A stretch of 46,904 nucleotides of DNA from Candidatus Woesearchaeota archaeon. Lineage in GTDB: Archaea > Nanobdellota > Nanobdellia > Pacearchaeales > GW2011-AR1. The notes beneath the pieces are model-generated. The model saw nothing but the letters and a program-made list of their open reading frames with translations. It had not been told where the DNA came from and made no database searches. How positions within the stretch are numbered: position 1 is the first letter of the stretch; the number at the start of each line of letters is the position of its first letter. The stretch is from assembly GCA_964481185.1 (NCBI GenBank), contig CAYZSY010000002.1, positions 1-46,904 of the forward strand, given 5' to 3'. Shown here in pieces: positions 1 through 46,904 of this stretch. The translations under genes and the position numbers were made by a program.

Positions 1-2
1 AA

Positions 3-75
3 TGCCCCTGCCGGGATTTGAACCCGGGTTTAGGCCGCGAAAGGGCCTCGTCCTTGACCACTAGACTACGGGGGC
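3..75 (-). tRNA. tRNA-Glu (anticodon UUC)
   Basis: Reverse complement folds as a 73-nt cloverleaf: acceptor GCCCCCG/CAGGGGC (one C-A mismatch), D arm GTCT-AGTGGTCAA-GGAC, anticodon arm AGGCC-CTTTCGC-GGCCT, T arm CCGGG-TTCAAAT-CCCGG, discriminator A. CCA is not encoded. Confidence 0.85.
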
Positions 76-142
76 TTATCTGTTATACTAGCTAAACTTG
101 GACGTTTTAAAAACCTTAGTTTTATCTATCGATAGGTAGTTA

Positions 143-1129
143 GTGGCAAAGGGGAAAGAAATAAAAACTAGTAATTCCTTAACTAAAGCAATGGAATTTA
201 ACGACCTTATCTTTAAGGAGTTAATCAAGAGAGGTTACTCTCTCGAAGGAAGAACCAGAGTTTGGGATATTGCAGATTCTAAATTGTGGTATCTAACTCC
301 AGAGCAGGCACAGGGTTTCTTAGATCTGGAATCAGATAAAAATTATCAAATAAATATAATACAAAAAGAAGTTGATTTAATTAATGCAAATATGGAATCT
401 ATAATTAAAAAACTTGGGAAAAATCCACTAAATATGATAGATATAGGTTGTGGCGACGGTAAAAAAGCGGTAATCTTTATTAAAAATTTAAAGGGAAGAT
501 TGTCTTTAAGATACTGCCCGGTTGATATAAGCGACTATATGGTTGAGAAAGCTCTTGAGAATATTAGGGGAATTAATGTGAGTGAGATTGTTGAATCTCA
601 ATACAATATATCTGATTTTGATAATCTTGGGAATATAGTCAATCTTTTGAGCAAAGGCAAATATAAAAACAACTTATTTTTGCTTTTAGGCAACACTCTC
701 GGCAATTTTGAGATAAATGAATTGATGTACGAAATTAGAAGCAGTATGAAACCTGGAGATTATCTTCTGATAGGGAACGGTCTTGATAACAGAAATGTAG
801 ATGAGATAGTTAAATCATATAATAATGAGAATATGCATAAATTTCTTATAAGAACACTAACTCAAATAGGATTTGATCCATTGGAATTGGAATTTGGCGT
901 GAGGTTTGCTAATTCGAGAGTAGAAATGTATTATACTATCAAGAAAAACAAAGTTATCTATTTTCAAGGCAAGAGCATTCGTTTTAATAAAGGAGACCAG
1001 ATAGTTGTAGCTGTATCTTATAAATATGAAAGTGATGAGTTTAGGAGTTTTATGCAAATATATTTTGATGATGTAAATTTTTATATTTCAGATGATGACG
1101 CTTATGCGTTGGTGCTTTGCAGAAAGTAA
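143..1129 (+). CDS. SAM-dependent methyltransferase with EgtD-like (Methyltransf_33-type) block order
   Basis: 328-aa ORF (GTG at 143; first ATG at 191). SAM-binding IDIGCGDGKK, then YCPVDIS, LLGNTLGNF, KPGDYLLIGNGL, RVEMYY, VAVSYKY, in the order I recall for histidine N-alpha-methyltransferase EgtD. The N-terminal substrate block is not conserved. Confidence 0.6.
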   Translation: MAKGKEIKTSNSLTKAMEFNDLIFKELIKRGYSLEGRTRVWDIADSKLWYLTPEQAQGFLDLESDKNYQINIIQKEVDLINANMESIIKKLGKNPLNMIDIGCGDGKKAVIFIKNLKGRLSLRYCPVDISDYMVEKALENIRGINVSEIVESQYNISDFDNLGNIVNLLSKGKYKNNLFLLLGNTLGNFEINELMYEIRSSMKPGDYLLIGNGLDNRNVDEIVKSYNNENMHKFLIRTLTQIGFDPLELEFGVRFANSRVEMYYTIKKNKVIYFQGKSIRFNKGDQIVVAVSYKYESDEFRSFMQIYFDDVNFYISDDDAYALVLCRK

Positions 1130-1169
1130 TTTTTTAGGCATCTAATTCTTTATAGATATTGAATGAAAA

Positions 1170-1302
1170 TGATCCCACTGGGATTTGAACCCAGGACCCC
1201 CGCCTTTCCTAAATCTCCTTTGACCAGAAAGGAGGGAAAATATGGCTCTAATGAGCCATACTCTTATAAGAGCGGTGCTCTAACCAACTGAGCTATGGGA
1301 TC
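1170..1302 (-). tRNA. tRNA-Ile (anticodon UAU) with 59-nt intron at 37/38
   Basis: Reverse complement: acceptor GATCCCA/TGGGATC, D arm GCTC-AGTTGGTTA-GAGC, anticodon stem CCGCT/GGCGG, loop CTTATA..A, T arm CTGGG-TTCAAAT-CCCAG. Loop nt CTTA pair with TAGG at the intron 3' end, leaving a 3-nt AAA bulge (BHB-like). The intron has hairpins ATGGCTC-ATTA-GAGCCAT and CTCCTTT-CTGGTC-AAAGGAG. Confidence 0.8.
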
Positions 1303-1353
1303 AATAAACTGCAGTTTGAGAATATATTTAAATCTTGGTTATCGTTTATTTTT

Positions 1354-1905
1354 ATGATAATCGGCATAACAGGACCAATGGCATCCGGGAAGAGCGTTCT
1401 TGTTGAGATGCTTGTAGAGAGAGGGTTTTCTTATTTTCAACTATCTGAAGAAGTAAGAGAAGAGGCAAAAAAGCTCGGAATAGCCATAGAAAGAAAGGCA
1501 CTGCAGGATCTTGGTAATGCAATGAGAGAAAAATACGGGAATGGATATTGGGCTGAAAGGGTTGCTGCTAAGATGGTTTCCGGAAAGAATAGCGTTATTG
1601 ACGGGATAAGGAACCCTGGTGAGATAGAGGTTTTTAAAAAATTTAGCAATTTTATTCTTGTTGGAATAGATGCGCCTATTGAGAAAAGGTTTAAGTGGAT
1701 AATTGCAAGGAATAAAGACAGCGATCCCAAGAGTCTTGATGAAGTAAAAGCAGTTGATGCTCGTGATAGGGGTGTTGGAGAGTCTGATTCTGGACAACAG
1801 TCAACAAAGTGCTATGAAATGGCTGATGTTTATATTCAGAATGACGGCACATTTGAGGAATTATCCAAGAAAATAGGCGACCTTCTGGAGACATTAAAAT
1901 GTTAG
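1354..1905 (+). CDS. P-loop nucleotide kinase (CoaE/UPF0200-like)
   Basis: 183 aa. N-terminal Walker A GITGPMASGKS, small single-domain size, DGIRNPGEIEVF block typical of small archaeal nucleotide kinases. TATA-like ATTTAAAT lies about 25 nt upstream. Confidence 0.6.
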   Translation: MIIGITGPMASGKSVLVEMLVERGFSYFQLSEEVREEAKKLGIAIERKALQDLGNAMREKYGNGYWAERVAAKMVSGKNSVIDGIRNPGEIEVFKKFSNFILVGIDAPIEKRFKWIIARNKDSDPKSLDEVKAVDARDRGVGESDSGQQSTKCYEMADVYIQNDGTFEELSKKIGDLLETLKC

Positions 1906-3074
1906 TTGGGCTTGTTGGGCGCCCAAACTCTGGGAAAAGCACTTTCTTCAAGGCTGCAACATTGATGGATGTTTTAATAGCAAATTATCCTTTTGCAACA
2001 ATAAAGCCAAATCACGGAATGGCTTATGTAAAAATAAGAGATTTGGCTGCTGATTTTGGTAAAGTCTCCAATCCAAGAGAAGGTTATGTTAAAAAAGGTC
2101 TGAGGTTTGTTCCGTTTGAATTGATGGACGTTGCTGGGCTTGTTGAAGGAGCAAGCAATGGAAAAGGGCTGGGAAATGAATTTTTAAACGATTTATCAAC
2201 TGCGGATGCTTTTATTCATATTGTTGATATGTCTGGAGAGACAGATGGGGAGGGAAAACCGACAAAAGACTATTATCCTGGAAAAGACATCCATATAATT
2301 GAAAAAGAACTTGATTTATGGTATCTTAATATTTTGAAAAAGGTTTGGGGAAGTTTTGCGAGAACTGTTGAGATGCAGAAGAAAAATTTTGCTGAAGCTG
2401 TTGCAAAGCAATTTTCAGGGCTGAAAGTTGATGTTGATGACGTAAAATCTGTAGTTTTGAAATCCGGGCTGAATCCTGAGAAGCCAGCTTCATGGACAGA
2501 AGAGAACCTTGCAAATTTTGCCAGAATGCTGAGAAAAAAGACAAAAGCGATGATAATTGCTGCAAATAAGATGGATAGACCAGACAGCGCAGAGAATTTT
2601 AAGAAAATTAAAGAAGAATTTGATTATCCAATTGTGCCTTGCTTTGCTGACGGAGAATTAAGCTTGAGGCAGGCAGACAAAGCCGGTTTGATTGATTATA
2701 TTCCAGGAGAGAAAACTTTTGAGATTAAAAAAGAGTTAAATGAGAAGCAAAAATCTGCCTTGGAAGAGATTAAGAAAATAATTGAAAAATATGGCTCAAC
2801 AGGAGTTCAGGAGATTATAAACCAAGTTGTCTTTTATATAATGAGATATGTTGCAGTTTTTCCTGCTGGAGCAAAAATGACAGACAGCAAGGGAAATGTT
2901 CTTCCTGACTGTTTTTTGATGAGAGAAGGCTCAACTGCCCTTGATTTTGCATTTCGCCTTCATACAGACATAGGAAAGAACTTTGTAAAGGCAATAAACC
3001 TAAAGACAAAACAGGCAGTTGGAAAGGATTATCTCTTGAAACATTTAGATGGAATAGAGATTATTACACGATAG
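1899..3074 (+). CDS. Obg-family GTPase (YchF/Ygr210-like) with C-terminal TGS domain
   Basis: 391 aa. G1 GRPNSGKST, G3 DVAGLV, G4 NKMD. C-terminal TGS-like block STALDFAFRLHTDIGKNFVKA. Overlaps the upstream kinase gene by 7 nt (operon). Confidence 0.8.
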   Translation: MLVGLVGRPNSGKSTFFKAATLMDVLIANYPFATIKPNHGMAYVKIRDLAADFGKVSNPREGYVKKGLRFVPFELMDVAGLVEGASNGKGLGNEFLNDLSTADAFIHIVDMSGETDGEGKPTKDYYPGKDIHIIEKELDLWYLNILKKVWGSFARTVEMQKKNFAEAVAKQFSGLKVDVDDVKSVVLKSGLNPEKPASWTEENLANFARMLRKKTKAMIIAANKMDRPDSAENFKKIKEEFDYPIVPCFADGELSLRQADKAGLIDYIPGEKTFEIKKELNEKQKSALEEIKKIIEKYGSTGVQEIINQVVFYIMRYVAVFPAGAKMTDSKGNVLPDCFLMREGSTALDFAFRLHTDIGKNFVKAINLKTKQAVGKDYLLKHLDGIEIITR

Positions 3075-3082
3075 AATATTGT

Positions 3083-3835
3083 TTATTGATTTTGGGGCTC
3101 TTGCTGTTTCATTCCTATTTTATTTATATTTTCGATGAGTTTATTTTGTGAATCCTTGCCAATTTTCATTCTAGTTATAATTACAAGCCCCTTTTCAGTA
3201 TGCAAAGACCCATTATCTGAGGTTTCATCGCAATAATGGTCTGAAGTGTAATCGTAAGGGTTTAGCCTTGCATTAATCCATCCTATCTTATATTGGTCTT
3301 CATTAAGATTTGTTAGCACGTTCTTAGCAAGCATTATATCTTTTCTCCCTCTTATACAGTCCACCCAAATACTACAAAATCGGAAATTATCATTGACTAT
3401 ATTTAATGGGTTGCTATCTAAGAAATGAGCAAGATCTTCTTCTGAGTATTCATCAGTATGGCGGCGATCGTAATATGGGAATTTATGTTCTATATTTGGG
3501 GATTTAGATGTTCCGTCTAATTTCAAGGAAGTAAATGGAAAGACTTTTAATTTTTTTGAGTATTGAGTTATTTCTTTTGTCAGCTTTCTTAATTCTTTAA
3601 TCTCTTCGTCCCTTTGCTGCACATCTCTACTATCAGTTGGATCGAAATGCCTTTGGGTTTGAGATTTTGTTAAAACTTTTTCGTATAATTTACTGAAGTC
3701 TTCTGGTACCACAGCATGTGCTCCTGCACTTAACTCTATGGAATAATTTGAGAGTATCTCTGTAAGTTGTTTTAATTGTGTTTGATTATCATACCTGAAT
3801 GTTAGTTCGTCTTCAACTGCCATAGTAATGTACAT
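3083..3835 (-). CDS. hypothetical protein
   Basis: 250-aa ORF with no competing ORF. No motif recognised. Confidence 0.5.
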   Translation of the reverse strand: MYITMAVEDELTFRYDNQTQLKQLTEILSNYSIELSAGAHAVVPEDFSKLYEKVLTKSQTQRHFDPTDSRDVQQRDEEIKELRKLTKEITQYSKKLKVFPFTSLKLDGTSKSPNIEHKFPYYDRRHTDEYSEEDLAHFLDSNPLNIVNDNFRFCSIWVDCIRGRKDIMLAKNVLTNLNEDQYKIGWINARLNPYDYTSDHYCDETSDNGSLHTEKGLVIITRMKIGKDSQNKLIENINKIGMKQQEPQNQ

Positions 3836-3873
3836 TATGAATAGTATTTAAATAAATGTTTGATTAATTATAT

Positions 3874-4098
3874 ATGATAATAAAAGTCAAAGTAAAGCCA
3901 AACTCTAAAGAGGAGAAAATTGAGAAGATTTCTGAAAATGAGTATAAAATAGAAGTCAAAGAACCTGCTGAAGACAACAAGGCAAATATTTGCGTTACAA
4001 ACTTGCTTTCAAAAGCATTGGATGTATCATACAAAGATATTAAAATCAAGAATCCAACTTCAAGAGAGAAGATAATTGAGGTTAAAACTGAAAAATAA
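3874..4098 (+). CDS. DUF167/YggU-family small protein
   Basis: 74 aa. Pattern VKVKPNSK..I..., EDNKAN...LLSKAL.V...DI.I..G.TSREKII matches the YggU/UPF0235 consensus as I recall it. TATA ATTTAAAT lies 25 nt upstream. Confidence 0.65.
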   Translation: MIIKVKVKPNSKEEKIEKISENEYKIEVKEPAEDNKANICVTNLLSKALDVSYKDIKIKNPTSREKIIEVKTEK

Positions 4099-4099
4099 A

Positions 4100-4321
4100 A
4101 TGGGGCTCAAAATACTTGTCAAAGTTGTTTTTAACTCTTCTAAAGAGAGCTGGGAAAGTTTTGGAAACAACAGATATCTCTTGAAGTTGCAATATCCTGA
4201 AGATTCTGGAGCTAAGGCTGTAATTAGTGCTTTCATCTCGAGACAGATTGGAGTTCCGGCGAGCAAGATTAGCTATCTTGGACATGATCCAAGAAAGAAT
4301 TGGCTGTTTGAGATTTTATAA
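4100..4321 (+). CDS. divergent DUF167-like paralog
   Basis: ATG at 4100 directly follows the TAA of the previous gene (the ORF track starts at 4076 inside that gene). ILVKVVFNSSKES...GAKAVISAFISRQIGVPASKISYLG mirrors the layout of the upstream DUF167 protein. Confidence 0.45.
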   Translation: MGLKILVKVVFNSSKESWESFGNNRYLLKLQYPEDSGAKAVISAFISRQIGVPASKISYLGHDPRKNWLFEIL

Positions 4322-4326
4322 TCAAA

Positions 4327-4737
4327 ATGAGGTATGAAGAAGCTTTAGACTTGAAAGAGAGGATGATTGACATTGTCAAGACTCTTGAAATGAACCATAT
4401 AGACTTGAATAGAATTGAATGCCTTAGAAGTTTTGGCTCTTCAACAAGAAGGACTATCGCAAGATGCCATGCACTTGGTAAGGTCATGCAAAAGGCAATG
4501 AGAACAAGGGCTTTTTATACAATTGAATTTCTTGAGAGGTTTGATAAAATGAAAAAAGAGGAGCAGGACAAAGTAATAATTCACGAGCTCTTGCACGTGC
4601 CAAGAACATTTGGGGGTGGCTTTAGACAGCACGATTTTGTCTGCGAGAAAAACATAGAGATACTTTATGATAAATTCATGGAGGCAAAGGACGAAATAAA
4701 GAGTGATGGAAAAAATAAAAATTGGTTTTGGAAATAA
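4327..4737 (+). CDS. predicted Zn metallopeptidase (HExxH)
   Basis: 136 aa with IIHELLHVPRTFGGGF. Size and motif resemble the small archaeal predicted-metallopeptidase family (COG4900-like, from memory). Confidence 0.55.
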   Translation: MRYEEALDLKERMIDIVKTLEMNHIDLNRIECLRSFGSSTRRTIARCHALGKVMQKAMRTRAFYTIEFLERFDKMKKEEQDKVIIHELLHVPRTFGGGFRQHDFVCEKNIEILYDKFMEAKDEIKSDGKNKNWFWK

Positions 4738-5035
4738 GAAGATTCTTGTTAATACAAGAAAGCTCTCTTATTTTGATTATTTTAGGGGGTTAATGTTCAA
4801 GACAAAGAACAGCGAGAATCTTCTCTTTGATTTTGGCGGAAGATGGGGAATTCATTCTTTCTTTGTTTTCTTTTCTTTTCTTGCGTTATGGCTTGATGAG
4901 AAGAACAAGGTTGTTGAATGGAAAGTTGTAAAGCCCTTTTCTTCTTTTGTAAGACCAAAGAAAAAATTTGCGAAATTGATTGAAATTCCACTAAATGACA
5001 AGAATAGAGAAGTATTAGCTGTTTTTCGACGATAA
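4703..5035 (+). CDS. DUF192-family protein
   Basis: 110 aa. RGLMFK....LLFDF.....IHSFFV.F.L..LWLDEKNKVV matches the DUF192/COG1430 pattern as I recall it. Overlaps the upstream gene end. Confidence 0.55.
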   Translation: MMEKIKIGFGNKKILVNTRKLSYFDYFRGLMFKTKNSENLLFDFGGRWGIHSFFVFFSFLALWLDEKNKVVEWKVVKPFSSFVRPKKKFAKLIEIPLNDKNREVLAVFRR

Positions 5036-5104
5036 AGAGAAAGGTTTAAATATGCCGACGACTAAATTTAATTGTTAGATATTATAATTAAAAGGAGGTA
5101 AAAA

Positions 5105-5224
5105 ATGGGAACAGTTTTGGTTAGAAATGTGGTGAAGCGCAAACCTGGCTATTTATATTATGTTGACGGAAAGGGAAACGTATGCGAGGCTAAAATGGCT
5201 AGAGGCGGAAGAAAGAAGAAGTAA
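5105..5224 (+). CDS. small basic protein (39 aa), unknown function
   Basis: Not in the ORF track (under 60 aa). Translated by hand: MGTVLVRNVVKRKPGYLYYVDGKGNVCEAKMARGGRKKK. Strong SD AAAGGAGGT lies 6 nt upstream and TATA TTTAAATA at 5045-5052. Confidence 0.5.
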   Translation: MGTVLVRNVVKRKPGYLYYVDGKGNVCEAKMARGGRKKK

Positions 5225-5281
5225 ATCTTCTTTTCTTGCATAATTTTCCTTTATTTTTATTATTTTTATGTTAATCAGGTT

Positions 5282-5509
5282 TTATTCTTTTCTTTTAAGA
5301 TATTCTGTATACGAGGCATAACCCCTTTCTGCCGTTCTCTCTTTTAAATAATCTGTCCTAGAGGAATAGCCTGCTCTTTTGGCCTGCAGATATGCATAAC
5401 AAGTTCTCCAGCTTCTTTTTATTTCTTTAGAAATCTCTTTTGCCCTTTCCTTTATCTCTTTTGACTCATCGTCCAATGCTCTTATCGTTTCTTCAAGTTC
5501 TGAGGTCAT
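5282..5509 (-). CDS. hypothetical protein with duplicated GY.S.T(D/E)YLK motif
   Basis: 75 aa. C-terminus has RAGYSSRTDYLKER and ERGYASYTEYLKRK repeats. N-terminus MTSELEE resembles that of the upstream gene. Confidence 0.45.
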   Translation of the reverse strand: MTSELEETIRALDDESKEIKERAKEISKEIKRSWRTCYAYLQAKRAGYSSRTDYLKERTAERGYASYTEYLKRKE

Positions 5510-5515
5510 TTGTTG

Positions 5516-5992
5516 TTAATCTTGGTGCATCTGCTCAAAATATTGCTTGAGCCTGCTGCAGATCTTGCTTTTTATTATTTGAGCTCTTTCATAAATACAT
5601 TGTCTGCTGACTTCATTTTTTTCTATTATTTCTGAGAATGTCAATCCATCGCCTAGTTCTGAGAGCAACTTTCTTTGAAGTTGAGTTAGTTTTGTGTCAG
5701 GACTTTCTATAATCTGCCTTACTTTTTTACATAATTCCTCTCTTTCAGCTATACTCTCTGGCGTAACGGACTCGTAATTTGTTTGGTACTCCCTTAACCT
5801 TTTTAATCTCTTTTTGCCAACGTATATTCTGTGCTGTTGGGCGTTTGACGTGTCTTTAGTATATTGAAATATATAACTACCTACAGTTCTTTTATTTGAT
5901 TTTAGATCTGCAGAGATTCTATCTGCGTTCTCTGTCTGAGATTCAAGCGGATTATATCTTTCTCTTACTGCTTGTTCTAATTTTGATGTCAT
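5516..5992 (-). CDS. HTH protein with sigma-70 region-4/LuxR-like C-terminus
   Basis: 158 aa. C-terminal LTQLQRKLLSELGDGLTFSEIIEKNEVSRQCIYERAQIIKSKI looks like a sigma70_r4/LuxR-type HTH. TATA lies about 28 nt upstream. Confidence 0.45.
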   Translation of the reverse strand: MTSKLEQAVRERYNPLESQTENADRISADLKSNKRTVGSYIFQYTKDTSNAQQHRIYVGKKRLKRLREYQTNYESVTPESIAEREELCKKVRQIIESPDTKLTQLQRKLLSELGDGLTFSEIIEKNEVSRQCIYERAQIIKSKICSRLKQYFEQMHQD

Positions 5993-6016
5993 GTATAGTT
6001 TTATTCTTAGAATGGG

Positions 6017-6024
6017 TTTATAAA
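6017..6024. promoter_or_regulatory. symmetric TATA box (TTTATAAA) shared by divergent genes
   Basis: The palindromic TTTATAAA centre is about 28 nt from the start codon at 5992 (minus) and about 26 nt from ATG 6046 (plus). Confidence 0.5.
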
Positions 6025-6045
6025 GTTATTTGAAGACAATTTTTA

Positions 6046-7014
6046 ATGATATTGGGAATAGAGTGCACGGCGCATACTTTTGGAGTAGGAGTTGTTAATG
6101 AAGGCAAAATTCTTGCAAATGTGAAAGATATGTATATTCCATTGAAGGGAGGAATTATTCCTATGGAAAGCGCGAAGCACCATTGCAAGGTTGCAGATGA
6201 ATTATATTCTAAAGCGTTGTCTGTTGCTGGAATTTTAGAGAGAGAAATTGGTGCTATTGCACTTTCAAATGCACCAGGATTATCTCCTTGCTTGATTGCA
6301 GGAATGCAATTTGCAAAAGAAAAAGCAAAAAAACTTGGAGTTCCAATTGTTCCTGTTAATCATTGCATTGCTCATCTTGAGATTGGGAGGAGCGTTGGAG
6401 CAAAAGATCCGGTTTTGCTTTATGCTTCGGGGGCAAATACCCAGATAATTGCTTTTGCTTCAGGAAAATATAGAATATTTGGGGAAACTCTTGATTTGGG
6501 TGTTGGCAATTTTATTGACAAAGTTGCAAGGCATTTTGGGATGCCTTTTCCAGGAGGACCTAAGATAGAAATTGCTGCGAAAGGAGGAAGACTAATCGAG
6601 CTTCCTTATTCGATAAAAGGAATGGATGTTTCTTTTTCAGGGATGCAGACAAAATTGCAGCAGCTTTTTGATAAGGGGGAAAAAATAGAAAATCTTGCGT
6701 TTTCAATGCAGGAAACTGCTTTTGCAATGCTTGTTGAGGCAGCAGAGAGGGCAATGGCTCATACAGGAAAGAAAGAGCTTGTTCTTGGAGGTGGGGTAGG
6801 TTGCAATTCAAGATTGCAGGAGATGTGCAAAATAATGTGCGAGGAGAGGGGAGCGAGGTTTTTCTGTCCAGAAAGGGCTCTTCTTACTGACAATGCTGCA
6901 ATGATTGCATATACAGGAGAGATAATGTTTAATTCAGGGATTAAAGTAAATGCTAATGAAATTGATATCTCTCCAAGAGAGAGAACAGACGACGTGAATG
7001 TGACTTGGAGATAA
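6046..7014 (+). CDS. kae1: tRNA N6-adenosine threonylcarbamoyltransferase Kae1
   Basis: 322 aa. MILGIECTAHTFGVGVV N-terminus, NHCIAHLE metal-binding block, GGGVGCNSRL and DNAAMIAY blocks typical of Kae1/OSGEP. No fused Bud32 domain. Confidence 0.9.
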   Translation: MILGIECTAHTFGVGVVNEGKILANVKDMYIPLKGGIIPMESAKHHCKVADELYSKALSVAGILEREIGAIALSNAPGLSPCLIAGMQFAKEKAKKLGVPIVPVNHCIAHLEIGRSVGAKDPVLLYASGANTQIIAFASGKYRIFGETLDLGVGNFIDKVARHFGMPFPGGPKIEIAAKGGRLIELPYSIKGMDVSFSGMQTKLQQLFDKGEKIENLAFSMQETAFAMLVEAAERAMAHTGKKELVLGGGVGCNSRLQEMCKIMCEERGARFFCPERALLTDNAAMIAYTGEIMFNSGIKVNANEIDISPRERTDDVNVTWR

Positions 7015-7025
7015 TTGTAGCAAAC

Positions 7026-7033
7026 TTTATAAA
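7026..7033 (+). promoter_or_regulatory. TATA box of the L7Ae-S28e-L24e operon
   Basis: TTTATAAAGCAA also occurs upstream of gyrB (8032-8043). It implies a ~75-80-nt leader before ATG 7137. Confidence 0.5.
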
Positions 7034-7069
7034 GCAATATTTCACACTAATGTTAAGCCTATGAGGCAG

Positions 7070-7112
7070 CAGAGATTGAAATCTCTGTACCATTCAACTC
7101 TCGCGAGTTGAA
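7070..7112 (+). repeat. two-hairpin module in the L7Ae leader (copy A of the module at 17707-17751)
   Basis: CAGAGAT-TGAA-ATCTCTG (7070-7087) and TTCAACTC-TCGC-GAGTTGAA (7093-7112). Near-identical stems recur in the same order and spacing at 17707-17751. Confidence 0.6.
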
Positions 7113-7136
7113 GGCAATTAAATATGCGGAGGTCAC

Positions 7137-7451
7137 ATGGACTTCTATAATATCGTCGAAGCGGCAAGAAAAACAGGAAAGATTGATAAGGGAACGAACG
7201 AAGTTACCAAAGCGATAGAGCTTGGAGTAGCAAAGCTTGTTGTTTGCGCAAAAGACGTTGAACCAAAAGAAATTGTTGCTCATCTTAATATTCTTTGCAA
7301 AGAGAAAAATATTCCTTTTGCTGAAGTTGATTCAAAGCAAAAACTAGGTATTGCTGCCGGAATTGGAGTTAATGCTTCTTCTGTTGCAGTAATAAACGGC
7401 GGCGAAGCGGATTCTGATATTGCTCAATTAAAGAAACAGGCTTCTAAGTAA
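7137..7451 (+). CDS. rpl7ae: 50S ribosomal protein L7Ae
   Basis: 104 aa. [44 protein letters not shown] is the L7Ae/L30e signature. SD GGAGGT upstream. Confidence 0.9.
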
Positions 7452-7452
7452 A

Positions 7453-7761
7453 ATGGGCGGCGGAAAACAACGAATAAGGGATGCGACTTCAGATTCAACG
7501 AAGCCATCTGGAGGAAATATTTCTGGAAGATTCAGTTCTGAGGGACCAGTAAATGCAGTTGTTGAGTCAATTGTAGGAAGAACAGGTGCAAGGGGAGAAG
7601 TAACTCAAGTTAATGTTAAAATTCTTGAAGGTAGAAACAAAGACAAGGAAATGAGAAGAAATGTTAAAGGTCCTGTGAGGATTGGAGATTTATTGACATT
7701 GAGAGAAACAGAAATTGAGGCAAGAAGAATAAGAGAAAACAGGAGGTTACGAACTACGTAA
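7453..7761 (+). CDS. rps28e: 30S ribosomal protein S28e with ~30-aa N-terminal extension
   Basis: Core [25 protein letters not shown]....[25 protein letters not shown] is S28e. Preceded by a Gly/Ser-rich 30-aa stretch with no internal ATG. Confidence 0.85.
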
Positions 7762-7768
7762 TAATAAG

Positions 7769-7984
7769 ATGGTAAAGTGTGCTTTTTGCGGAAAAGAAGA
7801 ATCTCCCTATAAAGGTGTTCATTTAATTAAAAATGATGGCTCAATAAATTTTTTCTGCTCTTCAAAATGCAGAAGAAACGTTCTTAATCTAAAAAGAGAT
7901 AAGAACAAGCTGAAATGGACAGAAGCTTACAGGATAAGCAGACAAAGAACTGGTCAGAAAGATATAAAGAAAGAAACAAAATAG
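7769..7984 (+). CDS. rpl24e: 50S ribosomal protein L24e
   Basis: 71 aa. CAFCGKEESPYKGVHLIKNDGSINFFCSSKCRRN zinc-ribbon signature of L24e, in the conserved position after L7Ae and S28e. Confidence 0.85.
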   Translation: MVKCAFCGKEESPYKGVHLIKNDGSINFFCSSKCRRNVLNLKRDKNKLKWTEAYRISRQRTGQKDIKKETK

Positions 7985-8077
7985 GAAAAATCTAGTTTAT
8001 CGTCGGTAAATTCAAAAAAAGATGGCAAAGGTTTATAAAGCAAGTTTGATTTTTTATGTCAGAGAAATAATAATAAT

Positions 8078-11000
8078 ATGATTGCTAAATCTAGCGAGGA
8101 AAAAGAGAGATCTTACAAGTCTGAGCATATAAAAGTACTTGAAGGATTAACAGCGGTGCGTATGAGGCCAGCGATGTACATAGGAAGCACCAGCAAGATG
8201 GGACTGCATCATTTAGTTTATGAGGTTGTTGATAATTCTGTTGATGAAGCTATGGCGGGTTATTGCGATTCTATTGTTGTTTCCATAAATAAGAATGGGA
8301 GTATAACTGTAACTGATAACGGGAGGGGAATCCCTGTTGAACCGCACCCAATTTATAAAAAACCTGCATTGGAAATTGTTGTTACAAAGCTTCATGCTGG
8401 AGGCAAGTTTGAAAAAGGAAGCTACAAGGTTTCTGGAGGTCTGCATGGTGTTGGAATAAGTGTTGTTGCTGCATTATCTAAGCTGATGAAAGCAGTTGTA
8501 AAAAGAGGCGGTAAGATATATCAGCAGGAATATAAAATTGGAAAGCCACAATATGATGTAAAAGTTGTCGGCAGTTGTGATAAAGATGATACAGGCACCG
8601 AAGTAACTTTTTTTCCAGATGAAAACATATTTTCAACAACAAAATTTGAATTTTCCATTTTAGAAAATAGACTTAGAGAGATTGCATTCCTAAATAAAGG
8701 TGTTAAAATTGTTCTTGAAGATGATGAATCAAAGAAAAAAGAGACTTTTCATTATGATGGCGGTTTGATTGAATTTATAAAATGGGTAAATAGGAGCAAG
8801 GAGCCAGTGCATAAGCCTGTTTATTTTGTTAAAGAAGCAGAAGGGGTTACAATTGAGTGTGCTGTTCAATATAATTCTGGCTATCAGGAAAATGTCCTTA
8901 GTTTTGTAAACACAATAAATACTGTTGAAGGCGGGACTCACGTTGTTGGTTTTAAAACTGCGCTTACAAGGGCAATAAACGATTACGCAAATAAAAATAA
9001 ACTGATAAAAGAGAATCTCACTGGAGATGATGTTCGCGAGGGATTGACTGCAATTATTTCTGTAAAGGTTCCTGAGCCGCAGTTTGAGGGTCAGACAAAG
9101 ACAAAGCTTGGAAACAGCGAAATAAAAGGGATTGTTGACGGCATTGCAATGAAAATGCTTACAGAGTTCTTTGAGGAAAACCCTGCTGTTGCAAAGTCCA
9201 TCGTAAATAAATCTCTTGAGGCACAGAAAGCCAGAAATGCTGCAAGGAAAGCAAAAGAGCTTGTAAGGAGAAAAAGCGCGTTTGGTTTTGGGGGGCTTCC
9301 TGGAAAACTTGCAGACTGCTCAAAGAACAAGGCAGAAGAAACTGAATTATATCTTGTGGAAGGCGATAGTGCTGGGGGTTGTTTTGCAGGAAATGTCGAA
9401 GTGGCATTGGCTGATGGGAGAAATGTTTCTTTTGAAAAATTAGTTGAAGAAGCAAAAAATGGCAAGCAAAACTTTTGTTATGCAATCAAAGAAGATGGAA
9501 GCGTTGGAATAGAAAAAGTAACTAATCCGAGAATTACAAGAACAGATGCTTCTGTAATAAAAATAACATTAGATAATGGTGAAGAAATAACTTGCACACC
9601 AGATCATAAATTTATGTTAAGAGGTGGGACATATAAAGAAGCTAAAAATTTAACAAAAGAAGACTCTTTGATGCCGTTACACAAAAGAATCTCTAAAATC
9701 GGCGGAAGAATTACAATTGAGGGCTACGAAATGATATGGGATCAGAATAAAAACTGGATTTTTACACACATGCTTGCCGATGATTACAATCTAAGAAACA
9801 ATATTTATCCAAAGGAACAAGGAGATCATAAACACCATATAGATTTTAACAAGAGAAATAATAATCCGACAAATATTGTTAGGCTTTCTAAAGAAGGCCA
9901 TCTTATTTTGCATACTGAGAATTTGGTCAGGACATTGCACAGGGAAGATGTAAAAAGAAAGGCGGCAGAAGCGCATAAAAACCCGGAGTATAGAGAAAAA
10001 ATGAGCAATTGGGCAAAAAATCCCGAAGTTAGAATTATGATAAGTGAGAATAGTAAAAAACAATGGCAAGATGAGGATTATAAAAACTATATGAAAGAGA
10101 AATTCCTAGAGTTTTATAATTCTGACGAAGAGTATAGAAAGCGAAATAACGAGCTGCTTGATAAAAACCAAAAGGAATATTGGGCTAATCCGGAAAATAG
10201 AGAAAAAGCAGCTGAGAAAGTAAAAGAGTTCTTTAAGAATAATCCAGAAGCTAAGGAATATTTGTCAAATCTTGCCAAAGATCAGTGGAAAGATGAAGAA
10301 TTGATAATTTGGAGAAGACAAAAAACAATGGAGCAATGGACGCCAGAATTTAGACAACAACGAAAGATAGCTTATAACCAGACTTATTATAGAAAAACAA
10401 TTTCTTTGATGAAAAAAGTTATTGAAAAAGAAGGTAATTTGGATAACTTTGATAAGATAAGAATTCAAAACAATGATAAATCTATCTTGAGCCTTAATAC
10501 ATTCAACAAGAGATTTTTTGATAATAATAAGTCGAGAATGGTTGAGACTGTTCAAAATTGGAATCATAAAATTAGGAGTATTGAATTTTTGAAAGAGAAA
10601 ATTGGTGTTTATGATATTGAGGTTCCCAAAATGCACAATTTCGCTTTAGCATCTGGAGTTTTTGTCCATAATAGCGCGAAAATGGCGCGCAACAAGGAAT
10701 TTCAGGCAATTCTTCCATTGAAGGGTAAAATATTGAATGTAGAAAAAGCAAATCCCGTAAAGGTATTATCAAATGAAGAAATTTCCAATCTTATAACTGC
10801 GATTGGAACAGGAATAGGTGAGCAGTTTAAACCTGAGAGTTTGAGATATTCAAAAATTATAATTATGACTGATGCTGATGTTGATGGCGCGCATATTCGT
10901 ACATTGTTATTGACTTTCTTTTTCAGATTTATTCCTAAGTTAATAGATGATGGGCATTTATACATTGCAGTCTCTCCTTTGTACAGAATAAGAAAAAGAG

Positions 11001-11275
11001 GGGACCATTATGTTTATTCAGACGAAGAACTGAAAGATATTCTAAAGGAAATGGGTGGGAGCGTTGATGTACAAAGGTTTAAGGGGCTTGGAGAGATGAA
11101 TCCTGAGCAGCTTTGGGAGACAACTATGAACCCAAAAACGAGGTTGTTGAAAAAAGTTATTGTTGAAGATGCTGCTATTGCTGATGAGGTCTTCTCAAGA
11201 TTAATGGGGGAAGATGTTGAAGAGAGGAGGAAATTCATAGCAGAGAGAGCTCACGAAGCTCAAATTGATATTTAA
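8078..11275 (+). CDS. gyrB: DNA gyrase subunit B, interrupted by an in-frame intein
   Basis: 1065 aa. GHKL ATPase blocks ([21 protein letters not shown]), TOPRIM EGDSAGG then [26 protein letters not shown], and [12 protein letters not shown]. Removing residues 435-865 gives a normal ~634-aa GyrB. Confidence 0.95.
9380..10672 (+). mobile_element. GyrB intein (431 aa) with HNH-type endonuclease region
   Basis: Begins with Cys right after EGDSAGG ([13 protein letters not shown]) and has a block-B-like CTPDH. Ends [19 protein letters not shown] followed by Ser (SAK). The centre carries [29 protein letters not shown] (HNH, 9827-9913) plus NPE..(K/R)..W helical repeats. No LAGLIDADG motif seen. 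Confidence 0.85.
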
Positions 11276-11276
11276 A

Positions 11277-13850
11277 ATGACACCTGACAAAGCAACAGAA
11301 GAGAAAATAAAAGCAGAGAATCTTGCTGACAAGAAAGCTGAAGCTGAAGAAGCAAAGAGAAGGGAGAAGAATCTTGTTGAGAAAGGCGTTGAAGCTTCTG
11401 AAATAGTTGAGGAGATGGAGCAGTCTTTTATTGACTATGCGATGTCTGTAATTGTAGACAGGGCATTGCCTGCTGCGGAAGATGGATTGAAGCCAGTTCA
11501 CAGAAGAATTCTTTATGCTATGTATATGCTTGGATTGGATCCTTCTAAACCAACTATGAAATCTGCAAGAATTGTCGGAGAGACAATGGGCAAGTTCCAT
11601 CCTCACGGAAATCTTGCTATTTACGATGCGATGGTTAGAATGGCGCAGGATTTTTCATTAAGATATCCTCTTGTTCATGGTCAAGGAAATTTTGGTTCAC
11701 TTGACGGAGACAGCCCTGCTGCAGAGAGGTATACTGAAGCCAAATTAAGCAAGATAGCGGGGGAACTTCTTGCGGATATTGAGAAAGAAACTGTAAAAAT
11801 GCTGCCTAACTTTGATAATTCTCTTAAAGAGCCAGATTCGCTGCCTGCGAAACTGCCTAATCTGCTTATTAATGGAGCAACAGGAATTGCTGTTGGAATG
11901 GCAACAAATATTCCTCCTCATAATCTAACAGAAATCTGCGATGCTGTTGCAGAATGCATAAACAAGCCAGATGTGACTATAGAACAACTCTCTGAAATTG
12001 TCAAAGGGCCTGATTTCCCGACAGGTGGAATAGTAATGGGCTCCGGAATTAAAGAAATGCACAAGACTGGAAAAGGAAAACTAATTGTGCGCTCAAAAAT
12101 CTCAATGGAAGACCACAAAGGAAAGCCAACAATTGTCATTACAGAGATTCCTTATCAGGTAAATAAAGCAGAACTTGTGAAGACTATAGCAAAACTGACT
12201 TCTGAAAAGAAATTCTCGGATATTTGGGATATAAGAGACGAATCTGCTAAAGGAAAAGTAAGAATAGTTATTGAATTAAGAAAAGGAGTTGAGCCAAAAT
12301 ATACTTTGAATAAATTATACAAGCTTACGAATGTTCAGACCAGCTTTGACGCAAATATTCTTGCTCTTGTTGATAAAAAGCCAAGAATCTTGACTCTAAA
12401 AGATGCGATAGTTGAATATATAAAATACAGGCAGGTTGTTGTAAGAAAAAGAAGCAGGTTTGAACTAACAAAAGCTGAAGAAAGGCTTGAAATTGTTCTT
12501 GGGATGCTAATCGCTTTGAAGGAAATTGATAAAATTGTTGAGCTGATAAAAAAATCTGAAAATGCCACCTCTGCTCACGAGGGTTTGATGAAGAAATTTG
12601 GACTGACAACGCGCCAGGCAAAAGCTGTTCTTGAAACAAGATTGCAACAGCTTACTCATCTTGAAGCTACCAAGTTTAAGGAAGAAGAGAAGACGCTTAG
12701 TGCAACTATATCCGAGCTTAAAAGGATTCTAGGAGATGAAAAAGAAATATTGAAGATAATCAGAAAAGAAGTTTTTGAGATTAAGAATAAGTACGGTGAT
12801 CAGAGGAGAACAAAAGTTGTAAAACAAGTTGAAGAAATTTCAGAGGCAGACATAATTGAAAAGAAAGATGTTGTTGTAATGATGACAGAAGGAGGATATA
12901 TTAAAAGAGTTGATTTGAGAGATTATAAAGAGCAGAAGAGGGGCGGGGCTGGAGTTTCTGGCGGAGAGCTAAAAGAAGAGGATATTGTAAAGAAAATGAT
13001 TGTCTGCTCCACTCACGATAATCTTCTATTTTTCAGCTCAAGGGGAAGAGTGTATTGGCTCAAAGCAAATAATGTTTCTGCTGCTGAAAGGCAGAGCAAG
13101 GGCAAGGCGCTTGTAAATCTTTTGAACTTGAGAGACGAGACTATTGCAAATGTAATGGCAATAAAGAATTTTGACTCAGGCTATCTGATGTTTGTTACAA
13201 AGCTCGGAATGGTAAAAAAACTTCCATTGAAGCTTGTTTCAAAGCCAAGAAGCACAGGAGTAAGAATAATTAATCTTCCAGCTGACGGCTCTGATGTGAT
13301 TATTAATGTAGCAATGGTAAACGACAAACAGGAAGTCTTAATCTTAACAAAGAAAGGTTTTGCAATAAGGTTTATTTCTGATGAAGTAAGGCCAATGGGA
13401 AGAGCAAGCTACGGAGTTAAGGGGATTGATCTTCGTTCTGGCGATGAAGTTGTCTCTCTTGAGAGCGTTCCTTTAGACGGAAAGACAACTATTCTTACAA
13501 TTACAGAGAAGGGTTTTGGAAAGCGTTCTAATCTTGACGAATACAGAAAAACAAGCAGGGGGGCAAAGGGAGTAATTAATCTGAATGTAAGCGAGAAAAC
13601 TGGAAAGGTTATAGGTTCTATATCTGTAAGCGACAAAGATTCTGCCATAATCACTACAATAAAAGGAATGGTTATAAGAGTTAAAATGAAAGAACTAAGA
13701 GTTATGGGAAGAGCAACACAAGGAGTTCATGTTGTAAAGCTTAAGGAAGGAGACAAGGTTGCTGATATTGTTAAAGTTCCAAGCGAGAGCGAGCTTCAAT
13801 CATTTGTTGTGAATAATTCTTCTGAACAAAAAGAACTAAAGGTCTATTAG
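11277..13850 (+). CDS. gyrA: DNA gyrase subunit A
   Basis: ATG at 11277 is 1 nt after the gyrB stop (the ORF track start 11265 overlaps gyrB). [20 protein letters not shown], active-site region [10 protein letters not shown], and C-terminal beta-pinwheel repeats. Confidence 0.95.
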
Positions 13851-14218
13851 ATATAAATAGTGTCCCTCTCTAAGGATGTAATAACCATTTCTTCCAGAGT
13901 TCTTATAATCTTATAAGCTGCTACTCTTCTACTTGCTTCCTGAATATTTTCTAGAACTCGCCTTATTCTAAAGTAGGCCATTCCGTCATTCAATTCTTCT
14001 TGAATATCTGAGGCTTTTCTAAGTTTTTGCAAAATATTGAAACCCTTAATTGGATTGAATGGCTCTATGCGCTCTATTCTTATGCTGTTCACTTTTCTGT
14101 CTCCATCTGATAGGGGGGTTATGCAAAAGATTCCATTCTCTGGCCAAGGAGCTTGGTTTTCTGCAGATATAATCTCAATGTTGTCGGTGTTTGTATTGTT
14201 TGTTATGTAATATCTCAT
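13847..14218 (-). CDS. hypothetical protein
   Basis: 123-aa ORF. Its start overlaps the stop of the upstream DsbA-like gene by 4 nt (ATGA), which supports co-translation. Confidence 0.5.
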
Positions 14219-14916
14219 TTTGATAGCTCTTCATCTATCACTTTCTTAAAAGCAGAATATGTCTGGGCGCCTTCAACAGCCCTTCCATTTATGAAGAATG
14301 TTGGTGTACCTTTAATGTTTTTGCTTTTTCCCATTGAGATATCTGCTTTTATCTGGGAGGTATATTTTCCAGAGTCAATATAATCAGTGAGATTTTTTGG
14401 GTCAGCTCCAAGGCTTATAGCAATTTCTATCATTTTACCTACATTGTTAAGATTATTTTGGTCTGCATATGCTTTCTCTGCAAATTTCCAGAATAATTCT
14501 GGATTTTGTTTGTTGAGCCCGAAAGCAACTGCATGGGCTGCTTCAGCTTCTCCGTGCCCTGGAAAATATTTGAAGACAATTTTAACTTTGCCAGTTTTGA
14601 CATAATTATCTTTTATTAGAGGCATTGGCGCTTCCCATTCTGGAGAGCTTGATTTGAGAGCATTTTCTATAGATGGATTTGCCCCCTCTACTGCTTGACA
14701 GAATGGGCATGAGAAATCAGAAAATTCATATATTATAACTGGAGCATTCTCCGAGCCAAGGACAGGAGAATCTCCTATTGATAGTTCTTGAGTGGTTATC
14801 TTATTTGATGATGAAATGAAAAATATTATTATAATTGTTGCAATTGCTAAAATAATTCCTGCAATCCAGATGGTTTGGTTGTTTTTGGTTGTTTTTGGTT
14901 TCTCGGGTATAACCAT
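14215..14916 (-). CDS. membrane-anchored DsbA-like thiol:disulfide oxidoreductase
   Basis: 233 aa. N-terminal TM helix (IWIAGIILAIATIIIIFFI), CPFC active site in FSDFSCPFCQ, and C-terminal GTPTFFING typical of the DsbA/thioredoxin fold. Confidence 0.8.
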   Translation of the reverse strand: MVIPEKPKTTKNNQTIWIAGIILAIATIIIIFFISSSNKITTQELSIGDSPVLGSENAPVIIYEFSDFSCPFCQAVEGANPSIENALKSSSPEWEAPMPLIKDNYVKTGKVKIVFKYFPGHGEAEAAHAVAFGLNKQNPELFWKFAEKAYADQNNLNNVGKMIEIAISLGADPKNLTDYIDSGKYTSQIKADISMGKSKNIKGTPTFFINGRAVEGAQTYSAFKKVIDEELSK

Positions 14917-15047
14917 TTTGAGAGTAATAAAATCAATTATAAAAATGCTTCGTATAAAAAGATTTGCTATACAAATCTTTAACCTTCGCTTCTTACGAAG
15001 CTTCAGATAAAAAGGTTATTATATTGATAATTTTGATTATTGTTATA

Positions 15048-15121
15048 GGGGTTGTGGGGTAACCTGGTTAGCCTTCGAGTCTCGGGGGCTTGAGATCCCG
15101 GTTCAAATCCGGGCAGCCCCA
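15048..15121 (+). tRNA. tRNA-Pro (anticodon CGG)
   Basis: Acceptor GGGGTTG/CAGCCCC, anticodon arm CGAGT-CTCGGGG-GCTTG, T arm CCCGG-TTCAAAT-CCGGG, discriminator A. 74 nt, followed by TTTT. Confidence 0.85.
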
Positions 15122-15133
15122 TTTTGTTATGGT

Positions 15134-15454
15134 TTAAAGATTTGGATCTCGTATGGTCTCGTACTTTAACTTCTCTCTGCCGCCAAGTGCTTGATAGATT
15201 AAGCGATGCGTATCTCTTCCTTGAGCTTCAGAAACCTTGTATCTCTCAAAAATATCTACAAGATAAGTTTGTAAGATATATATCGATAACTTTGGTGTGC
15301 GGATTTCTGGTGATTTATAACACTCTTTATTGATTCGTTTTTCCAAGTCTCTATAGTTTATACAAAAAACATTAATTACCTCATTTTTAACATCTTCAGA
15401 GAGTGAAGACTTTCTAATAGCTTCATTTATTTGGTTTATATCCTCTACGCTCAT
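15134..15454 (-). CDS. hypothetical protein
   Basis: 106-aa ORF ending 13 nt from the tRNA-Pro 3' end. No motif recognised. Confidence 0.4.
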   Translation of the reverse strand: MSVEDINQINEAIRKSSLSEDVKNEVINVFCINYRDLEKRINKECYKSPEIRTPKLSIYILQTYLVDIFERYKVSEAQGRDTHRLIYQALGGREKLKYETIRDPNL

Positions 15455-15556
15455 AAACTGGCAAGACTCTCTGAACTATATAAGAATTATTGTGATTGTA
15501 TTATATCTAACTAACAAGGTTTATTAAATTTGGAAGTCTTTGTTAAGAGAAATAAA

Positions 15557-15730
15557 ATGAAATATAAAGCATCAACAAAGTCGTTTTTGTTGGGGATTGC
15601 AGGTTTTATAATATCAATTCCTACAATAGCGGCAAAAGGATTTTTCTTGTTTGGCTATCCTTTATTTGTGCTTTCTATCTTAATGTTTGTTCTTGGTATT
15701 TGGCAGTTGATTATTGATAATAAAAGATAG
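15557..15730 (+). CDS. small membrane protein (two predicted TM helices)
   Basis: ATG at 15557 is preferred over the TTG at 15530, which lies inside the TATA-like GGTTTATTAAATTT. Hydrophobic stretches LLGIAGFIISIPTIAA and LFVLSILMFVLGIWQLII. Confidence 0.4.
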   Translation: MKYKASTKSFLLGIAGFIISIPTIAAKGFFLFGYPLFVLSILMFVLGIWQLIIDNKR

Positions 15731-15734
15731 GTTT

Positions 15735-16091
15735 CTATTTTCTTTTCAGATGGTCGGCTGCTTCTAAGTGATTAGAAAGAGCTTTGTAGCTGTAGTCCAA
15801 TAATTCTTTGTTTTGAATTCCATTTTCCGGATTTAAGAGAAACTTGTTAAGTCTTTTCCATGCTTTTTTATATCTAATTAAGTTTGGGAGCCACCCAAGA
15901 GTCACATTAGTGGATGCAGAAATGTAGATATTTTTAGTATAATTGCCTCTTGGGTAATATTTGAACCATGCGGTCTTTTGATTATTCTTAATTGATAAAA
16001 TAATCTCATATCTGTCTTCTCCCATTTTTATATTTGCTTTGTGTTCTGTAACTTCATCAAAAGTAAAGTCTACTTTTTGTTCTAATCCCAT
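15735..16091 (-). CDS. hypothetical protein
   Basis: ATG at 16091 (MGLEQKVDF) is preferred over the track's GTG at 16142, which would run into the structured repeat. TATA-like TTATAAAC lies about 30 nt upstream on the minus strand. Confidence 0.4.
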   Translation of the reverse strand: MGLEQKVDFTFDEVTEHKANIKMGEDRYEIILSIKNNQKTAWFKYYPRGNYTKNIYISASTNVTLGWLPNLIRYKKAWKRLNKFLLNPENGIQNKELLDYSYKALSNHLEAADHLKRK

Positions 16092-16133
16092 AAAAATTTG
16101 ATATTTTTCCGCGTTTATAACATTTATTGTGAT

Positions 16134-16263
16134 ATAGAGCACAAACTATGACTTTTAAGTCATAGATGATTGTATAGTTTGTCTCTGTCTCCCAAAATCC
16201 TTTCAGATAAATCTGAGCAAACCATGGGCTTCAGCCCATGGTTAACACAAGGATTTTGTGATG
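16134..16263. ncRNA. candidate structured RNA / structured repeat, copy 1
   Basis: Non-coding. Domain 1 has long stem (C)AGAG-C-ACAAACTAT/ATAGTTTGT-CTCT enclosing hairpin GACT-TTTA-AGTC. Domain 2 has closing stem CAAAATCC/GGATTTTG enclosing TCAGA-TAAA-TCTGA and ACCATGGGC-TTCA-GCCCATGGT. Second copy at 44600-44718. Strand not determined. Confidence 0.5.
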
Positions 16264-16332
16264 TTATAAATAACATATTATTAATCATTTATGAGTAATA
16301 ACATTTATATATAGAATTTAATCTGTTTTGTT

Positions 16333-16650
16333 ATGGAATTAAGTGAACAAGAGAAAGAAATTGAAGCTAGTGGCAGAAGCCTGCTTGAGGGACTTGTGCA
16401 GAATTTTGAGGAAGAACTCGGAAGCAGTGTAAGCAAAGAGATAGAAGTTGACACAATATCTAAAGATTATGCAAGGTTTAGGGCGCGCATTGCTGGAATA
16501 GTAGATGCTACATTGTATGTTTATCGTGACCCCAAACAGGCAGAAGCTGCGCTAGAACATTTTGAAGCAGAGGGTGTGAATATAGCTTTCAAGAGCGATG
16601 ATAGTGATTTTATTTATTTTGGTGCAGATAACTTGGAATATTTGGCTTAG
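16333..16650 (+). CDS. hypothetical acidic protein
   Basis: 105-aa ORF. TATA CATTTATATATAG lies about 25 nt upstream. No motif recognised. Confidence 0.45.
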   Translation: MELSEQEKEIEASGRSLLEGLVQNFEEELGSSVSKEIEVDTISKDYARFRARIAGIVDATLYVYRDPKQAEAALEHFEAEGVNIAFKSDDSDFIYFGADNLEYLA

Positions 16651-16714
16651 AAATGGCTTGATTGAGGAGGTAATAGCAGTTTAGTCACCCTACTTCTTGA
16701 AAATAGAGATTAAC

Positions 16715-17611
16715 TCAAAATCTCAAACCATCTTTCTTTAGTATCTCAATTAAAAATCTAACAAATGGATTAAGATTTCCAGTTTTGTGCGCTGTTTGAA
16801 GAACTCCATAATATCTAAACCTTCTTTTCTTTGGAATATTAATTAGAGGAAACTTATTTTTATGCATAATAAAATTCATCAATAGTCTACCAACTCTTCC
16901 ATTTCCATCTACAAATGGATGTATTCTCTCAAATTCTATGTGAAAATAAGAAGCTAAAATCAAGGGGTGTAATTTCTTCTTATTCGTTGAGTACCATCTT
17001 AGTAAAGATGCCATTAATTTATGCACTTCTTCTGGTTTTGGGGGGAGATGCATTCCAACTTTAACTCCAACATTCCGGTATATTCCTATCTGCTGCACAA
17101 GATAAGATTTTAATGTGTTTACTACGACCAGTCTATGTAAATTCAGAATAAATTCTTTAGTTATGTCTTTCTTATAATCAAGTATAAAATCAAATGCTTT
17201 TTTATAGTTTAGCACTTCATAAATCTCTCTCATTGATTTTTCTTTTGGGACAATTCCTTCAAACAATAAAAAGGAAGTTTCCTCAAAAGTTAAAGTATTT
17301 CCTTCTATACCTGTCGAGTCATAAGCAAAAAGAGAGCAAAAGGTTTCATACCTATTCTCATAATTTGCTTTTGGCTCCTTAGAAAAATCTCTTTTTACAC
17401 TCGCTAAAAATCTTAAGTCCTTGTCTGTTAATATTTCAGAAAAAATGTTTAATTTTTTGTCTGCTTCTTTCTCTTTAATTTTCAGTTTCTCTTTTGAGAG
17501 GTTAACTCCCAAGTACACTCTTTCTTTATCTGTCTTTTTGCCTCTTTTTACGCTCTTAACTCTGTAATAATACTTCTTACTGCCTCTTTCTTTTATCTCA
17601 TTATAAACCAC
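16715..17611 (-). CDS. Fic-domain protein (AMPylase-type, N-terminal inhibitory motif)
   Basis: 298 aa, GTG start. Canonical Fic motif HPFVDGNGRVGR. An upstream STGIEGN fits the (S/T)xxxE(G/N) auto-inhibitory helix of class II Fic proteins. Confidence 0.85.
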   Translation of the reverse strand: MVYNEIKERGSKKYYYRVKSVKRGKKTDKERVYLGVNLSKEKLKIKEKEADKKLNIFSEILTDKDLRFLASVKRDFSKEPKANYENRYETFCSLFAYDSTGIEGNTLTFEETSFLLFEGIVPKEKSMREIYEVLNYKKAFDFILDYKKDITKEFILNLHRLVVVNTLKSYLVQQIGIYRNVGVKVGMHLPPKPEEVHKLMASLLRWYSTNKKKLHPLILASYFHIEFERIHPFVDGNGRVGRLLMNFIMHKNKFPLINIPKKRRFRYYGVLQTAHKTGNLNPFVRFLIEILKKDGLRF

Positions 17612-17681
17612 ATTTTATATACGTCCACCTTGTTTATAAATTTTTTGTTATGGTGGACACACAAATATCTCTATTTACTCC

Positions 17682-17691
17682 AAAATAAAAA
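17682..17691 (-). terminator. oligo-T tract (TTTTTATTTT on the minus strand)
   Basis: Immediately follows the GGGGCGG end of the tRNA-like element on the minus strand. Archaeal terminators are oligo-T runs. Confidence 0.35.
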
Positions 17692-17692
17692 C

Positions 17693-17804
17693 CGCCCCAA
17701 CCGGCTCAGAGATTGATATCTCTGGGACTTCAACTCCAGTGGAGATTGAAGTGAATCAGACATGTCCGATTCAAGAGTTGGGAATGGACTTACAGTCCAT
17801 TAAA
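17693..17804 (-). other. tRNA-Asp 3'-end duplicate plus triple-hairpin cloverleaf-like element
   Basis: CGCCCCAACCGG (17693-17704) exactly repeats 17805-17816, the T-stem/acceptor/discriminator of tRNA-Asp. CCCAAC (17696-17701) pairs with GTTGGG (17777-17782), enclosing three hairpins at 17707-17724, 17728-17751 and 17752-17773. A fourth hairpin, ATGGACT-TAC-AGTCCAT, lies at 17784-17800. Confidence 0.6.
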
Positions 17805-17877
17805 CGCCCCAACCGGGAATCGGACCCGGATCTCATCCGCGACAGGGATGTGTACTGAACCATTATACGATTGAGGC
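17805..17877 (-). tRNA. tRNA-Asp (anticodon GUC)
   Basis: Reverse complement: acceptor GCCTCAA/TTGGGGC, D arm GTAT-AATGGTTCA-GTAC, anticodon arm CATCC-CTGTCGC-GGATG, T arm CCGGG-TCCGATT-CCCGG, discriminator G. TATA-like TTTTAAAAA lies about 30 nt upstream. Confidence 0.9.
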
Positions 17878-17926
17878 ACGATAATGGTTGGCTGGAGTGA
17901 TTTTTAAAACTTACTTTTTGTTTGTT

Positions 17927-18175
17927 TTATTGCTCGTCTTTGTGATAGAAATCCAACAAGTAAATGGTTTTTATATTCTTATTATAAGAATATGATAGTC
18001 TCGATGATCTAATGTAAACTTCTCGCGTTCCTTTTCTGTCAAATTTCATAGGTTTGCCTATTTCAGGATTATTTGCTATCTTGAATAATATCTTCTCGAT
18101 TCTTTCTCTCATAAACGCATCTTTTATTTTGGAAACAACCCTCTTATAATTATCTGAAAATATTAATTTTACCAT
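17927..18175 (-). CDS. RelE/ParE-family type II toxin
   Basis: 82 aa. Size, basic composition, the C-terminal IYLLDFYHKDEQ-type ending and a 7-nt overlap with the upstream antitoxin gene fit RelE/ParE. Confidence 0.65.
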   Translation of the reverse strand: MVKLIFSDNYKRVVSKIKDAFMRERIEKILFKIANNPEIGKPMKFDRKGTREVYIRSSRLSYSYNKNIKTIYLLDFYHKDEQ

Positions 18176-18438
18176 GTCTTCATTTCTTTTATGAAGTCAT
18201 CAAATTCCATAGTAGTACACTTTCCTGCCTCTATTTCTTTCCATGCTTCTTCTGTTCTTCTTGCAAATTCCAAATCTTCTTTCAATTGTTTGTCCATTTT
18301 GCTAGCCTTCTTAATAATTATTTGATTACCATTTTTTATGATAACCAATTTCTCACCTTCTTTTATGTCTTTTCTCATATCAAGAGGTATTACAACTTGC
18401 CCCTTTGAACTCATCCTTGTTATATCCATCTCCGCCAT
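18169..18438 (-). CDS. AbrB/MazE/SpoVT-family antitoxin
   Basis: 89 aa. N-terminal SSKGQVVIPLDMRKDIKEGEKLVI is the swapped-hairpin AbrB/SpoVT DNA-binding motif. Confidence 0.75.
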   Translation of the reverse strand: MAEMDITRMSSKGQVVIPLDMRKDIKEGEKLVIIKNGNQIIIKKASKMDKQLKEDLEFARRTEEAWKEIEAGKCTTMEFDDFIKEMKTW

Positions 18439-18525
18439 AGTAAGACTATTCTTACTACATATTTAAATCTTTCTTTTAAGAACAATGACTAGATAAAGAC
18501 TATTCTCTCTTTTTGTTTATTGAGT

Positions 18526-19440
18526 TTATTCTTTATCTTTAGCCTGGTTCTTACTTAAACTTTCAGTCCAGAAACTTGGCAATGAATGTGAAACAGCTCC
18601 TTCAAAGTCTGAATCAATAAGATAGACAAATCCTCTCTTGTCTCCTTCTAATTTCTTGAATGCAGAATCCGCTTTCTCGTAGAACTTCTTTATCTCGGGG
18701 CGCTCCATCTCTAACTGCAAGAGACTGCCTTGTTTTACAAGAAGCATATCCGAAAGCTTTAGAACATTCTTGTCTATCATTCCAGTGTTTTGTGTTATGA
18801 ATAAAACAGTAAGATTCTTGTGCCTTGCTATTGCGAGAATTCCTGCTAATCCTTTATTTGTTTTGCTCATACTATCTCTTGAGCCGAACGATATTGCTCC
18901 CTCATCAACTAGGAGTGCAGAGCCCTGAGGAGCATCTTCTATGTTTTCTATAGGGCTTATCCATTCGGGCATGTTCTCCTGGGAAACTCCAAGAACAAAG
19001 CATTTTCTTCCTGTTTTATGATGAATATTCTCAAGAAGCCTAAACCCAAGTGCGCTCTTTCCGCTTCCCCTCTTTCCAAATATAAGAGAGATTATTGAAT
19101 CTTCGTGGATTCTTTTCTCAGAAACTTGGTAATCTCCTGAAATTGCTTCTAAAACTTGAAGAGGGTCAAACATCGCTCTCTTTCCGTAAGTTGGGCTGCT
19201 TCTTAGCTTTCTTTTTTCAGAACTCTCTTTTATTTTTCTTGATGTAACTCTATAAAGAGAGCTTATTAATTTGCTTATTAACCACCATATTCTAGATGTA
19301 ACATTGTATATTCCTTTTATAGACTTGCTTATTAACCACCATATTCCCTTAAGAAGATACCAGATTCCAAGAAATATCCCTTTGAATATCCATCCAGTGA
19401 TTTTCCAAAGAAAATTTATCTGCTGCCTTTTCCTCGTCAT
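18526..19440 (-). CDS. membrane-anchored P-loop NTPase (FtsK/HerA- or Zot-like)
   Basis: 304 aa. Hydrophobic Trp-rich N-terminus with an 18-aa tandem repeat, Walker A GKRGSGKS, Walker B ALLVDEG, then ARHKNLTVLFITQN. Its ATG overlaps the TAA of the upstream gene by 1 nt. Confidence 0.65.
   Translation of the reverse strand: MTRKRQQINFLWKITGWIFKGIFLGIWYLLKGIWWLISKSIKGIYNVTSRIWWLISKLISSLYRVTSRKIKESSEKRKLRSSPTYGKRAMFDPLQVLEAISGDYQVSEKRIHEDSIISLIFGKRGSGKSALGFRLLENIHHKTGRKCFVLGVSQENMPEWISPIENIEDAPQGSALLVDEGAISFGSRDSMSKTNKGLAGILAIARHKNLTVLFITQNTGMIDKNVLKLSDMLLVKQGSLLQLEMERPEIKKFYEKADSAFKKLEGDKRGFVYLIDSDFEGAVSHSLPSFWTESLSKNQAKDKE
19271..19346 (-). repeat. 54-bp in-frame tandem duplication inside the ATPase N-terminus
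   Basis: TTGCTTATTAACCACCATATTC occurs at 19271-19292 and 19325-19346. It encodes IWWLISKSIKGIYNVTSR / IWWLISKLISSLYRVTSR. Confidence 0.8.
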
Positions 19441-20279
19441 TATTTTAACCTCACTTTGTTTGTATTTCCAAAAGGAATTTTCTCAATAAGGTTTCTTGCT
19501 TCTAGGTTTCTGATAACTCTGCTTAGTTTGGCCTTAGAAAATCCAGTGCTTAATTGCAACTGCTTTTGCCATAATTCTCCTCTGTCGGATTTTCTTAGAT
19601 TGTCTAGGATTTTCTTTTCAGCATCAACAAGATGCTTGTCAATCTCTGAGCTGTTTGATGTTTTCTTTGTTTTCCCTGCTAGTTTTGAATATGCATAATA
19701 TATTCCAAATAAAACTATTAAAATAGCCGGAATAATCCATGTAAATGTGTTTATGCCAGAATTTCTGGTTTTTATAGAAATGAAGAAAGGAAAATCGTCT
19801 CCTCTCTTTATATTATTTAACTCCCAAATAACAAATATCTGCTCTCCATCTGTTTCTGTCTTAAAATTATCTGGGAATATCTTCTCTGATTCAAGAGAGT
19901 TGCCTTCTTCAATAGCTATCTTTATTGTAACTTTTGCGAAATCTTCGTTGAAAACAATTTTATCAATAAGATAGTAACCTCCTGCAATTTTTGATAATAA
20001 GTTCTGAGAGAGATAACTGATTCTGATGTTTTTTCCTTTTATTATTAGGTTTTTATCTTCAAGCGAGTAGTTTAAATTGGAAGAGATTGAATGGGCATCA
20101 CTCGGCAGAGAGATTGATATCTCTTTTTCACTCTCAAAATTGATTTTTTGATCTACAAGAACTTTTTCACCTATTTGATTAAATACTATCTCGGAGCTTT
20201 GCGCAGAAGCCAGAGAGATGAAACTAACTAGGACTAATACAGAACAGATTAACCTGGCTTTAGAGTTCATATATGGCAT
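19440..20279 (-). CDS. membrane-associated winged-HTH protein (signal peptide, extracellular domain, TM, cytoplasmic wHTH)
   Basis: Start chosen at ATG 20279 (MPYMNSKARLICSVLVLVSFISLASAQ); the longer track ORF overlaps the divergent gene at 20330. TM helix WIIPAILIVLFGIYYAY. C-terminal ILDNLRKSDRGELWQKQLQLSTGFSKAKLSRVIRNLEARNLIEK is MarR/wHTH-like (COG2512-type architecture, from memory). Confidence 0.6.
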   Translation of the reverse strand: MPYMNSKARLICSVLVLVSFISLASAQSSEIVFNQIGEKVLVDQKINFESEKEISISLPSDAHSISSNLNYSLEDKNLIIKGKNIRISYLSQNLLSKIAGGYYLIDKIVFNEDFAKVTIKIAIEEGNSLESEKIFPDNFKTETDGEQIFVIWELNNIKRGDDFPFFISIKTRNSGINTFTWIIPAILIVLFGIYYAYSKLAGKTKKTSNSSEIDKHLVDAEKKILDNLRKSDRGELWQKQLQLSTGFSKAKLSRVIRNLEARNLIEKIPFGNTNKVRLK

Positions 20280-20329
20280 TTTATGAAAGCAAAGCTCGTA
20301 TTTAAATATTTTAATTTTCTTAAATTGAT

Positions 20330-20575
20330 ATGGGCAGAAAGAAGAGGGTTGCAAAAATACCAAAAAATGTGCTTCTTAAATGCCCAATTTGTTCTATGAA
20401 AAGCAGGGCGATTGTATCTATTGACAACTGCCCGCAGTCTTTCATATGCCCAAAATGCAATGCAGAAGTCAAAAATCCTCTTACTTCTTGCTGTGTTATA
20501 TGCGCATTCTCTGGGAAGAAGTGTCCTAGAACTCTTTTTGCTGAAGCGAGAGTTAAAGGGCTTGAATTGAGATAG
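20330..20575 (+). CDS. Cys-rich zinc-ribbon protein
   Basis: 81 aa with CPIC...CPKC and then CCVIC...KC spacing. Confidence 0.45.
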   Translation: MGRKKRVAKIPKNVLLKCPICSMKSRAIVSIDNCPQSFICPKCNAEVKNPLTSCCVICAFSGKKCPRTLFAEARVKGLELR

Positions 20576-20589
20576 CTAAAATAAGGAAA

Positions 20590-21156
20590 TCAGAAGCTTT
20601 TCTTGTTTTTTAAAAACTTTATCAGTTCTTTGCTTATTTGGGGCTTGCCGTTTATGATTGGATAACAATAAGGGAGTTCTATTGACTCAATATCGTTTAT
20701 CTGAATTGTTAAATTGTCTTGAAATTTCATCTTTTCCAGGGGAACTCCAGATATTATCTCTTTTGTTACATAAACAGCGTTGTCTGTGCTAAATTGCTTC
20801 TTTCCGATATTTCTTGCTTCTGTATTTTTTATTTTGCTCGTTAATTCTGAAGAGGTTCTTTTTCTTGGAGGGTAATCTCCTAAAATTCCCCCAAATATAA
20901 GATAGTCAAATTTTTTTGCCTCTCTCGGAGTTAATGTTTGTTTGGCTTCTGGGTCCAAAATACATGAGTTTTTAAGATTAAGCTCTGATACAGATTCTTT
21001 TATTTGTTTTCCAAGTCTGCTTAGATTCCTGTTCTTTCTTTTTATATTTGTAAACCAGAGATTTTCTTTTCCTACTATCTTTGAAATGTTCTTGTATTCT
21101 GTAAGGCACCATTTGAAAACTCTGGGCTCAAGATGCTCTATTATGTAAATTGCCAT
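20590..21156 (-). CDS. putative SPOUT-class methyltransferase (DUF431/Sfm1-like)
   Basis: 188 aa. The N-terminus MAIYIIEHLEPRVFKWCLTEYKNI resembles the yeast Sfm1/DUF431 N-terminus as I recall it. FGGILGD block. Confidence 0.4.
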   Translation of the reverse strand: MAIYIIEHLEPRVFKWCLTEYKNISKIVGKENLWFTNIKRKNRNLSRLGKQIKESVSELNLKNSCILDPEAKQTLTPREAKKFDYLIFGGILGDYPPRKRTSSELTSKIKNTEARNIGKKQFSTDNAVYVTKEIISGVPLEKMKFQDNLTIQINDIESIELPYCYPIINGKPQISKELIKFLKNKKSF

Positions 21157-21215
21157 ATTATAACTTATTTTATGTGAATAAAAACTTTTTTAAATGCACT
21201 GACATAGAAGGTTAG

Positions 21216-22055
21216 ATGGTTATAAAAGGAGATTTTAGATTAAAAAGTCTTTATGTTTTTATATTTCTTGTAGCTGTTGCAATAGTTCTTTTTGGAGCTT
21301 TTGCTATGATGGTTGCAAGGACAGATGTTAATATTATATCAGGAGCGGTTTCTGTAATAAAATCTACTATCTCTGGTTCTATTAGCGCTTCTCTTGCAAA
21401 GATAGAGGGCAGTTCGTTAAGAATGTATAGGGTTGCAATAATAGAGAGCATTGTTCTTATAACAGGAATAATTACTTCATTATTTGGCCTTCTTTATTTA
21501 TTTAAACATTATTATCTGACTGTACAGCTTTCTCTTATAGACGAACTGACAAGACTCTATAACAGAAGGGCTCTCTATAAAATTCTTGATGTTGAGATAA
21601 AGAGGGCAAAGAGGTTTAAGCATCCCCTTACCATTCTTATGGCTGATATTGACTTCTTTAAAGTGTATAATGACACAAACGGACATGTGGCTGGAGATGT
21701 TTTGTTGCAAAAAATATCCAAGATGATGCAGGAAAGCATAAGAGATATTGATACAATTGGAAGATATGGCGGGGAGGAGTTTCTGGCAATACTTCCAGAG
21801 ACATCACATAAAAATGCAGCCAGAATTGCAGAAAGAATAAGAAAGAAAATTGAGAACGGCAAGTTTAAGGGGCAGGAAAAACAGCCGCTTGGAAAAGTTA
21901 CTTTAAGTCTTGGGCTTGCTACATTCCACGGAGACTATAAAGAAGGAACGCAGTTAATACATTCTGCTGATCAATTATTATATGAAGCAAAGCGGGCAGG
22001 AAGAAATCAGGTTAAAAAAGCATATTTCGGTAGGGTTGATAAGGGAGAAGATTAA
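21216..22055 (+). CDS. membrane-anchored GGDEF diguanylate cyclase
   Basis: 279 aa. Two N-terminal TM helices, then LTRLYNRRAL, DIDFFKVYNDTNGHVAGD, active site GGEEF (21768-21782), I-site RDID five residues upstream (21741-21752), and C-terminal ADQLLYEAKRAGRNQV. Confidence 0.9.
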   Translation: MVIKGDFRLKSLYVFIFLVAVAIVLFGAFAMMVARTDVNIISGAVSVIKSTISGSISASLAKIEGSSLRMYRVAIIESIVLITGIITSLFGLLYLFKHYYLTVQLSLIDELTRLYNRRALYKILDVEIKRAKRFKHPLTILMADIDFFKVYNDTNGHVAGDVLLQKISKMMQESIRDIDTIGRYGGEEFLAILPETSHKNAARIAERIRKKIENGKFKGQEKQPLGKVTLSLGLATFHGDYKEGTQLIHSADQLLYEAKRAGRNQVKKAYFGRVDKGED

Positions 22056-23471
22056 CTATCCTTTCATTACAGCTATCGGAACTAATCTTGCAATAAGGTT
22101 TCCTATTCCTGCTTCGTGAGAGACTCTAACTACTTCGTCAATATCTTTGTAGACTTCGGGGGCTTCTTCAACCAAGGCTTTTTTGCTCGTTGTTTCAACC
22201 AATATATCTTTTGAATCCATTTCTTTTTGAATTTGTTCTGAAGTCAATTCCCTTTTCGCTTTGCTTCTGCTTTCTACTCTTCCGGAGCCGTGAGCAGTTG
22301 AGCCAAATGTGACTTCTTCTGCTTTTTTTGTTCCAACTAAAACATAGGAGGCGGTGCCCATACTTCCAGGAATAAGCACTGGCTGGCCTATTTTTCTATA
22401 TATGCTTGGAATCTCTTTTCTTCCTGAACCAAAACTTCTTGTTGCTCCTTTTCGATGCACGCAAAGTTCTGTTTTCTTGCCATCAATATTAAACTCTTCC
22501 ATTTTTGCAATATTGTGGCAGACATCATAAACTAAATTCACTTTTGCTTTAGGAAAATATTTTTTAAAAACTTTCCTTACGTTATTCATAATAATCTGCC
22601 TGTTGCAAAATGCAAAATTTACCGCGCAATTCATTGCTTTCAGGTATTTTTGCCCCAAATCGCTGTTTATTGGCGCATTAATTAATTCTCTGTCAGGAAG
22701 GTCTGCAAATCCATACTCTTCTTCCATTAGCTGAATATAATCACTTGCTACTTGATGGCCCAAACCCCTGGAACCACAATGAATCATTATTGTAATGTTT
22801 TCTTTATCCAAACCGAATGCTTTTGCAATCTTTTCGTCTAATATCTTATCAATCTTCTCTATCTCGAGGAAGTGATTACCTGCTCCAAGGGTGCCTAGCT
22901 GTGGAACTCCTCTTGATATTGCTCTCTGGGATACATTTTCTGGGAGAGCATTTTTCATTCTTCCATTTTCTTCAGTACATTCCAAATCTTCTTTTGTGGC
23001 CATTCCTTTCTCAAGAGCCCATTCTGCTCCTTTTTTTAGAACCTCTATAATTTCCTCTCTGGAATATTTCTCTCCTCCTCTTCCTACTCCAGAAGGCACT
23101 GCTCTAAATATATCATGCAATATTTCTTTTCTTTTTTTCATGAATTCTTTTACAGGAATGTTTGTTGATAAAAGGCGGATCCCGCAGTTAATATCAAAAC
23201 CAACACCGCCGGGAGAGATTATTCCTTTTTTTAAGTCAAAAGCTGCAACATTGCCTATGCAAAATCCATAACCCATGTGACCATCTGGAAGCACAATTAC
23301 ATTATTAACAAGGCCTGGGAGAGTTGCTACATTCATTGCCTGCTTGAAAGTTTCATCTTCCTGCATTTTTTTTAACAATTTTTCTGAAGCAAAGACCAAA
23401 ACAGGGACATTCATCTTCCCAGTTTTTGGAATTTCCCATTCAATGTCTGATATTTTCTTTAGTTCTGTCAT
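22056..23471 (-). CDS. rtcB: RNA-splicing ligase RtcB
   Basis: 471 aa. DGHMGYGF, GGVGFDINCG, GAGNHFLE, HCGSRGLGHQ, GSMGT and HGSGR blocks of RtcB. Confidence 0.95.
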   Translation of the reverse strand: MTELKKISDIEWEIPKTGKMNVPVLVFASEKLLKKMQEDETFKQAMNVATLPGLVNNVIVLPDGHMGYGFCIGNVAAFDLKKGIISPGGVGFDINCGIRLLSTNIPVKEFMKKRKEILHDIFRAVPSGVGRGGEKYSREEIIEVLKKGAEWALEKGMATKEDLECTEENGRMKNALPENVSQRAISRGVPQLGTLGAGNHFLEIEKIDKILDEKIAKAFGLDKENITIMIHCGSRGLGHQVASDYIQLMEEEYGFADLPDRELINAPINSDLGQKYLKAMNCAVNFAFCNRQIIMNNVRKVFKKYFPKAKVNLVYDVCHNIAKMEEFNIDGKKTELCVHRKGATRSFGSGRKEIPSIYRKIGQPVLIPGSMGTASYVLVGTKKAEEVTFGSTAHGSGRVESRSKAKRELTSEQIQKEMDSKDILVETTSKKALVEEAPEVYKDIDEVVRVSHEAGIGNLIARLVPIAVMKG

Positions 23472-23576
23472 GTTGTATATTGAAGAACTTGGAGGTTTAT
23501 TAATTTAATTGGGTGTCTGCTCATTTATATATATGTTATGTCAATATTTAATAATATTGAAACTCTTGTGTAGAAC

Positions 23577-23690
23577 ATGACAGAAAAAGAAGTGAAGACA
23601 ATTGAAGATAAAGAAGAAATAGCAAGAATCGTTGAAGAAAAGATTATGGGAAAGAGGTTAGTTTTCCCTCCGTCCATAAAGTGTCACTAA
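23577..23690 (+). CDS. possible small ORF (37 aa)
   Basis: Hand-translated: MTEKEVKTIEDKEEIARIVEEKIMGKRLVFPPSIKCH. TATA-like CATTTATATATAT lies about 50 nt upstream. No other support. Confidence 0.2.
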   Translation: MTEKEVKTIEDKEEIARIVEEKIMGKRLVFPPSIKCH

Positions 23691-23773
23691 TTTGTTCTTT
23701 AAATTGGAACACACTACCTAAAGAATTATTCAGTGCATTTTGATATTGTTGGAATATTGAACCTATCATTTTA

Positions 23774-24688
23774 TCACTTGTTATAATTGTAAGATTGTTT
23801 AATCAACTCAAATAATTTTATCAATTCTTCTTTATTTTTAACTAAAACTTCATAATCGCCATTACCCCAATGCCCAATGGCTTTTGGTTTTGTTAAATCT
23901 CTTGCAATTCCAAAAGAGTCATTTAACTTTCCGCTTGGAACATTCAAAAATGCTTTAATTGTGTTTTTCTGAATTACAACATCCACAAAATTAGTGGTAA
24001 GTTTGTAAGCTATATATTTAGCTTTTGCTTCTTCTGTGATTGATGCGTCTAAACTTGTTATCATCTCTTTCAGTTGTATAAATAATTCTTTAATCTCTTT
24101 TGAGGCAACCTGCAAATGAGAATTAATAGTGTAATCTTTCTGAAGTTTTGGTAATGTTTCTTTTTCTTTTTTGCCCCTATCAAAAATTTCTCTCGTGCTT
24201 ATTTTGATTGTTTTTTGGGATTCTGATTCAACCATCAAAATATTATCCTCGTAAATTTTATATCTCAAAAGCTCAATTTTTATTGGTAATATTTCAACCG
24301 TATCCAAATCAAATTTATTGTAGCTTTCAGCAACGCATATGACTCTTGGAGAAGTCCAATCAATATCAGCTTCTATTTTCTTATTTCTGCACAAAATTTC
24401 AAAATCTGCTTTATGGTCTAAAAGCCACCTCAAATAAGATAAGCCTTGATTTATTACATTATCATTTTGGTTTCTTTTGTATTCAATAATGACGGGAGAG
24501 CCATTTTTATCAATTCCCAAAGTGTCAATTCTTCCGCCAAAAGAGGTGCTGTACTCTGTCGCTAAAAAATCAACATTCAAAATAGTTAAAAGATTCTGCT
24601 CAAAAAGTGTCTGAATATTCTTCTCTTTCTCTAAATCGATGGTTGATAATTTCTCAACATTTGCATTTTTTATCTTGAATAGAGCCAT
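23774..24688 (-). CDS. PD-(D/E)xK nuclease-like protein (NucS/DUF91-like N-terminus, DUF5655-like C-terminus)
   Basis: 304 aa. GGRIDTLGIDKNGSPVIIEYKR gives the D...E.K nuclease signature followed by QGLSYLRWL. The C-terminus KYIAYKLTTNFVDVVIQKNTIKAFLNV...GHWGNGDYEV fits DUF5655 as I recall it. Confidence 0.55.
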   Translation of the reverse strand: MALFKIKNANVEKLSTIDLEKEKNIQTLFEQNLLTILNVDFLATEYSTSFGGRIDTLGIDKNGSPVIIEYKRNQNDNVINQGLSYLRWLLDHKADFEILCRNKKIEADIDWTSPRVICVAESYNKFDLDTVEILPIKIELLRYKIYEDNILMVESESQKTIKISTREIFDRGKKEKETLPKLQKDYTINSHLQVASKEIKELFIQLKEMITSLDASITEEAKAKYIAYKLTTNFVDVVIQKNTIKAFLNVPSGKLNDSFGIARDLTKPKAIGHWGNGDYEVLVKNKEELIKLFELIKQSYNYNK

Positions 24689-24730
24689 ATTATAAGTAAG
24701 ATACTAACCTATTTATAAATATATTTTTAC

Positions 24731-25150
24731 TCAAACATCAAGGACAAACTGAATTGTTGTTTTGTCCTTTTCTTCTTCTATGAACATGTCGTTGTATGTT
24801 ATTGCTTTTACGTCGTTTGTGAAAATGTAATTTCCTGCGCTGTCTCCTATTAGATTTGCCTTAAGAATAAAGCCTTCTTTTGATTCTTCTATCTTAACAA
24901 TCGGCGCCTTGCTTATAATGTAGTCTTCTGCATCTGCAAGGTAGATAATGCTTTCAAGAAATTTGTATAACAAAGCACCCTTATCTCTGCCTTCTGCGCT
25001 TATATCCTTCTTAATCTTTGGAGCAACTTTTATCTGCTCGGCCATTACTTCTTTTAAAGCCATAGCTGAAGTCGAGAAAGCTTTCTCGATAGTTCTTTCT
25101 TCTACTAATATCTTAACATCTGCCGTATGTTCTAGGAACTTGAAACCCAT
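24731..25150 (-). CDS. archease (RtcB activator)
   Basis: 139 aa. The N-terminus MGFKFLEHTADVKILVE and overall size are typical of archease. Confidence 0.85.
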   Translation of the reverse strand: MGFKFLEHTADVKILVEERTIEKAFSTSAMALKEVMAEQIKVAPKIKKDISAEGRDKGALLYKFLESIIYLADAEDYIISKAPIVKIEESKEGFILKANLIGDSAGNYIFTNDVKAITYNDMFIEEEKDKTTIQFVLDV

Positions 25151-25200
25151 ATAATAGCAAATCCTGATAAGTTTATAAATTATTGTCGTTATATGATTAT

Positions 25201-26133
25201 ATGGACAAATTTTCTAATGTGATAATCCTGCTTTTTCTTTGTGCGCTCTTGATTTTTGGGCTTTACTCAATGTACCTTAATCTTCCAATTGGGACCAAGA
25301 TATACAAGCCTTTTTCAGGCAATGTTTCTTATCTTCCTGAAATTGTAATTAATGGTTCTGGGGAAGTTGTGCAATTTTATCCGAATATGCGTTATTCTGA
25401 CAGGATAATTAGCTATAAAATCGAGTCTGCATGCAGCGAGAAGAAATCTAATGATATAGTTATGGCTTTTGCTGCAATATCAGAAAAAACAATTCTTGAC
25501 TTTTATCAGTCAGATGATAATCCTGAAATAAAGATTCTTTGTTCTGATGTTGCCCCGCTTGCTGAAGAAAAAGGGCATTTTGTAGCAGGAGAAGGCGGAC
25601 CAAGCGAGATAATAAACACAACTAAATTCTCGGTTATTTTAAGCGGCAAAATAGCTCTTTACAGAGAGAACAAATGCGATAAGCCAAATGTGGCTATTCA
25701 TGAGATATTGCATGCGCTTGGCTTTGATCATATTAATAGCTTGAAGAGCATACTCTATCCGATTACAAGCTGTGATCAGCAGATTGATTTGTGGGTGGTA
25801 GATCATATAAATAAGCTGTATTCTATTGATTCTCTTCCGGACTTGGCAATAGATGCTCTTGATGCGAGCAGCGAAGGAAGATATCTTAATTTTAACATCA
25901 ATATCTTAAATATTGGGCTAGCCAAATCCAGCTGGGCTGAATTAAACTTGTATTCTGATAACGAGAAGATAACAAACTTTAGCTTGGGAGATGTGGAAAT
26001 AGGCGAGAAGAGAATATTAATGGTGGAGAATCTAAGGCTTCCAAGCAGGGAAGATAATATTATGTTTGTTGTAGAATCAAGCTCAAGAGAATTAACCCTT
26101 GACAACAACAGGATTGAAGTCTCTGCTGTCTGA
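25201..26133 (+). CDS. membrane-anchored metzincin-type Zn protease
   Basis: ATG at 25201 lies about 25 nt downstream of TATA GTTTATAAAT (the track's TTG at 25183 is inside the promoter). TM helix, HEILHALGFDH (HExxHxxGxxH), and SILYP as a possible Met-turn equivalent. C-terminal beta-rich CARDB-like region. Confidence 0.7.
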   Translation: MDKFSNVIILLFLCALLIFGLYSMYLNLPIGTKIYKPFSGNVSYLPEIVINGSGEVVQFYPNMRYSDRIISYKIESACSEKKSNDIVMAFAAISEKTILDFYQSDDNPEIKILCSDVAPLAEEKGHFVAGEGGPSEIINTTKFSVILSGKIALYRENKCDKPNVAIHEILHALGFDHINSLKSILYPITSCDQQIDLWVVDHINKLYSIDSLPDLAIDALDASSEGRYLNFNINILNIGLAKSSWAELNLYSDNEKITNFSLGDVEIGEKRILMVENLRLPSREDNIMFVVESSSRELTLDNNRIEVSAV

Positions 26134-26204
26134 GAAGAGGTTAACACGGAAGTTTTAAATATAAATTTCTATAGGTTTATATATCTAAATTGGATAAAAA
26201 AGAG

Positions 26205-26708
26205 ATGGTAGAGAAAGACCAGATAATAAAAGAGAAACTCGATCATACTGGATTGTTTAATTTTGCAGAGCTTTATGGATTTATGCATAATTGGCTTAAT
26301 GAAAATCTTTATGGTGTAAATGAGGACAAATACAGCGAAAAAGTTACAGGAAATGTCAGAGATATTTCTTTTGAGTGGAAGGCGACAAGAGAAATTTCAG
26401 ATTATTTTAAGATAGAATATGGAATAAAAGTAGAAGTTCTAGGGTTGAGCGATGTTGAAGTTGAAATTGATGGAAAAAGAAAGAAAATGAATAAGGGCAA
26501 GATTTCTATGGAAATAAAGGGCGTTTTGATAAAAGACCCCAAAAACAATTGGGATGAGACAAGGCCATTTTTCAAATTTTTAAGAGAGCTTTATGATAAG
26601 TATATAATGCCTAGCAGGATAAAGTCTGTGGAAGATAAAATCGAGAGCGATGTAAGGGCATTTAAAGATGAAATTAAGGCTTATCTTGAATTAACTGGAA
26701 AAAGATAA
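26205..26708 (+). CDS. hypothetical protein
   Basis: ATG at 26205 lies about 24 nt after TATA GGTTTATATATC (the track's TTG at 26190 is less likely). No motif recognised. Confidence 0.45.
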   Translation: MVEKDQIIKEKLDHTGLFNFAELYGFMHNWLNENLYGVNEDKYSEKVTGNVRDISFEWKATREISDYFKIEYGIKVEVLGLSDVEVEIDGKRKKMNKGKISMEIKGVLIKDPKNNWDETRPFFKFLRELYDKYIMPSRIKSVEDKIESDVRAFKDEIKAYLELTGKR

Positions 26709-26761
26709 ACTTATCCAGAGATAATATAAAAGTTTATATAGATGTTTCAGTTTTTTTCTGC

Positions 26762-28144
26762 ATGAAAAGCAAACTTATTATTATGTTCTTAGTTATGTTT
26801 TTTGCAGTATTTCTATTTGCCGGAGATGTTTCTGCTCTTAACCTTGAAATTGAAAAGATAGCAAAAGTTCCTGTTGTAATATCAGAACTTAATGATCCTG
26901 CAGTCTTTAATTTTGTGATTGATAACAATGGTGCGGGAGATAATGTTGAGATATATTCGCTTGTGGGTGTCTCTTTTGAGCCAAAAGGGACATTTTATCT
27001 TCCTTCTGGGAGAACGACATTAAATGTTCTTGCATATCCAGGAGAGAGTGCGAGAGCCAAGGGCGGAACTTTCTCGTTTGAATATCAAATTAAGGGATCT
27101 GGTGATAATAATATCTTCAAAGATACATTATCTATAAAGATTGTAAGCTTGAGGGGCTTGTTAAGCGTTGAACCATTGGATATTGTTCATGGAAGCGAGA
27201 ATGTAGTTATAAGAGTAAGAAATCTTAATAATATTGAAGTCAGGGATGCCAAATTAAATCTTAAATCTGTGTTCTTTGAAGGAGAAAAAACTTTCTCACT
27301 TAGACCTCTTGAAAGCACAGAGATAGTTCTTCCAGTTAAAACAGATATACAAGACGTTGCTGCAGGGGCTTACGTTGTTAGCTTGGATTTGGCAATTGGG
27401 GATGCCAGCGCAAGATTTGAAGATAGTGTTAATTATTTGGAGAAAAAAAATGTTGCAATTACCCAAACAAGAAAGGGATTTTTGATAATAACAACAAAAA
27501 TTACAAAAACGAACAATGGGAATCTTGCTGTGAAAGAGGAGACAGGAGTTAGCAAGAATGTGTTAACAAGGCTGTTTACAACTTTCTCAACCGAGCCTTT
27601 GACAACAGAGAGAAGCGGGTTGTTTGTTAGTTATAAATGGGAGGAAGAACTAAATCCTGGGGAATCTTGGATCTTGAATGTAAGAACAAATTATACTCTG
27701 CCATTTATTCTTGTGCTTCTTGTAGTTTTAAGCGCGTATTTTGTTTATTTATATTCAAGAACTTCTCTAGTTTTGAAAAAAAGATGCTCGTTTGTAAGAA
27801 CTAAAGGCGGGGAATTTGCCCTCAAAGTTATAATTAATGTGAAGACAAAGAATAGGGTAGAAAATGTTGAGTTGTTTGACAGGATACCTTTGGCTGCAAA
27901 ACTCTACCAGGGCAGTGGAATGCCACACAAGTTTGACGAGAGAACTGGAAAGTTAAGCTGGGTCGTTAACGGATTAAATTCCGGGGAAGAGAGAATATTC
28001 TCTTATATAATTTATTCAAAGTTAAGGATAGTCGGAAGGTTGGAGCTTCCAGTTGCAACTGCTCATTTTGTCAAGGATGGCAAGTCAGCTTATGTTCATT
28101 CAAACAAGGCGTATTTTGCTTCTGAGATTGCGCCGAGATATTAG
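26762..28144 (+). CDS. secreted, C-terminally membrane-anchored surface protein
   Basis: 460 aa. Signal-like N-terminus KLIIMFLVMFFAVFLFAGDVSA, beta-rich repeats, and TM helix LPFILVLLVVLSAYFVYLY near residue 320. Confidence 0.5.
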   Translation: MKSKLIIMFLVMFFAVFLFAGDVSALNLEIEKIAKVPVVISELNDPAVFNFVIDNNGAGDNVEIYSLVGVSFEPKGTFYLPSGRTTLNVLAYPGESARAKGGTFSFEYQIKGSGDNNIFKDTLSIKIVSLRGLLSVEPLDIVHGSENVVIRVRNLNNIEVRDAKLNLKSVFFEGEKTFSLRPLESTEIVLPVKTDIQDVAAGAYVVSLDLAIGDASARFEDSVNYLEKKNVAITQTRKGFLIITTKITKTNNGNLAVKEETGVSKNVLTRLFTTFSTEPLTTERSGLFVSYKWEEELNPGESWILNVRTNYTLPFILVLLVVLSAYFVYLYSRTSLVLKKRCSFVRTKGGEFALKVIINVKTKNRVENVELFDRIPLAAKLYQGSGMPHKFDERTGKLSWVVNGLNSGEERIFSYIIYSKLRIVGRLELPVATAHFVKDGKSAYVHSNKAYFASEIAPRY

Positions 28145-28399
28145 ATATTAATAACAAAATTGATTAATCCTCTTCATGTTGAGGATGATGAAAAATTCAC
28201 AAAACTCACCAATGGGCGTCTTTTGAGAGAATTTGTCAATTTAAGACCCCCGATTTCGCCTTGTCAAATGAGGAGATGCTAAGCAAGTGGTCATCTTCTC
28301 CTTGGGAGAGAGCAGGAGTTAATCTAATATTGGGAGATAATGGATGGTTGGATTTGATTGGGGCGAGTAATAAATAGTATATAAATAGCATTGAAGTTT

Positions 28400-28786
28400 T
28401 TATTTTAATTTCTCTCTAAAACTATCTAGGATTTTTTGTTGCCTTTCTATATAATCTTTTGAATCTTTTAAACACTTTTCAATAGGAAATCTTTCATCCC
28501 AATTTTTATTTGCTTTCTTCTGGATAATTTCATCCAAATTAATTCCTTGAGCATTTGCAATTTTCACAAGAAAAATTATCGCATCAGCAAGTTCTTTTCC
28601 AAATTCTTCATCATTAACTTCTCTTGATAGATCTCTAGTTTTGTATCCATCTCTAAATAAAATATGCCTCCCAATTTCTCCCATCTCTTCAATTAAATGT
28701 GTAAATGTTTGGGATAAAAAAGAAACATCCCATCCTCTGTCCTTATCTGCTTTTTTTATTTTTTCTTGAAGTTCTTTTATATCCAT
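28400..28786 (-). CDS. MazG-like nucleotide pyrophosphohydrolase
   Basis: 128 aa. LIEEMGEIGRHIL and ELADAIIFLVKIANAQGINLDE are the EExxE/helical MazG blocks. Confidence 0.75.
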   Translation of the reverse strand: MDIKELQEKIKKADKDRGWDVSFLSQTFTHLIEEMGEIGRHILFRDGYKTRDLSREVNDEEFGKELADAIIFLVKIANAQGINLDEIIQKKANKNWDERFPIEKCLKDSKDYIERQQKILDSFREKLK

Positions 28787-28788
28787 TT

Positions 28789-29505
28789 TTATCTGTGTGC
28801 TATGCCATAGACATCTAATTTTCTTAAAATTTCTATTTCTTCGTTTGTAAAATCTTCTAATCTCTTTATGTTTCTTTCCATATTTATCTCAAATCCTGCA
28901 CCATTTTTAACCTTTTCGGGTTCTGTCTCACTCACTAAACTAAGAGTATGCACTCCGTTCTCTTCAATTTTAAAAACACCATAATTGGTAATGAGATTAA
29001 TTTCTTTATCCGGTCTAGTTTGTAATCCTGGTGAGGTAATATAACTTACTTTATCTACTAATCGCCTCGGTTCATGAAACATAAAGATATATTCCTTTCT
29101 GCTTAAGGAAGCAAAATCACAGGCTCCCCCACTTCCAGGCAATCTTTTTATTGTACCGTAATCATTTATCAGCGTGGAGTTTACATTTCCTCTTCTATCA
29201 ACCTGCGCCCCGCTCAATCCAACTACGTCAACTTTTCCTCTTTCCAACATAGCAAATGCATCTGGTAAATCTAAAGGGAATTGCGCACTTGAATAATTGA
29301 TAATATCTGAAACAGAATGGGGCAGTCTTTCTGGACTTGAATAAATTGCTCCGGACTCAAAGCATATTTTAAGATCTGGATTGTACAATCTTTTTGCAAG
29401 AATAGATGACAAAACAGGAAATCCATGCCCAGCGAAAAAATATTGTTCTCCAGCTAGCTGTCTTGCTCCTATTATACTAATTTTTTCTCCTTCTTTCAAT
29501 TGCAT
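28789..29505 (-). CDS. CoA-transferase subunit B (AtoA/GctB-like)
   Basis: 238 aa. FESGAIY is the candidate catalytic Glu region. LPGSGGACDFA is the glycine-rich block typical of family I CoA-transferase beta subunits. Confidence 0.65.
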   Translation of the reverse strand: MQLKEGEKISIIGARQLAGEQYFFAGHGFPVLSSILAKRLYNPDLKICFESGAIYSSPERLPHSVSDIINYSSAQFPLDLPDAFAMLERGKVDVVGLSGAQVDRRGNVNSTLINDYGTIKRLPGSGGACDFASLSRKEYIFMFHEPRRLVDKVSYITSPGLQTRPDKEINLITNYGVFKIEENGVHTLSLVSETEPEKVKNGAGFEINMERNIKRLEDFTNEEIEILRKLDVYGIAHR

Positions 29506-30286
29506 TTCTTATTACCTCCTTGCAATATCTTAAATCTCTTTCCCTCGAGCCTTGCCCATATAATTCCATTGCAATAGGATCTACATCATTTTGTGGATAT
29601 AAAGATGTAGGCGCAGAACCTCCAGGCGAATGAATTACGCCAGCAACATATAATCCCGAAATGGTTGGATTCTCTACTTTATCCACAATTTTTTCGACAC
29701 TAACATAAGTTTTTCTGGAAGATCTTGCGAGAAATTCGTCAACTTTCGTTGCTGGAGGGCTAGCGATCCATATATTTCCTTCTTTGTCTGCTTCTTGAGC
29801 ATGAATTAAAGCTATATCTGGATTATATGCTCTAATTGCCGAAATTTTTTCACTAGTAAATTCCGATTGTATTATTTTAACTAAGGGATTGTTTTTTGCC
29901 ATTTCTGAATGGAGCATTGTTTTAGAAGGTAAATATTCAATTCCTAATGCTCCTGCCTGTAATGAAAGAATAGTTGCATATGTGCTCATCTCAACTGGCT
30001 CTGCTCTTCCTTTTTCTACTCCATCTCTGAAAAAATAACATTGCCCAAAATTTTCTAACCCTGTATAAGAACTAATAATTCTTTTAGCTTGCTCAGAACC
30101 AATCAAAATATCTGCTTCTAAAGCCAGAGAAATTCCAAACAATTCTAAATTTTTTACTTGTTCCTCTTCCGATAATCTTAATATTAAAGACAATGGCTTT
30201 CTATGCAAATCAAAGCCACCGATTCCGACTTTTGAACTTTCTTTTACTTGCTCTGCAAATTTATCGAGAGAGATTATTTTGTTCAT
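29477..30286 (-). CDS. CoA-transferase subunit A (AtoD/GctA-like)
   Basis: 269 aa. The N-terminus KVGIGGFDLHRKP and the overall pattern fit alpha subunits. Overlaps neighbours on both sides (operon). Confidence 0.6.
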   Translation of the reverse strand: MNKIISLDKFAEQVKESSKVGIGGFDLHRKPLSLILRLSEEEQVKNLELFGISLALEADILIGSEQAKRIISSYTGLENFGQCYFFRDGVEKGRAEPVEMSTYATILSLQAGALGIEYLPSKTMLHSEMAKNNPLVKIIQSEFTSEKISAIRAYNPDIALIHAQEADKEGNIWIASPPATKVDEFLARSSRKTYVSVEKIVDKVENPTISGLYVAGVIHSPGGSAPTSLYPQNDVDPIAMELYGQGSRERDLRYCKEVIRNAIERRRKN

Positions 30287-31314
30287 TTTAGAAATTTTGA
30301 AGCAACTATTTCATCAACCCCTGGAGAGTAAGGCTCCCTTATTCTTGCTTCAGGTAAGTATCCATGTTTAGCAAAAAATAATTGCGAAATTATAGAGCAA
30401 GAAGGGAAGTGATGATATAATCTTCTAATGTTTAGACTTTTTGCGTGAGTTTCAATATTTTCTATTAAGGCGCTTCCAACGCCTACGGACTGATAATGTG
30501 GTGAGACTAAAAATGGGCTTAACTTGGCCGAGCCCCCTCTTTTTGGAGCAAATAGCCCGACGCCTACGACTTGATCATTAACCTTTGCAACATGCATTAT
30601 TCTAGGTTTTATTGAATATTCAAGACCCCCTTTCGCAAATCTTTCATGAGCAGAAGCCATTCTATCTATAAAATCTTCATTTATATCTCCATAAAATTCT
30701 GACATCATATCAAGGGCTATTTGCCTGACTCCAGGTAAATCTTCTTCTTGAAATTCAGAGACTATAAGGCCTAATTTCTTGACCTCCGGCTTTCTTGGAG
30801 GAGCGATAGTTTGGGCAGGTGCTCCTCGCTTAAACATCCTCCCAATTATAATTTCTGGCACACCTTGCTTATAAGGTTCTCTTAGTGAGCCTTCAATCTC
30901 AAAACCCCCTTTAAGTAAATCATATTTTATCGTAGAATAATCAATAAATGCATCTGTTCCATAAACTTTTCTTGCACCGCTCATCTCAAGTTGCTTCATA
31001 GCAAATTGATAAAGTTGAGATCCAATGCCTTTGCCTCTAGTAGAAGGATTAACGATTAATGCTTTAATTTTGCTTGAGCCGCCCCTCTTTTTAACTAATG
31101 AAACAAATCCTTGCATTTGGCTACCTTCTTCTCCAACCCACAGCTCAAAATCTTTGCTATATAAACCATAAGGCTCTCCAGATCTATTTGCTTCAATCAT
31201 TCCCTTTCCAAAAGAATCATCTATTTGATCATAATTGATGCCAATAGAGGCATTACACATTTCTATAAATTCTTTCGATGAATGTCTATTTTCATCAAAT
31301 CTATGCATTTCCAT
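30283..31314 (-). CDS. tandem-GNAT acetyltransferase (two GNAT domains)
   Basis: 343 aa. Internal duplication: KKRGGSSKIKALIVNPSTRGKGIGSQL...REPYKQGVPEII versus PKRGGSAKLSPFLVSPHYQSVGVGSAL...REPYSPGVDEIV. Each carries the acetyl-CoA-binding Q/RxxGxG/A-type loop. Confidence 0.75.
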   Translation of the reverse strand: MEMHRFDENRHSSKEFIEMCNASIGINYDQIDDSFGKGMIEANRSGEPYGLYSKDFELWVGEEGSQMQGFVSLVKKRGGSSKIKALIVNPSTRGKGIGSQLYQFAMKQLEMSGARKVYGTDAFIDYSTIKYDLLKGGFEIEGSLREPYKQGVPEIIIGRMFKRGAPAQTIAPPRKPEVKKLGLIVSEFQEEDLPGVRQIALDMMSEFYGDINEDFIDRMASAHERFAKGGLEYSIKPRIMHVAKVNDQVVGVGLFAPKRGGSAKLSPFLVSPHYQSVGVGSALIENIETHAKSLNIRRLYHHFPSCSIISQLFFAKHGYLPEARIREPYSPGVDEIVASKFLK

Positions 31315-31362
31315 AATTTCTAAGATATTTACCGATTTATATAATTTTCCATTGTAGTAACT

Positions 31363-31767
31363 TTATAGTGATTCTAGTAAAGATAGTAAATCCGTCGAAG
31401 CCTTGCAATAACTCATCGGAGGCCTAAAGAAAGGAATCTTATCAATAGAAACCGGAGGGTCGTAGGTTCTTGGATTGCTTACTCTGAATGCTATTGGAAA
31501 ATTTCCCGATTCTAAATAAGAGATAACTTCCTCTTTTTTGTAACAAATGTCCTCTTTTGTTTTTTCCCATAACTCATGAGAGGTTCCAGTTAAAATGCCT
31601 CCAACAATAAACTCTCCAATTAATTCGCTATCCGGAGCAACAGCATATAGGATTATCTTATCCCCTACGCTAATCTTACTTTTTCTTCTTCGATATTCCC
31701 ATAAAGATTTTAATTCAAGCAAATTCATACCATACTCTTTTTTTATGCTCATTACATACACTGCCAT
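31363..31767 (-). CDS. ASCH-domain protein
   Basis: 134 aa. SIKKEYGMNLLELKSLWEYRRR...GDKIILYAVAPDSELIGEF...ELWEKT fits the ASCH/COG4933 pattern as I recall it. Confidence 0.55.
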   Translation of the reverse strand: MAVYVMSIKKEYGMNLLELKSLWEYRRRKSKISVGDKIILYAVAPDSELIGEFIVGGILTGTSHELWEKTKEDICYKKEEVISYLESGNFPIAFRVSNPRTYDPPVSIDKIPFFRPPMSYCKASTDLLSLLESL

Positions 31768-31875
31768 AATTATCTCAAGAACTTCTCCTCTTAAAAATTT
31801 ATTCTTTAAGTGACGTTTACTTTACAGCTCACTCATAAGTTAGTTTTAAATATCGTCTAATTTTATAAGAACTAT

Positions 31876-32059
31876 CCCCTCGTGGCTTAATGGCTAAAGC
31901 GTCTGGCTGTAGACTAATAGTCTAGCGCGGACATTCCCGCAGAAGATTAACATCTTCAGGGACAGGATGAAGCGCGATTAGCAACCATTGGCATTCAGGT
32001 TAGGAAGGCGAAGGCCGACAGAACCCGGAAGATTCCCAGTTCGATTCTGGGCGGGGGGA
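31876..32059 (+). tRNA. tRNA-Tyr (anticodon GUA) with 111-nt intron at 37/38
   Basis: Acceptor CCCCTCG/CGGGGGG (C1-G72, as in archaeal tRNA-Tyr), D arm GCTT-AATGGCTA-AAGC, anticodon stem TCTGG/CCGGA, loop CTGTAG..C, T arm CCCAG-TTCGATT-CTGGG. Intron 31913-32023. CTGT(32-35) pairs with ACAG at the intron 3' end, leaving a 3-nt AAC bulge. Confidence 0.8.
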
Positions 32060-32093
32060 TTTTATTTTTAATTAGTTATTAATCTTAGAAATC

Positions 32094-32435
32094 TTAGACT
32101 GCAACACCAAGTAGTCTGCTGTTTGATGGCAGCAGCAAGGTTGTTTTTCTTTCATGAACTGAATGCAGGCAAAGTGCGTCCCCGCATATTCTGGCTATGC
32201 CATTATCATCAAGTTCAAATGAATATTCTTGACAAGCAGATTTTGTTCTAGTTAATTTGTAATTTCTAGATGTTAGTGTTGGTTTATATTTAATTGTCAG
32301 ATTTCTTTTAGATAGTTCTATACTCTCTATTTCTCCGCTGAAGAAATTTGACCAGTCATCAAGGAGCCTTATTCTAATCTGACCGCCAACATATTTTTGC
32401 AATGTTTCCGGAGTGAGTATTAATTCATCTCTCAT
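32094..32435 (-). CDS. hypothetical protein
   Basis: 113-aa ORF overlapping the upstream ORF stop by 4 nt. Confidence 0.4.
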   Translation of the reverse strand: MRDELILTPETLQKYVGGQIRIRLLDDWSNFFSGEIESIELSKRNLTIKYKPTLTSRNYKLTRTKSACQEYSFELDDNGIARICGDALCLHSVHERKTTLLLPSNSRLLGVAV

Positions 32436-32713
32436 TTGCGTGTTAGGTTTTTGGACCTTCTCTTGAAATAGGAGAATGTTTCGTCAAACACTGAATTATA
32501 AACTGCAATCAGCTTATAATCAATATTTTTGTTAGCAATTATAATTTCCTGAATTGAAGGACCATTCTCGTTCCAAGCTTGAATAAGTTCTTTTCTGATC
32601 TTAGGTGGAATACTTCTTCTTTTTATCTGAGTCCATTTTATTGGGGCAGATTTATATCTTGCAATGCGCTTTTTTGAAGAGAAGAACTTTTTTATGAACC
32701 TCAATATTCCCAT
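32432..32713 (-). CDS. hypothetical basic protein
   Basis: ATG at 32713 (MGILRFIKK) lies about 25 nt downstream of TATA GATTATAAATA on the minus strand. The track's TTG at 32752 is less likely. Confidence 0.4.
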   Translation of the reverse strand: MGILRFIKKFFSSKKRIARYKSAPIKWTQIKRRSIPPKIRKELIQAWNENGPSIQEIIIANKNIDYKLIAVYNSVFDETFSYFKRRSKNLTRK

Positions 32714-32792
32714 ACTATTTACTTGGAATTGAATATTTATAATCCTTCCCAATTACTAGCTAGTTTAAATATCTAAATGATCATGTTTTATT

Positions 32793-33626
32793 ATGAGAGT
32801 AAGATATAGTTTTTCATCAAGGCATACCAGAACAATAGCACTTACTAATAGGCATCACAGACCCATTCCTACGCTTATCAAAGAGATTATCAGGATTTCT
32901 GATATCGTTCTTGAAGTTCTTGATGCAAGATTCATTGATGAAACAAGAAATAAGGAGCTTGAAGATATGATTCTTGGGCTTGGGAAAAAGATAATTTTTG
33001 TTTTAAATAAAGCAGACCTGATTGATGTTGTTGAACTTAAGAAGAACATCGACTTAGAAGGATTAAAACCGTATGTTCTTGTATCCTGCAAGACAAAAGC
33101 AGGCATAAGAGAGCTTAGAACAAGAATAAAGATAGAGTCTAAGAAGATAAAACAAGAGAAAAGCAGACATATAGGAATAATTGGCTATCCAAATACAGGA
33201 AAAAGCTCGATTATTAATGTGCTTGCAGGAGGGGGAAGAGCGAGAACGGCTGCTGCGGCAGGATTTACAAAAGGAATGCAAAAGATAAGGCTTGCAAAAG
33301 GAATTTTATTGCTTGATAGCCCTGGAGTTATGCCAGAAAAAGAAGCCCCAGCACATAAAACAAAGGATGCGCAAAAACTATCAATTATAGGAGTTAAAAC
33401 TTTTGACAGGGCAAAAAATCCAGAATTTGTTGTTTTTGAGCTAATGAAAAAAAATTCTGGCGTTTTTGAAAAGTTTTATAAAATTAATGCTAATAGGGAC
33501 AGCGAGAGATTAATTGAAGAGTTTGGTAGAAAAAACAAACTATTGAAGAAGGGCGGGGAAGTTGACATTGACAGGGCTGCAAGGAGAATCTTAAAAGACT
33601 GGCAGTTTGGGAAGATTAAAATTTAA
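32793..33626 (+). CDS. circularly permuted ribosome-biogenesis GTPase (YlqF/RbgA/YawG family)
   Basis: 277 aa. Motif order is G4 LNKADL, then G1 GYPNTGKSS, then G3 DSPGV, the permuted arrangement. Confidence 0.8.
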   Translation: MRVRYSFSSRHTRTIALTNRHHRPIPTLIKEIIRISDIVLEVLDARFIDETRNKELEDMILGLGKKIIFVLNKADLIDVVELKKNIDLEGLKPYVLVSCKTKAGIRELRTRIKIESKKIKQEKSRHIGIIGYPNTGKSSIINVLAGGGRARTAAAAGFTKGMQKIRLAKGILLLDSPGVMPEKEAPAHKTKDAQKLSIIGVKTFDRAKNPEFVVFELMKKNSGVFEKFYKINANRDSERLIEEFGRKNKLLKKGGEVDIDRAARRILKDWQFGKIKI

Positions 33627-33749
33627 CATCTTAACTGGCAAAATCTTTAAATATCTCTTTACACTGTTCTGGTTGTGTACAGGCTGGTTCTAGCAAGGTT
33701 TAAAAAGGAAATCTGTCTGTTCAAAAATAATTAAATAACATAAACAAAT

Positions 33750-33887
33750 ATGGCAAACAAAAAGCTTGAAGAAGAGAAAAAGAACGAAGAGGAAGCTGAA
33801 GAAGAGAACGAAGAGACCCTTGAAGACCTCGACTCTGACGAAGAAGACGAGGACGAAGAGGAAACTGAAGAAGCAACAGCTTACTAA
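33750..33887 (+). CDS. small highly acidic protein (45 aa)
   Basis: Hand-translated: MANKKLEEEKKNEEEAEEENEETLEDLDSDEEDEDEEETEEATAY. TATA-like GGTTTAAAAAGG lies about 40 nt upstream. Could be a chance ORF in a GA-rich tract. Confidence 0.3.
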   Translation: MANKKLEEEKKNEEEAEEENEETLEDLDSDEEDEDEEETEEATAY

Positions 33888-34020
33888 AGCCCTTCCCTTA
33901 TTCCTGGCAACTGCCCGTTTTATTTTTAATTGTTATTAGCCAAAATAGGTTGTATAAATTCAACTTTGTTGAACTTTATCACATATAACCTTAAAAAGAA
34001 TGTGCTTTCTCTGATTATTT

Positions 34021-35625
34021 ATGAACGAGAAACAGCCAGTTTATATTCTTCCTGAAAATGTCTCAAGAATACTTGGAAGAGATGCACAAAGAAACAACAT
34101 TCTTGCTGCGAAGGTTGTTGCGGATATTGTAAAAACTACACTTGGACCAAGAGGAATGGACAAGATGCTTGTTGATGCAACTGGGAACATAACTGTAACA
34201 AATGATGGGGTGACAATTCTTGAAGAAATGGAGATAGACCATCCTGCTGCAAAGATGATGGTTGAGATTGCAAAGACGCAGGAAAGTGAAGTTGGCGATG
34301 GAACAACAACTGCTGCAATGCTTGGGGGAGAGCTTCTGCAAAAAGCAGAGAGCCTTCTTGACAGAAAGATTCATCCAACAGTTATTGTAAAGGGATATAG
34401 ACTTGCTGCGGAAAAAGCAATTGAAATTCTAAATGAGATTGCCTTGCCTGTTGAGAACAAACAAATTTTGAAGCAGATTGCAATGACTGCAATGACTGGA
34501 AAAGGAGCAGAGGGTCACAAAGAAAAGCTAGCAGACATTATTGTAGGGGCAATAGAACAAATAGCGCAGGGAAGGGAAGTTAACCTTGAGAATATAAAAA
34601 TTCAGAAGATAAAAGGGAACGGGGCAGGAGACAGCGAGCTAATCTCCGGGATAGTAATAGACCAAGAGAGAGCAAATGCAGCAATGCCTTCAAAGATAGA
34701 AGATGCAAAGGTTTTGCTTATAGATGCTGCTCTTGAACTAAGGAATCCGGAGACAGAGGCAAAAATCTCTGTTTCAACTCCTGAGCAACTTGAGAGCTTT
34801 GTCATCTCTGAAGAAAAAAGACTAAAAGAGATGACTGATAATATAATAAGTTCTGGAGCAAATGTTATATTCTGCCAAAAAGGAATAGATGATGTTGCCC
34901 AATATTATCTTGCTAAAGCAGGAGTCCTTGCTGTGAGAAGGGTTCCAAGAAATGACCTTGAAAAAATTGCAAGAGCAACTTCAGGAACAATTGTTTCCAA
35001 TCTTGAAGATATATCAATAGAACAATTTGGAAGCGCAGAACTTGTTGAAGAGACAAGGAGCGGAGATGAATCTATGATTTATATAAGAGGATGCAAAAAT
35101 CCACTAGCTGTAACAATTGTAATAAGAGGAGGAACAACTCATTTTATTTGCGAACTTGAGAGGGCAATAAAAGATGGTTTGGGAGATGTAGCCTCTTCAA
35201 TCAGGAGCGGGAAAATTGTTGCAGGTGGCGGAGCTGTTGAGATGGAATTGTCAAAAAGACTTAGAATGTTTGCAAAGACTATTGGTGGAAGAGAGCAGCT
35301 GGCCATTGAAGTGTTTGCAAATGCGCTTGAATCTATACCCGAAGCACTTGCAGAAAATGCCGGAATGGATGCAATTGATGTTCTTACAGAGCTTAGAAAA
35401 TTACATGAAGCTGGAAAGGTAAATCACGGGCTTAATTTGCTTAATGATAATATAGAAGATAGTTCTATAGCCGGGATAATTGAGCCATTGAAAGTAAAAA
35501 CACAGGCAATTTCATCTGCAAGCGAATTTGCAATGATGATTCTTAGAATTGATGATATTCTAGTAAGCAAGTCTGACAAATCCGGAAAAATGAACATGTC
35601 TAATCCTTATGCTGGAATGGATTAA
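34021..35625 (+). CDS. ths: thermosome subunit (group II chaperonin)
   Basis: 534 aa. [31 protein letters not shown] and IEPLKVK blocks. Confidence 0.95.
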
Positions 35626-35669
35626 TTATTATAAAACTTTATAAAACACCTTTATCTCTCAAAATATAT

Positions 35670-35740
35670 GCGCTCTTAGTTTAGTGGTAGAACGACTGGT
35701 TGCCAATCAGTAGATGGGGGTCCGATTCCCCCAGAGCGCA
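35670..35740 (+). tRNA. tRNA-Gly (anticodon GCC)
   Basis: Acceptor GCGCTCT/AGAGCGC, anticodon arm ACTGG-TTGCCAA-TCAGT, T arm GGGGG-TCCGATT-CCCCC, discriminator A. Confidence 0.9.
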
Positions 35741-35742
35741 CT

Positions 35743-35813
35743 GGCCCATTAGGCTAACGGTAGACCGGGTCGTTTACACCGACCATGCCGAGGTTCAATT
35801 CCTCGATGGGCCA
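35743..35813 (+). tRNA. tRNA-Val (anticodon UAC)
   Basis: Starts 2 nt after tRNA-Gly. Acceptor GGCCCAT/ATGGGCC, anticodon arm GGTCG-TTTACAC-CGACC, T arm CGAGG-TTCAATT-CCTCG. Confidence 0.9.
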
Positions 35814-35925
35814 TTCTTAAATAAAATCGCTGATTATATGCCTTATCTCTATATAAATTAACCAAAGAACTAGGATTGCAGCATCAATGGAAGGTATTGC
35901 TAAATCTCTCAATATTTGCGGAGAT

Positions 35926-35951
35926 AAAATCTTTCTATAAAGAAAGATTTT
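35926..35951 (+). promoter_or_regulatory. TATA box embedded in a 10-bp inverted repeat
   Basis: AAAATCTTTC-TATAAA-GAAAGATTTT. The TATAAA loop lies about 40 nt upstream of ATG 35981. Confidence 0.4.
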
Positions 35952-35980
35952 TAAGTGTCCATTAATGATATCTTTACAAG

Positions 35981-36244
35981 ATGGAAAAAATAATTACATC
36001 GGTAGATAAGGTTGTGGAAGAGTTATTTAGGCGAAGCCCTGAAAACGAGAGATGTCCACATATAAGAAAAGATTATCTTGGGGCGTATTGCTCAAAAAAC
36101 CTTAAAGAAGGAGAAAATATAGATAAAGAAAGAAGATACGTTTGCAGTGCATGTCCATTAGATATATGGTGTCTTAATAAAGAAAAATATTCAGATTGCA
36201 TGTTTTATCAGGGAGAACAGTTTATACAAGTTAGGTTAGTTTAA
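35981..36244 (+). CDS. Cys-rich hypothetical protein
   Basis: 87 aa with CPH...C....C.AC....C.....C spacing that suggests metal binding. Confidence 0.4.
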   Translation: MEKIITSVDKVVEELFRRSPENERCPHIRKDYLGAYCSKNLKEGENIDKERRYVCSACPLDIWCLNKEKYSDCMFYQGEQFIQVRLV

Positions 36245-36261
36245 ATCTAATTAGATTTAAA
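36240..36261. promoter_or_regulatory. 22-nt perfect palindrome carrying two opposed TATA-like boxes
   Basis: TTTAAATCTAA|TTAGATTTAAA. The right half is centred about 27 nt upstream of ATG 36285. The left half overlaps the stop of the upstream gene. Confidence 0.4.
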
Positions 36262-36284
36262 TACAGGCTCTTTTTAATAAATTT

Positions 36285-38099
36285 ATGAGCGAGAAAAAGC
36301 CGAAGAACCTTGTTGAACAAGGAAACATGACTCCGAAAAAATACGATGAGAACGGCAAAGTAGCAAATCCTGTTCTGGCTTCTGAACAACAGACAAAACA
36401 ACAGGCAGAGATTGAGAAGATAAAAGCCAAACTAGAGAGTTTTAAGAAGGAGATTCTAAAGAAATACAAGTTTACTATGGCAATAGGACTTTTGCCAATG
36501 GGTTCTTCTCCATTATTTGAGGAAGATGAAGGGCTGCCTAAAGAAGTTATTGATACAAAGCCTTTGCACATTTTAATGCTTATACCTGAAGAAAAATATA
36601 ATGAGATTCCAAAAATAAAGCCAGAAGTAATAAAAATTGTTAAAGAATTAAAGGAAAATCTCTGGGTTCATATTAAAACACCAGTTGATTTGTGGAATTA
36701 CGGGCTGGACAGCAAGTTTGAATTTATTGATGCAGTGTCTGCATGCCTGCCAGTTTATGATAACGGTTTTCTGGGAGCTCTTCGTGTAGCAAATATCCAT
36801 AAATCGCTTCTGCTTAGAAAATTTGAGAAATATGTTACATCTTATGTTATTGCTGGAAGCCTTGTCCGTGGAACTGCTGGCAAAGATTCAGATGTAGATG
36901 TTTTTGTTGTTATTGATGATACTGATGTAAAAAGAATGTCGAGTGCAGAGCTTCTTGATAAGTTAAGAGGCATATGCTATGATTATATCAGGGAAGCAAC
37001 TGCGCTTGCGGGTGTTAAAAACATTCTTAATTTACAAGTGTATTTATTGACTGACTTCTGGCAAAGCGTGAAAGATGCACATCCCGTAATGTTCACATTC
37101 ATAAGAGACGGAATTCCATTTTATGACAGAGGAACATTCCTTCCATGGAAATTCCTTTTGAAAAGAGGAAAGATAAAGCCAAGCCCTGAAGCAATTGACT
37201 TGTATATGAAGCAGGGAGAGCAAACAAAAGAGATTGTAAAGAGAAGGATGCTTGACACAATGATTGATATTTATTATGGAATTATAACTCCAACCCAAGC
37301 TATGATGATGCTTGCAGGGGAAGCTCCGCCTGTTCCAAAAGTGGTTGTTGAAGAAGTAAAGAAAACTCTTGTTGAGAGGGATAAAGTCATGTCTCTGACA
37401 GATTTGAAAATTCTTGAGAAAGCAGTCAATCTATTCAAGCAGTACGAATATGGGAAATTAAAAGAAATTTCTGGCAAAGAGCTGGATATGTTAATGGAAG
37501 AATGGAAGTCTTACAATGGGATGCTCAAAAAGATGAGGGAGAAGATAGAGAAAAAAATACATGAAAAAACAGCTTATGAAGTTTATGCAGATTTGTTCAA
37601 GACATTAAAGAGCATATTTGGTGATAAATCTGAAAGTGCTCTATTGAAAGAATTTGAAAGTAAATTAATCAAAAAAGGAAAAGTTGAGCCAAGATTTTCA
37701 AAAGTTATCAGGGAAATAGCAAACATAAAGAAAAGAGTCAAGTCAGGAAAAGTTGGATTGAAAGAAGTTGACAGCATGAAGAAAGATGCTATTGAACTCA
37801 TAAGGAGTCTCGTAGAATATGCACAGAGAGCAGAGCTTGTCTGCACGGAAAAAGGAACTCTAATGCAGGTTATTTATTCTGGGGGAAGAAAAGCAGAGCT
37901 TGTCTTGACAGGAAAAGATAATTTTCTTGTTGAAGGCAAGAGCATCAAAAGAATAGCTGGGGATAAACTTGTTGAGGTAAAGAAAGAAGAGCTTGATAAA
38001 GCGCTTATGGAAAACAAAGGAAAGCTAAGCACAGTTATTAATGGGGAGCTTTTCCACACTCTTGAAAAAATCCTTGGCAAGTTTGAGGTTGTTATCTAA
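36285..38099 (+). CDS. large nucleotidyltransferase-domain protein (Pol-beta/MNT-type NTase plus helical C-terminal region)
   Basis: 604 aa. GSLVRGTAGKDSDVDVFVVIDD is the GS..D.D NTase core. The downstream FLPWKFLLKRGKIKPSPEA...MMMLAGEAPPVPK block is shared with the 44729-45538 protein. Confidence 0.7.
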   Translation: MSEKKPKNLVEQGNMTPKKYDENGKVANPVLASEQQTKQQAEIEKIKAKLESFKKEILKKYKFTMAIGLLPMGSSPLFEEDEGLPKEVIDTKPLHILMLIPEEKYNEIPKIKPEVIKIVKELKENLWVHIKTPVDLWNYGLDSKFEFIDAVSACLPVYDNGFLGALRVANIHKSLLLRKFEKYVTSYVIAGSLVRGTAGKDSDVDVFVVIDDTDVKRMSSAELLDKLRGICYDYIREATALAGVKNILNLQVYLLTDFWQSVKDAHPVMFTFIRDGIPFYDRGTFLPWKFLLKRGKIKPSPEAIDLYMKQGEQTKEIVKRRMLDTMIDIYYGIITPTQAMMMLAGEAPPVPKVVVEEVKKTLVERDKVMSLTDLKILEKAVNLFKQYEYGKLKEISGKELDMLMEEWKSYNGMLKKMREKIEKKIHEKTAYEVYADLFKTLKSIFGDKSESALLKEFESKLIKKGKVEPRFSKVIREIANIKKRVKSGKVGLKEVDSMKKDAIELIRSLVEYAQRAELVCTEKGTLMQVIYSGGRKAELVLTGKDNFLVEGKSIKRIAGDKLVEVKKEELDKALMENKGKLSTVINGELFHTLEKILGKFEVVI

Positions 38100-38161
38100 A
38101 TAAACAACCTCAAGATTTAATCTGACAAAATAATTTTAAAGTCTATATTGATACTCTTACA

Positions 38162-38278
38162 ATGGAAATAAGACAAACAGGATTAGACGATATAAATAAC
38201 ATTCTTGAATTAGAGAATTTTGTCTGGGGAGAAGATTCAGCAACTTTGGAATCATTTGCAAAGAGAATTTCTTCTTGA
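38162..38278 (+). pseudogene. N-terminal fragment of a GNAT (RimI-like) acetyltransferase
   Basis: Hand-translated 38 aa: MEIRQTGLDDINNILELENFVWGEDSATLESFAKRISS, then stop. It resembles only the first beta-alpha unit of GNAT proteins, and no continuation appears in any frame. Confidence 0.35.
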
Positions 38279-38342
38279 GATTTTACCACCATATAAAGTT
38301 TTATAAGAGTAAATTTAAAAACACACATTTCTAAGCACGAAT

Positions 38343-38597
38343 ATGAAAGGAATAGTTGTTCAGTTCAGAAGAAGTCGCCATAGAATACACGAAAGACATT
38401 ATCTTTTAGACATTGGACTGGCAAAAAGAGAAGACGCTAAAAAATTGGTCGGAAAAGAAGTTCAATGGAAGAGCCCTGCCGGCAAGATAATAAAAGGAAA
38501 AATAAGCGATGCCCACGGAAATAAAGGGCTTGTAAGAGCGATTTTTGAGTCCGGATTACCGGGACAGGCAATAACTACAGAGATAGAGGTTAAATAA
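38343..38597 (+). CDS. rpl35ae: 50S ribosomal protein L35Ae
   Basis: 84 aa. GKEVQWKSPAGKIIKGKISDAHGNKGLVRAIFESGLPGQA matches the L35Ae pattern. Confidence 0.8.
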   Translation: MKGIVVQFRRSRHRIHERHYLLDIGLAKREDAKKLVGKEVQWKSPAGKIIKGKISDAHGNKGLVRAIFESGLPGQAITTEIEVK

Positions 38598-38598
38598 A

Positions 38599-38805
38599 AT
38601 GGAGAATAGGATTAAAATATCAAAAGAAGAGATAGAAAATATGGGGAGAGAGTGGCCAATAAATCTTGTTGCTAACCTCGATGATGGGGATTCAAAAGGA
38701 TTTTCTTCTTTCGGCCAAATGGACAGAAATCTTGTTGCGCCTTCTAATCTGTTATACAGAATATTTGTTGCTCCATATAGGGGAAATGTTGGGGGAGGAA
38801 GGTAA
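38599..38805 (+). CDS. hypothetical protein
   Basis: 68-aa ORF starting 1 nt after the L35Ae stop. No motif recognised. Confidence 0.4.
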   Translation: MENRIKISKEEIENMGREWPINLVANLDDGDSKGFSSFGQMDRNLVAPSNLLYRIFVAPYRGNVGGGR

Positions 38806-38806
38806 A

Positions 38807-39136
38807 ATGGTGGCAAGGAATAAAAAAGAAAGTGTGAGGCGCAAGAATGGCGAGAAAGTTTTGAGAGAGGTTGCTATACTATCAAGAAATATTCATTTGC
38901 ATTTTATTGACAATATTGATAGAGAACCAAAACTTGAAAGAAGAATTTTATACGACTTGCCAAGAAATGGAGAGTACGATTTGTACATTAGATACCTTGG
39001 TGACAGGGGACCAGTTAGGGCAAGCGGGCTAAATTATATCGGGCTGGCGAAAAAAATTGTTGAGAATCTTGCTTTTCCATTAAACGAGGCGATGAGAATA
39101 ATTGTTATGCCTCAGAAGAAGAGAGGAGCTTATTAA
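38807..39136 (+). CDS. hypothetical protein
   Basis: ATG at 38807 is preceded by the SD GGGAGGAAGG and lies 1 nt after the previous stop. The track's longer ORF from 38666 overlaps the previous gene out of frame. Confidence 0.45.
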   Translation: MVARNKKESVRRKNGEKVLREVAILSRNIHLHFIDNIDREPKLERRILYDLPRNGEYDLYIRYLGDRGPVRASGLNYIGLAKKIVENLAFPLNEAMRIIVMPQKKRGAY

Positions 39137-39137
39137 A

Positions 39138-39674
39138 ATGGCCATACGAAAAGCAGCATCGTATTCAAAAAAATATGCAAGACCTTTTACAAGAAATTCG
39201 AGAAGAAAAAACAAGGCATATATAAAAACAATACCTCATGTAAAAGTCGCCAAATTTAGCATAGGAAATCTAAAGGATTATAGAGAAGGAAAGCACAAGT
39301 TTGTGGTGAGACTTGTATCTGAAGAACCAGTACAGATAAGGGATAATGCGCTTGAGGCAGGAAGAATGCATGTCCACAAGATACTTGACAAGAAAATCCC
39401 GGGGGAATATTTCTTTGCAGTAAAGGTTCATCCACATCATTTCTTAAGAAATAATAAAACTTCTGGAGTTGCAGGAGCGGATAGATTGTCAACAGGAATG
39501 AGCCATTCTTTTGGTATAATAGAAGGAAGAGCGGCTCTTGTTCCTAAGAACAAAGACATATTTTTTATCACATGCAAAGACGAAAAGGAAGCAAGAATAA
39601 TCAGAGAGGCTGTTGAAAGCGTAAAAGCAAAAATGCCCTGCGCTGCAAAAGTTATGTTTGAGCAGATTAAATGA
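39138..39674 (+). CDS. rpl10e: 50S ribosomal protein L10e (uL16)
   Basis: ATG at 39138 (MAIRKAASYSKKYARPFTR). RMHVHK and HPHHFLRNNK.. blocks are typical of L10e/L16. Confidence 0.85.
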   Translation: MAIRKAASYSKKYARPFTRNSRRKNKAYIKTIPHVKVAKFSIGNLKDYREGKHKFVVRLVSEEPVQIRDNALEAGRMHVHKILDKKIPGEYFFAVKVHPHHFLRNNKTSGVAGADRLSTGMSHSFGIIEGRAALVPKNKDIFFITCKDEKEARIIREAVESVKAKMPCAAKVMFEQIK

Positions 39675-40843
39675 GTATGAAATATTTTTTTGTTCTCGGA
39701 AGAAATCCAGAGTTATCTAGAGCAGAGGTATTCTCGTATCTAAAAAAGGAAAATATCTCTTTAAATTATAGTTTTTTTAGAGTTAATGGTTTGCTGGTTG
39801 AAATTGAGAGAGAGATTAATCTGAAAAATGTTATCAATGAACTTGGCGGGACAATTGCTGTTGGAAGGGTTTTGTTCTCTGGGAAGATAAGGGATTTATT
39901 AAAGCAAATAAAAGAAAAACCAGTTTATTTTGGAAGGGAAAATAAAGTTGTTTATTCTCTATTAAATTTTGCTTCTGATGAAAATCTCTCAATGGTTCTT
40001 GAAGCGATGAGAGGGAATTTTAGGAATGAAGGATTAAAGGCAAGATATAAGGGTGTTAGCGGAACAATAAAACTGCAGGATGGAGAGATCTCTCGGGGAA
40101 GCCCTGAAAAAATTATGCTTCGCGACATGAATTATTTCTTGTTTTCTGATGAAAAAAGAGGAAATTTTAGTTTCGGGTTCCTTGAAGAGAGCTATGACAG
40201 TGCTGAAGCTGAAAAAAGAGATATGAAAAAACCATACAGAAGAGAGAGCCTTGCAATATCTCCAAGACTTGCAAGAATTCTAATTAATCTCTCGCAAACA
40301 AAGAAAAATGAGATTCTGCTCGACCCATTCTGCGGAATTGGTGTTATTTTGGGAGAGGCTTTGCTTAAAGGAATTAACACAATTGGAGTTGACATAGATA
40401 AAAGCGCGACTGAAAATGCAAGAAAAAATATGGATTGGTTCAGGGAGAAGTATAAAATAGATGCAAGGCCAATTATTATAAATAAAGACTCTATAAATGT
40501 AAGAATAGATAAGGCAGACGGAATTGCAACAGAACCATTTCTTGGAGAATTAATGACAAAGATGCCAAGCAAAGAAAAAGCAATGCAGATTATTTTTGAA
40601 TTTGAGCATTTAATAATTGGGGTTTTAAATAATGTTAAGAAAGGAATGAAGAAAAATGCAAAATTGGCTTTTAGTTCTCCTTTGATAAAATCCCAAGAAG
40701 GCAGAATTTCGTGCAATATAAATAGAATATGCGAGGAAACCGGTCTCGGTATCTATAATCTCTCGGATGTTAATTTTCCTATAAGAGAATTCCGCCCAGA
40801 TCAGATTGTAGGAAGAAATATATTCGTGCTTGAAGTTGTATAA
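39671..40843 (+). CDS. RNA (guanine-N2) methyltransferase, Trm11/Trm14-like
   Basis: 390 aa. N-terminal THUMP-like region and class I SAM motif LDPFCGIGVILGEA. Catalytic-loop position ATEPFLG replaces the usual (D/N)PPY. Confidence 0.55.
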   Translation: MSMKYFFVLGRNPELSRAEVFSYLKKENISLNYSFFRVNGLLVEIEREINLKNVINELGGTIAVGRVLFSGKIRDLLKQIKEKPVYFGRENKVVYSLLNFASDENLSMVLEAMRGNFRNEGLKARYKGVSGTIKLQDGEISRGSPEKIMLRDMNYFLFSDEKRGNFSFGFLEESYDSAEAEKRDMKKPYRRESLAISPRLARILINLSQTKKNEILLDPFCGIGVILGEALLKGINTIGVDIDKSATENARKNMDWFREKYKIDARPIIINKDSINVRIDKADGIATEPFLGELMTKMPSKEKAMQIIFEFEHLIIGVLNNVKKGMKKNAKLAFSSPLIKSQEGRISCNINRICEETGLGIYNLSDVNFPIREFRPDQIVGRNIFVLEVV

Positions 40844-40892
40844 TTGCATTGATTAAAGCAATCTTTATTAACTATGGTTGTTGATTATTAAA

Positions 40893-43481
40893 ATGGGTGG
40901 AAAAGAGGGAAATAAGAAAGAGACAACTGGAAAATTTGTAAGATGGTTTTCTGAACTAAGCAATAAAGACGTTGCAATTGCAGGAGGAAAAGGGGCTTCG
41001 CTTGCAGAGATGTACAATACAAAATTTCCAATCCCTCCAGGATTTATAATTACTGCCCAATCTTATTCATATTTTATGGAGAACTCTGGATTGCTTGAAG
41101 AAATAAAAGACAAACTTTCTGGAATTGATATTGAAGATACAGAAAATCTTGAAAATGTGTCCAATGATATAAGGGAGATTATCTCAAAAGCAGAAATGCC
41201 ATTGGAAATGGAAAGTGAGATTATTGATGCTTACGATGTCCTCGATGTCAACAAAGCTGCACTTGCTGGAGCAACACAAACAGTACTTGGAATATTAAAC
41301 CGCTCGAGAGAGCCGCCTTTTGTTGCTGTAAGGAGCTCTGCAACAACAGAAGATTTAGCTGACGCAAGTTTTGCAGGGCAGCAAGAGAGTTTTATTAATG
41401 TGAAGGGAAAGTATGCACTTATAGAAAAAGTAAAGGAATGTTTTGCATCTTTATTTACTGCAAGAGCCATTTATTACAGGGAAAAGAAGGGATTTGGGCA
41501 GGAAAAAGCACAGCTTGCGGTTGTTGTGCAAAAAATGGTAGATGCGGATAAATCAGGAGTAATTTTCTCTAGGAATCCAATAACAATGGAAGATACAATA
41601 ATGATAGAAGCTGTCTGGGGACTTGGAGAGGGAATCGTTTCTGGAAGAATAAAGCCAGATAATTATATTATTGACGGAAATGTTGAGAATTTCAAAGTTT
41701 TAGAGACAAAGATTGCAGAGAAGAAAGTTGCAATTGTAAGAGACTCTTCAGGAGAAAACAAAGTCGTTAAACTTACAAAAGAGAGAGCGAACCAGCAGGT
41801 TTTATCTAATTATGAACTGAAAATATATTCTATATATGCAAAGCAACTTGAAGAACATTACAAGAAGCCGCAGGATATTGAATTTGCTATCTCTGGAAGG
41901 GATTTTTATATTGTGCAGTCGAGGCCAATAACAACTCTAAGCGAGAAAAAGAAAGCAAACAGAGAACTTGGCGGAGAAGTTATATTGTCTGGGCTTGGTG
42001 CTTCTCCTGGAATAAACTCTGGAAAAGTAAAAATTGTTTATTCTCTTGATGACCTAAAGAAGATTCAGAAAGGAGATGTTCTTGTCACAAAAATGACAAA
42101 TCCTGACATGGTTGTGACAATGCAGAGAGCTGCTGCAATAGTAACTGATGAAGGGGGTATTACTTCACATGCAAGTATTGTTTCAAGAGAGATGGGTATT
42201 CCTGCTGTTGTAGGAACTGGGAACGCTACAAAATCTCTTAAAGATGAAGAAATTGTAACCGTAGATGGAGACAGCGGAAAGGTTTATGCAGGGCAGGGAG
42301 AGACAAAAATCTCCAAAGTTGAGCCGATTGTTCAAACAAAGACAAAAATAAAAGTAATTGTTGATTTGCCAGATTTTGCAGAGAGAGCTACTCTTTCTGG
42401 TGCAAAAGAGGTTGGGCTTACAAGAATTGAAGGAATAATTGCTGAATCTGGAAAGCATCCTCTTTATTTTGTCAAGAATAAAGCAATGAAAGAGTATGAA
42501 GAGTTAATTTATAATGGAATCAGAAAAATTGCAGAGCATTTTGAAGGAGCGTGGATAAGAAGCTCTGACATAAGAAGCGACGAATACAGGAATCTTGAAG
42601 GAGCGCCAAAAATTGTTGAAGGAAATCCGATGCTTGGAGATCACGGAATAAGATTTGGTCTTGAGCACAAAGAAATTTTAAGGGCAGAGATAGAAGCAAT
42701 AGTAAAAGTAGCAAAAGATTTTCCAGACAAGAAGATAGGGTTAATGATGCCTCAGATTATCAGCGTTACCGAGCTTAAAGAAACCAAAAAGATAGCATCT
42801 GAAGTTGGCTATCCTGATAATTTCCTTATTGGGATAATGGTAGAAACTCCTGCAGCTGTCCAGATAATAAATGACTTGTGCATTGAGGGAATTTCGTTTA
42901 TCAGTTTTGGTACAAATGATTTAACACAATATATTCTTGCGATAGACAGGAACAATTCTGAAGTGCAGTATATCTATGATGAGATGAATCCTGCAGTATT
43001 ATCAGCATTGAGTTATGTGATAAGGAGATGCAAAAAGTATGGTGTTGAGACAAGCATATGCGGGCAGTCAGGAAGCAAAGATGATATGGTAAGATTTTTG
43101 GTTTCTGAAGGCATATCTTCAATATCTGTAAATGCAGATGCCGCAGAGAGAGTAAGCAAGCTTGTTGCAGAGCTTGAAGCAGGCAAATGGGGCGAGAAGC
43201 CAAAAGAAGATGAAAATGAGAAGAGAAAAGAACAAGCAAAGAAAGAGGAAATAAGAAAAGAGGATAATAAAGAAGAGATAGTTGAAGGAGAGGAAGATAA
43301 GAATGAAGAGAATAATAGTGATGTTGCTGAAGAGGAAGTAGAAGACGAATATAGCCCTGGAGATAGTAAAAAAGACAACGATATTCCACAATTAAATGAC
43401 GCCATCCCTATAGATTCAAGCTTATTTGAAGAGAGAGAAAAAGAAGAATTTAATCTTGAGAAAGAGCTGAAAAAGCTATAG
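40893..43481 (+). CDS. ppsA: phosphoenolpyruvate synthase with ~100-aa acidic C-terminal tail
   Basis: ATG at 40893 lies about 25 nt after TATA (the track's TTG at 40878). N-terminal ATP-grasp region (GGKGASLAEM), phospho-His domain GGITSHASIVSREMGIPAVVG, C-terminal PEP-utilising barrel (FISFGTNDLTQY), then an E/K/D-rich tail from about 43186. Confidence 0.9.
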   Translation: MGGKEGNKKETTGKFVRWFSELSNKDVAIAGGKGASLAEMYNTKFPIPPGFIITAQSYSYFMENSGLLEEIKDKLSGIDIEDTENLENVSNDIREIISKAEMPLEMESEIIDAYDVLDVNKAALAGATQTVLGILNRSREPPFVAVRSSATTEDLADASFAGQQESFINVKGKYALIEKVKECFASLFTARAIYYREKKGFGQEKAQLAVVVQKMVDADKSGVIFSRNPITMEDTIMIEAVWGLGEGIVSGRIKPDNYIIDGNVENFKVLETKIAEKKVAIVRDSSGENKVVKLTKERANQQVLSNYELKIYSIYAKQLEEHYKKPQDIEFAISGRDFYIVQSRPITTLSEKKKANRELGGEVILSGLGASPGINSGKVKIVYSLDDLKKIQKGDVLVTKMTNPDMVVTMQRAAAIVTDEGGITSHASIVSREMGIPAVVGTGNATKSLKDEEIVTVDGDSGKVYAGQGETKISKVEPIVQTKTKIKVIVDLPDFAERATLSGAKEVGLTRIEGIIAESGKHPLYFVKNKAMKEYEELIYNGIRKIAEHFEGAWIRSSDIRSDEYRNLEGAPKIVEGNPMLGDHGIRFGLEHKEILRAEIEAIVKVAKDFPDKKIGLMMPQIISVTELKETKKIASEVGYPDNFLIGIMVETPAAVQIINDLCIEGISFISFGTNDLTQYILAIDRNNSEVQYIYDEMNPAVLSALSYVIRRCKKYGVETSICGQSGSKDDMVRFLVSEGISSISVNADAAERVSKLVAELEAGKWGEKPKEDENEKRKEQAKKEEIRKEDNKEEIVEGEEDKNEENNSDVAEEEVEDEYSPGDSKKDNDIPQLNDAIPIDSSLFEEREKEEFNLEKELKKL

Positions 43482-43528
43482 ATTTAATAGAAAATTGTTA
43501 CTACCCTTAAGTTACTATATTAAAAAGG

Positions 43529-43536
43529 TTTAAATA
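43529..43536 (+). promoter_or_regulatory. TATA box (AAAGGTTTAAATA)
   Basis: TTTAAATA preceded by a purine-rich BRE-like AAAAGG, 22 nt upstream of ATG 43558 (leaderless). Confidence 0.5.
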
Positions 43537-43557
43537 GTATATATTCTTATAGAGATT

Positions 43558-44376
43558 ATGACAAATAGTACTGAAAATCAGGAGAAGTACCAAGCATTTT
43601 TTGATGCAATGGATGAGTTAAGCAGGGCTGACAAACTTAACGAGCAGGCTGCAAAAGACCCAAGATCAAAAGTGAAAGACAATGCTATTGATGACCTTGT
43701 GAAATATGCTCAAGAACGTGCACTTAAGGATGGTGTTGATAAGCTTCCAAATGACTTCTATAACCAAGATATTCAAAAATATATTGGATTGAGATCAAGC
43801 GAGGCAAATGAGAGATCTGCAAATATACTATCCGGTAATCTTGAATCAATTGTTAATGAGATACCTAGTGATAAATTATCAAAACTTGCCGGAAGCAAAG
43901 AGATTGCTGAAAGAGTAGAAGGAGAAGATATTTATGTTCTTGGCGCATATAGACAATGGAAATCTTATGAAGGTTTTAAGGAAAAATACGAGAAAGGCGA
44001 GCCAATATCTGGAGATGAAGAAAAAATTATAGGCGGACTTCGTGAGATTGCCGCAAGAAGCCTTGGAAATAAACTTGCAGAAAAAGTAAAAAATGAAGGA
44101 TACAGCAAAGATATACAAAATCAGTCAAGAGCACTTGCATATGCTGCAGTTCAGCATGGTTATGTTTCTGACATCAAAGAGGATGTTTTGTCTGGATTAG
44201 AAAAACTTGCTGAAGAGCACAAGAAAAACTATGAGAAGATTGCTTATGAGAAAACTCCTGTTGAGGAAATATTCAGAAAGACTCTCAAGAAAATGGGAAG
44301 CGATAAAGATATAAAAGAATTTGAGCTTGCAAGAAACCTCGTATACAAGATAGGTAAAGAAGATGACAAAGAATGA
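43558..44376 (+). CDS. hypothetical protein
   Basis: 272-aa helical, charged ORF. No motif recognised. Confidence 0.5.
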   Translation: MTNSTENQEKYQAFFDAMDELSRADKLNEQAAKDPRSKVKDNAIDDLVKYAQERALKDGVDKLPNDFYNQDIQKYIGLRSSEANERSANILSGNLESIVNEIPSDKLSKLAGSKEIAERVEGEDIYVLGAYRQWKSYEGFKEKYEKGEPISGDEEKIIGGLREIAARSLGNKLAEKVKNEGYSKDIQNQSRALAYAAVQHGYVSDIKEDVLSGLEKLAEEHKKNYEKIAYEKTPVEEIFRKTLKKMGSDKDIKEFELARNLVYKIGKEDDKE

Positions 44377-44599
44377 GATGAATGAAAATAGGTATTGCAA
44401 TGAAGCCCAAGATGAACTTAAGAATGTCTGGGATTTTGCAATAATGCAGTACGAGGGAGGCTTAAACAGAGAAGCAATATATGCAGCTGTAAGAGGAAGC
44501 CATCGTTTTAGAAAATTTTCTGGGGCAAAGACAGACTTTTATATGGAAATGAGATCTCATATAGAAAAGGCCATTGATTCTGTTGATTCTAAACTTTGA
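44363..44599 (+). CDS. hypothetical protein
   Basis: 78-aa ORF overlapping the upstream ORF by 14 nt. Confidence 0.4.
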   Translation: MTKNEMNENRYCNEAQDELKNVWDFAIMQYEGGLNREAIYAAVRGSHRFRKFSGAKTDFYMEMRSHIEKAIDSVDSKL

Positions 44600-44718
44600 T
44601 ACAGAGCACAAACTATGACTTTTAAGTCATAGATAATTGCATAGTTTGTCTCTGTCTCTCAAAGTCCAAACAAACCTTGGCTTTTAAGCCAAGGTAAAAT
44701 ACAAGGACTTTTTGATGT
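44600..44718. ncRNA. candidate structured RNA / structured repeat, copy 2
   Basis: The first ~67 nt are about 92% identical to 16134-16200. The 3' half keeps closing stem CAAAGTCC/GGACTTTG and hairpin ACCTTGGCT-TTTA-AGCCAAGGT with compensated substitutions relative to copy 1. It lacks the TCAGA-TAAA-TCTGA hairpin. Confidence 0.5.
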
Positions 44719-44728
44719 GAAAATTAAT

Positions 44729-45538
44729 TTATTTTTTCTCAATCATTTTATTTATCAGGCCCGTCATCTCTGACATAAATTTCTCTGCAATTTCCTGCCA
44801 TCTGTCTATTTCAGAACCTTTTACCTCTGAAACTTTTCCATGAGAGATATTTTTGTGCATTGCAAACAAATCATTAAACGCTCTTACATAACCTGTAGAA
44901 ACCATTCCTGTGTCTACAAATGCTTCTTTAAGCATCTCACCTATCTGTTCTGGGCTTGGAGGCATTTTTCCTGCAACAATAAGAGCTGCCTGCGCAGAAT
45001 CAACCATTGTCCAATAAATTCCCTCTATAGCTCCCATTTCTGCAATCTTGCTTCTTACAAGATGGGTCGGGGCTCTTTGCAATGCTACAAAAGCAGCTTC
45101 AGGCGTTGACCTTATTTTTCCTTTTTCAAGAAGGAATTTAAGAGGTGTAAAAAATCCGCCCAAATCTATGAGCGCTTCTCCATATCTCAAAATGTTAAGA
45201 ACAACAGGATCTCCATGAATTAAATCCTGCCACCATGTTGTAAGTTTAATTGTGTTTATATGCAACTCTTTTCCATAATCTTTCCCAGCTATTAACTTTC
45301 CTAATTCTTCCCTGTACCAAGCTATGAGCTCCAAATCCCATTCAACAGAGGCGTCATCTATGATTAAAACTATATCTATATCTGACTTAGTTGTCTGAGT
45401 GTTTTTTGCCTGAGAGCCAAAAAGGATTGATGCTTTTAGAAGCCTGTCAAACTTTGCCTGCGCCCTTGATGCAAAATCCAGAGAAATATCTCTTTCACTT
45501 ACAAGTCTCGTCTCTTTCTTATCACCTTTCTTTCTCAT
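44729..45538 (-). CDS. nucleotidyltransferase-domain protein (paralog of the core of 36285-38099)
   Basis: ATG at 45538 (MRKKGDKKETRLV); the longer track ORF overlaps the upstream gene. GSQAKNTQTTKSDIDIVLIIDD is the NTase core. FFTPLKFLLEKGKIRSTPEA...ALIVAGKMPPSPEQ parallels the 604-aa protein. Confidence 0.7.
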   Translation of the reverse strand: MRKKGDKKETRLVSERDISLDFASRAQAKFDRLLKASILFGSQAKNTQTTKSDIDIVLIIDDASVEWDLELIAWYREELGKLIAGKDYGKELHINTIKLTTWWQDLIHGDPVVLNILRYGEALIDLGGFFTPLKFLLEKGKIRSTPEAAFVALQRAPTHLVRSKIAEMGAIEGIYWTMVDSAQAALIVAGKMPPSPEQIGEMLKEAFVDTGMVSTGYVRAFNDLFAMHKNISHGKVSEVKGSEIDRWQEIAEKFMSEMTGLINKMIEKK

Positions 45539-45585
45539 TTTATTATATATTCTAATATGATATTTAAAGATTGCCTTTGCAATAA

Positions 45586-46890
45586 TTATTCCATAGGGCT
45601 GCCTGAAAGCCTGCTTCGTCCTGCTATCTGCCCGCCAAGCTCTGTTGGAAGATTTGCAAATCCTGCTCCATACAATGAATGATGTATCTCGGGATTCATT
45701 CCATATCCTGAAAAATAGCCTCTTGAGCTCCAATAACTTCCCGCACCTGGAGCATAAATTGGAGAGCCGAATGCTCTAAGTGTCTCTTGCAGTGGAGTTG
45801 ACTGGAAATGCTGATACCAGTTTCCAACTTCAACAACTTTCTTGATTTTGTCAAAATTCTTACTCTCTTCTTTAAGCCATCTAAAAGTTTCTTTAGGAAC
45901 ATTACCCATTCCCATGGGCAACTCAATGTTTTCAATGCCGAAATTGTCAGATAGATGAATATGCTTTAGCACAGGAGCAATTGCTTTTGCCTCAATTTTT
46001 AATTCCTCATCTCCTGCCCCGAATTTTCTAATCTGGTTTATATGTCCAACATCCCAGGTTGCACCAATCAATTTCTCAGCTTCTTCTCTTGCCTGGTCCT
46101 TTGAAAGACCGCACTCTTTAACAGCTTTTGCCGCAAATCTATCTCTTGTTTCTTCAATTAATTTCCTTATGTCCCTCCCAGATGTTATAATTGCTTGACC
46201 AGCAGGATGATTTTCTAAGCTTATAATTGGAGAGTGCTCTCCAAATTTTTTGTAAGAATCCAGGGCGACATTTGAAAATGTTTCTGCTGACTTGTTAATT
46301 GCAAATTCCTTTAATGGTTTAAGCACTTGGGGAATCTGGCTTGTTTCTATAGAACGCAAGACATGAACTCCATCTCTTACTGTTTTTGCAAGTTCTATTA
46401 AATTCTCTGGCTTATTAAGCTCGTTTATTCTTGGCTCAATTTTGGCCCTAAATTTATCTAACTTTTCAATATTCTCTTTTGCTTTCTCAGAGTTGCTTAA
46501 TTCAAAAGTCCTGTAACTCTGGTCAAAAATTTCCTTTAAATTATTATATGCCTGCCTAAGATTAATATCTCCGTAAGATATTGTTTTCATCTGGTCTCTG
46601 TAAAAATCCATGACTTCCGGCTTTTCTTTTTCCAAGAATTTCTCAAAAGCTTCTGTCTTTCCAGTCACATAATCTTTATAGCTGTTTATTATATCTTTCT
46701 CGTTAATCTTCTTATTTTCTTTGCTTTCTATAAGCTTAATCCCTTTTTCAATTGTTGATTCTCCCAATTCTGCAGCATAATCAAGGTGATGCAATTGGTC
46801 ATACCAGTTTTTTTCATTAATTTCTGATATTTTATCTTTTATTGAAACTTCTTTTTTGTCTTCGCTCAAAAACAAACCCTCCCTTATCAC
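45586..46890 (-). CDS. hypothetical protein with C-terminal xylose-isomerase-like TIM-barrel motifs
   Basis: 434 aa, GTG start, with an in-frame stop just upstream at 46897-46899. The C-terminal half has TWDVGH, HIHLSDN and ELPMGMG, reminiscent of the AP_endonuc_2/sugar-phosphate isomerase fold. The ~220-aa helical N-terminal half is unassigned. Confidence 0.45.
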   Translation of the reverse strand: MIREGLFLSEDKKEVSIKDKISEINEKNWYDQLHHLDYAAELGESTIEKGIKLIESKENKKINEKDIINSYKDYVTGKTEAFEKFLEKEKPEVMDFYRDQMKTISYGDINLRQAYNNLKEIFDQSYRTFELSNSEKAKENIEKLDKFRAKIEPRINELNKPENLIELAKTVRDGVHVLRSIETSQIPQVLKPLKEFAINKSAETFSNVALDSYKKFGEHSPIISLENHPAGQAIITSGRDIRKLIEETRDRFAAKAVKECGLSKDQAREEAEKLIGATWDVGHINQIRKFGAGDEELKIEAKAIAPVLKHIHLSDNFGIENIELPMGMGNVPKETFRWLKEESKNFDKIKKVVEVGNWYQHFQSTPLQETLRAFGSPIYAPGAGSYWSSRGYFSGYGMNPEIHHSLYGAGFANLPTELGGQIAGRSRLSGSPME

Positions 46891-46904
46891 TTTCCATTAA
46901 GCAT

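Follow-up and report, generated by a model that had tools for sequence, protein, structure and literature searches.

Two noncoding segments, copy 1 and copy 2, lie in the window, by which we mean the whole 46,904-nucleotide stretch of DNA that was analysed. They keep a common fold while their 3' halves differ in sequence, and the question is what this fold is for. The original prediction read the segments as two copies of a structured element in which selection seems to act on an RNA or ssDNA fold. In this study, we found that this interpretation was partly supported: a single-strand fold is conserved, but the picture of a new RNA gene present in two copies was not supported. On our best reading, they are most like remnants of the PATE kind (palindrome-associated transposable elements), the fused ends of IS200/IS605 insertion sequences.

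The window has a GC content of 35.5% and comes from a host genome of about 1 Mb belonging to Pacearchaeota (DPANN). Its proteins are those of the NCBI MAG GCA_018304255.1 ('Candidatus Pacearchaeota archaeon', locus tags J4229_) from Rifle-type groundwater, and it encodes gyrase B (with an intein), gyrase A, RtcB, archease, a thermosome subunit, Kae1, L7Ae and PEP synthase. At gathering thresholds, Rfam found six tRNAs in the whole window and nothing else, and one window tRNA has a 60-nt intron. The same window also carries a 100-nt insert with four hairpins (17705-17804), flanked on both sides by a 12-nt direct repeat that comes from the 3' end of tRNA-Asp, a layout that is classic for integrase-type insertion; its internal CCCAAC pairs with the duplicated GTTGGG of the tRNA 3' end, and its sequence similarity to copies 1 and 2 was not significant. 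A comparable hairpin insert with a 16-nt repeat was seen in L275. The genome contains a second hairpin type, TCAAGRA...TYCTTGA, in tandem arrays (L104 6369-6420, L124 1417-1470 and L147 11355-11454), and several of these hairpins are closed by a pair beyond a 3'-side bulge, the bulges being read by eye.

Both segments were found where they had been predicted (Table 1), and they have a block of 71 nt in common with 93% identity (16130-16200 versus 44597-44667). A 25-mer and an 18-mer from the core each occurred twice in the window, against chance expectations of 0.00 and 0.07. The predicted strong folds were confirmed at -48.0 kcal/mol for copy 1 (z = -6.84) and -41.9 kcal/mol for copy 2 (z = -7.39), with 0/200 shuffles as good in either case. 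The reverse strands of both copies folded equally well. The four compensated pairs described between the copies are real and consist of one A-U to G-C change in the closing stem and three pairs changed on both arms of the 9-bp hairpin. While the swap in the closing stem stands, the letters given for the 3' arm of copy 2 were wrong; the arm reads GGACTTTTTG and not GGACTTTG, and therefore the outermost C-G pair needs a small internal loop. In the 5' domain, the hairpin CTATGACT-TTTA-AGTCATAG forms a perfect palindrome of 8 bp, in competition with the uppermost four pairs of the long stem. A scan for bacterial terminators flagged only minus-strand hairpins before TTTGT in the two copies, which is uninformative for an archaeon. 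As originally proposed, a fold formed in a single strand (RNA or ssDNA) explains the maintained pairing better than a protein site on duplex DNA.

Table 1. Parts of the two elements in the window; the outer limits of both copies are tool-based.
Feature	Position	Strand	Sequence or remark
Copy 1, complete type A/1 element, 129 nt	16134..16262	+	AT-AGAGC... to ...GGATTTTGTGAT
Copy 1 left flank GTGAT, TAM-like	16129..16133	+	directly 5' of copy 1
Copy 1 5' domain	16136..16186	+	outer stem AGAG-(C bulge)-ACAAACTAT / ATAGTTTGT-CTCT
Copy 1 hairpin CTATGACT-TTTA-AGTCATAG	16146-16165	+	palindromic, inside 5' domain
Copy 1 spacer ATGATTGT		+	inside outer stem of 5' domain
Copy 1 3' domain	16193..16262	+	folds; helices 3-5 of family alignment
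Copy 1 closing stem	16193-16200 / 16251-16258	+	CAAAATCC / GGATTTTG
Copy 1 hairpin TTCAGA-TAAA-TCTGAG	16202-16217	+	inside closing stem
Copy 1 hairpin AACCATGGGC-TTCA-GCCCATGGTT	16220-16243	+	inside closing stem
Copy 1 terminal GTGAT	16258-16262	+	end of 3' domain
ORF of 78 aa	44363..44599		upstream of copy 2 and adjoining it
Copy 2 left flank TTGAT	44596..44600	+	TGA 44597-44599 is the stop of the 78-aa ORF
Copy 2, chimera, 116 nt	44601..44716	+	type-A 5' domain and type-2 3' domain
Copy 2 5' hairpin	44613-44632		near left terminus
Copy 2 3' domain	44660..44716	+	closing stem CAAAGTCC 44660-44667 / GGACTTT 44705-44711
Copy 2 3' hairpin ACCTTGGCT-TTTA-AGCCAAGGT	44674-44695	+	inside closing stem
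Copy 2 terminal TTGAT	44712-44716	+	end of 3' domain

Many public assemblies break inside copy 1, as assemblies tend to do at repeats. A scan of metagenome contigs with the 17-mer TAGTTTGTCTCTGTCTC gave 70 matches, of which 12 were true and represented 8 further loci with unrelated flanks. The family has at least 12 loci in one genome, and at least nine of them, at unrelated intergenic positions, are near-identical elements of the copy 1 type (>=97% identity). That these loci belong to one genome is indicated by their neighbours: the proteins flanking L109, L115 and L147 have exact matches in the J4229_ MAG, for L123 and L124, the flanking proteins fall into 90% clusters that also include a protein of this MAG, and L277 and L281 are contigs of GCA_018304255.1 itself. 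The limits of copy 1 were taken from an alignment of nine loci, whose flanks diverge exactly there. A 127-nt core is identical at three loci (the window, L093 and L115), and the cores of L104, L109, L123 and L124 differ by 1-2 nt. Three strain variants of two loci all contained the element. Between the strains represented by L282 and L093, the element was invariant and the 3' flank had 3 SNPs. Internal deletions in copies from the NCBI MAG were considered as excisions and rejected, as they look like assembly artefacts.

Scans of other sequence collections gave few relatives. In genome contigs, one true relative was found (L076, 3609-3700), which belongs to another Woesearchaeota MAG; it has the same outer 5' stem as copy 1 and the same linker, together with different loops and a short 3' domain. 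In viral contigs, matches to the 5' palindrome belonged to an unrelated viral stem-loop family and the match to the 3' tail was a phage coding sequence. A repeat in two contigs of one Lachnospiraceae MAG was taken as unrelated from its taxon and flanking sequence. As the original prediction had proposed, a covariance model (R1) was built, from 8 family members, and searched. It recovered copy 1 with 177.7 bits and copy 2 with 137.1 bits, and it found no additional copy, either in the window or across about 204 kb of sequence searched, with which sensitive blastn agreed.

The elements are about 115-130 nt long, with one variant of about 220 nt (L147b), and they are built from modules. At L109 (150-275), the 3' module of copy 2 is joined to an unrelated 5' module; the 3' module itself lies at 153-201/209 on the minus strand with 97-98% identity. 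The second 5' domain found there consists of GTCAAGGAACT...AGTTCCTTGAGC around a CCACACC/GGTGTAG hairpin. At L147 (11295-11535, minus strand), three additional hairpins come after this second 5' domain, and a third version of the 3' module follows them. Overall, 5' module A is combined with 3' module 1 or 2, and 5' module B with 3' module 2 or 2'. Because the 3' half of copy 2 is another module that is found elsewhere, the compensated differences that separate copies 1 and 2 reflect how modules have diverged within the family and not the slow drift of paralogous genes.

To score covariation, the 8-member family alignment was compared with the named structure, with 500 shuffles and slid controls. 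In the alignment, 96.9% of the cells were paired and 9 pairs had both sides changed; 0/500 shuffles reached the observed values, and pairing in the slid controls was only 20-47%. Helices 1 and 2 of the 5' domain were 97% and 91% paired, with two doubly changed pairs each, and one closing-stem pair (columns 88/149) occurred in the three forms AU, GC and CG. The young copies gave another picture. Among their five substitutions, two break a pair, two are unpaired and one turns U-G into C-G; young copies therefore behave as neutrally evolving sequence. The finding that the original prediction had named as contrary to its RNA reading, extra copies whose changes do not preserve pairing, was thus made in part, in two of five substitutions.

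The fold did not fit any known RNA class. No family reached the gathering threshold when the 4227 Rfam models were searched, also at relaxed E-values, over both copies, and the best score over the elements was 30.4 bits for rli52 against a threshold of 70. This agrees with the earlier failure to fit tRNA, 5S, SRP, RNase P, C/D or H/ACA architectures. In L147, L109 and L076, only tRNAs and chance matches were found. The IS605-orfB-II RNA (RF02998), a noncoding RNA motif associated with TnpB, aligned weakly over its full length and has in common a hairpin, GA..UUGUAUAG and a long GC hairpin; the gathering threshold is 88 bits, the scores were 17.9 and 12.4 bits, and a search over 231 nt gave E-values of 0.66-9.4. 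As this alignment runs partly into flank that is not repeated, the element is a non-member, and we treat the match as a lead only. Several further classes were considered and rejected by eye. There was no UGAUGA/CUGA pair of a C/D box or K-turn, and the 5' 'TGAT' varies among near-identical copies, so that it is flank. H/ACA pocket or ACA geometry was also lacking, and nothing fitted split-tRNA leaders or origin boxes. AAC/GTT cores as in integron attC sites are present without a cassette array or an integrase. Template and variable repeats of DGRs do not fit, as the changes seen from copy to copy are not adenine-specific and no element lies inside an ORF.

The ends of the element were defined by aligning the loci. 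The flank runs up to ...[T][T/G][G/T/A]AT, at which point the element begins with AC/AT-AGAGC, and it ends with TTT[G/T]TGAT before the sequences diverge again. The elements start with ACAGAG or ATGTCAAG, and all copies end in GTGAT or TTGAT (KTGAT). The left flanks of 10 independent loci ended in AT in 10/10, in GAT in 7/10 and in TTGAT in 4/10. No terminal inverted repeat was found when the 5' end ACAGAGCAC was compared with the reverse complement of the 3' end ATCACAAAA, nor in register (5' ACAGAGCACAAAC, 3' reverse complement ATCACAAAATCC). The target-site duplications for which further copies were to be inspected were not seen at any fixed length over 10 loci; the direct repeats at the junctions were 2 to 8 nt long and only 2 nt in 3/10. 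Such variation is expected if the 3' end of the element simply resembles the target. The longer junction cores were TTGTGAT in copy 1, TTTGAT in copy 2, TTTTTGAT in L104 and GATATA in L076. A classical TIR-MITE was rejected, given the lack of a TIR and the junction repeats of varying length.

An empty site was found at the L123 locus orthologous to L076, where the element sits upstream of an RPA-like gene. The empty sequence, TTTGCGAT/ATCTAAAT with the slash at the junction, matches the joined flanks of L076. This sole clean empty site is a comparison between species that are about 70% identical, and in these terms it is compatible with a 2-nt AT duplication. At three loci (copy 2, L116 and L123), the upstream gene has its stop codon in the TGA of the flank motif, which explains the elements that lie hard against the ends of ORFs. 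No common upstream promoter-like sequence was found among the copies.

Both copies have palindromes near both termini, at about 12 nt from the left end and about 20 nt from the right end. In copy 2, the two hairpins resemble each other: ACAAAC lies on the 5' side of each, and ACAAAC-TATGACTTTTAAGTCATA-GATAA aligns to ACAAAC-CTTGGCTTTTAAGCCA-AGGTAA with a score of 32, which was equalled in 0/2000 shuffles. The likeness of the end hairpins was not significant in copy 1 (998/2000 shuffles) or L109b (305/2000). On contigs with two family members, the orientation was the same in 5/5 cases (chance 1/32), and the element strand was the G-rich strand in 10/12 loci, including every locus of at least 7 kb. 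IS608 and ISDra2 target the lagging-strand template (PMC6006769), and the orientation data fit such targeting, with the limit that on unclosed genome contigs an orientation bias is inseparable from gene-strand bias. Judged from sequence, the TTGAT-like flank, the alike hairpins of copy 2 and the orientation suggest a single-strand mechanism of the IS200/IS605 type.

The copies very probably belong to a mobile, non-autonomous repeat of some kind. More specifically, we infer with a probability of roughly 0.6 that copies 1 and 2 are PATE-like, gene-less, non-autonomous elements moved by an IS200/IS605-type mechanism. PATEs are defined by near-terminal palindromes, no TIRs, no target duplication and no room for a transposase (PMC3119063), and each of these four features is found here or is not contradicted. 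The IS family with the widest distribution in archaea is IS200/IS605 (PMC13343696), and its member ISDra2 inserts 3' of TTGAT and acts on single-stranded DNA only (PMC2806898). In the proposed route, a Y1 (HUH) TnpA supplied in trans would bind the two subterminal hairpins on the top (+) strand while this strand is single-stranded. Its cuts would fall on the 3' side of two motifs, the TTGAT-like one in the flank and the KTGAT of the element itself, and the released single-stranded circle would be re-inserted 3' of another TTGAT-like site, a peel-and-paste route like that of ISDra2. In the closing stem of the 3' domain, whose arms are separated by 45-55 nt as the original prediction had noted, the internal TC..CAAAATCC pairs with the terminal GGATTTTG..GA, and this pairing could act as an extended guide/cleavage-site pairing that places the right-end cut as in IS608. 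Diverged modules would keep their pairing because only copies with hairpins that form can be mobilised, and recent copies would show plain decay. Transcription would be unnecessary in this model. The copies just past a stop codon (copy 2, L116 and L123) would be part of the 3' UTR, where the stem and T4-5 could aid termination or RNA stability. An RNA-level role, as a 3' UTR structure, a terminator or an omega-RNA-like guide, may exist alongside mobility.

The complementarity of TC..CAAAATCC to GGATTTTG..GA in both copies, with a TTTTGAT-like target that the 3' terminus copies, and the CCCAAC/GTTGGG pairing of the tRNA-Asp insert also allow a further step, in which the elements would be natural 'long-guide' ends of a single-strand transposon; IS608 has been engineered with extended guides (PMC5934647). 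It is quite unlikely that an internal segment pairing with 8-12 nt of the 3' terminus sets the insertion site, or alternatively that the scaffold is transcribed as an omega-RNA-like guide for a TnpB in trans.

Several observations stand against the PATE-like reading. No transposase or recombinase domain was found on any protein of the window (47 kb), and no TnpA, TnpB or other transposase in L275 and L281 (42 kb, same genome); the TnpA/TnpB-like genes that the original prediction had thought might accompany the copies were thus not found in these regions. In the roughly 100 kb annotated of the 1-Mb genome there was no Y1 HUH TnpA (PF01797), and the scans of genome, metagenome and viral contigs gave no full-length parent with the family ends (...AAGGAYTTTTKTGAT). 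The flank motif is looser than the textbook IS200/IS605 motif, the third base from the junction being G in only 7/10 loci, and the subterminal hairpins of copy 1 have no significant likeness. The hairpin distances reverse the usual pattern, in which the left is longer and the right shorter (PMC3119063), and the long outer stems exceed what TnpA binding needs.

We regard it as unlikely that the family consists of independent genes for structured small RNAs, with each copy read from the + strand and acting as an RNA, and equally so that only the 3' domain is the RNA, started from the TATA-like TTTTAA that the 5' hairpin has in its loop and ended at the T-run. Such genes would account for the strong fold with its real covariation, for the stem followed by T4-5 at the 3' end and for an element that did not change between L282 and L093 while the 3' flank did. 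By eye, each of the four module combinations has TTTTAA or TTTAAA about 25-30 nt before its 3' domain, but AT-rich loops are frequent in a genome with 35% GC, and the copies have no upstream promoter in common. The evidence on the strand is in conflict, since the one U-G to C-G change (pair 96/111) favours the + strand whereas a C-A mismatch in L109b is a wobble on the - strand only. The young-copy substitutions break pairs as often as not, and no Rfam family reached threshold. The original picture of an RNA gene in two copies gives way to at least 12 dispersed members, and the shuffling of modules, the motif in the flank and the spread of nine near-identical copies over unrelated sites are all typical of mobile DNA.

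Other kinds of mobile DNA were also weighed. An archaeal counterpart of REP/BIME or REPIN elements, spread by a domesticated single-copy RAYT-like (TnpA-REP) enzyme and perhaps serving the host in termination or mRNA stability, would explain the mosaic combinations of hairpin modules, the asymmetric, bulged hairpins on one strand and the tandem TCAAGRA...TYCTTGA arrays in the same genome. The amplified unit here, however, is a whole two-ended element of 129 nt with a flank motif and not a lone hairpin; it has no conserved 5' GT[AG]G head, and no RAYT gene was seen in the annotated regions. A 2018 survey of complete genomes found only the IS200-type class in Archaea and did not observe the RAYT classes there (PMC6006769). 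We consider a REP-like origin very unlikely. It is also highly doubtful that the copies are mini-elements of a site-specific recombinase (a tyrosine or serine integrase, or an IS110- or IS607-type enzyme), with the common (T)GAT/AT as the crossover core and the segment complementary to the 3' end helping in the choice of site. The AT at both junctions of every copy and the longer cores of some agree with this, as do the repeats around the tRNA-Asp insert (12 nt) and the L275 insert (16 nt), but the tRNA-linked insert lacks significant similarity to copies 1 and 2. Core length varies down to just 2 nt in 3/10 loci, the element is far shorter than an IS110 end bearing a bridge RNA, and no recombinase was found in the annotated regions (the window, L275 and L281).

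On the PATE-like reading, a pair of covarying segments that looks like RNA is explained without a new RNA class, and the case shows that compensated differences in a pair of copies may be misleading if both are members of a mobile family. The genomes of DPANN archaea are tiny and are thought to be poor in mobile elements. To our knowledge, PATE-like elements have not been described before in the DPANN/Pacearchaeota lineage. Public assemblies show repeated contig breaks at the sites of the hairpin elements, and these breaks, the family of at least 12 elements and the second, arrayed family matter for DPANN assembly and annotation. If extended pairing does determine where insertion occurs, programmable single-strand transposition would have a natural example in this family, and targeting in DPANN archaea would be naturally reprogrammable in a manner akin to engineered IS608 (PMC5934647).

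Several known systems resemble the family in part. Bacterial REP, BIME and REPIN elements are likewise dispersed intergenic hairpins, kept by compensatory change and often mosaic; here the host is archaeal and both the GT[AG]G head and RAYT are lacking. In the Bacillus cereus group, bcr1 is a structured, MITE-like repeat with a TIR and a TSD whose hairpins are kept by compensatory change, whereas the present elements have no TIR or TSD of the bcr1 type. ISDra2 and IS608 are closer. Both they and the present family insert 3' of a short motif, which is TTGAT in ISDra2 (PMC2806898) and TTGAT-like here, and they have in common subterminal hairpins on one strand, the lack of a TIR and of a TSD of fixed length, and perhaps a strand or orientation bias. 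They differ in that tnpA and tnpB are missing here, the flank motif is looser and the 3' terminal motif of the element resembles the target; the internal segment pairs with the 3' end over about 8-11 bp here, compared to 4 nt in IS608. The closest match is with PATEs, which are derived from IS605/IS1341 and are known from Haloquadratum walsbyi and other prokaryotes (PMC3119063), with PATE-like elements also in Geobacillus (PMC10055086). The two have in common near-terminal palindromes without TIRs, an oligonucleotide that is conserved at the terminus and a short sequence on the 5' side for targeting, and junctions there lack a target duplication while those here lack one of fixed length. In both cases, homogeneous families, which are defined among PATEs by more than 90% identity (PMC3119063), are accompanied by heterogeneous relatives. 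The present family differs in its DPANN host (Pace-/Woesearchaeota, about 35% GC), near whose elements no IS605-type transposon was detected. It differs in structure as well, as an extra long stem wraps each end, the left hairpin lies nearer its end than the right one, and the modules are shuffled.

Three copies of the element family were found to differ between the NCBI MAG (GCA_018304255.1) and the metagenome contigs. Among these three NCBI MAG copies, the differences comprised one 26-nt deletion within the 3' hairpin, one 62-nt deletion that begins at the end of the gene and extends into the 5' domain, and two additional G residues in one copy. They probably arose as errors of assembly or polishing at repeats and hairpins. 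The window also crosses a point at which two independent public assemblies (77 kb and 52 kb) share an end. Either variation between strains or a join that is unique to the assembly of the window could account for this break. The coordinates of all features are collected in the Table.

Table. Positions of the features described in the text (window coordinates unless an L-number, denoting another locus or contig, is given)
Feature	Position	Strand	Remark
NCBI MAG element copies with differences	L001 about 2930; L281 11259; L277		copy 1; L123 copy; L115 copy, respectively
Assembly-break point	about 24815		inside archease gene (24731-25150)
TCAAGRA...TYCTTGA tandem hairpin arrays	L104 6369-6420; L124 1417-1470; L147 11355-11454
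Short intergenic hairpin pair	L011 6100-6150		about 600 nt past the 3' end of the window
Intron-bearing tRNA	1170-1302	-	Rfam, 58.3 bits
Phage-type metallopeptidase	4327-4737
Gyrase B	8078-11275	+	intein-bearing
Hairpin insert with its flanking repeats	17693-17816	-	directly downstream of tRNA-Asp
tRNA-Asp	17804-17878	-
Toxin-antitoxin pair, Zot-like ATPase, membrane protein	17927-20363	-	adjoining tRNA-Asp
279-aa GGDEF protein	21216-22055	+
tRNA-like end with insert	L275 about 16720-16840

The second hairpin-repeat type of this genome consists of TCAAGRA...TYCTTGA hairpins in tandem arrays, none of which lies within the window. By eye, several of these hairpins are apparently closed by an extra pair past a one-base bulge on the 3' side. 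On the contig that extends past the 3' end of the window, a short intergenic pair of hairpins reads AAAAGTTGC-CTT-GCAACTTTT, next AAAAATC-TTT-GATTTTT, and then GATG; it ends like the 3' tail of the element family and is otherwise unrelated. About 50 viral contigs from IMG/VR (L021-L074) have in common a stem-loop, CTATGACT-NNNN-AGTCATAG, whose surrounding context is also conserved (GGCCAC...CCCCA). This viral stem-loop bears no relation to the archaeal element.

Among the other genes of the window, the 279-aa protein matched the GGDEF diguanylate-cyclase domain strongly (E = 9e-47) and the Cas10 palm weakly. Such a protein is unusual in an archaeon. Residues 443-865 of gyrase B form an intein splicing domain, and a second intein, which includes a LAGLIDADG domain, is present in RadA, encoded on an NCBI MAG contig (L281). 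The intron-bearing tRNA, which was missed by ARAGORN, has a 60-nt intron according to Rfam.

The genes adjoining tRNA-Asp are, in order away from it, a small toxin-antitoxin pair, a Zot-like ATPase (weak match), and a membrane protein containing a winged helix of the DUF7343/MarR-like type. These genes and the phage-type metallopeptidase may be remnants of integrated elements.

On the downstream side of tRNA-Asp, its final 12 nt, CCGGTTGGGGCG, occur a second time 100 nt downstream, and the 100-nt insert between the two repeats contains four hairpins. Within this insert, CCCAAC pairs with GTTGGG of the duplicated tRNA end. The insert was not significantly similar in sequence to either copy 1 or copy 2, the two members of the element family in the window. 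A matching layout was found on L275, a further contig of the same genome. At this site, where ARAGORN called no tRNA, the tRNA-like 3' end ATTCCTCGTGGGCCCA recurs beyond a 68-nt insert, which has two hairpins and starts with AGGAATTGAAC, the complement of the T-arm. The arrangement of the tRNA-Asp-linked insert looks like a mini-insertion at the 3' end of a tRNA.

Follow-up and report, generated by a model that had tools for sequence, protein, structure and literature searches.

How did the 3' end of a tRNA-Asp gene come to be present twice in a contig from a small DPANN archaeon of groundwater (Woesearchaeota), and what are the 100 nt that lie between the two copies? The whole stretch of 46,904 nt that was analysed is referred to here as the window. 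The 73-nt tRNA-Asp(GUC) gene lies at 17805-17877 on the minus strand and was identified with Rfam (RF00005, 56.2 bits, full model 1-71) and with ARAGORN, whose boundaries are one base wider at each end. CCA is not encoded and the T-loop, UCCGAUU, is unusual (C at position 55). The repeated segment, CCGGTTGGGGCG on the tRNA strand and CGCCCCAACCGG on the plus strand, occurs at exactly two sites in the window, 17805-17816 (proximal) and 17693-17704 (distal, 112 nt downstream of the proximal one). With two mismatches allowed there is still no third match in 46.9 kb, and shuffled whole-window sequences gave a mean of 0.29 matches. Since the tRNA gene is limited to 17805-17877, the repeat corresponds to tRNA positions 62-73 and spans four bases of the T-stem 3' strand (62-65), the entire acceptor 3' strand (66-72) and the discriminator G73. 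Behind the proximal copy there is only TTTAAT, behind the distal copy an oligo-T tract, GTTTTTATTTTGG (17680-17692, minus strand). A first-pass annotation had reported both the 12-nt duplicate and the oligo-T tract, and both are confirmed. The tract is probably the original terminator of tRNA-Asp; T tracts of this kind directly follow element-free tRNA genes of relatives.

The 100 nt between the copies contain no gene and no ORF, and form four near-perfect hairpins with loops of only 3-4 nt. All features are on the minus strand. Hairpin HA (AATGGACT-GTA-AGTCCATT, 17783-17801), recovered by folding, is confined to tRNA-Asp-linked copies of the element. It is followed by the anti-acceptor segment CCCAACT (17776-17782), an inverted copy of tRNA-Asp positions 64-70. 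Hairpin H1 (TGAATCGGAC-AT-GTCTGATTCA, 17752-17773), read from the sequence and conserved in five copies, has a 5' arm that is an inverted copy, and a 3' arm that is an imperfect direct copy, of the tRNA-Asp T-loop region G53-C61 (GTCCGATTC). The last two hairpins make up the core shared with other copies, namely H2 (CTTCAAT-CTCC-ACT-GGAG-TTGAAG, 17728-17751) and H3 (C-CAGAGAT-ATCA-ATCTCTG-A-G, 17705-17725), in which the A at 17706 is bulged. CCCAACT pairs with GGTTGGG of the distal repeat, and this stem closes a four-way junction. On one strand the order is R''-L''-loop-L'-R', which reads CCCAAC, GAATCGGAC, AT, GTCTGATTC and GGTTGGG. The termini, TTTAATGGACTG... and ...CAATCTCTGAG, do not match each other as inverted repeats. 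Folding of both strands, a check proposed in the first-pass annotation, beat shuffled controls. For the 125-nt stretch the tRNA strand has a folding energy of -46.8 kcal/mol (z -4.37, equalled by 0 of 200 shuffles), and the plus strand one of -46.6 kcal/mol (z -5.75).

The four hairpins and the CCCAAC/GTTGGG stem of the earlier description were all found. That description had also called the unit a tRNA-like cloverleaf with an acceptor-like stem. The unit is indeed structured and cloverleaf-like, but it is no tRNA or pseudogene, as the Rfam tRNA model finds nothing in it at E values up to 10; the stem is present, but together with H1 it is built of inverted and direct copies of the host tRNA (T-loop and acceptor 3' strand). 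With permissive settings (E up to 10), cmscan of 17600-17950 gave only tRNA-Asp on the minus strand, ARAGORN, which had been suggested as a further check, reports no tRNA in the interval, and the sole other tRNA-type match there is to tRNA-Sec on the plus strand (15.8 bits, E 1.8, threshold 47). Rfam scans at gathering and permissive thresholds gave nothing but tRNAs and no family for the element. Several other identities were rejected. Of the boxes of an archaeal C/D box sRNA, CUGA is present twice but C and C' are missing, and the sole Rfam snoRNA match has 15.2 bits (E 1.9). Neither repeat boundary can be drawn as a bulge-helix-bulge motif (BHB; a 4-bp helix between two 3-nt bulges at the splice sites), and tRNA-Asp needs no splicing to be complete, which excludes an intron or an alternative 3' exon. 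Kinship with the 59-nt and 111-nt tRNA introns of the window was not found either. The conserved cores of hammerhead and hairpin ribozymes and group II domains are absent by reading, and a retroviral-type primer-binding site is contradicted by the missing TGG for CCA and by the His copies, which have no such segment. A bacterial terminator and promoter scan was uninformative, the host being archaeal.

The element is not unique to its site. Homologues were found behind tRNA-Asp in two other metagenomic contigs (L028 and L032), behind tRNA-His in two Woesearchaeota MAGs (L071 and L081) and, in L081, also behind an intron-bearing tRNA(UAU), the Ile copy. The family thus has six tRNA-linked members and one solitary core. 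The first-pass annotation had proposed a search of related genomes; L028 and L032 retain the element plus the duplicate rather than an ordinary spacer. The tRNA-linked copies follow a common plan, in which an inverted and a direct segment of the host T-loop and acceptor are followed by H2-H3 and then by a 10-16 nt direct repeat of the host 3' end. The terminal repeat is CCGGTTGGGGCG in the tRNA-Asp copies (window, L028 and L032, exact in all three), CACCTTCCGC (L071) and CACCTTCAGC (L081) in the tRNA-His copies and CCTGGTGGGCTCATTA in the tRNA(UAU) copy. It starts at tRNA position 61-63 in every tRNA-linked copy, with lengths of 10, 12, 14 and 16 nt, and in the window and every tRNA-linked homologue the insert lies between direct repeats, one of which belongs to an intact tRNA. 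The earlier interpretation of the duplicate as the footprint of an insertion survives testing, and none of the outcomes that the first-pass annotation had named as refuting was seen: relatives retain element and duplicate, shuffled controls fold less well, and the strong oligo-T run lies behind the distal copy and not behind the tRNA. The anti-acceptor equivalents are also host-matched: TGAAG pairs with CTTCA in the L081 His copy and CACCAGG with CCTGGTG in the L081 Ile copy. Five of the six tRNA-linked copies form a four-way junction; L071 has neither an anti-acceptor arm nor a closing stem. Positions 71-73 are unpaired in the window and in both L081 copies, whereas in L028 and L032 the stem extends to position 71. 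The left ends of the copies are alike (TTTAATGGA, TTTAAGGGA and TTTTTATTGGA), and the right end is ...CTGAG. If the H1-H2-H3 family of tRNA trailers is defined by an inverted and a direct copy of the host T-loop, H2 (CTTMAA..TTKRAG), H3 with a bulged A and a direct repeat of host positions 61/62-73, the window copy has every defining feature.

Related arrangements were also observed. The tRNA-Val gene in L085 has a hairpin of the H1 type only downstream of it, and in L039 and L051 tRNA-Asp is followed by two tandem 112-nt units. A copy of at least 10 nt of the own 3' end lies downstream on the same strand at 14 of the 27 tRNA genes of the related loci; same-strand upstream copies of at least 10 nt are found at two of the 27, both artefacts. 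Inverted downstream copies are found at eight of the 27, and seven of these belong to the same phenomenon. A contig scan with the window's own HA and closing stem gave no matches, because HA covaries in relatives.

The solitary core is located in the window itself. A lone H2-H3 core (CTTCAACTC-GCGA-GAGTTGAATG, GTA, CAGAGAT-TTCA-ATCTCTG) lies at 7070-7113 on the minus strand, intergenic and with no tRNA nearby, in the 5' region of a plus-strand gene. It has no tRNA-derived flanks and no flanking duplication. The motif AGAGAT-N4-ATCTCT occurs three times in the window against 0.01 expected. The H2-H3 core is homologous in all tRNA-linked copies and in 7070-7113, and two copies of it are present both in the 47-kb window (17705-17751 and 7070-7113) and within 8 kb of L081. 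H3 is genome-specific, the window pair being alike and the L081 pair being alike, which fits spread within a genome. H2-H3 alone is the transferable core, whereas the tRNA copies on either side of it, inverted and direct, are specific to each host.

We then compared the helices among the copies; these were tabulated by hand because whole-element MAFFT alignments misalign H3. Across the seven copies, 98.4% of the H2 cells are paired and three pairs are changed on both sides. The formal covariation test covers H2, for which the score was reached by 0 of 500 shuffles. On the tRNA strand the H2 tetraloop is GNRA in four of five cases (GTGA, GTAA, GCAA and GCGA). The base of H3 (CAG/CTG) and its bulged A are conserved in the window, L028, L032 and L071, and both L081 copies keep the bulged A on a CG/CG base. 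The apex of H3 varies between genomes yet pairs every time. HA has two compensatory pair changes relative to L028 and L032, whose arms are AAGGGATT/AATCCCTT, so that compensatory changes are seen in HA, H2 and H3. G.U pairs are found in H1, H2 and the closing stem, mostly on the tRNA strand. Between the window and L032, 54 of the first 60 nt of the element are identical, compared with 51% of the third codon positions of a syntenic gene and about 55% of the flanking intergenic DNA, which serve as neutral yardsticks. Most of the changes keep pairing; four are in HA pairs, one turns C-G into U.G in the closing stem and one is in the H1 loop. Related copies behind three different tRNA genes, each closing with the tail of its own tRNA, show that the window element is conserved and probably mobile, not a random scar.

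The surroundings of the tRNA genes show what the element may have displaced. Four of the six element-bearing tRNAs are followed by 1-3 consecutive T, with T4-5 after the distal repeat. The exceptions are L032, which has no run of T4 or more after the distal repeat, and L071, in which T5 directly follows tRNA-His and separates it from the element, so that co-transcription is doubtful there. In L019 a tRNA-Asp identical at 73 of 73 positions is followed immediately by T-runs and an integrase gene, and in L074-L080 tRNA-His is followed immediately by a T-run and hisS. Both lack the element and serve as empty sites for the oligo-T comparison, although their flanks are not orthologous to those of the window; the one insert with a demonstrated empty site (L011) is the larger insert of L017. 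Larger tRNA-Asp inserts bounded by the same repeat carry a 135-aa ORF (L017 and L012), a Fic gene (L020), a degraded integrase in 536 nt (L022) or a type I restriction-modification island (L067). At their ends, an inverted copy (CGCCCC or CTCCCC) precedes a direct one of the tRNA end, and in L011, L012, L017 and L024 newer inserts appear to displace older ones downstream. ORFs adjoining tRNA-Asp in L014 and L019 match Pfam Phage_integrase. The tRNA-Asp 3' flank is an integration hot spot.

Signs of movement were searched for in several ways. A search of the same population by way of the Fic and RelE-like proteins found no variant or empty allele. All contigs of this population that were inspected (20 displayed loci, out of 19 and 23 contigs read) have the identical arrangement with the identical 315-nt spacer, and there is thus no sign of current excision. 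Pfam listing of the neighbouring genes revealed no integrase or transposase in the 47-kb window; Phage_integrase genes occupy this site in other genomes only, L014 and L019. The cassette-end motif CTCCCCC-N3-YCTC is absent after the Fic gene of the window. IMG/VR viral contigs gave 0 matches for the predicted circular junction, H1, H2, the right end plus core and the cassette-end motif, and blastn against phage and plasmid collections gave no match to the element.

How, then, could such a unit have arisen? Our preferred explanation, to which we give about an even chance, is that it is a non-autonomous mini-element that entered the tRNA 3' end through att-type recombination and is co-transcribed with the tRNA as a self-folding trailer. 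The element would be an insertion module without genes, about 112 bp long (100 nt and one repeat), from a small family behind tRNA genes in Woesearchaeota-like DPANN archaea. In the ancestral tRNA-Asp gene, ...CCGGTTGGGGCG would have run directly into the oligo-T terminator. A small element with its own copy of positions 62-73 would have recombined there, at an att site of the 3'-end class, on which tyrosine integrases act; since the module encodes nothing, we propose that the integrase was supplied in trans. The tRNA 3' end would thereby be rebuilt from the copy of the element, and the original 3' end and terminator moved 112 bp downstream. Only T3 follows tRNA-Asp, and transcription should therefore read through to the displaced terminator, which would make the module a 3' trailer bearing a second acceptor 3' strand. 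The inverted copy (CCCAAC...GAATCGGAC) may keep this second copy harmless by pairing with it; as it pairs with the distal repeat, the trailer would fold on itself (closing stem, H1, H2 and H3) and not compete with the true acceptor stem. The predicted empty junction is ...GATTCCCGGTTGGGGCG joined to GTTTTTATTTTGG. If the element is still mobile today, the predicted circular or tandem junction is ...ATCAATCTCTGAG followed by CCGGTTGGGGCG and TTTAATGGACTG, that is, CTCTGAG-CCGGTTGGGGCG-TTTAATGG.

A plain att model leaves some features without an account. It does not explain the inverted host-tRNA copy in each element, nor why H2-H3 splits the direct tRNA copy exactly at 61/62; the repeat length of 10-16 nt and the 7070-7113 core without tRNA flanks are further points against it. 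A more specific reading, which is possible but doubtful, is that the elements are a new class of DPANN mini-elements homing to tRNA 3' ends, in which H2-H3 is embedded in inverted and direct copies of the target, the att site is folded, tRNAs anchor cassette arrays and the target is copied instead of a fixed att site being carried. The folded strand would here mimic the double-stranded tRNA 3' half, in a manner comparable to attC or the CTX-phage attP hairpin.

The evidence also has to be read against explanations without such an insertion. It is rather unlikely, in our judgement, that the unit is a functional structured RNA, namely a co-transcribed tRNA-like trailer or small RNA that selection keeps for its own activity, in which the repeat mimics or pairs like the host tRNA and does not come from DNA insertion; processing or chaperoning signals, decoys for tRNA-binding enzymes and regulators are examples of possible roles. 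The compensatory changes in three hairpins, the GNRA tetraloops and G.U pairs of the tRNA strand, the conserved bulged A in H3, conservation far above that of neutral sites and the T-run positioned after the distal repeat are all what would be expected of an RNA, as is the four-way junction of five of the six tRNA-linked copies, three of which leave 71-73 unpaired. However, no Rfam family matches, the plus strand of the window folds equally well, T5 separates tRNA from element in L071, the lone H2-H3 copy sits in the opposite context, the 5' region of a plus-strand gene, and close relatives with identical tRNAs manage without the element. An inert scar would be 100 nt left from a larger island after internal deletion, without function or mobility of its own. 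Decayed islands with the same bounding repeat do exist, as the integrase remnant in L022 illustrates, the site is a hot spot, and within its population the element is fixed and shows no variation. But independent decay would not converge on one 80-112 nt unit behind three different tRNAs, and neither seven copies at four kinds of site with a common core and architecture, nor helices maintained through compensatory changes, nor conservation above neutral expectation are expected of a relic. Among the options of the first-pass annotation, which were a miniature integrative element, an att scar, a MITE-like unit and a co-transcribed RNA, we regard the plain inert scar as improbable and the least likely.

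Two further rivals keep DNA mobility and change its mechanism. One holds that the unit is a folded single-stranded DNA recombination site resembling attC or the CTX-phage attP, with tRNA genes as attI-like anchors and the window as an empty cassette. The folded tRNA copies would mimic the double-stranded tRNA 3' end, H2-H3 would be the variable branch, and the inserts of 0.5-1.5 kb in relatives would be cassettes with cargo. The R''-L''-loop-L'-R' order on one strand, the conservation of structure instead of sequence, the inverted plus direct tRNA-end copies that also end the larger inserts and the apparent shift of older inserts downstream by newer ones all agree with this, and integrons and attC sites exist in Nanoarchaeota (PMC9668308). 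We give it little credence, since an IntI-type integrase was not seen, neither the His nor the Ile copies have the RYYYAAC/GTTRRRY boxes, the anti-acceptor arm is missing from L071, and the Rfam scan (E up to 10) has no attC match. An integron attC proper, in which R'' RYYYAAC and R' GTTRRRY close one imperfect hairpin with extrahelical bases, was rejected; TCCCAAC ... GTTGGGG of the window is no more than a near match, and it closes a four-way junction, not a single bulged hairpin. The other rival, whose probability we rate equally low, is a palindromic transposable element (MITE-, PATE- or REPIN-like) with a transposase that duplicates a 10-16 bp target precisely at tRNA 3' ends, in the fashion of casposons. 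It would account for a repeat that matches the host every time from the same starting tRNA coordinate, for the similar left and right ends, for the lone core elsewhere in the window and for the pairs of tandem units in L039 and L051. On the other hand, a MITE identity was rejected on the absence of terminal inverted repeats and the inconstant duplication length, no transposase or Cas1-like gene was seen nearby, the lone copy has no flanking duplication, and the inverted host-tRNA copy is not explained by transposition.

DPANN archaea have tiny genomes and poorly known mobile elements. As the locus shows, their tRNA 3' ends are much used for integration, and a gene-free structured unit of about 100 nt can persist and spread there in a form fitted to the individual host tRNA. 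A mobile unit would be a new kind of tRNA-homing mini-element and give a handle on its recombinase; a unit that works as an RNA would be a new tRNA-linked structured RNA. In practice, such units and the partial tRNA copies near them can mislead the annotation of tRNAs and of genomic-island boundaries in metagenome-assembled genomes.

Among known systems, the element is close to the tRNA-targeting integrative elements. Archaeal elements at tRNA 3' ends have been reviewed, and archaeal tyrosine recombinases are known to use short att sites at the 3' end and to switch from one tRNA gene to another as target (PMC8371274); PYG1 is flanked by a 44-bp repeat (PMC9897764). In common with these, a direct tRNA 3' repeat flanks the insert, the tRNA is reconstituted, the original end and terminator are displaced and integrase genes occupy the same tRNA-Asp site in relatives; their known traits include the short att class at the extreme 3' end and related integrases that switch tRNA targets. 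Unlike them, the insert in the window is only 100 nt, is gene-free, has conserved covarying hairpins and contains an inverted host-tRNA copy, and the same core is found behind three tRNAs and once alone. Streptococcal CIMEs are non-autonomous att-flanked elements. In tycheposons of Prochlorococcus, tandem and decayed inserts are separated by partial tRNAs (10.1101/2020.12.28.424599). Here, too, successive integrations at one tRNA displace older inserts and leave remnants and integrase fragments, and elements that lack an integrase can be moved in trans. Tycheposons and CIMEs are, however, kilobases long with cargo, whereas the window unit comes from DPANN archaea, and none has been described as a structured unit of about 100 nt built partly from the host tRNA.

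Integrons and attC sites exist in archaea, including Nanoarchaeota (PMC9668308). The likeness to attC arrays consists in structure kept over sequence, an inverse-core and core pair (CCCAAC ... GTTGGGG), the implied strand-specific folding and cassettes at one anchor. Here, however, the anchor is a tRNA gene and not attI, the fold is that of a four-way junction, a search for IntI found none, the repeat has 10-16 nt and not 7, and the core boxes are unconserved in the His and Ile copies. The element is short, non-coding and hairpin-rich, as are MITEs, PATEs and REPINs, and its H2-H3 core is present in two copies in the window and in L081. Casposons, described by Krupovic, Beguin and colleagues, reportedly duplicate some 14-15 bp at the 3' end of a tRNA. 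In contrast to MITEs and casposons, the element lacks terminal inverted repeats, neither a transposase nor a casposase was seen, the repeat is variable and host-tRNA copies are internal. Finally, mascRNA and viral tRNA-like structures are processed from longer transcripts. With these the unit shares a cloverleaf-shaped four-way junction, an acceptor 3' strand in the closing stem and a short 3' overhang, but it fails the tRNA covariance model, its 3-4 nt loops have no D, anticodon or T-loop features, and L071 has no closing stem.

The window is from an AT-rich archaeon (G+C about 35%), and its tRNA-Asp(GUC) gene lies on the minus strand at 17805-17877 (Rfam match, 56.2 bits). Identical proteins tie the window to groundwater metagenomes from Rifle and to assembly GCA_018304255.1. 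The first-pass annotation proposed that a 12-nt duplicate of the 3' end of this tRNA closes a cloverleaf-like hairpin element. The duplicate was confirmed. The 12-mer CGCCCCAACCGG (plus strand; CCGGTTGGGGCG on the tRNA strand, tRNA-Asp positions 62-73) occurs in the whole window exactly twice, at 17805-17816 and 17693-17704, even with up to two mismatches allowed, and 100 nt separate the copies. All of the proposed hairpins were found within this interval, which folds well above shuffled sequences on both strands (z -4.37 and -5.75), and the cloverleaf corresponds to the junction of H1, the closing stem, H2 and H3. Minimum-energy folding of the entire 201-nt transcript predicts that the distal acceptor strand could compete with the real acceptor stem.

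The element is found at several tRNA genes. A metagenome scan for two 12-mer copies 85-115 nt apart returned mostly GC-rich junk, plus two homologues, L028 and L032, which lie immediately 3' of tRNA-Asp and have the exact 12-mer at their end. Additional scans revealed the hairpins 3' of tRNA-His in the Woesearchaeota MAGs L071 and L081, and another copy in L081 (L081-Ile) 3' of a UAU-anticodon tRNA that contains an intron. The His copies terminate in the repeat CACCTTCCGC or CACCTTCAGC and the UAU copy in CCTGGTGGGCTCATTA, in every case the host tRNA's own positions 61/63-72/73; across the element copies the repeat is 10-16 nt long. Every tRNA-linked copy has the same order: tRNA, short spacer (including HA where the host is tRNA-Asp), inverted copy of the host 3' segment, direct copy of the host T-loop region, A, H2, H3, and finally positions 61/62-73 repeated directly. 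The window segment CCCAAC-TCTT-GAATCGGAC reverse-complements tRNA-Asp positions 53-61 and 65-70, and GTCTGATTC copies positions 53-61 imperfectly. The matching pieces in the UAU copy, CACCAGGATTT and TTCAAAT, follow the differing T-loop of that tRNA. The inverted copy is predicted to pair with both direct pieces, forming H1 and the closing stem, with H2 and H3 branching exactly at 61/62, the position at which H2-H3 always splits the direct tRNA copy. This four-way junction was predicted separately for the window, L028, L032, L081-His and L081-Ile, and not for L071. L039 and L051 contain an unrelated family with this arrangement, present as two tandem 112-nt units.

A solitary H2-H3 core, with a GCGA tetraloop and the H3 CAGAGAT-TTCA-ATCTCTG, was found in the window at 7070-7113 (minus strand), between ORFs 6046-7014 and 7137-7451. 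Because it lies just downstream of a TATA-like TTTATAAA, it would be the plus-strand 5' leader of a 104-aa gene. The motif AGAGAT-N4-ATCTCT occurs three times in the window against 0.01 expected. We also observed that the 16-nt H3 palindrome AGAGATTGATATCTCT recurs exactly at 20103-20124 (plus strand), inside the coding ORF 19440-20363 (DUF7343, minus strand), matching at 20 of 22 nt including flanks; a hairpin inserted in frame or a palindrome bound by a protein may account for it. A further intergenic repeat, about 160 nt long (16130-16290 and 44597-44748; 75% identical overall, 93% in its first 71 nt), contains two hairpins, and one of these covaries (AACCATGGGCTGAAGCCCATGGTT vs AACCTTGGCTTTTAAGCCAAGGT).

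The 3' end of tRNA-Asp is also occupied in relatives. Scanning species-representative genomes with the T-arm and acceptor of the window tRNA-Asp yielded 14 Woese-, Pace- and Nanoarchaeal loci. In at least seven, an 11-15-nt copy of the 3' end lies 0.5-1.5 kb downstream on the same strand. Same-strand downstream copies of at least 10 nt of a gene's own 3' end were found for 14 of 27 tRNA genes, upstream copies for two (both artefacts), and inverted downstream copies for eight, seven of which are the same phenomenon. The repeat-bounded inserts carry a 135-aa ORF (L012, L017), a Fic gene (L020), HTH genes (L024) or an integrase remnant (L022). The sequence 3' of the distal copy in L017 equals that immediately 3' of the tRNA in L011, which is therefore an empty site for the L017 insert. 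The ORF adjoining tRNA-Asp in L014 and L019 matches Pfam Phage_integrase, and a type I restriction-modification island in L067 ends in an orphan copy of the tRNA-Asp 12-mer. Thus, in this clade the tRNA-Asp 3' end is a true hot spot of integration.

In L015 (2574-2800), an intron-bearing tRNA is followed by three units of about 80 nt in tandem, which start with increasingly degenerate tRNA 3'-end copies (CGGTTGGGGCG, CGGTGTGGGCG, CGGTTTGGCG) and lie immediately upstream of a truncated integrase gene. A covarying hairpin is present in at least the first two units. L061, a contig from a different environment (G+C 42%), repeats a tRNA T-arm and acceptor 3' strand (AGGTTTTGGACGGTCCAAGGTTCGATTCCCGGTTGGGGCG) in four tandem 40-nt copies (923-1054). 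The Fic gene promoter in the window (17600-17680, minus) has an inverted repeat, GTCCACC ... GGTGGAC, around a TATA-like TTTATAA, and the promoters of integrases adjoining tRNA-Asp in L014, L022 and L023 have an equivalent layout (CGTGG-TATAAGC-CCACG). An AbrB/MazE-like and RelE-like toxin-antitoxin pair (17927-18438, minus) between tRNA-Asp and the Zot-like gene is missing at the syntenic locus L032, so insertion has reached the 5' side of tRNA-Asp too.

The element's sequence and pairing show signs of constraint. HA shows two compensatory pair changes between the window and L028/L032. H2 is 98.4% paired across seven copies; in three of its pairs both bases have changed. Its covariation score was matched by none of 500 shuffles and exceeded all slid controls. 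The H2 loops are GTGA, GTAA, GCAA and GCGA in four copies. The CAG/CTG base and bulged A of H3 are kept in the window, L028, L032 and L071; both L081 copies also have a bulged A, there with CG/CG as the base. Apex sequences differ between copies and always pair, and H3 is genome-specific, the two window copies being alike and the two L081 copies alike. G.U pairs lie mainly on the tRNA strand. When the window is compared with L032, 54 of the element's first 60 nt are identical, against 51% of third codon positions in the syntenic Zot-like gene and about 55% of flanking intergenic DNA. Of all rivals, an inert scar fits these data worst, and we give it little credence. A purely RNA-level function of the interval is unlikely. 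An attC-like folded-DNA site is improbable. There is an equally slim chance that the repeats are the target-site duplication of a transposon.

Most likely, the module was inserted by att-type recombination at the tRNA 3' end, with the recombinase acting in trans. This is based on the host-matched repeats, element-free relatives (L019 and L074-L080), the displaced oligo-T tract and the same repeat in integrase-bearing islands. Four of the six element-bearing tRNAs have no T-run of four or more directly 3' of the tRNA and T4-5 after the distal repeat, and at those four the module probably forms a transcribed trailer; the exceptions are L071, with T5 right after the tRNA, and L032, whose distal repeat has no such T-run behind it. 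The inverted tRNA copy would then pair with the second acceptor strand and keep it from invading the real acceptor stem, and we propose that this masking is why pairing is selected on the tRNA strand. We give even odds to att-type insertion, trailer transcription and masking combined. However, att-type insertion does not account for the origin of each copy's inverted host-tRNA segment, the constant split at 61/62, the spread of repeat length or the mover of the solitary core. Viral, phage and plasmid collections yielded no free form, the window showed no integrase or transposase, and no contig inspected from the same population had an element-less allele.

The window also encodes archaeal ribosomal proteins, gyrase and intron-bearing tRNAs. 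Its gyrB (about 8000-11260; L001 16337-19534; 1065 aa), upstream of gyrA, has an intein, with a Pfam Intein_splicing match between GyrB domains. Default ARAGORN overlooked two intron-bearing tRNA genes. The first (1169-1303, minus), with a 59-nt intron and anticodon region CTTATAA, is called Ser by ARAGORN but is more likely Ile-UAU; the second (31875-32060, plus) is tRNA-Tyr, whose intron measures 111 nt. The T-loop UCCGAUU is common to tRNA-Asp, tRNA-Gly, tRNA-His and tRNA-Val of the clade (window 17805-17877 and 35670-35741; L071, L081, L085); position 55 carries C instead of the near-universal U, which precludes the usual pseudouridine 55. A conserved structured element of about 70 nt lies in the interval from tRNA-His to the histidyl-tRNA synthetase gene (approximately L075 2287-2360, CAGTTCTCCGCAGTGAGTCTCCGAGCATGTTGAGGAGAGTCGAACAAGAGAGGACTG; L076 699-770; L079 963-1035; L080 3619-3690), whose outer stem covaries (CAGT../..ACTG, CGGT../..ATCG, TTGAA../..TTCAA) and which may serve hisS as a leader or regulatory RNA.

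When compared with known classes, the element failed the membership tests for tRNA, attC site, MITE, C/D sRNA and BHB intron, and no Rfam family matched it. We consider it rather unlikely, though conceivable, that the element stands for a new class of mini-elements that home to tRNAs and copy their target. Archaeal tyrosine recombinases are known to recognise short att sites located at the very 3' end and to change from one tRNA target to another (PMC8371274), and successive integrations produce islands with partial tRNAs between them (10.1101/2020.12.28.424599; PMC9897764); the tRNA-Asp hot spot agrees with both. Compared with tRNA-targeted integrative elements, the element behaves like one cut down to its att region.
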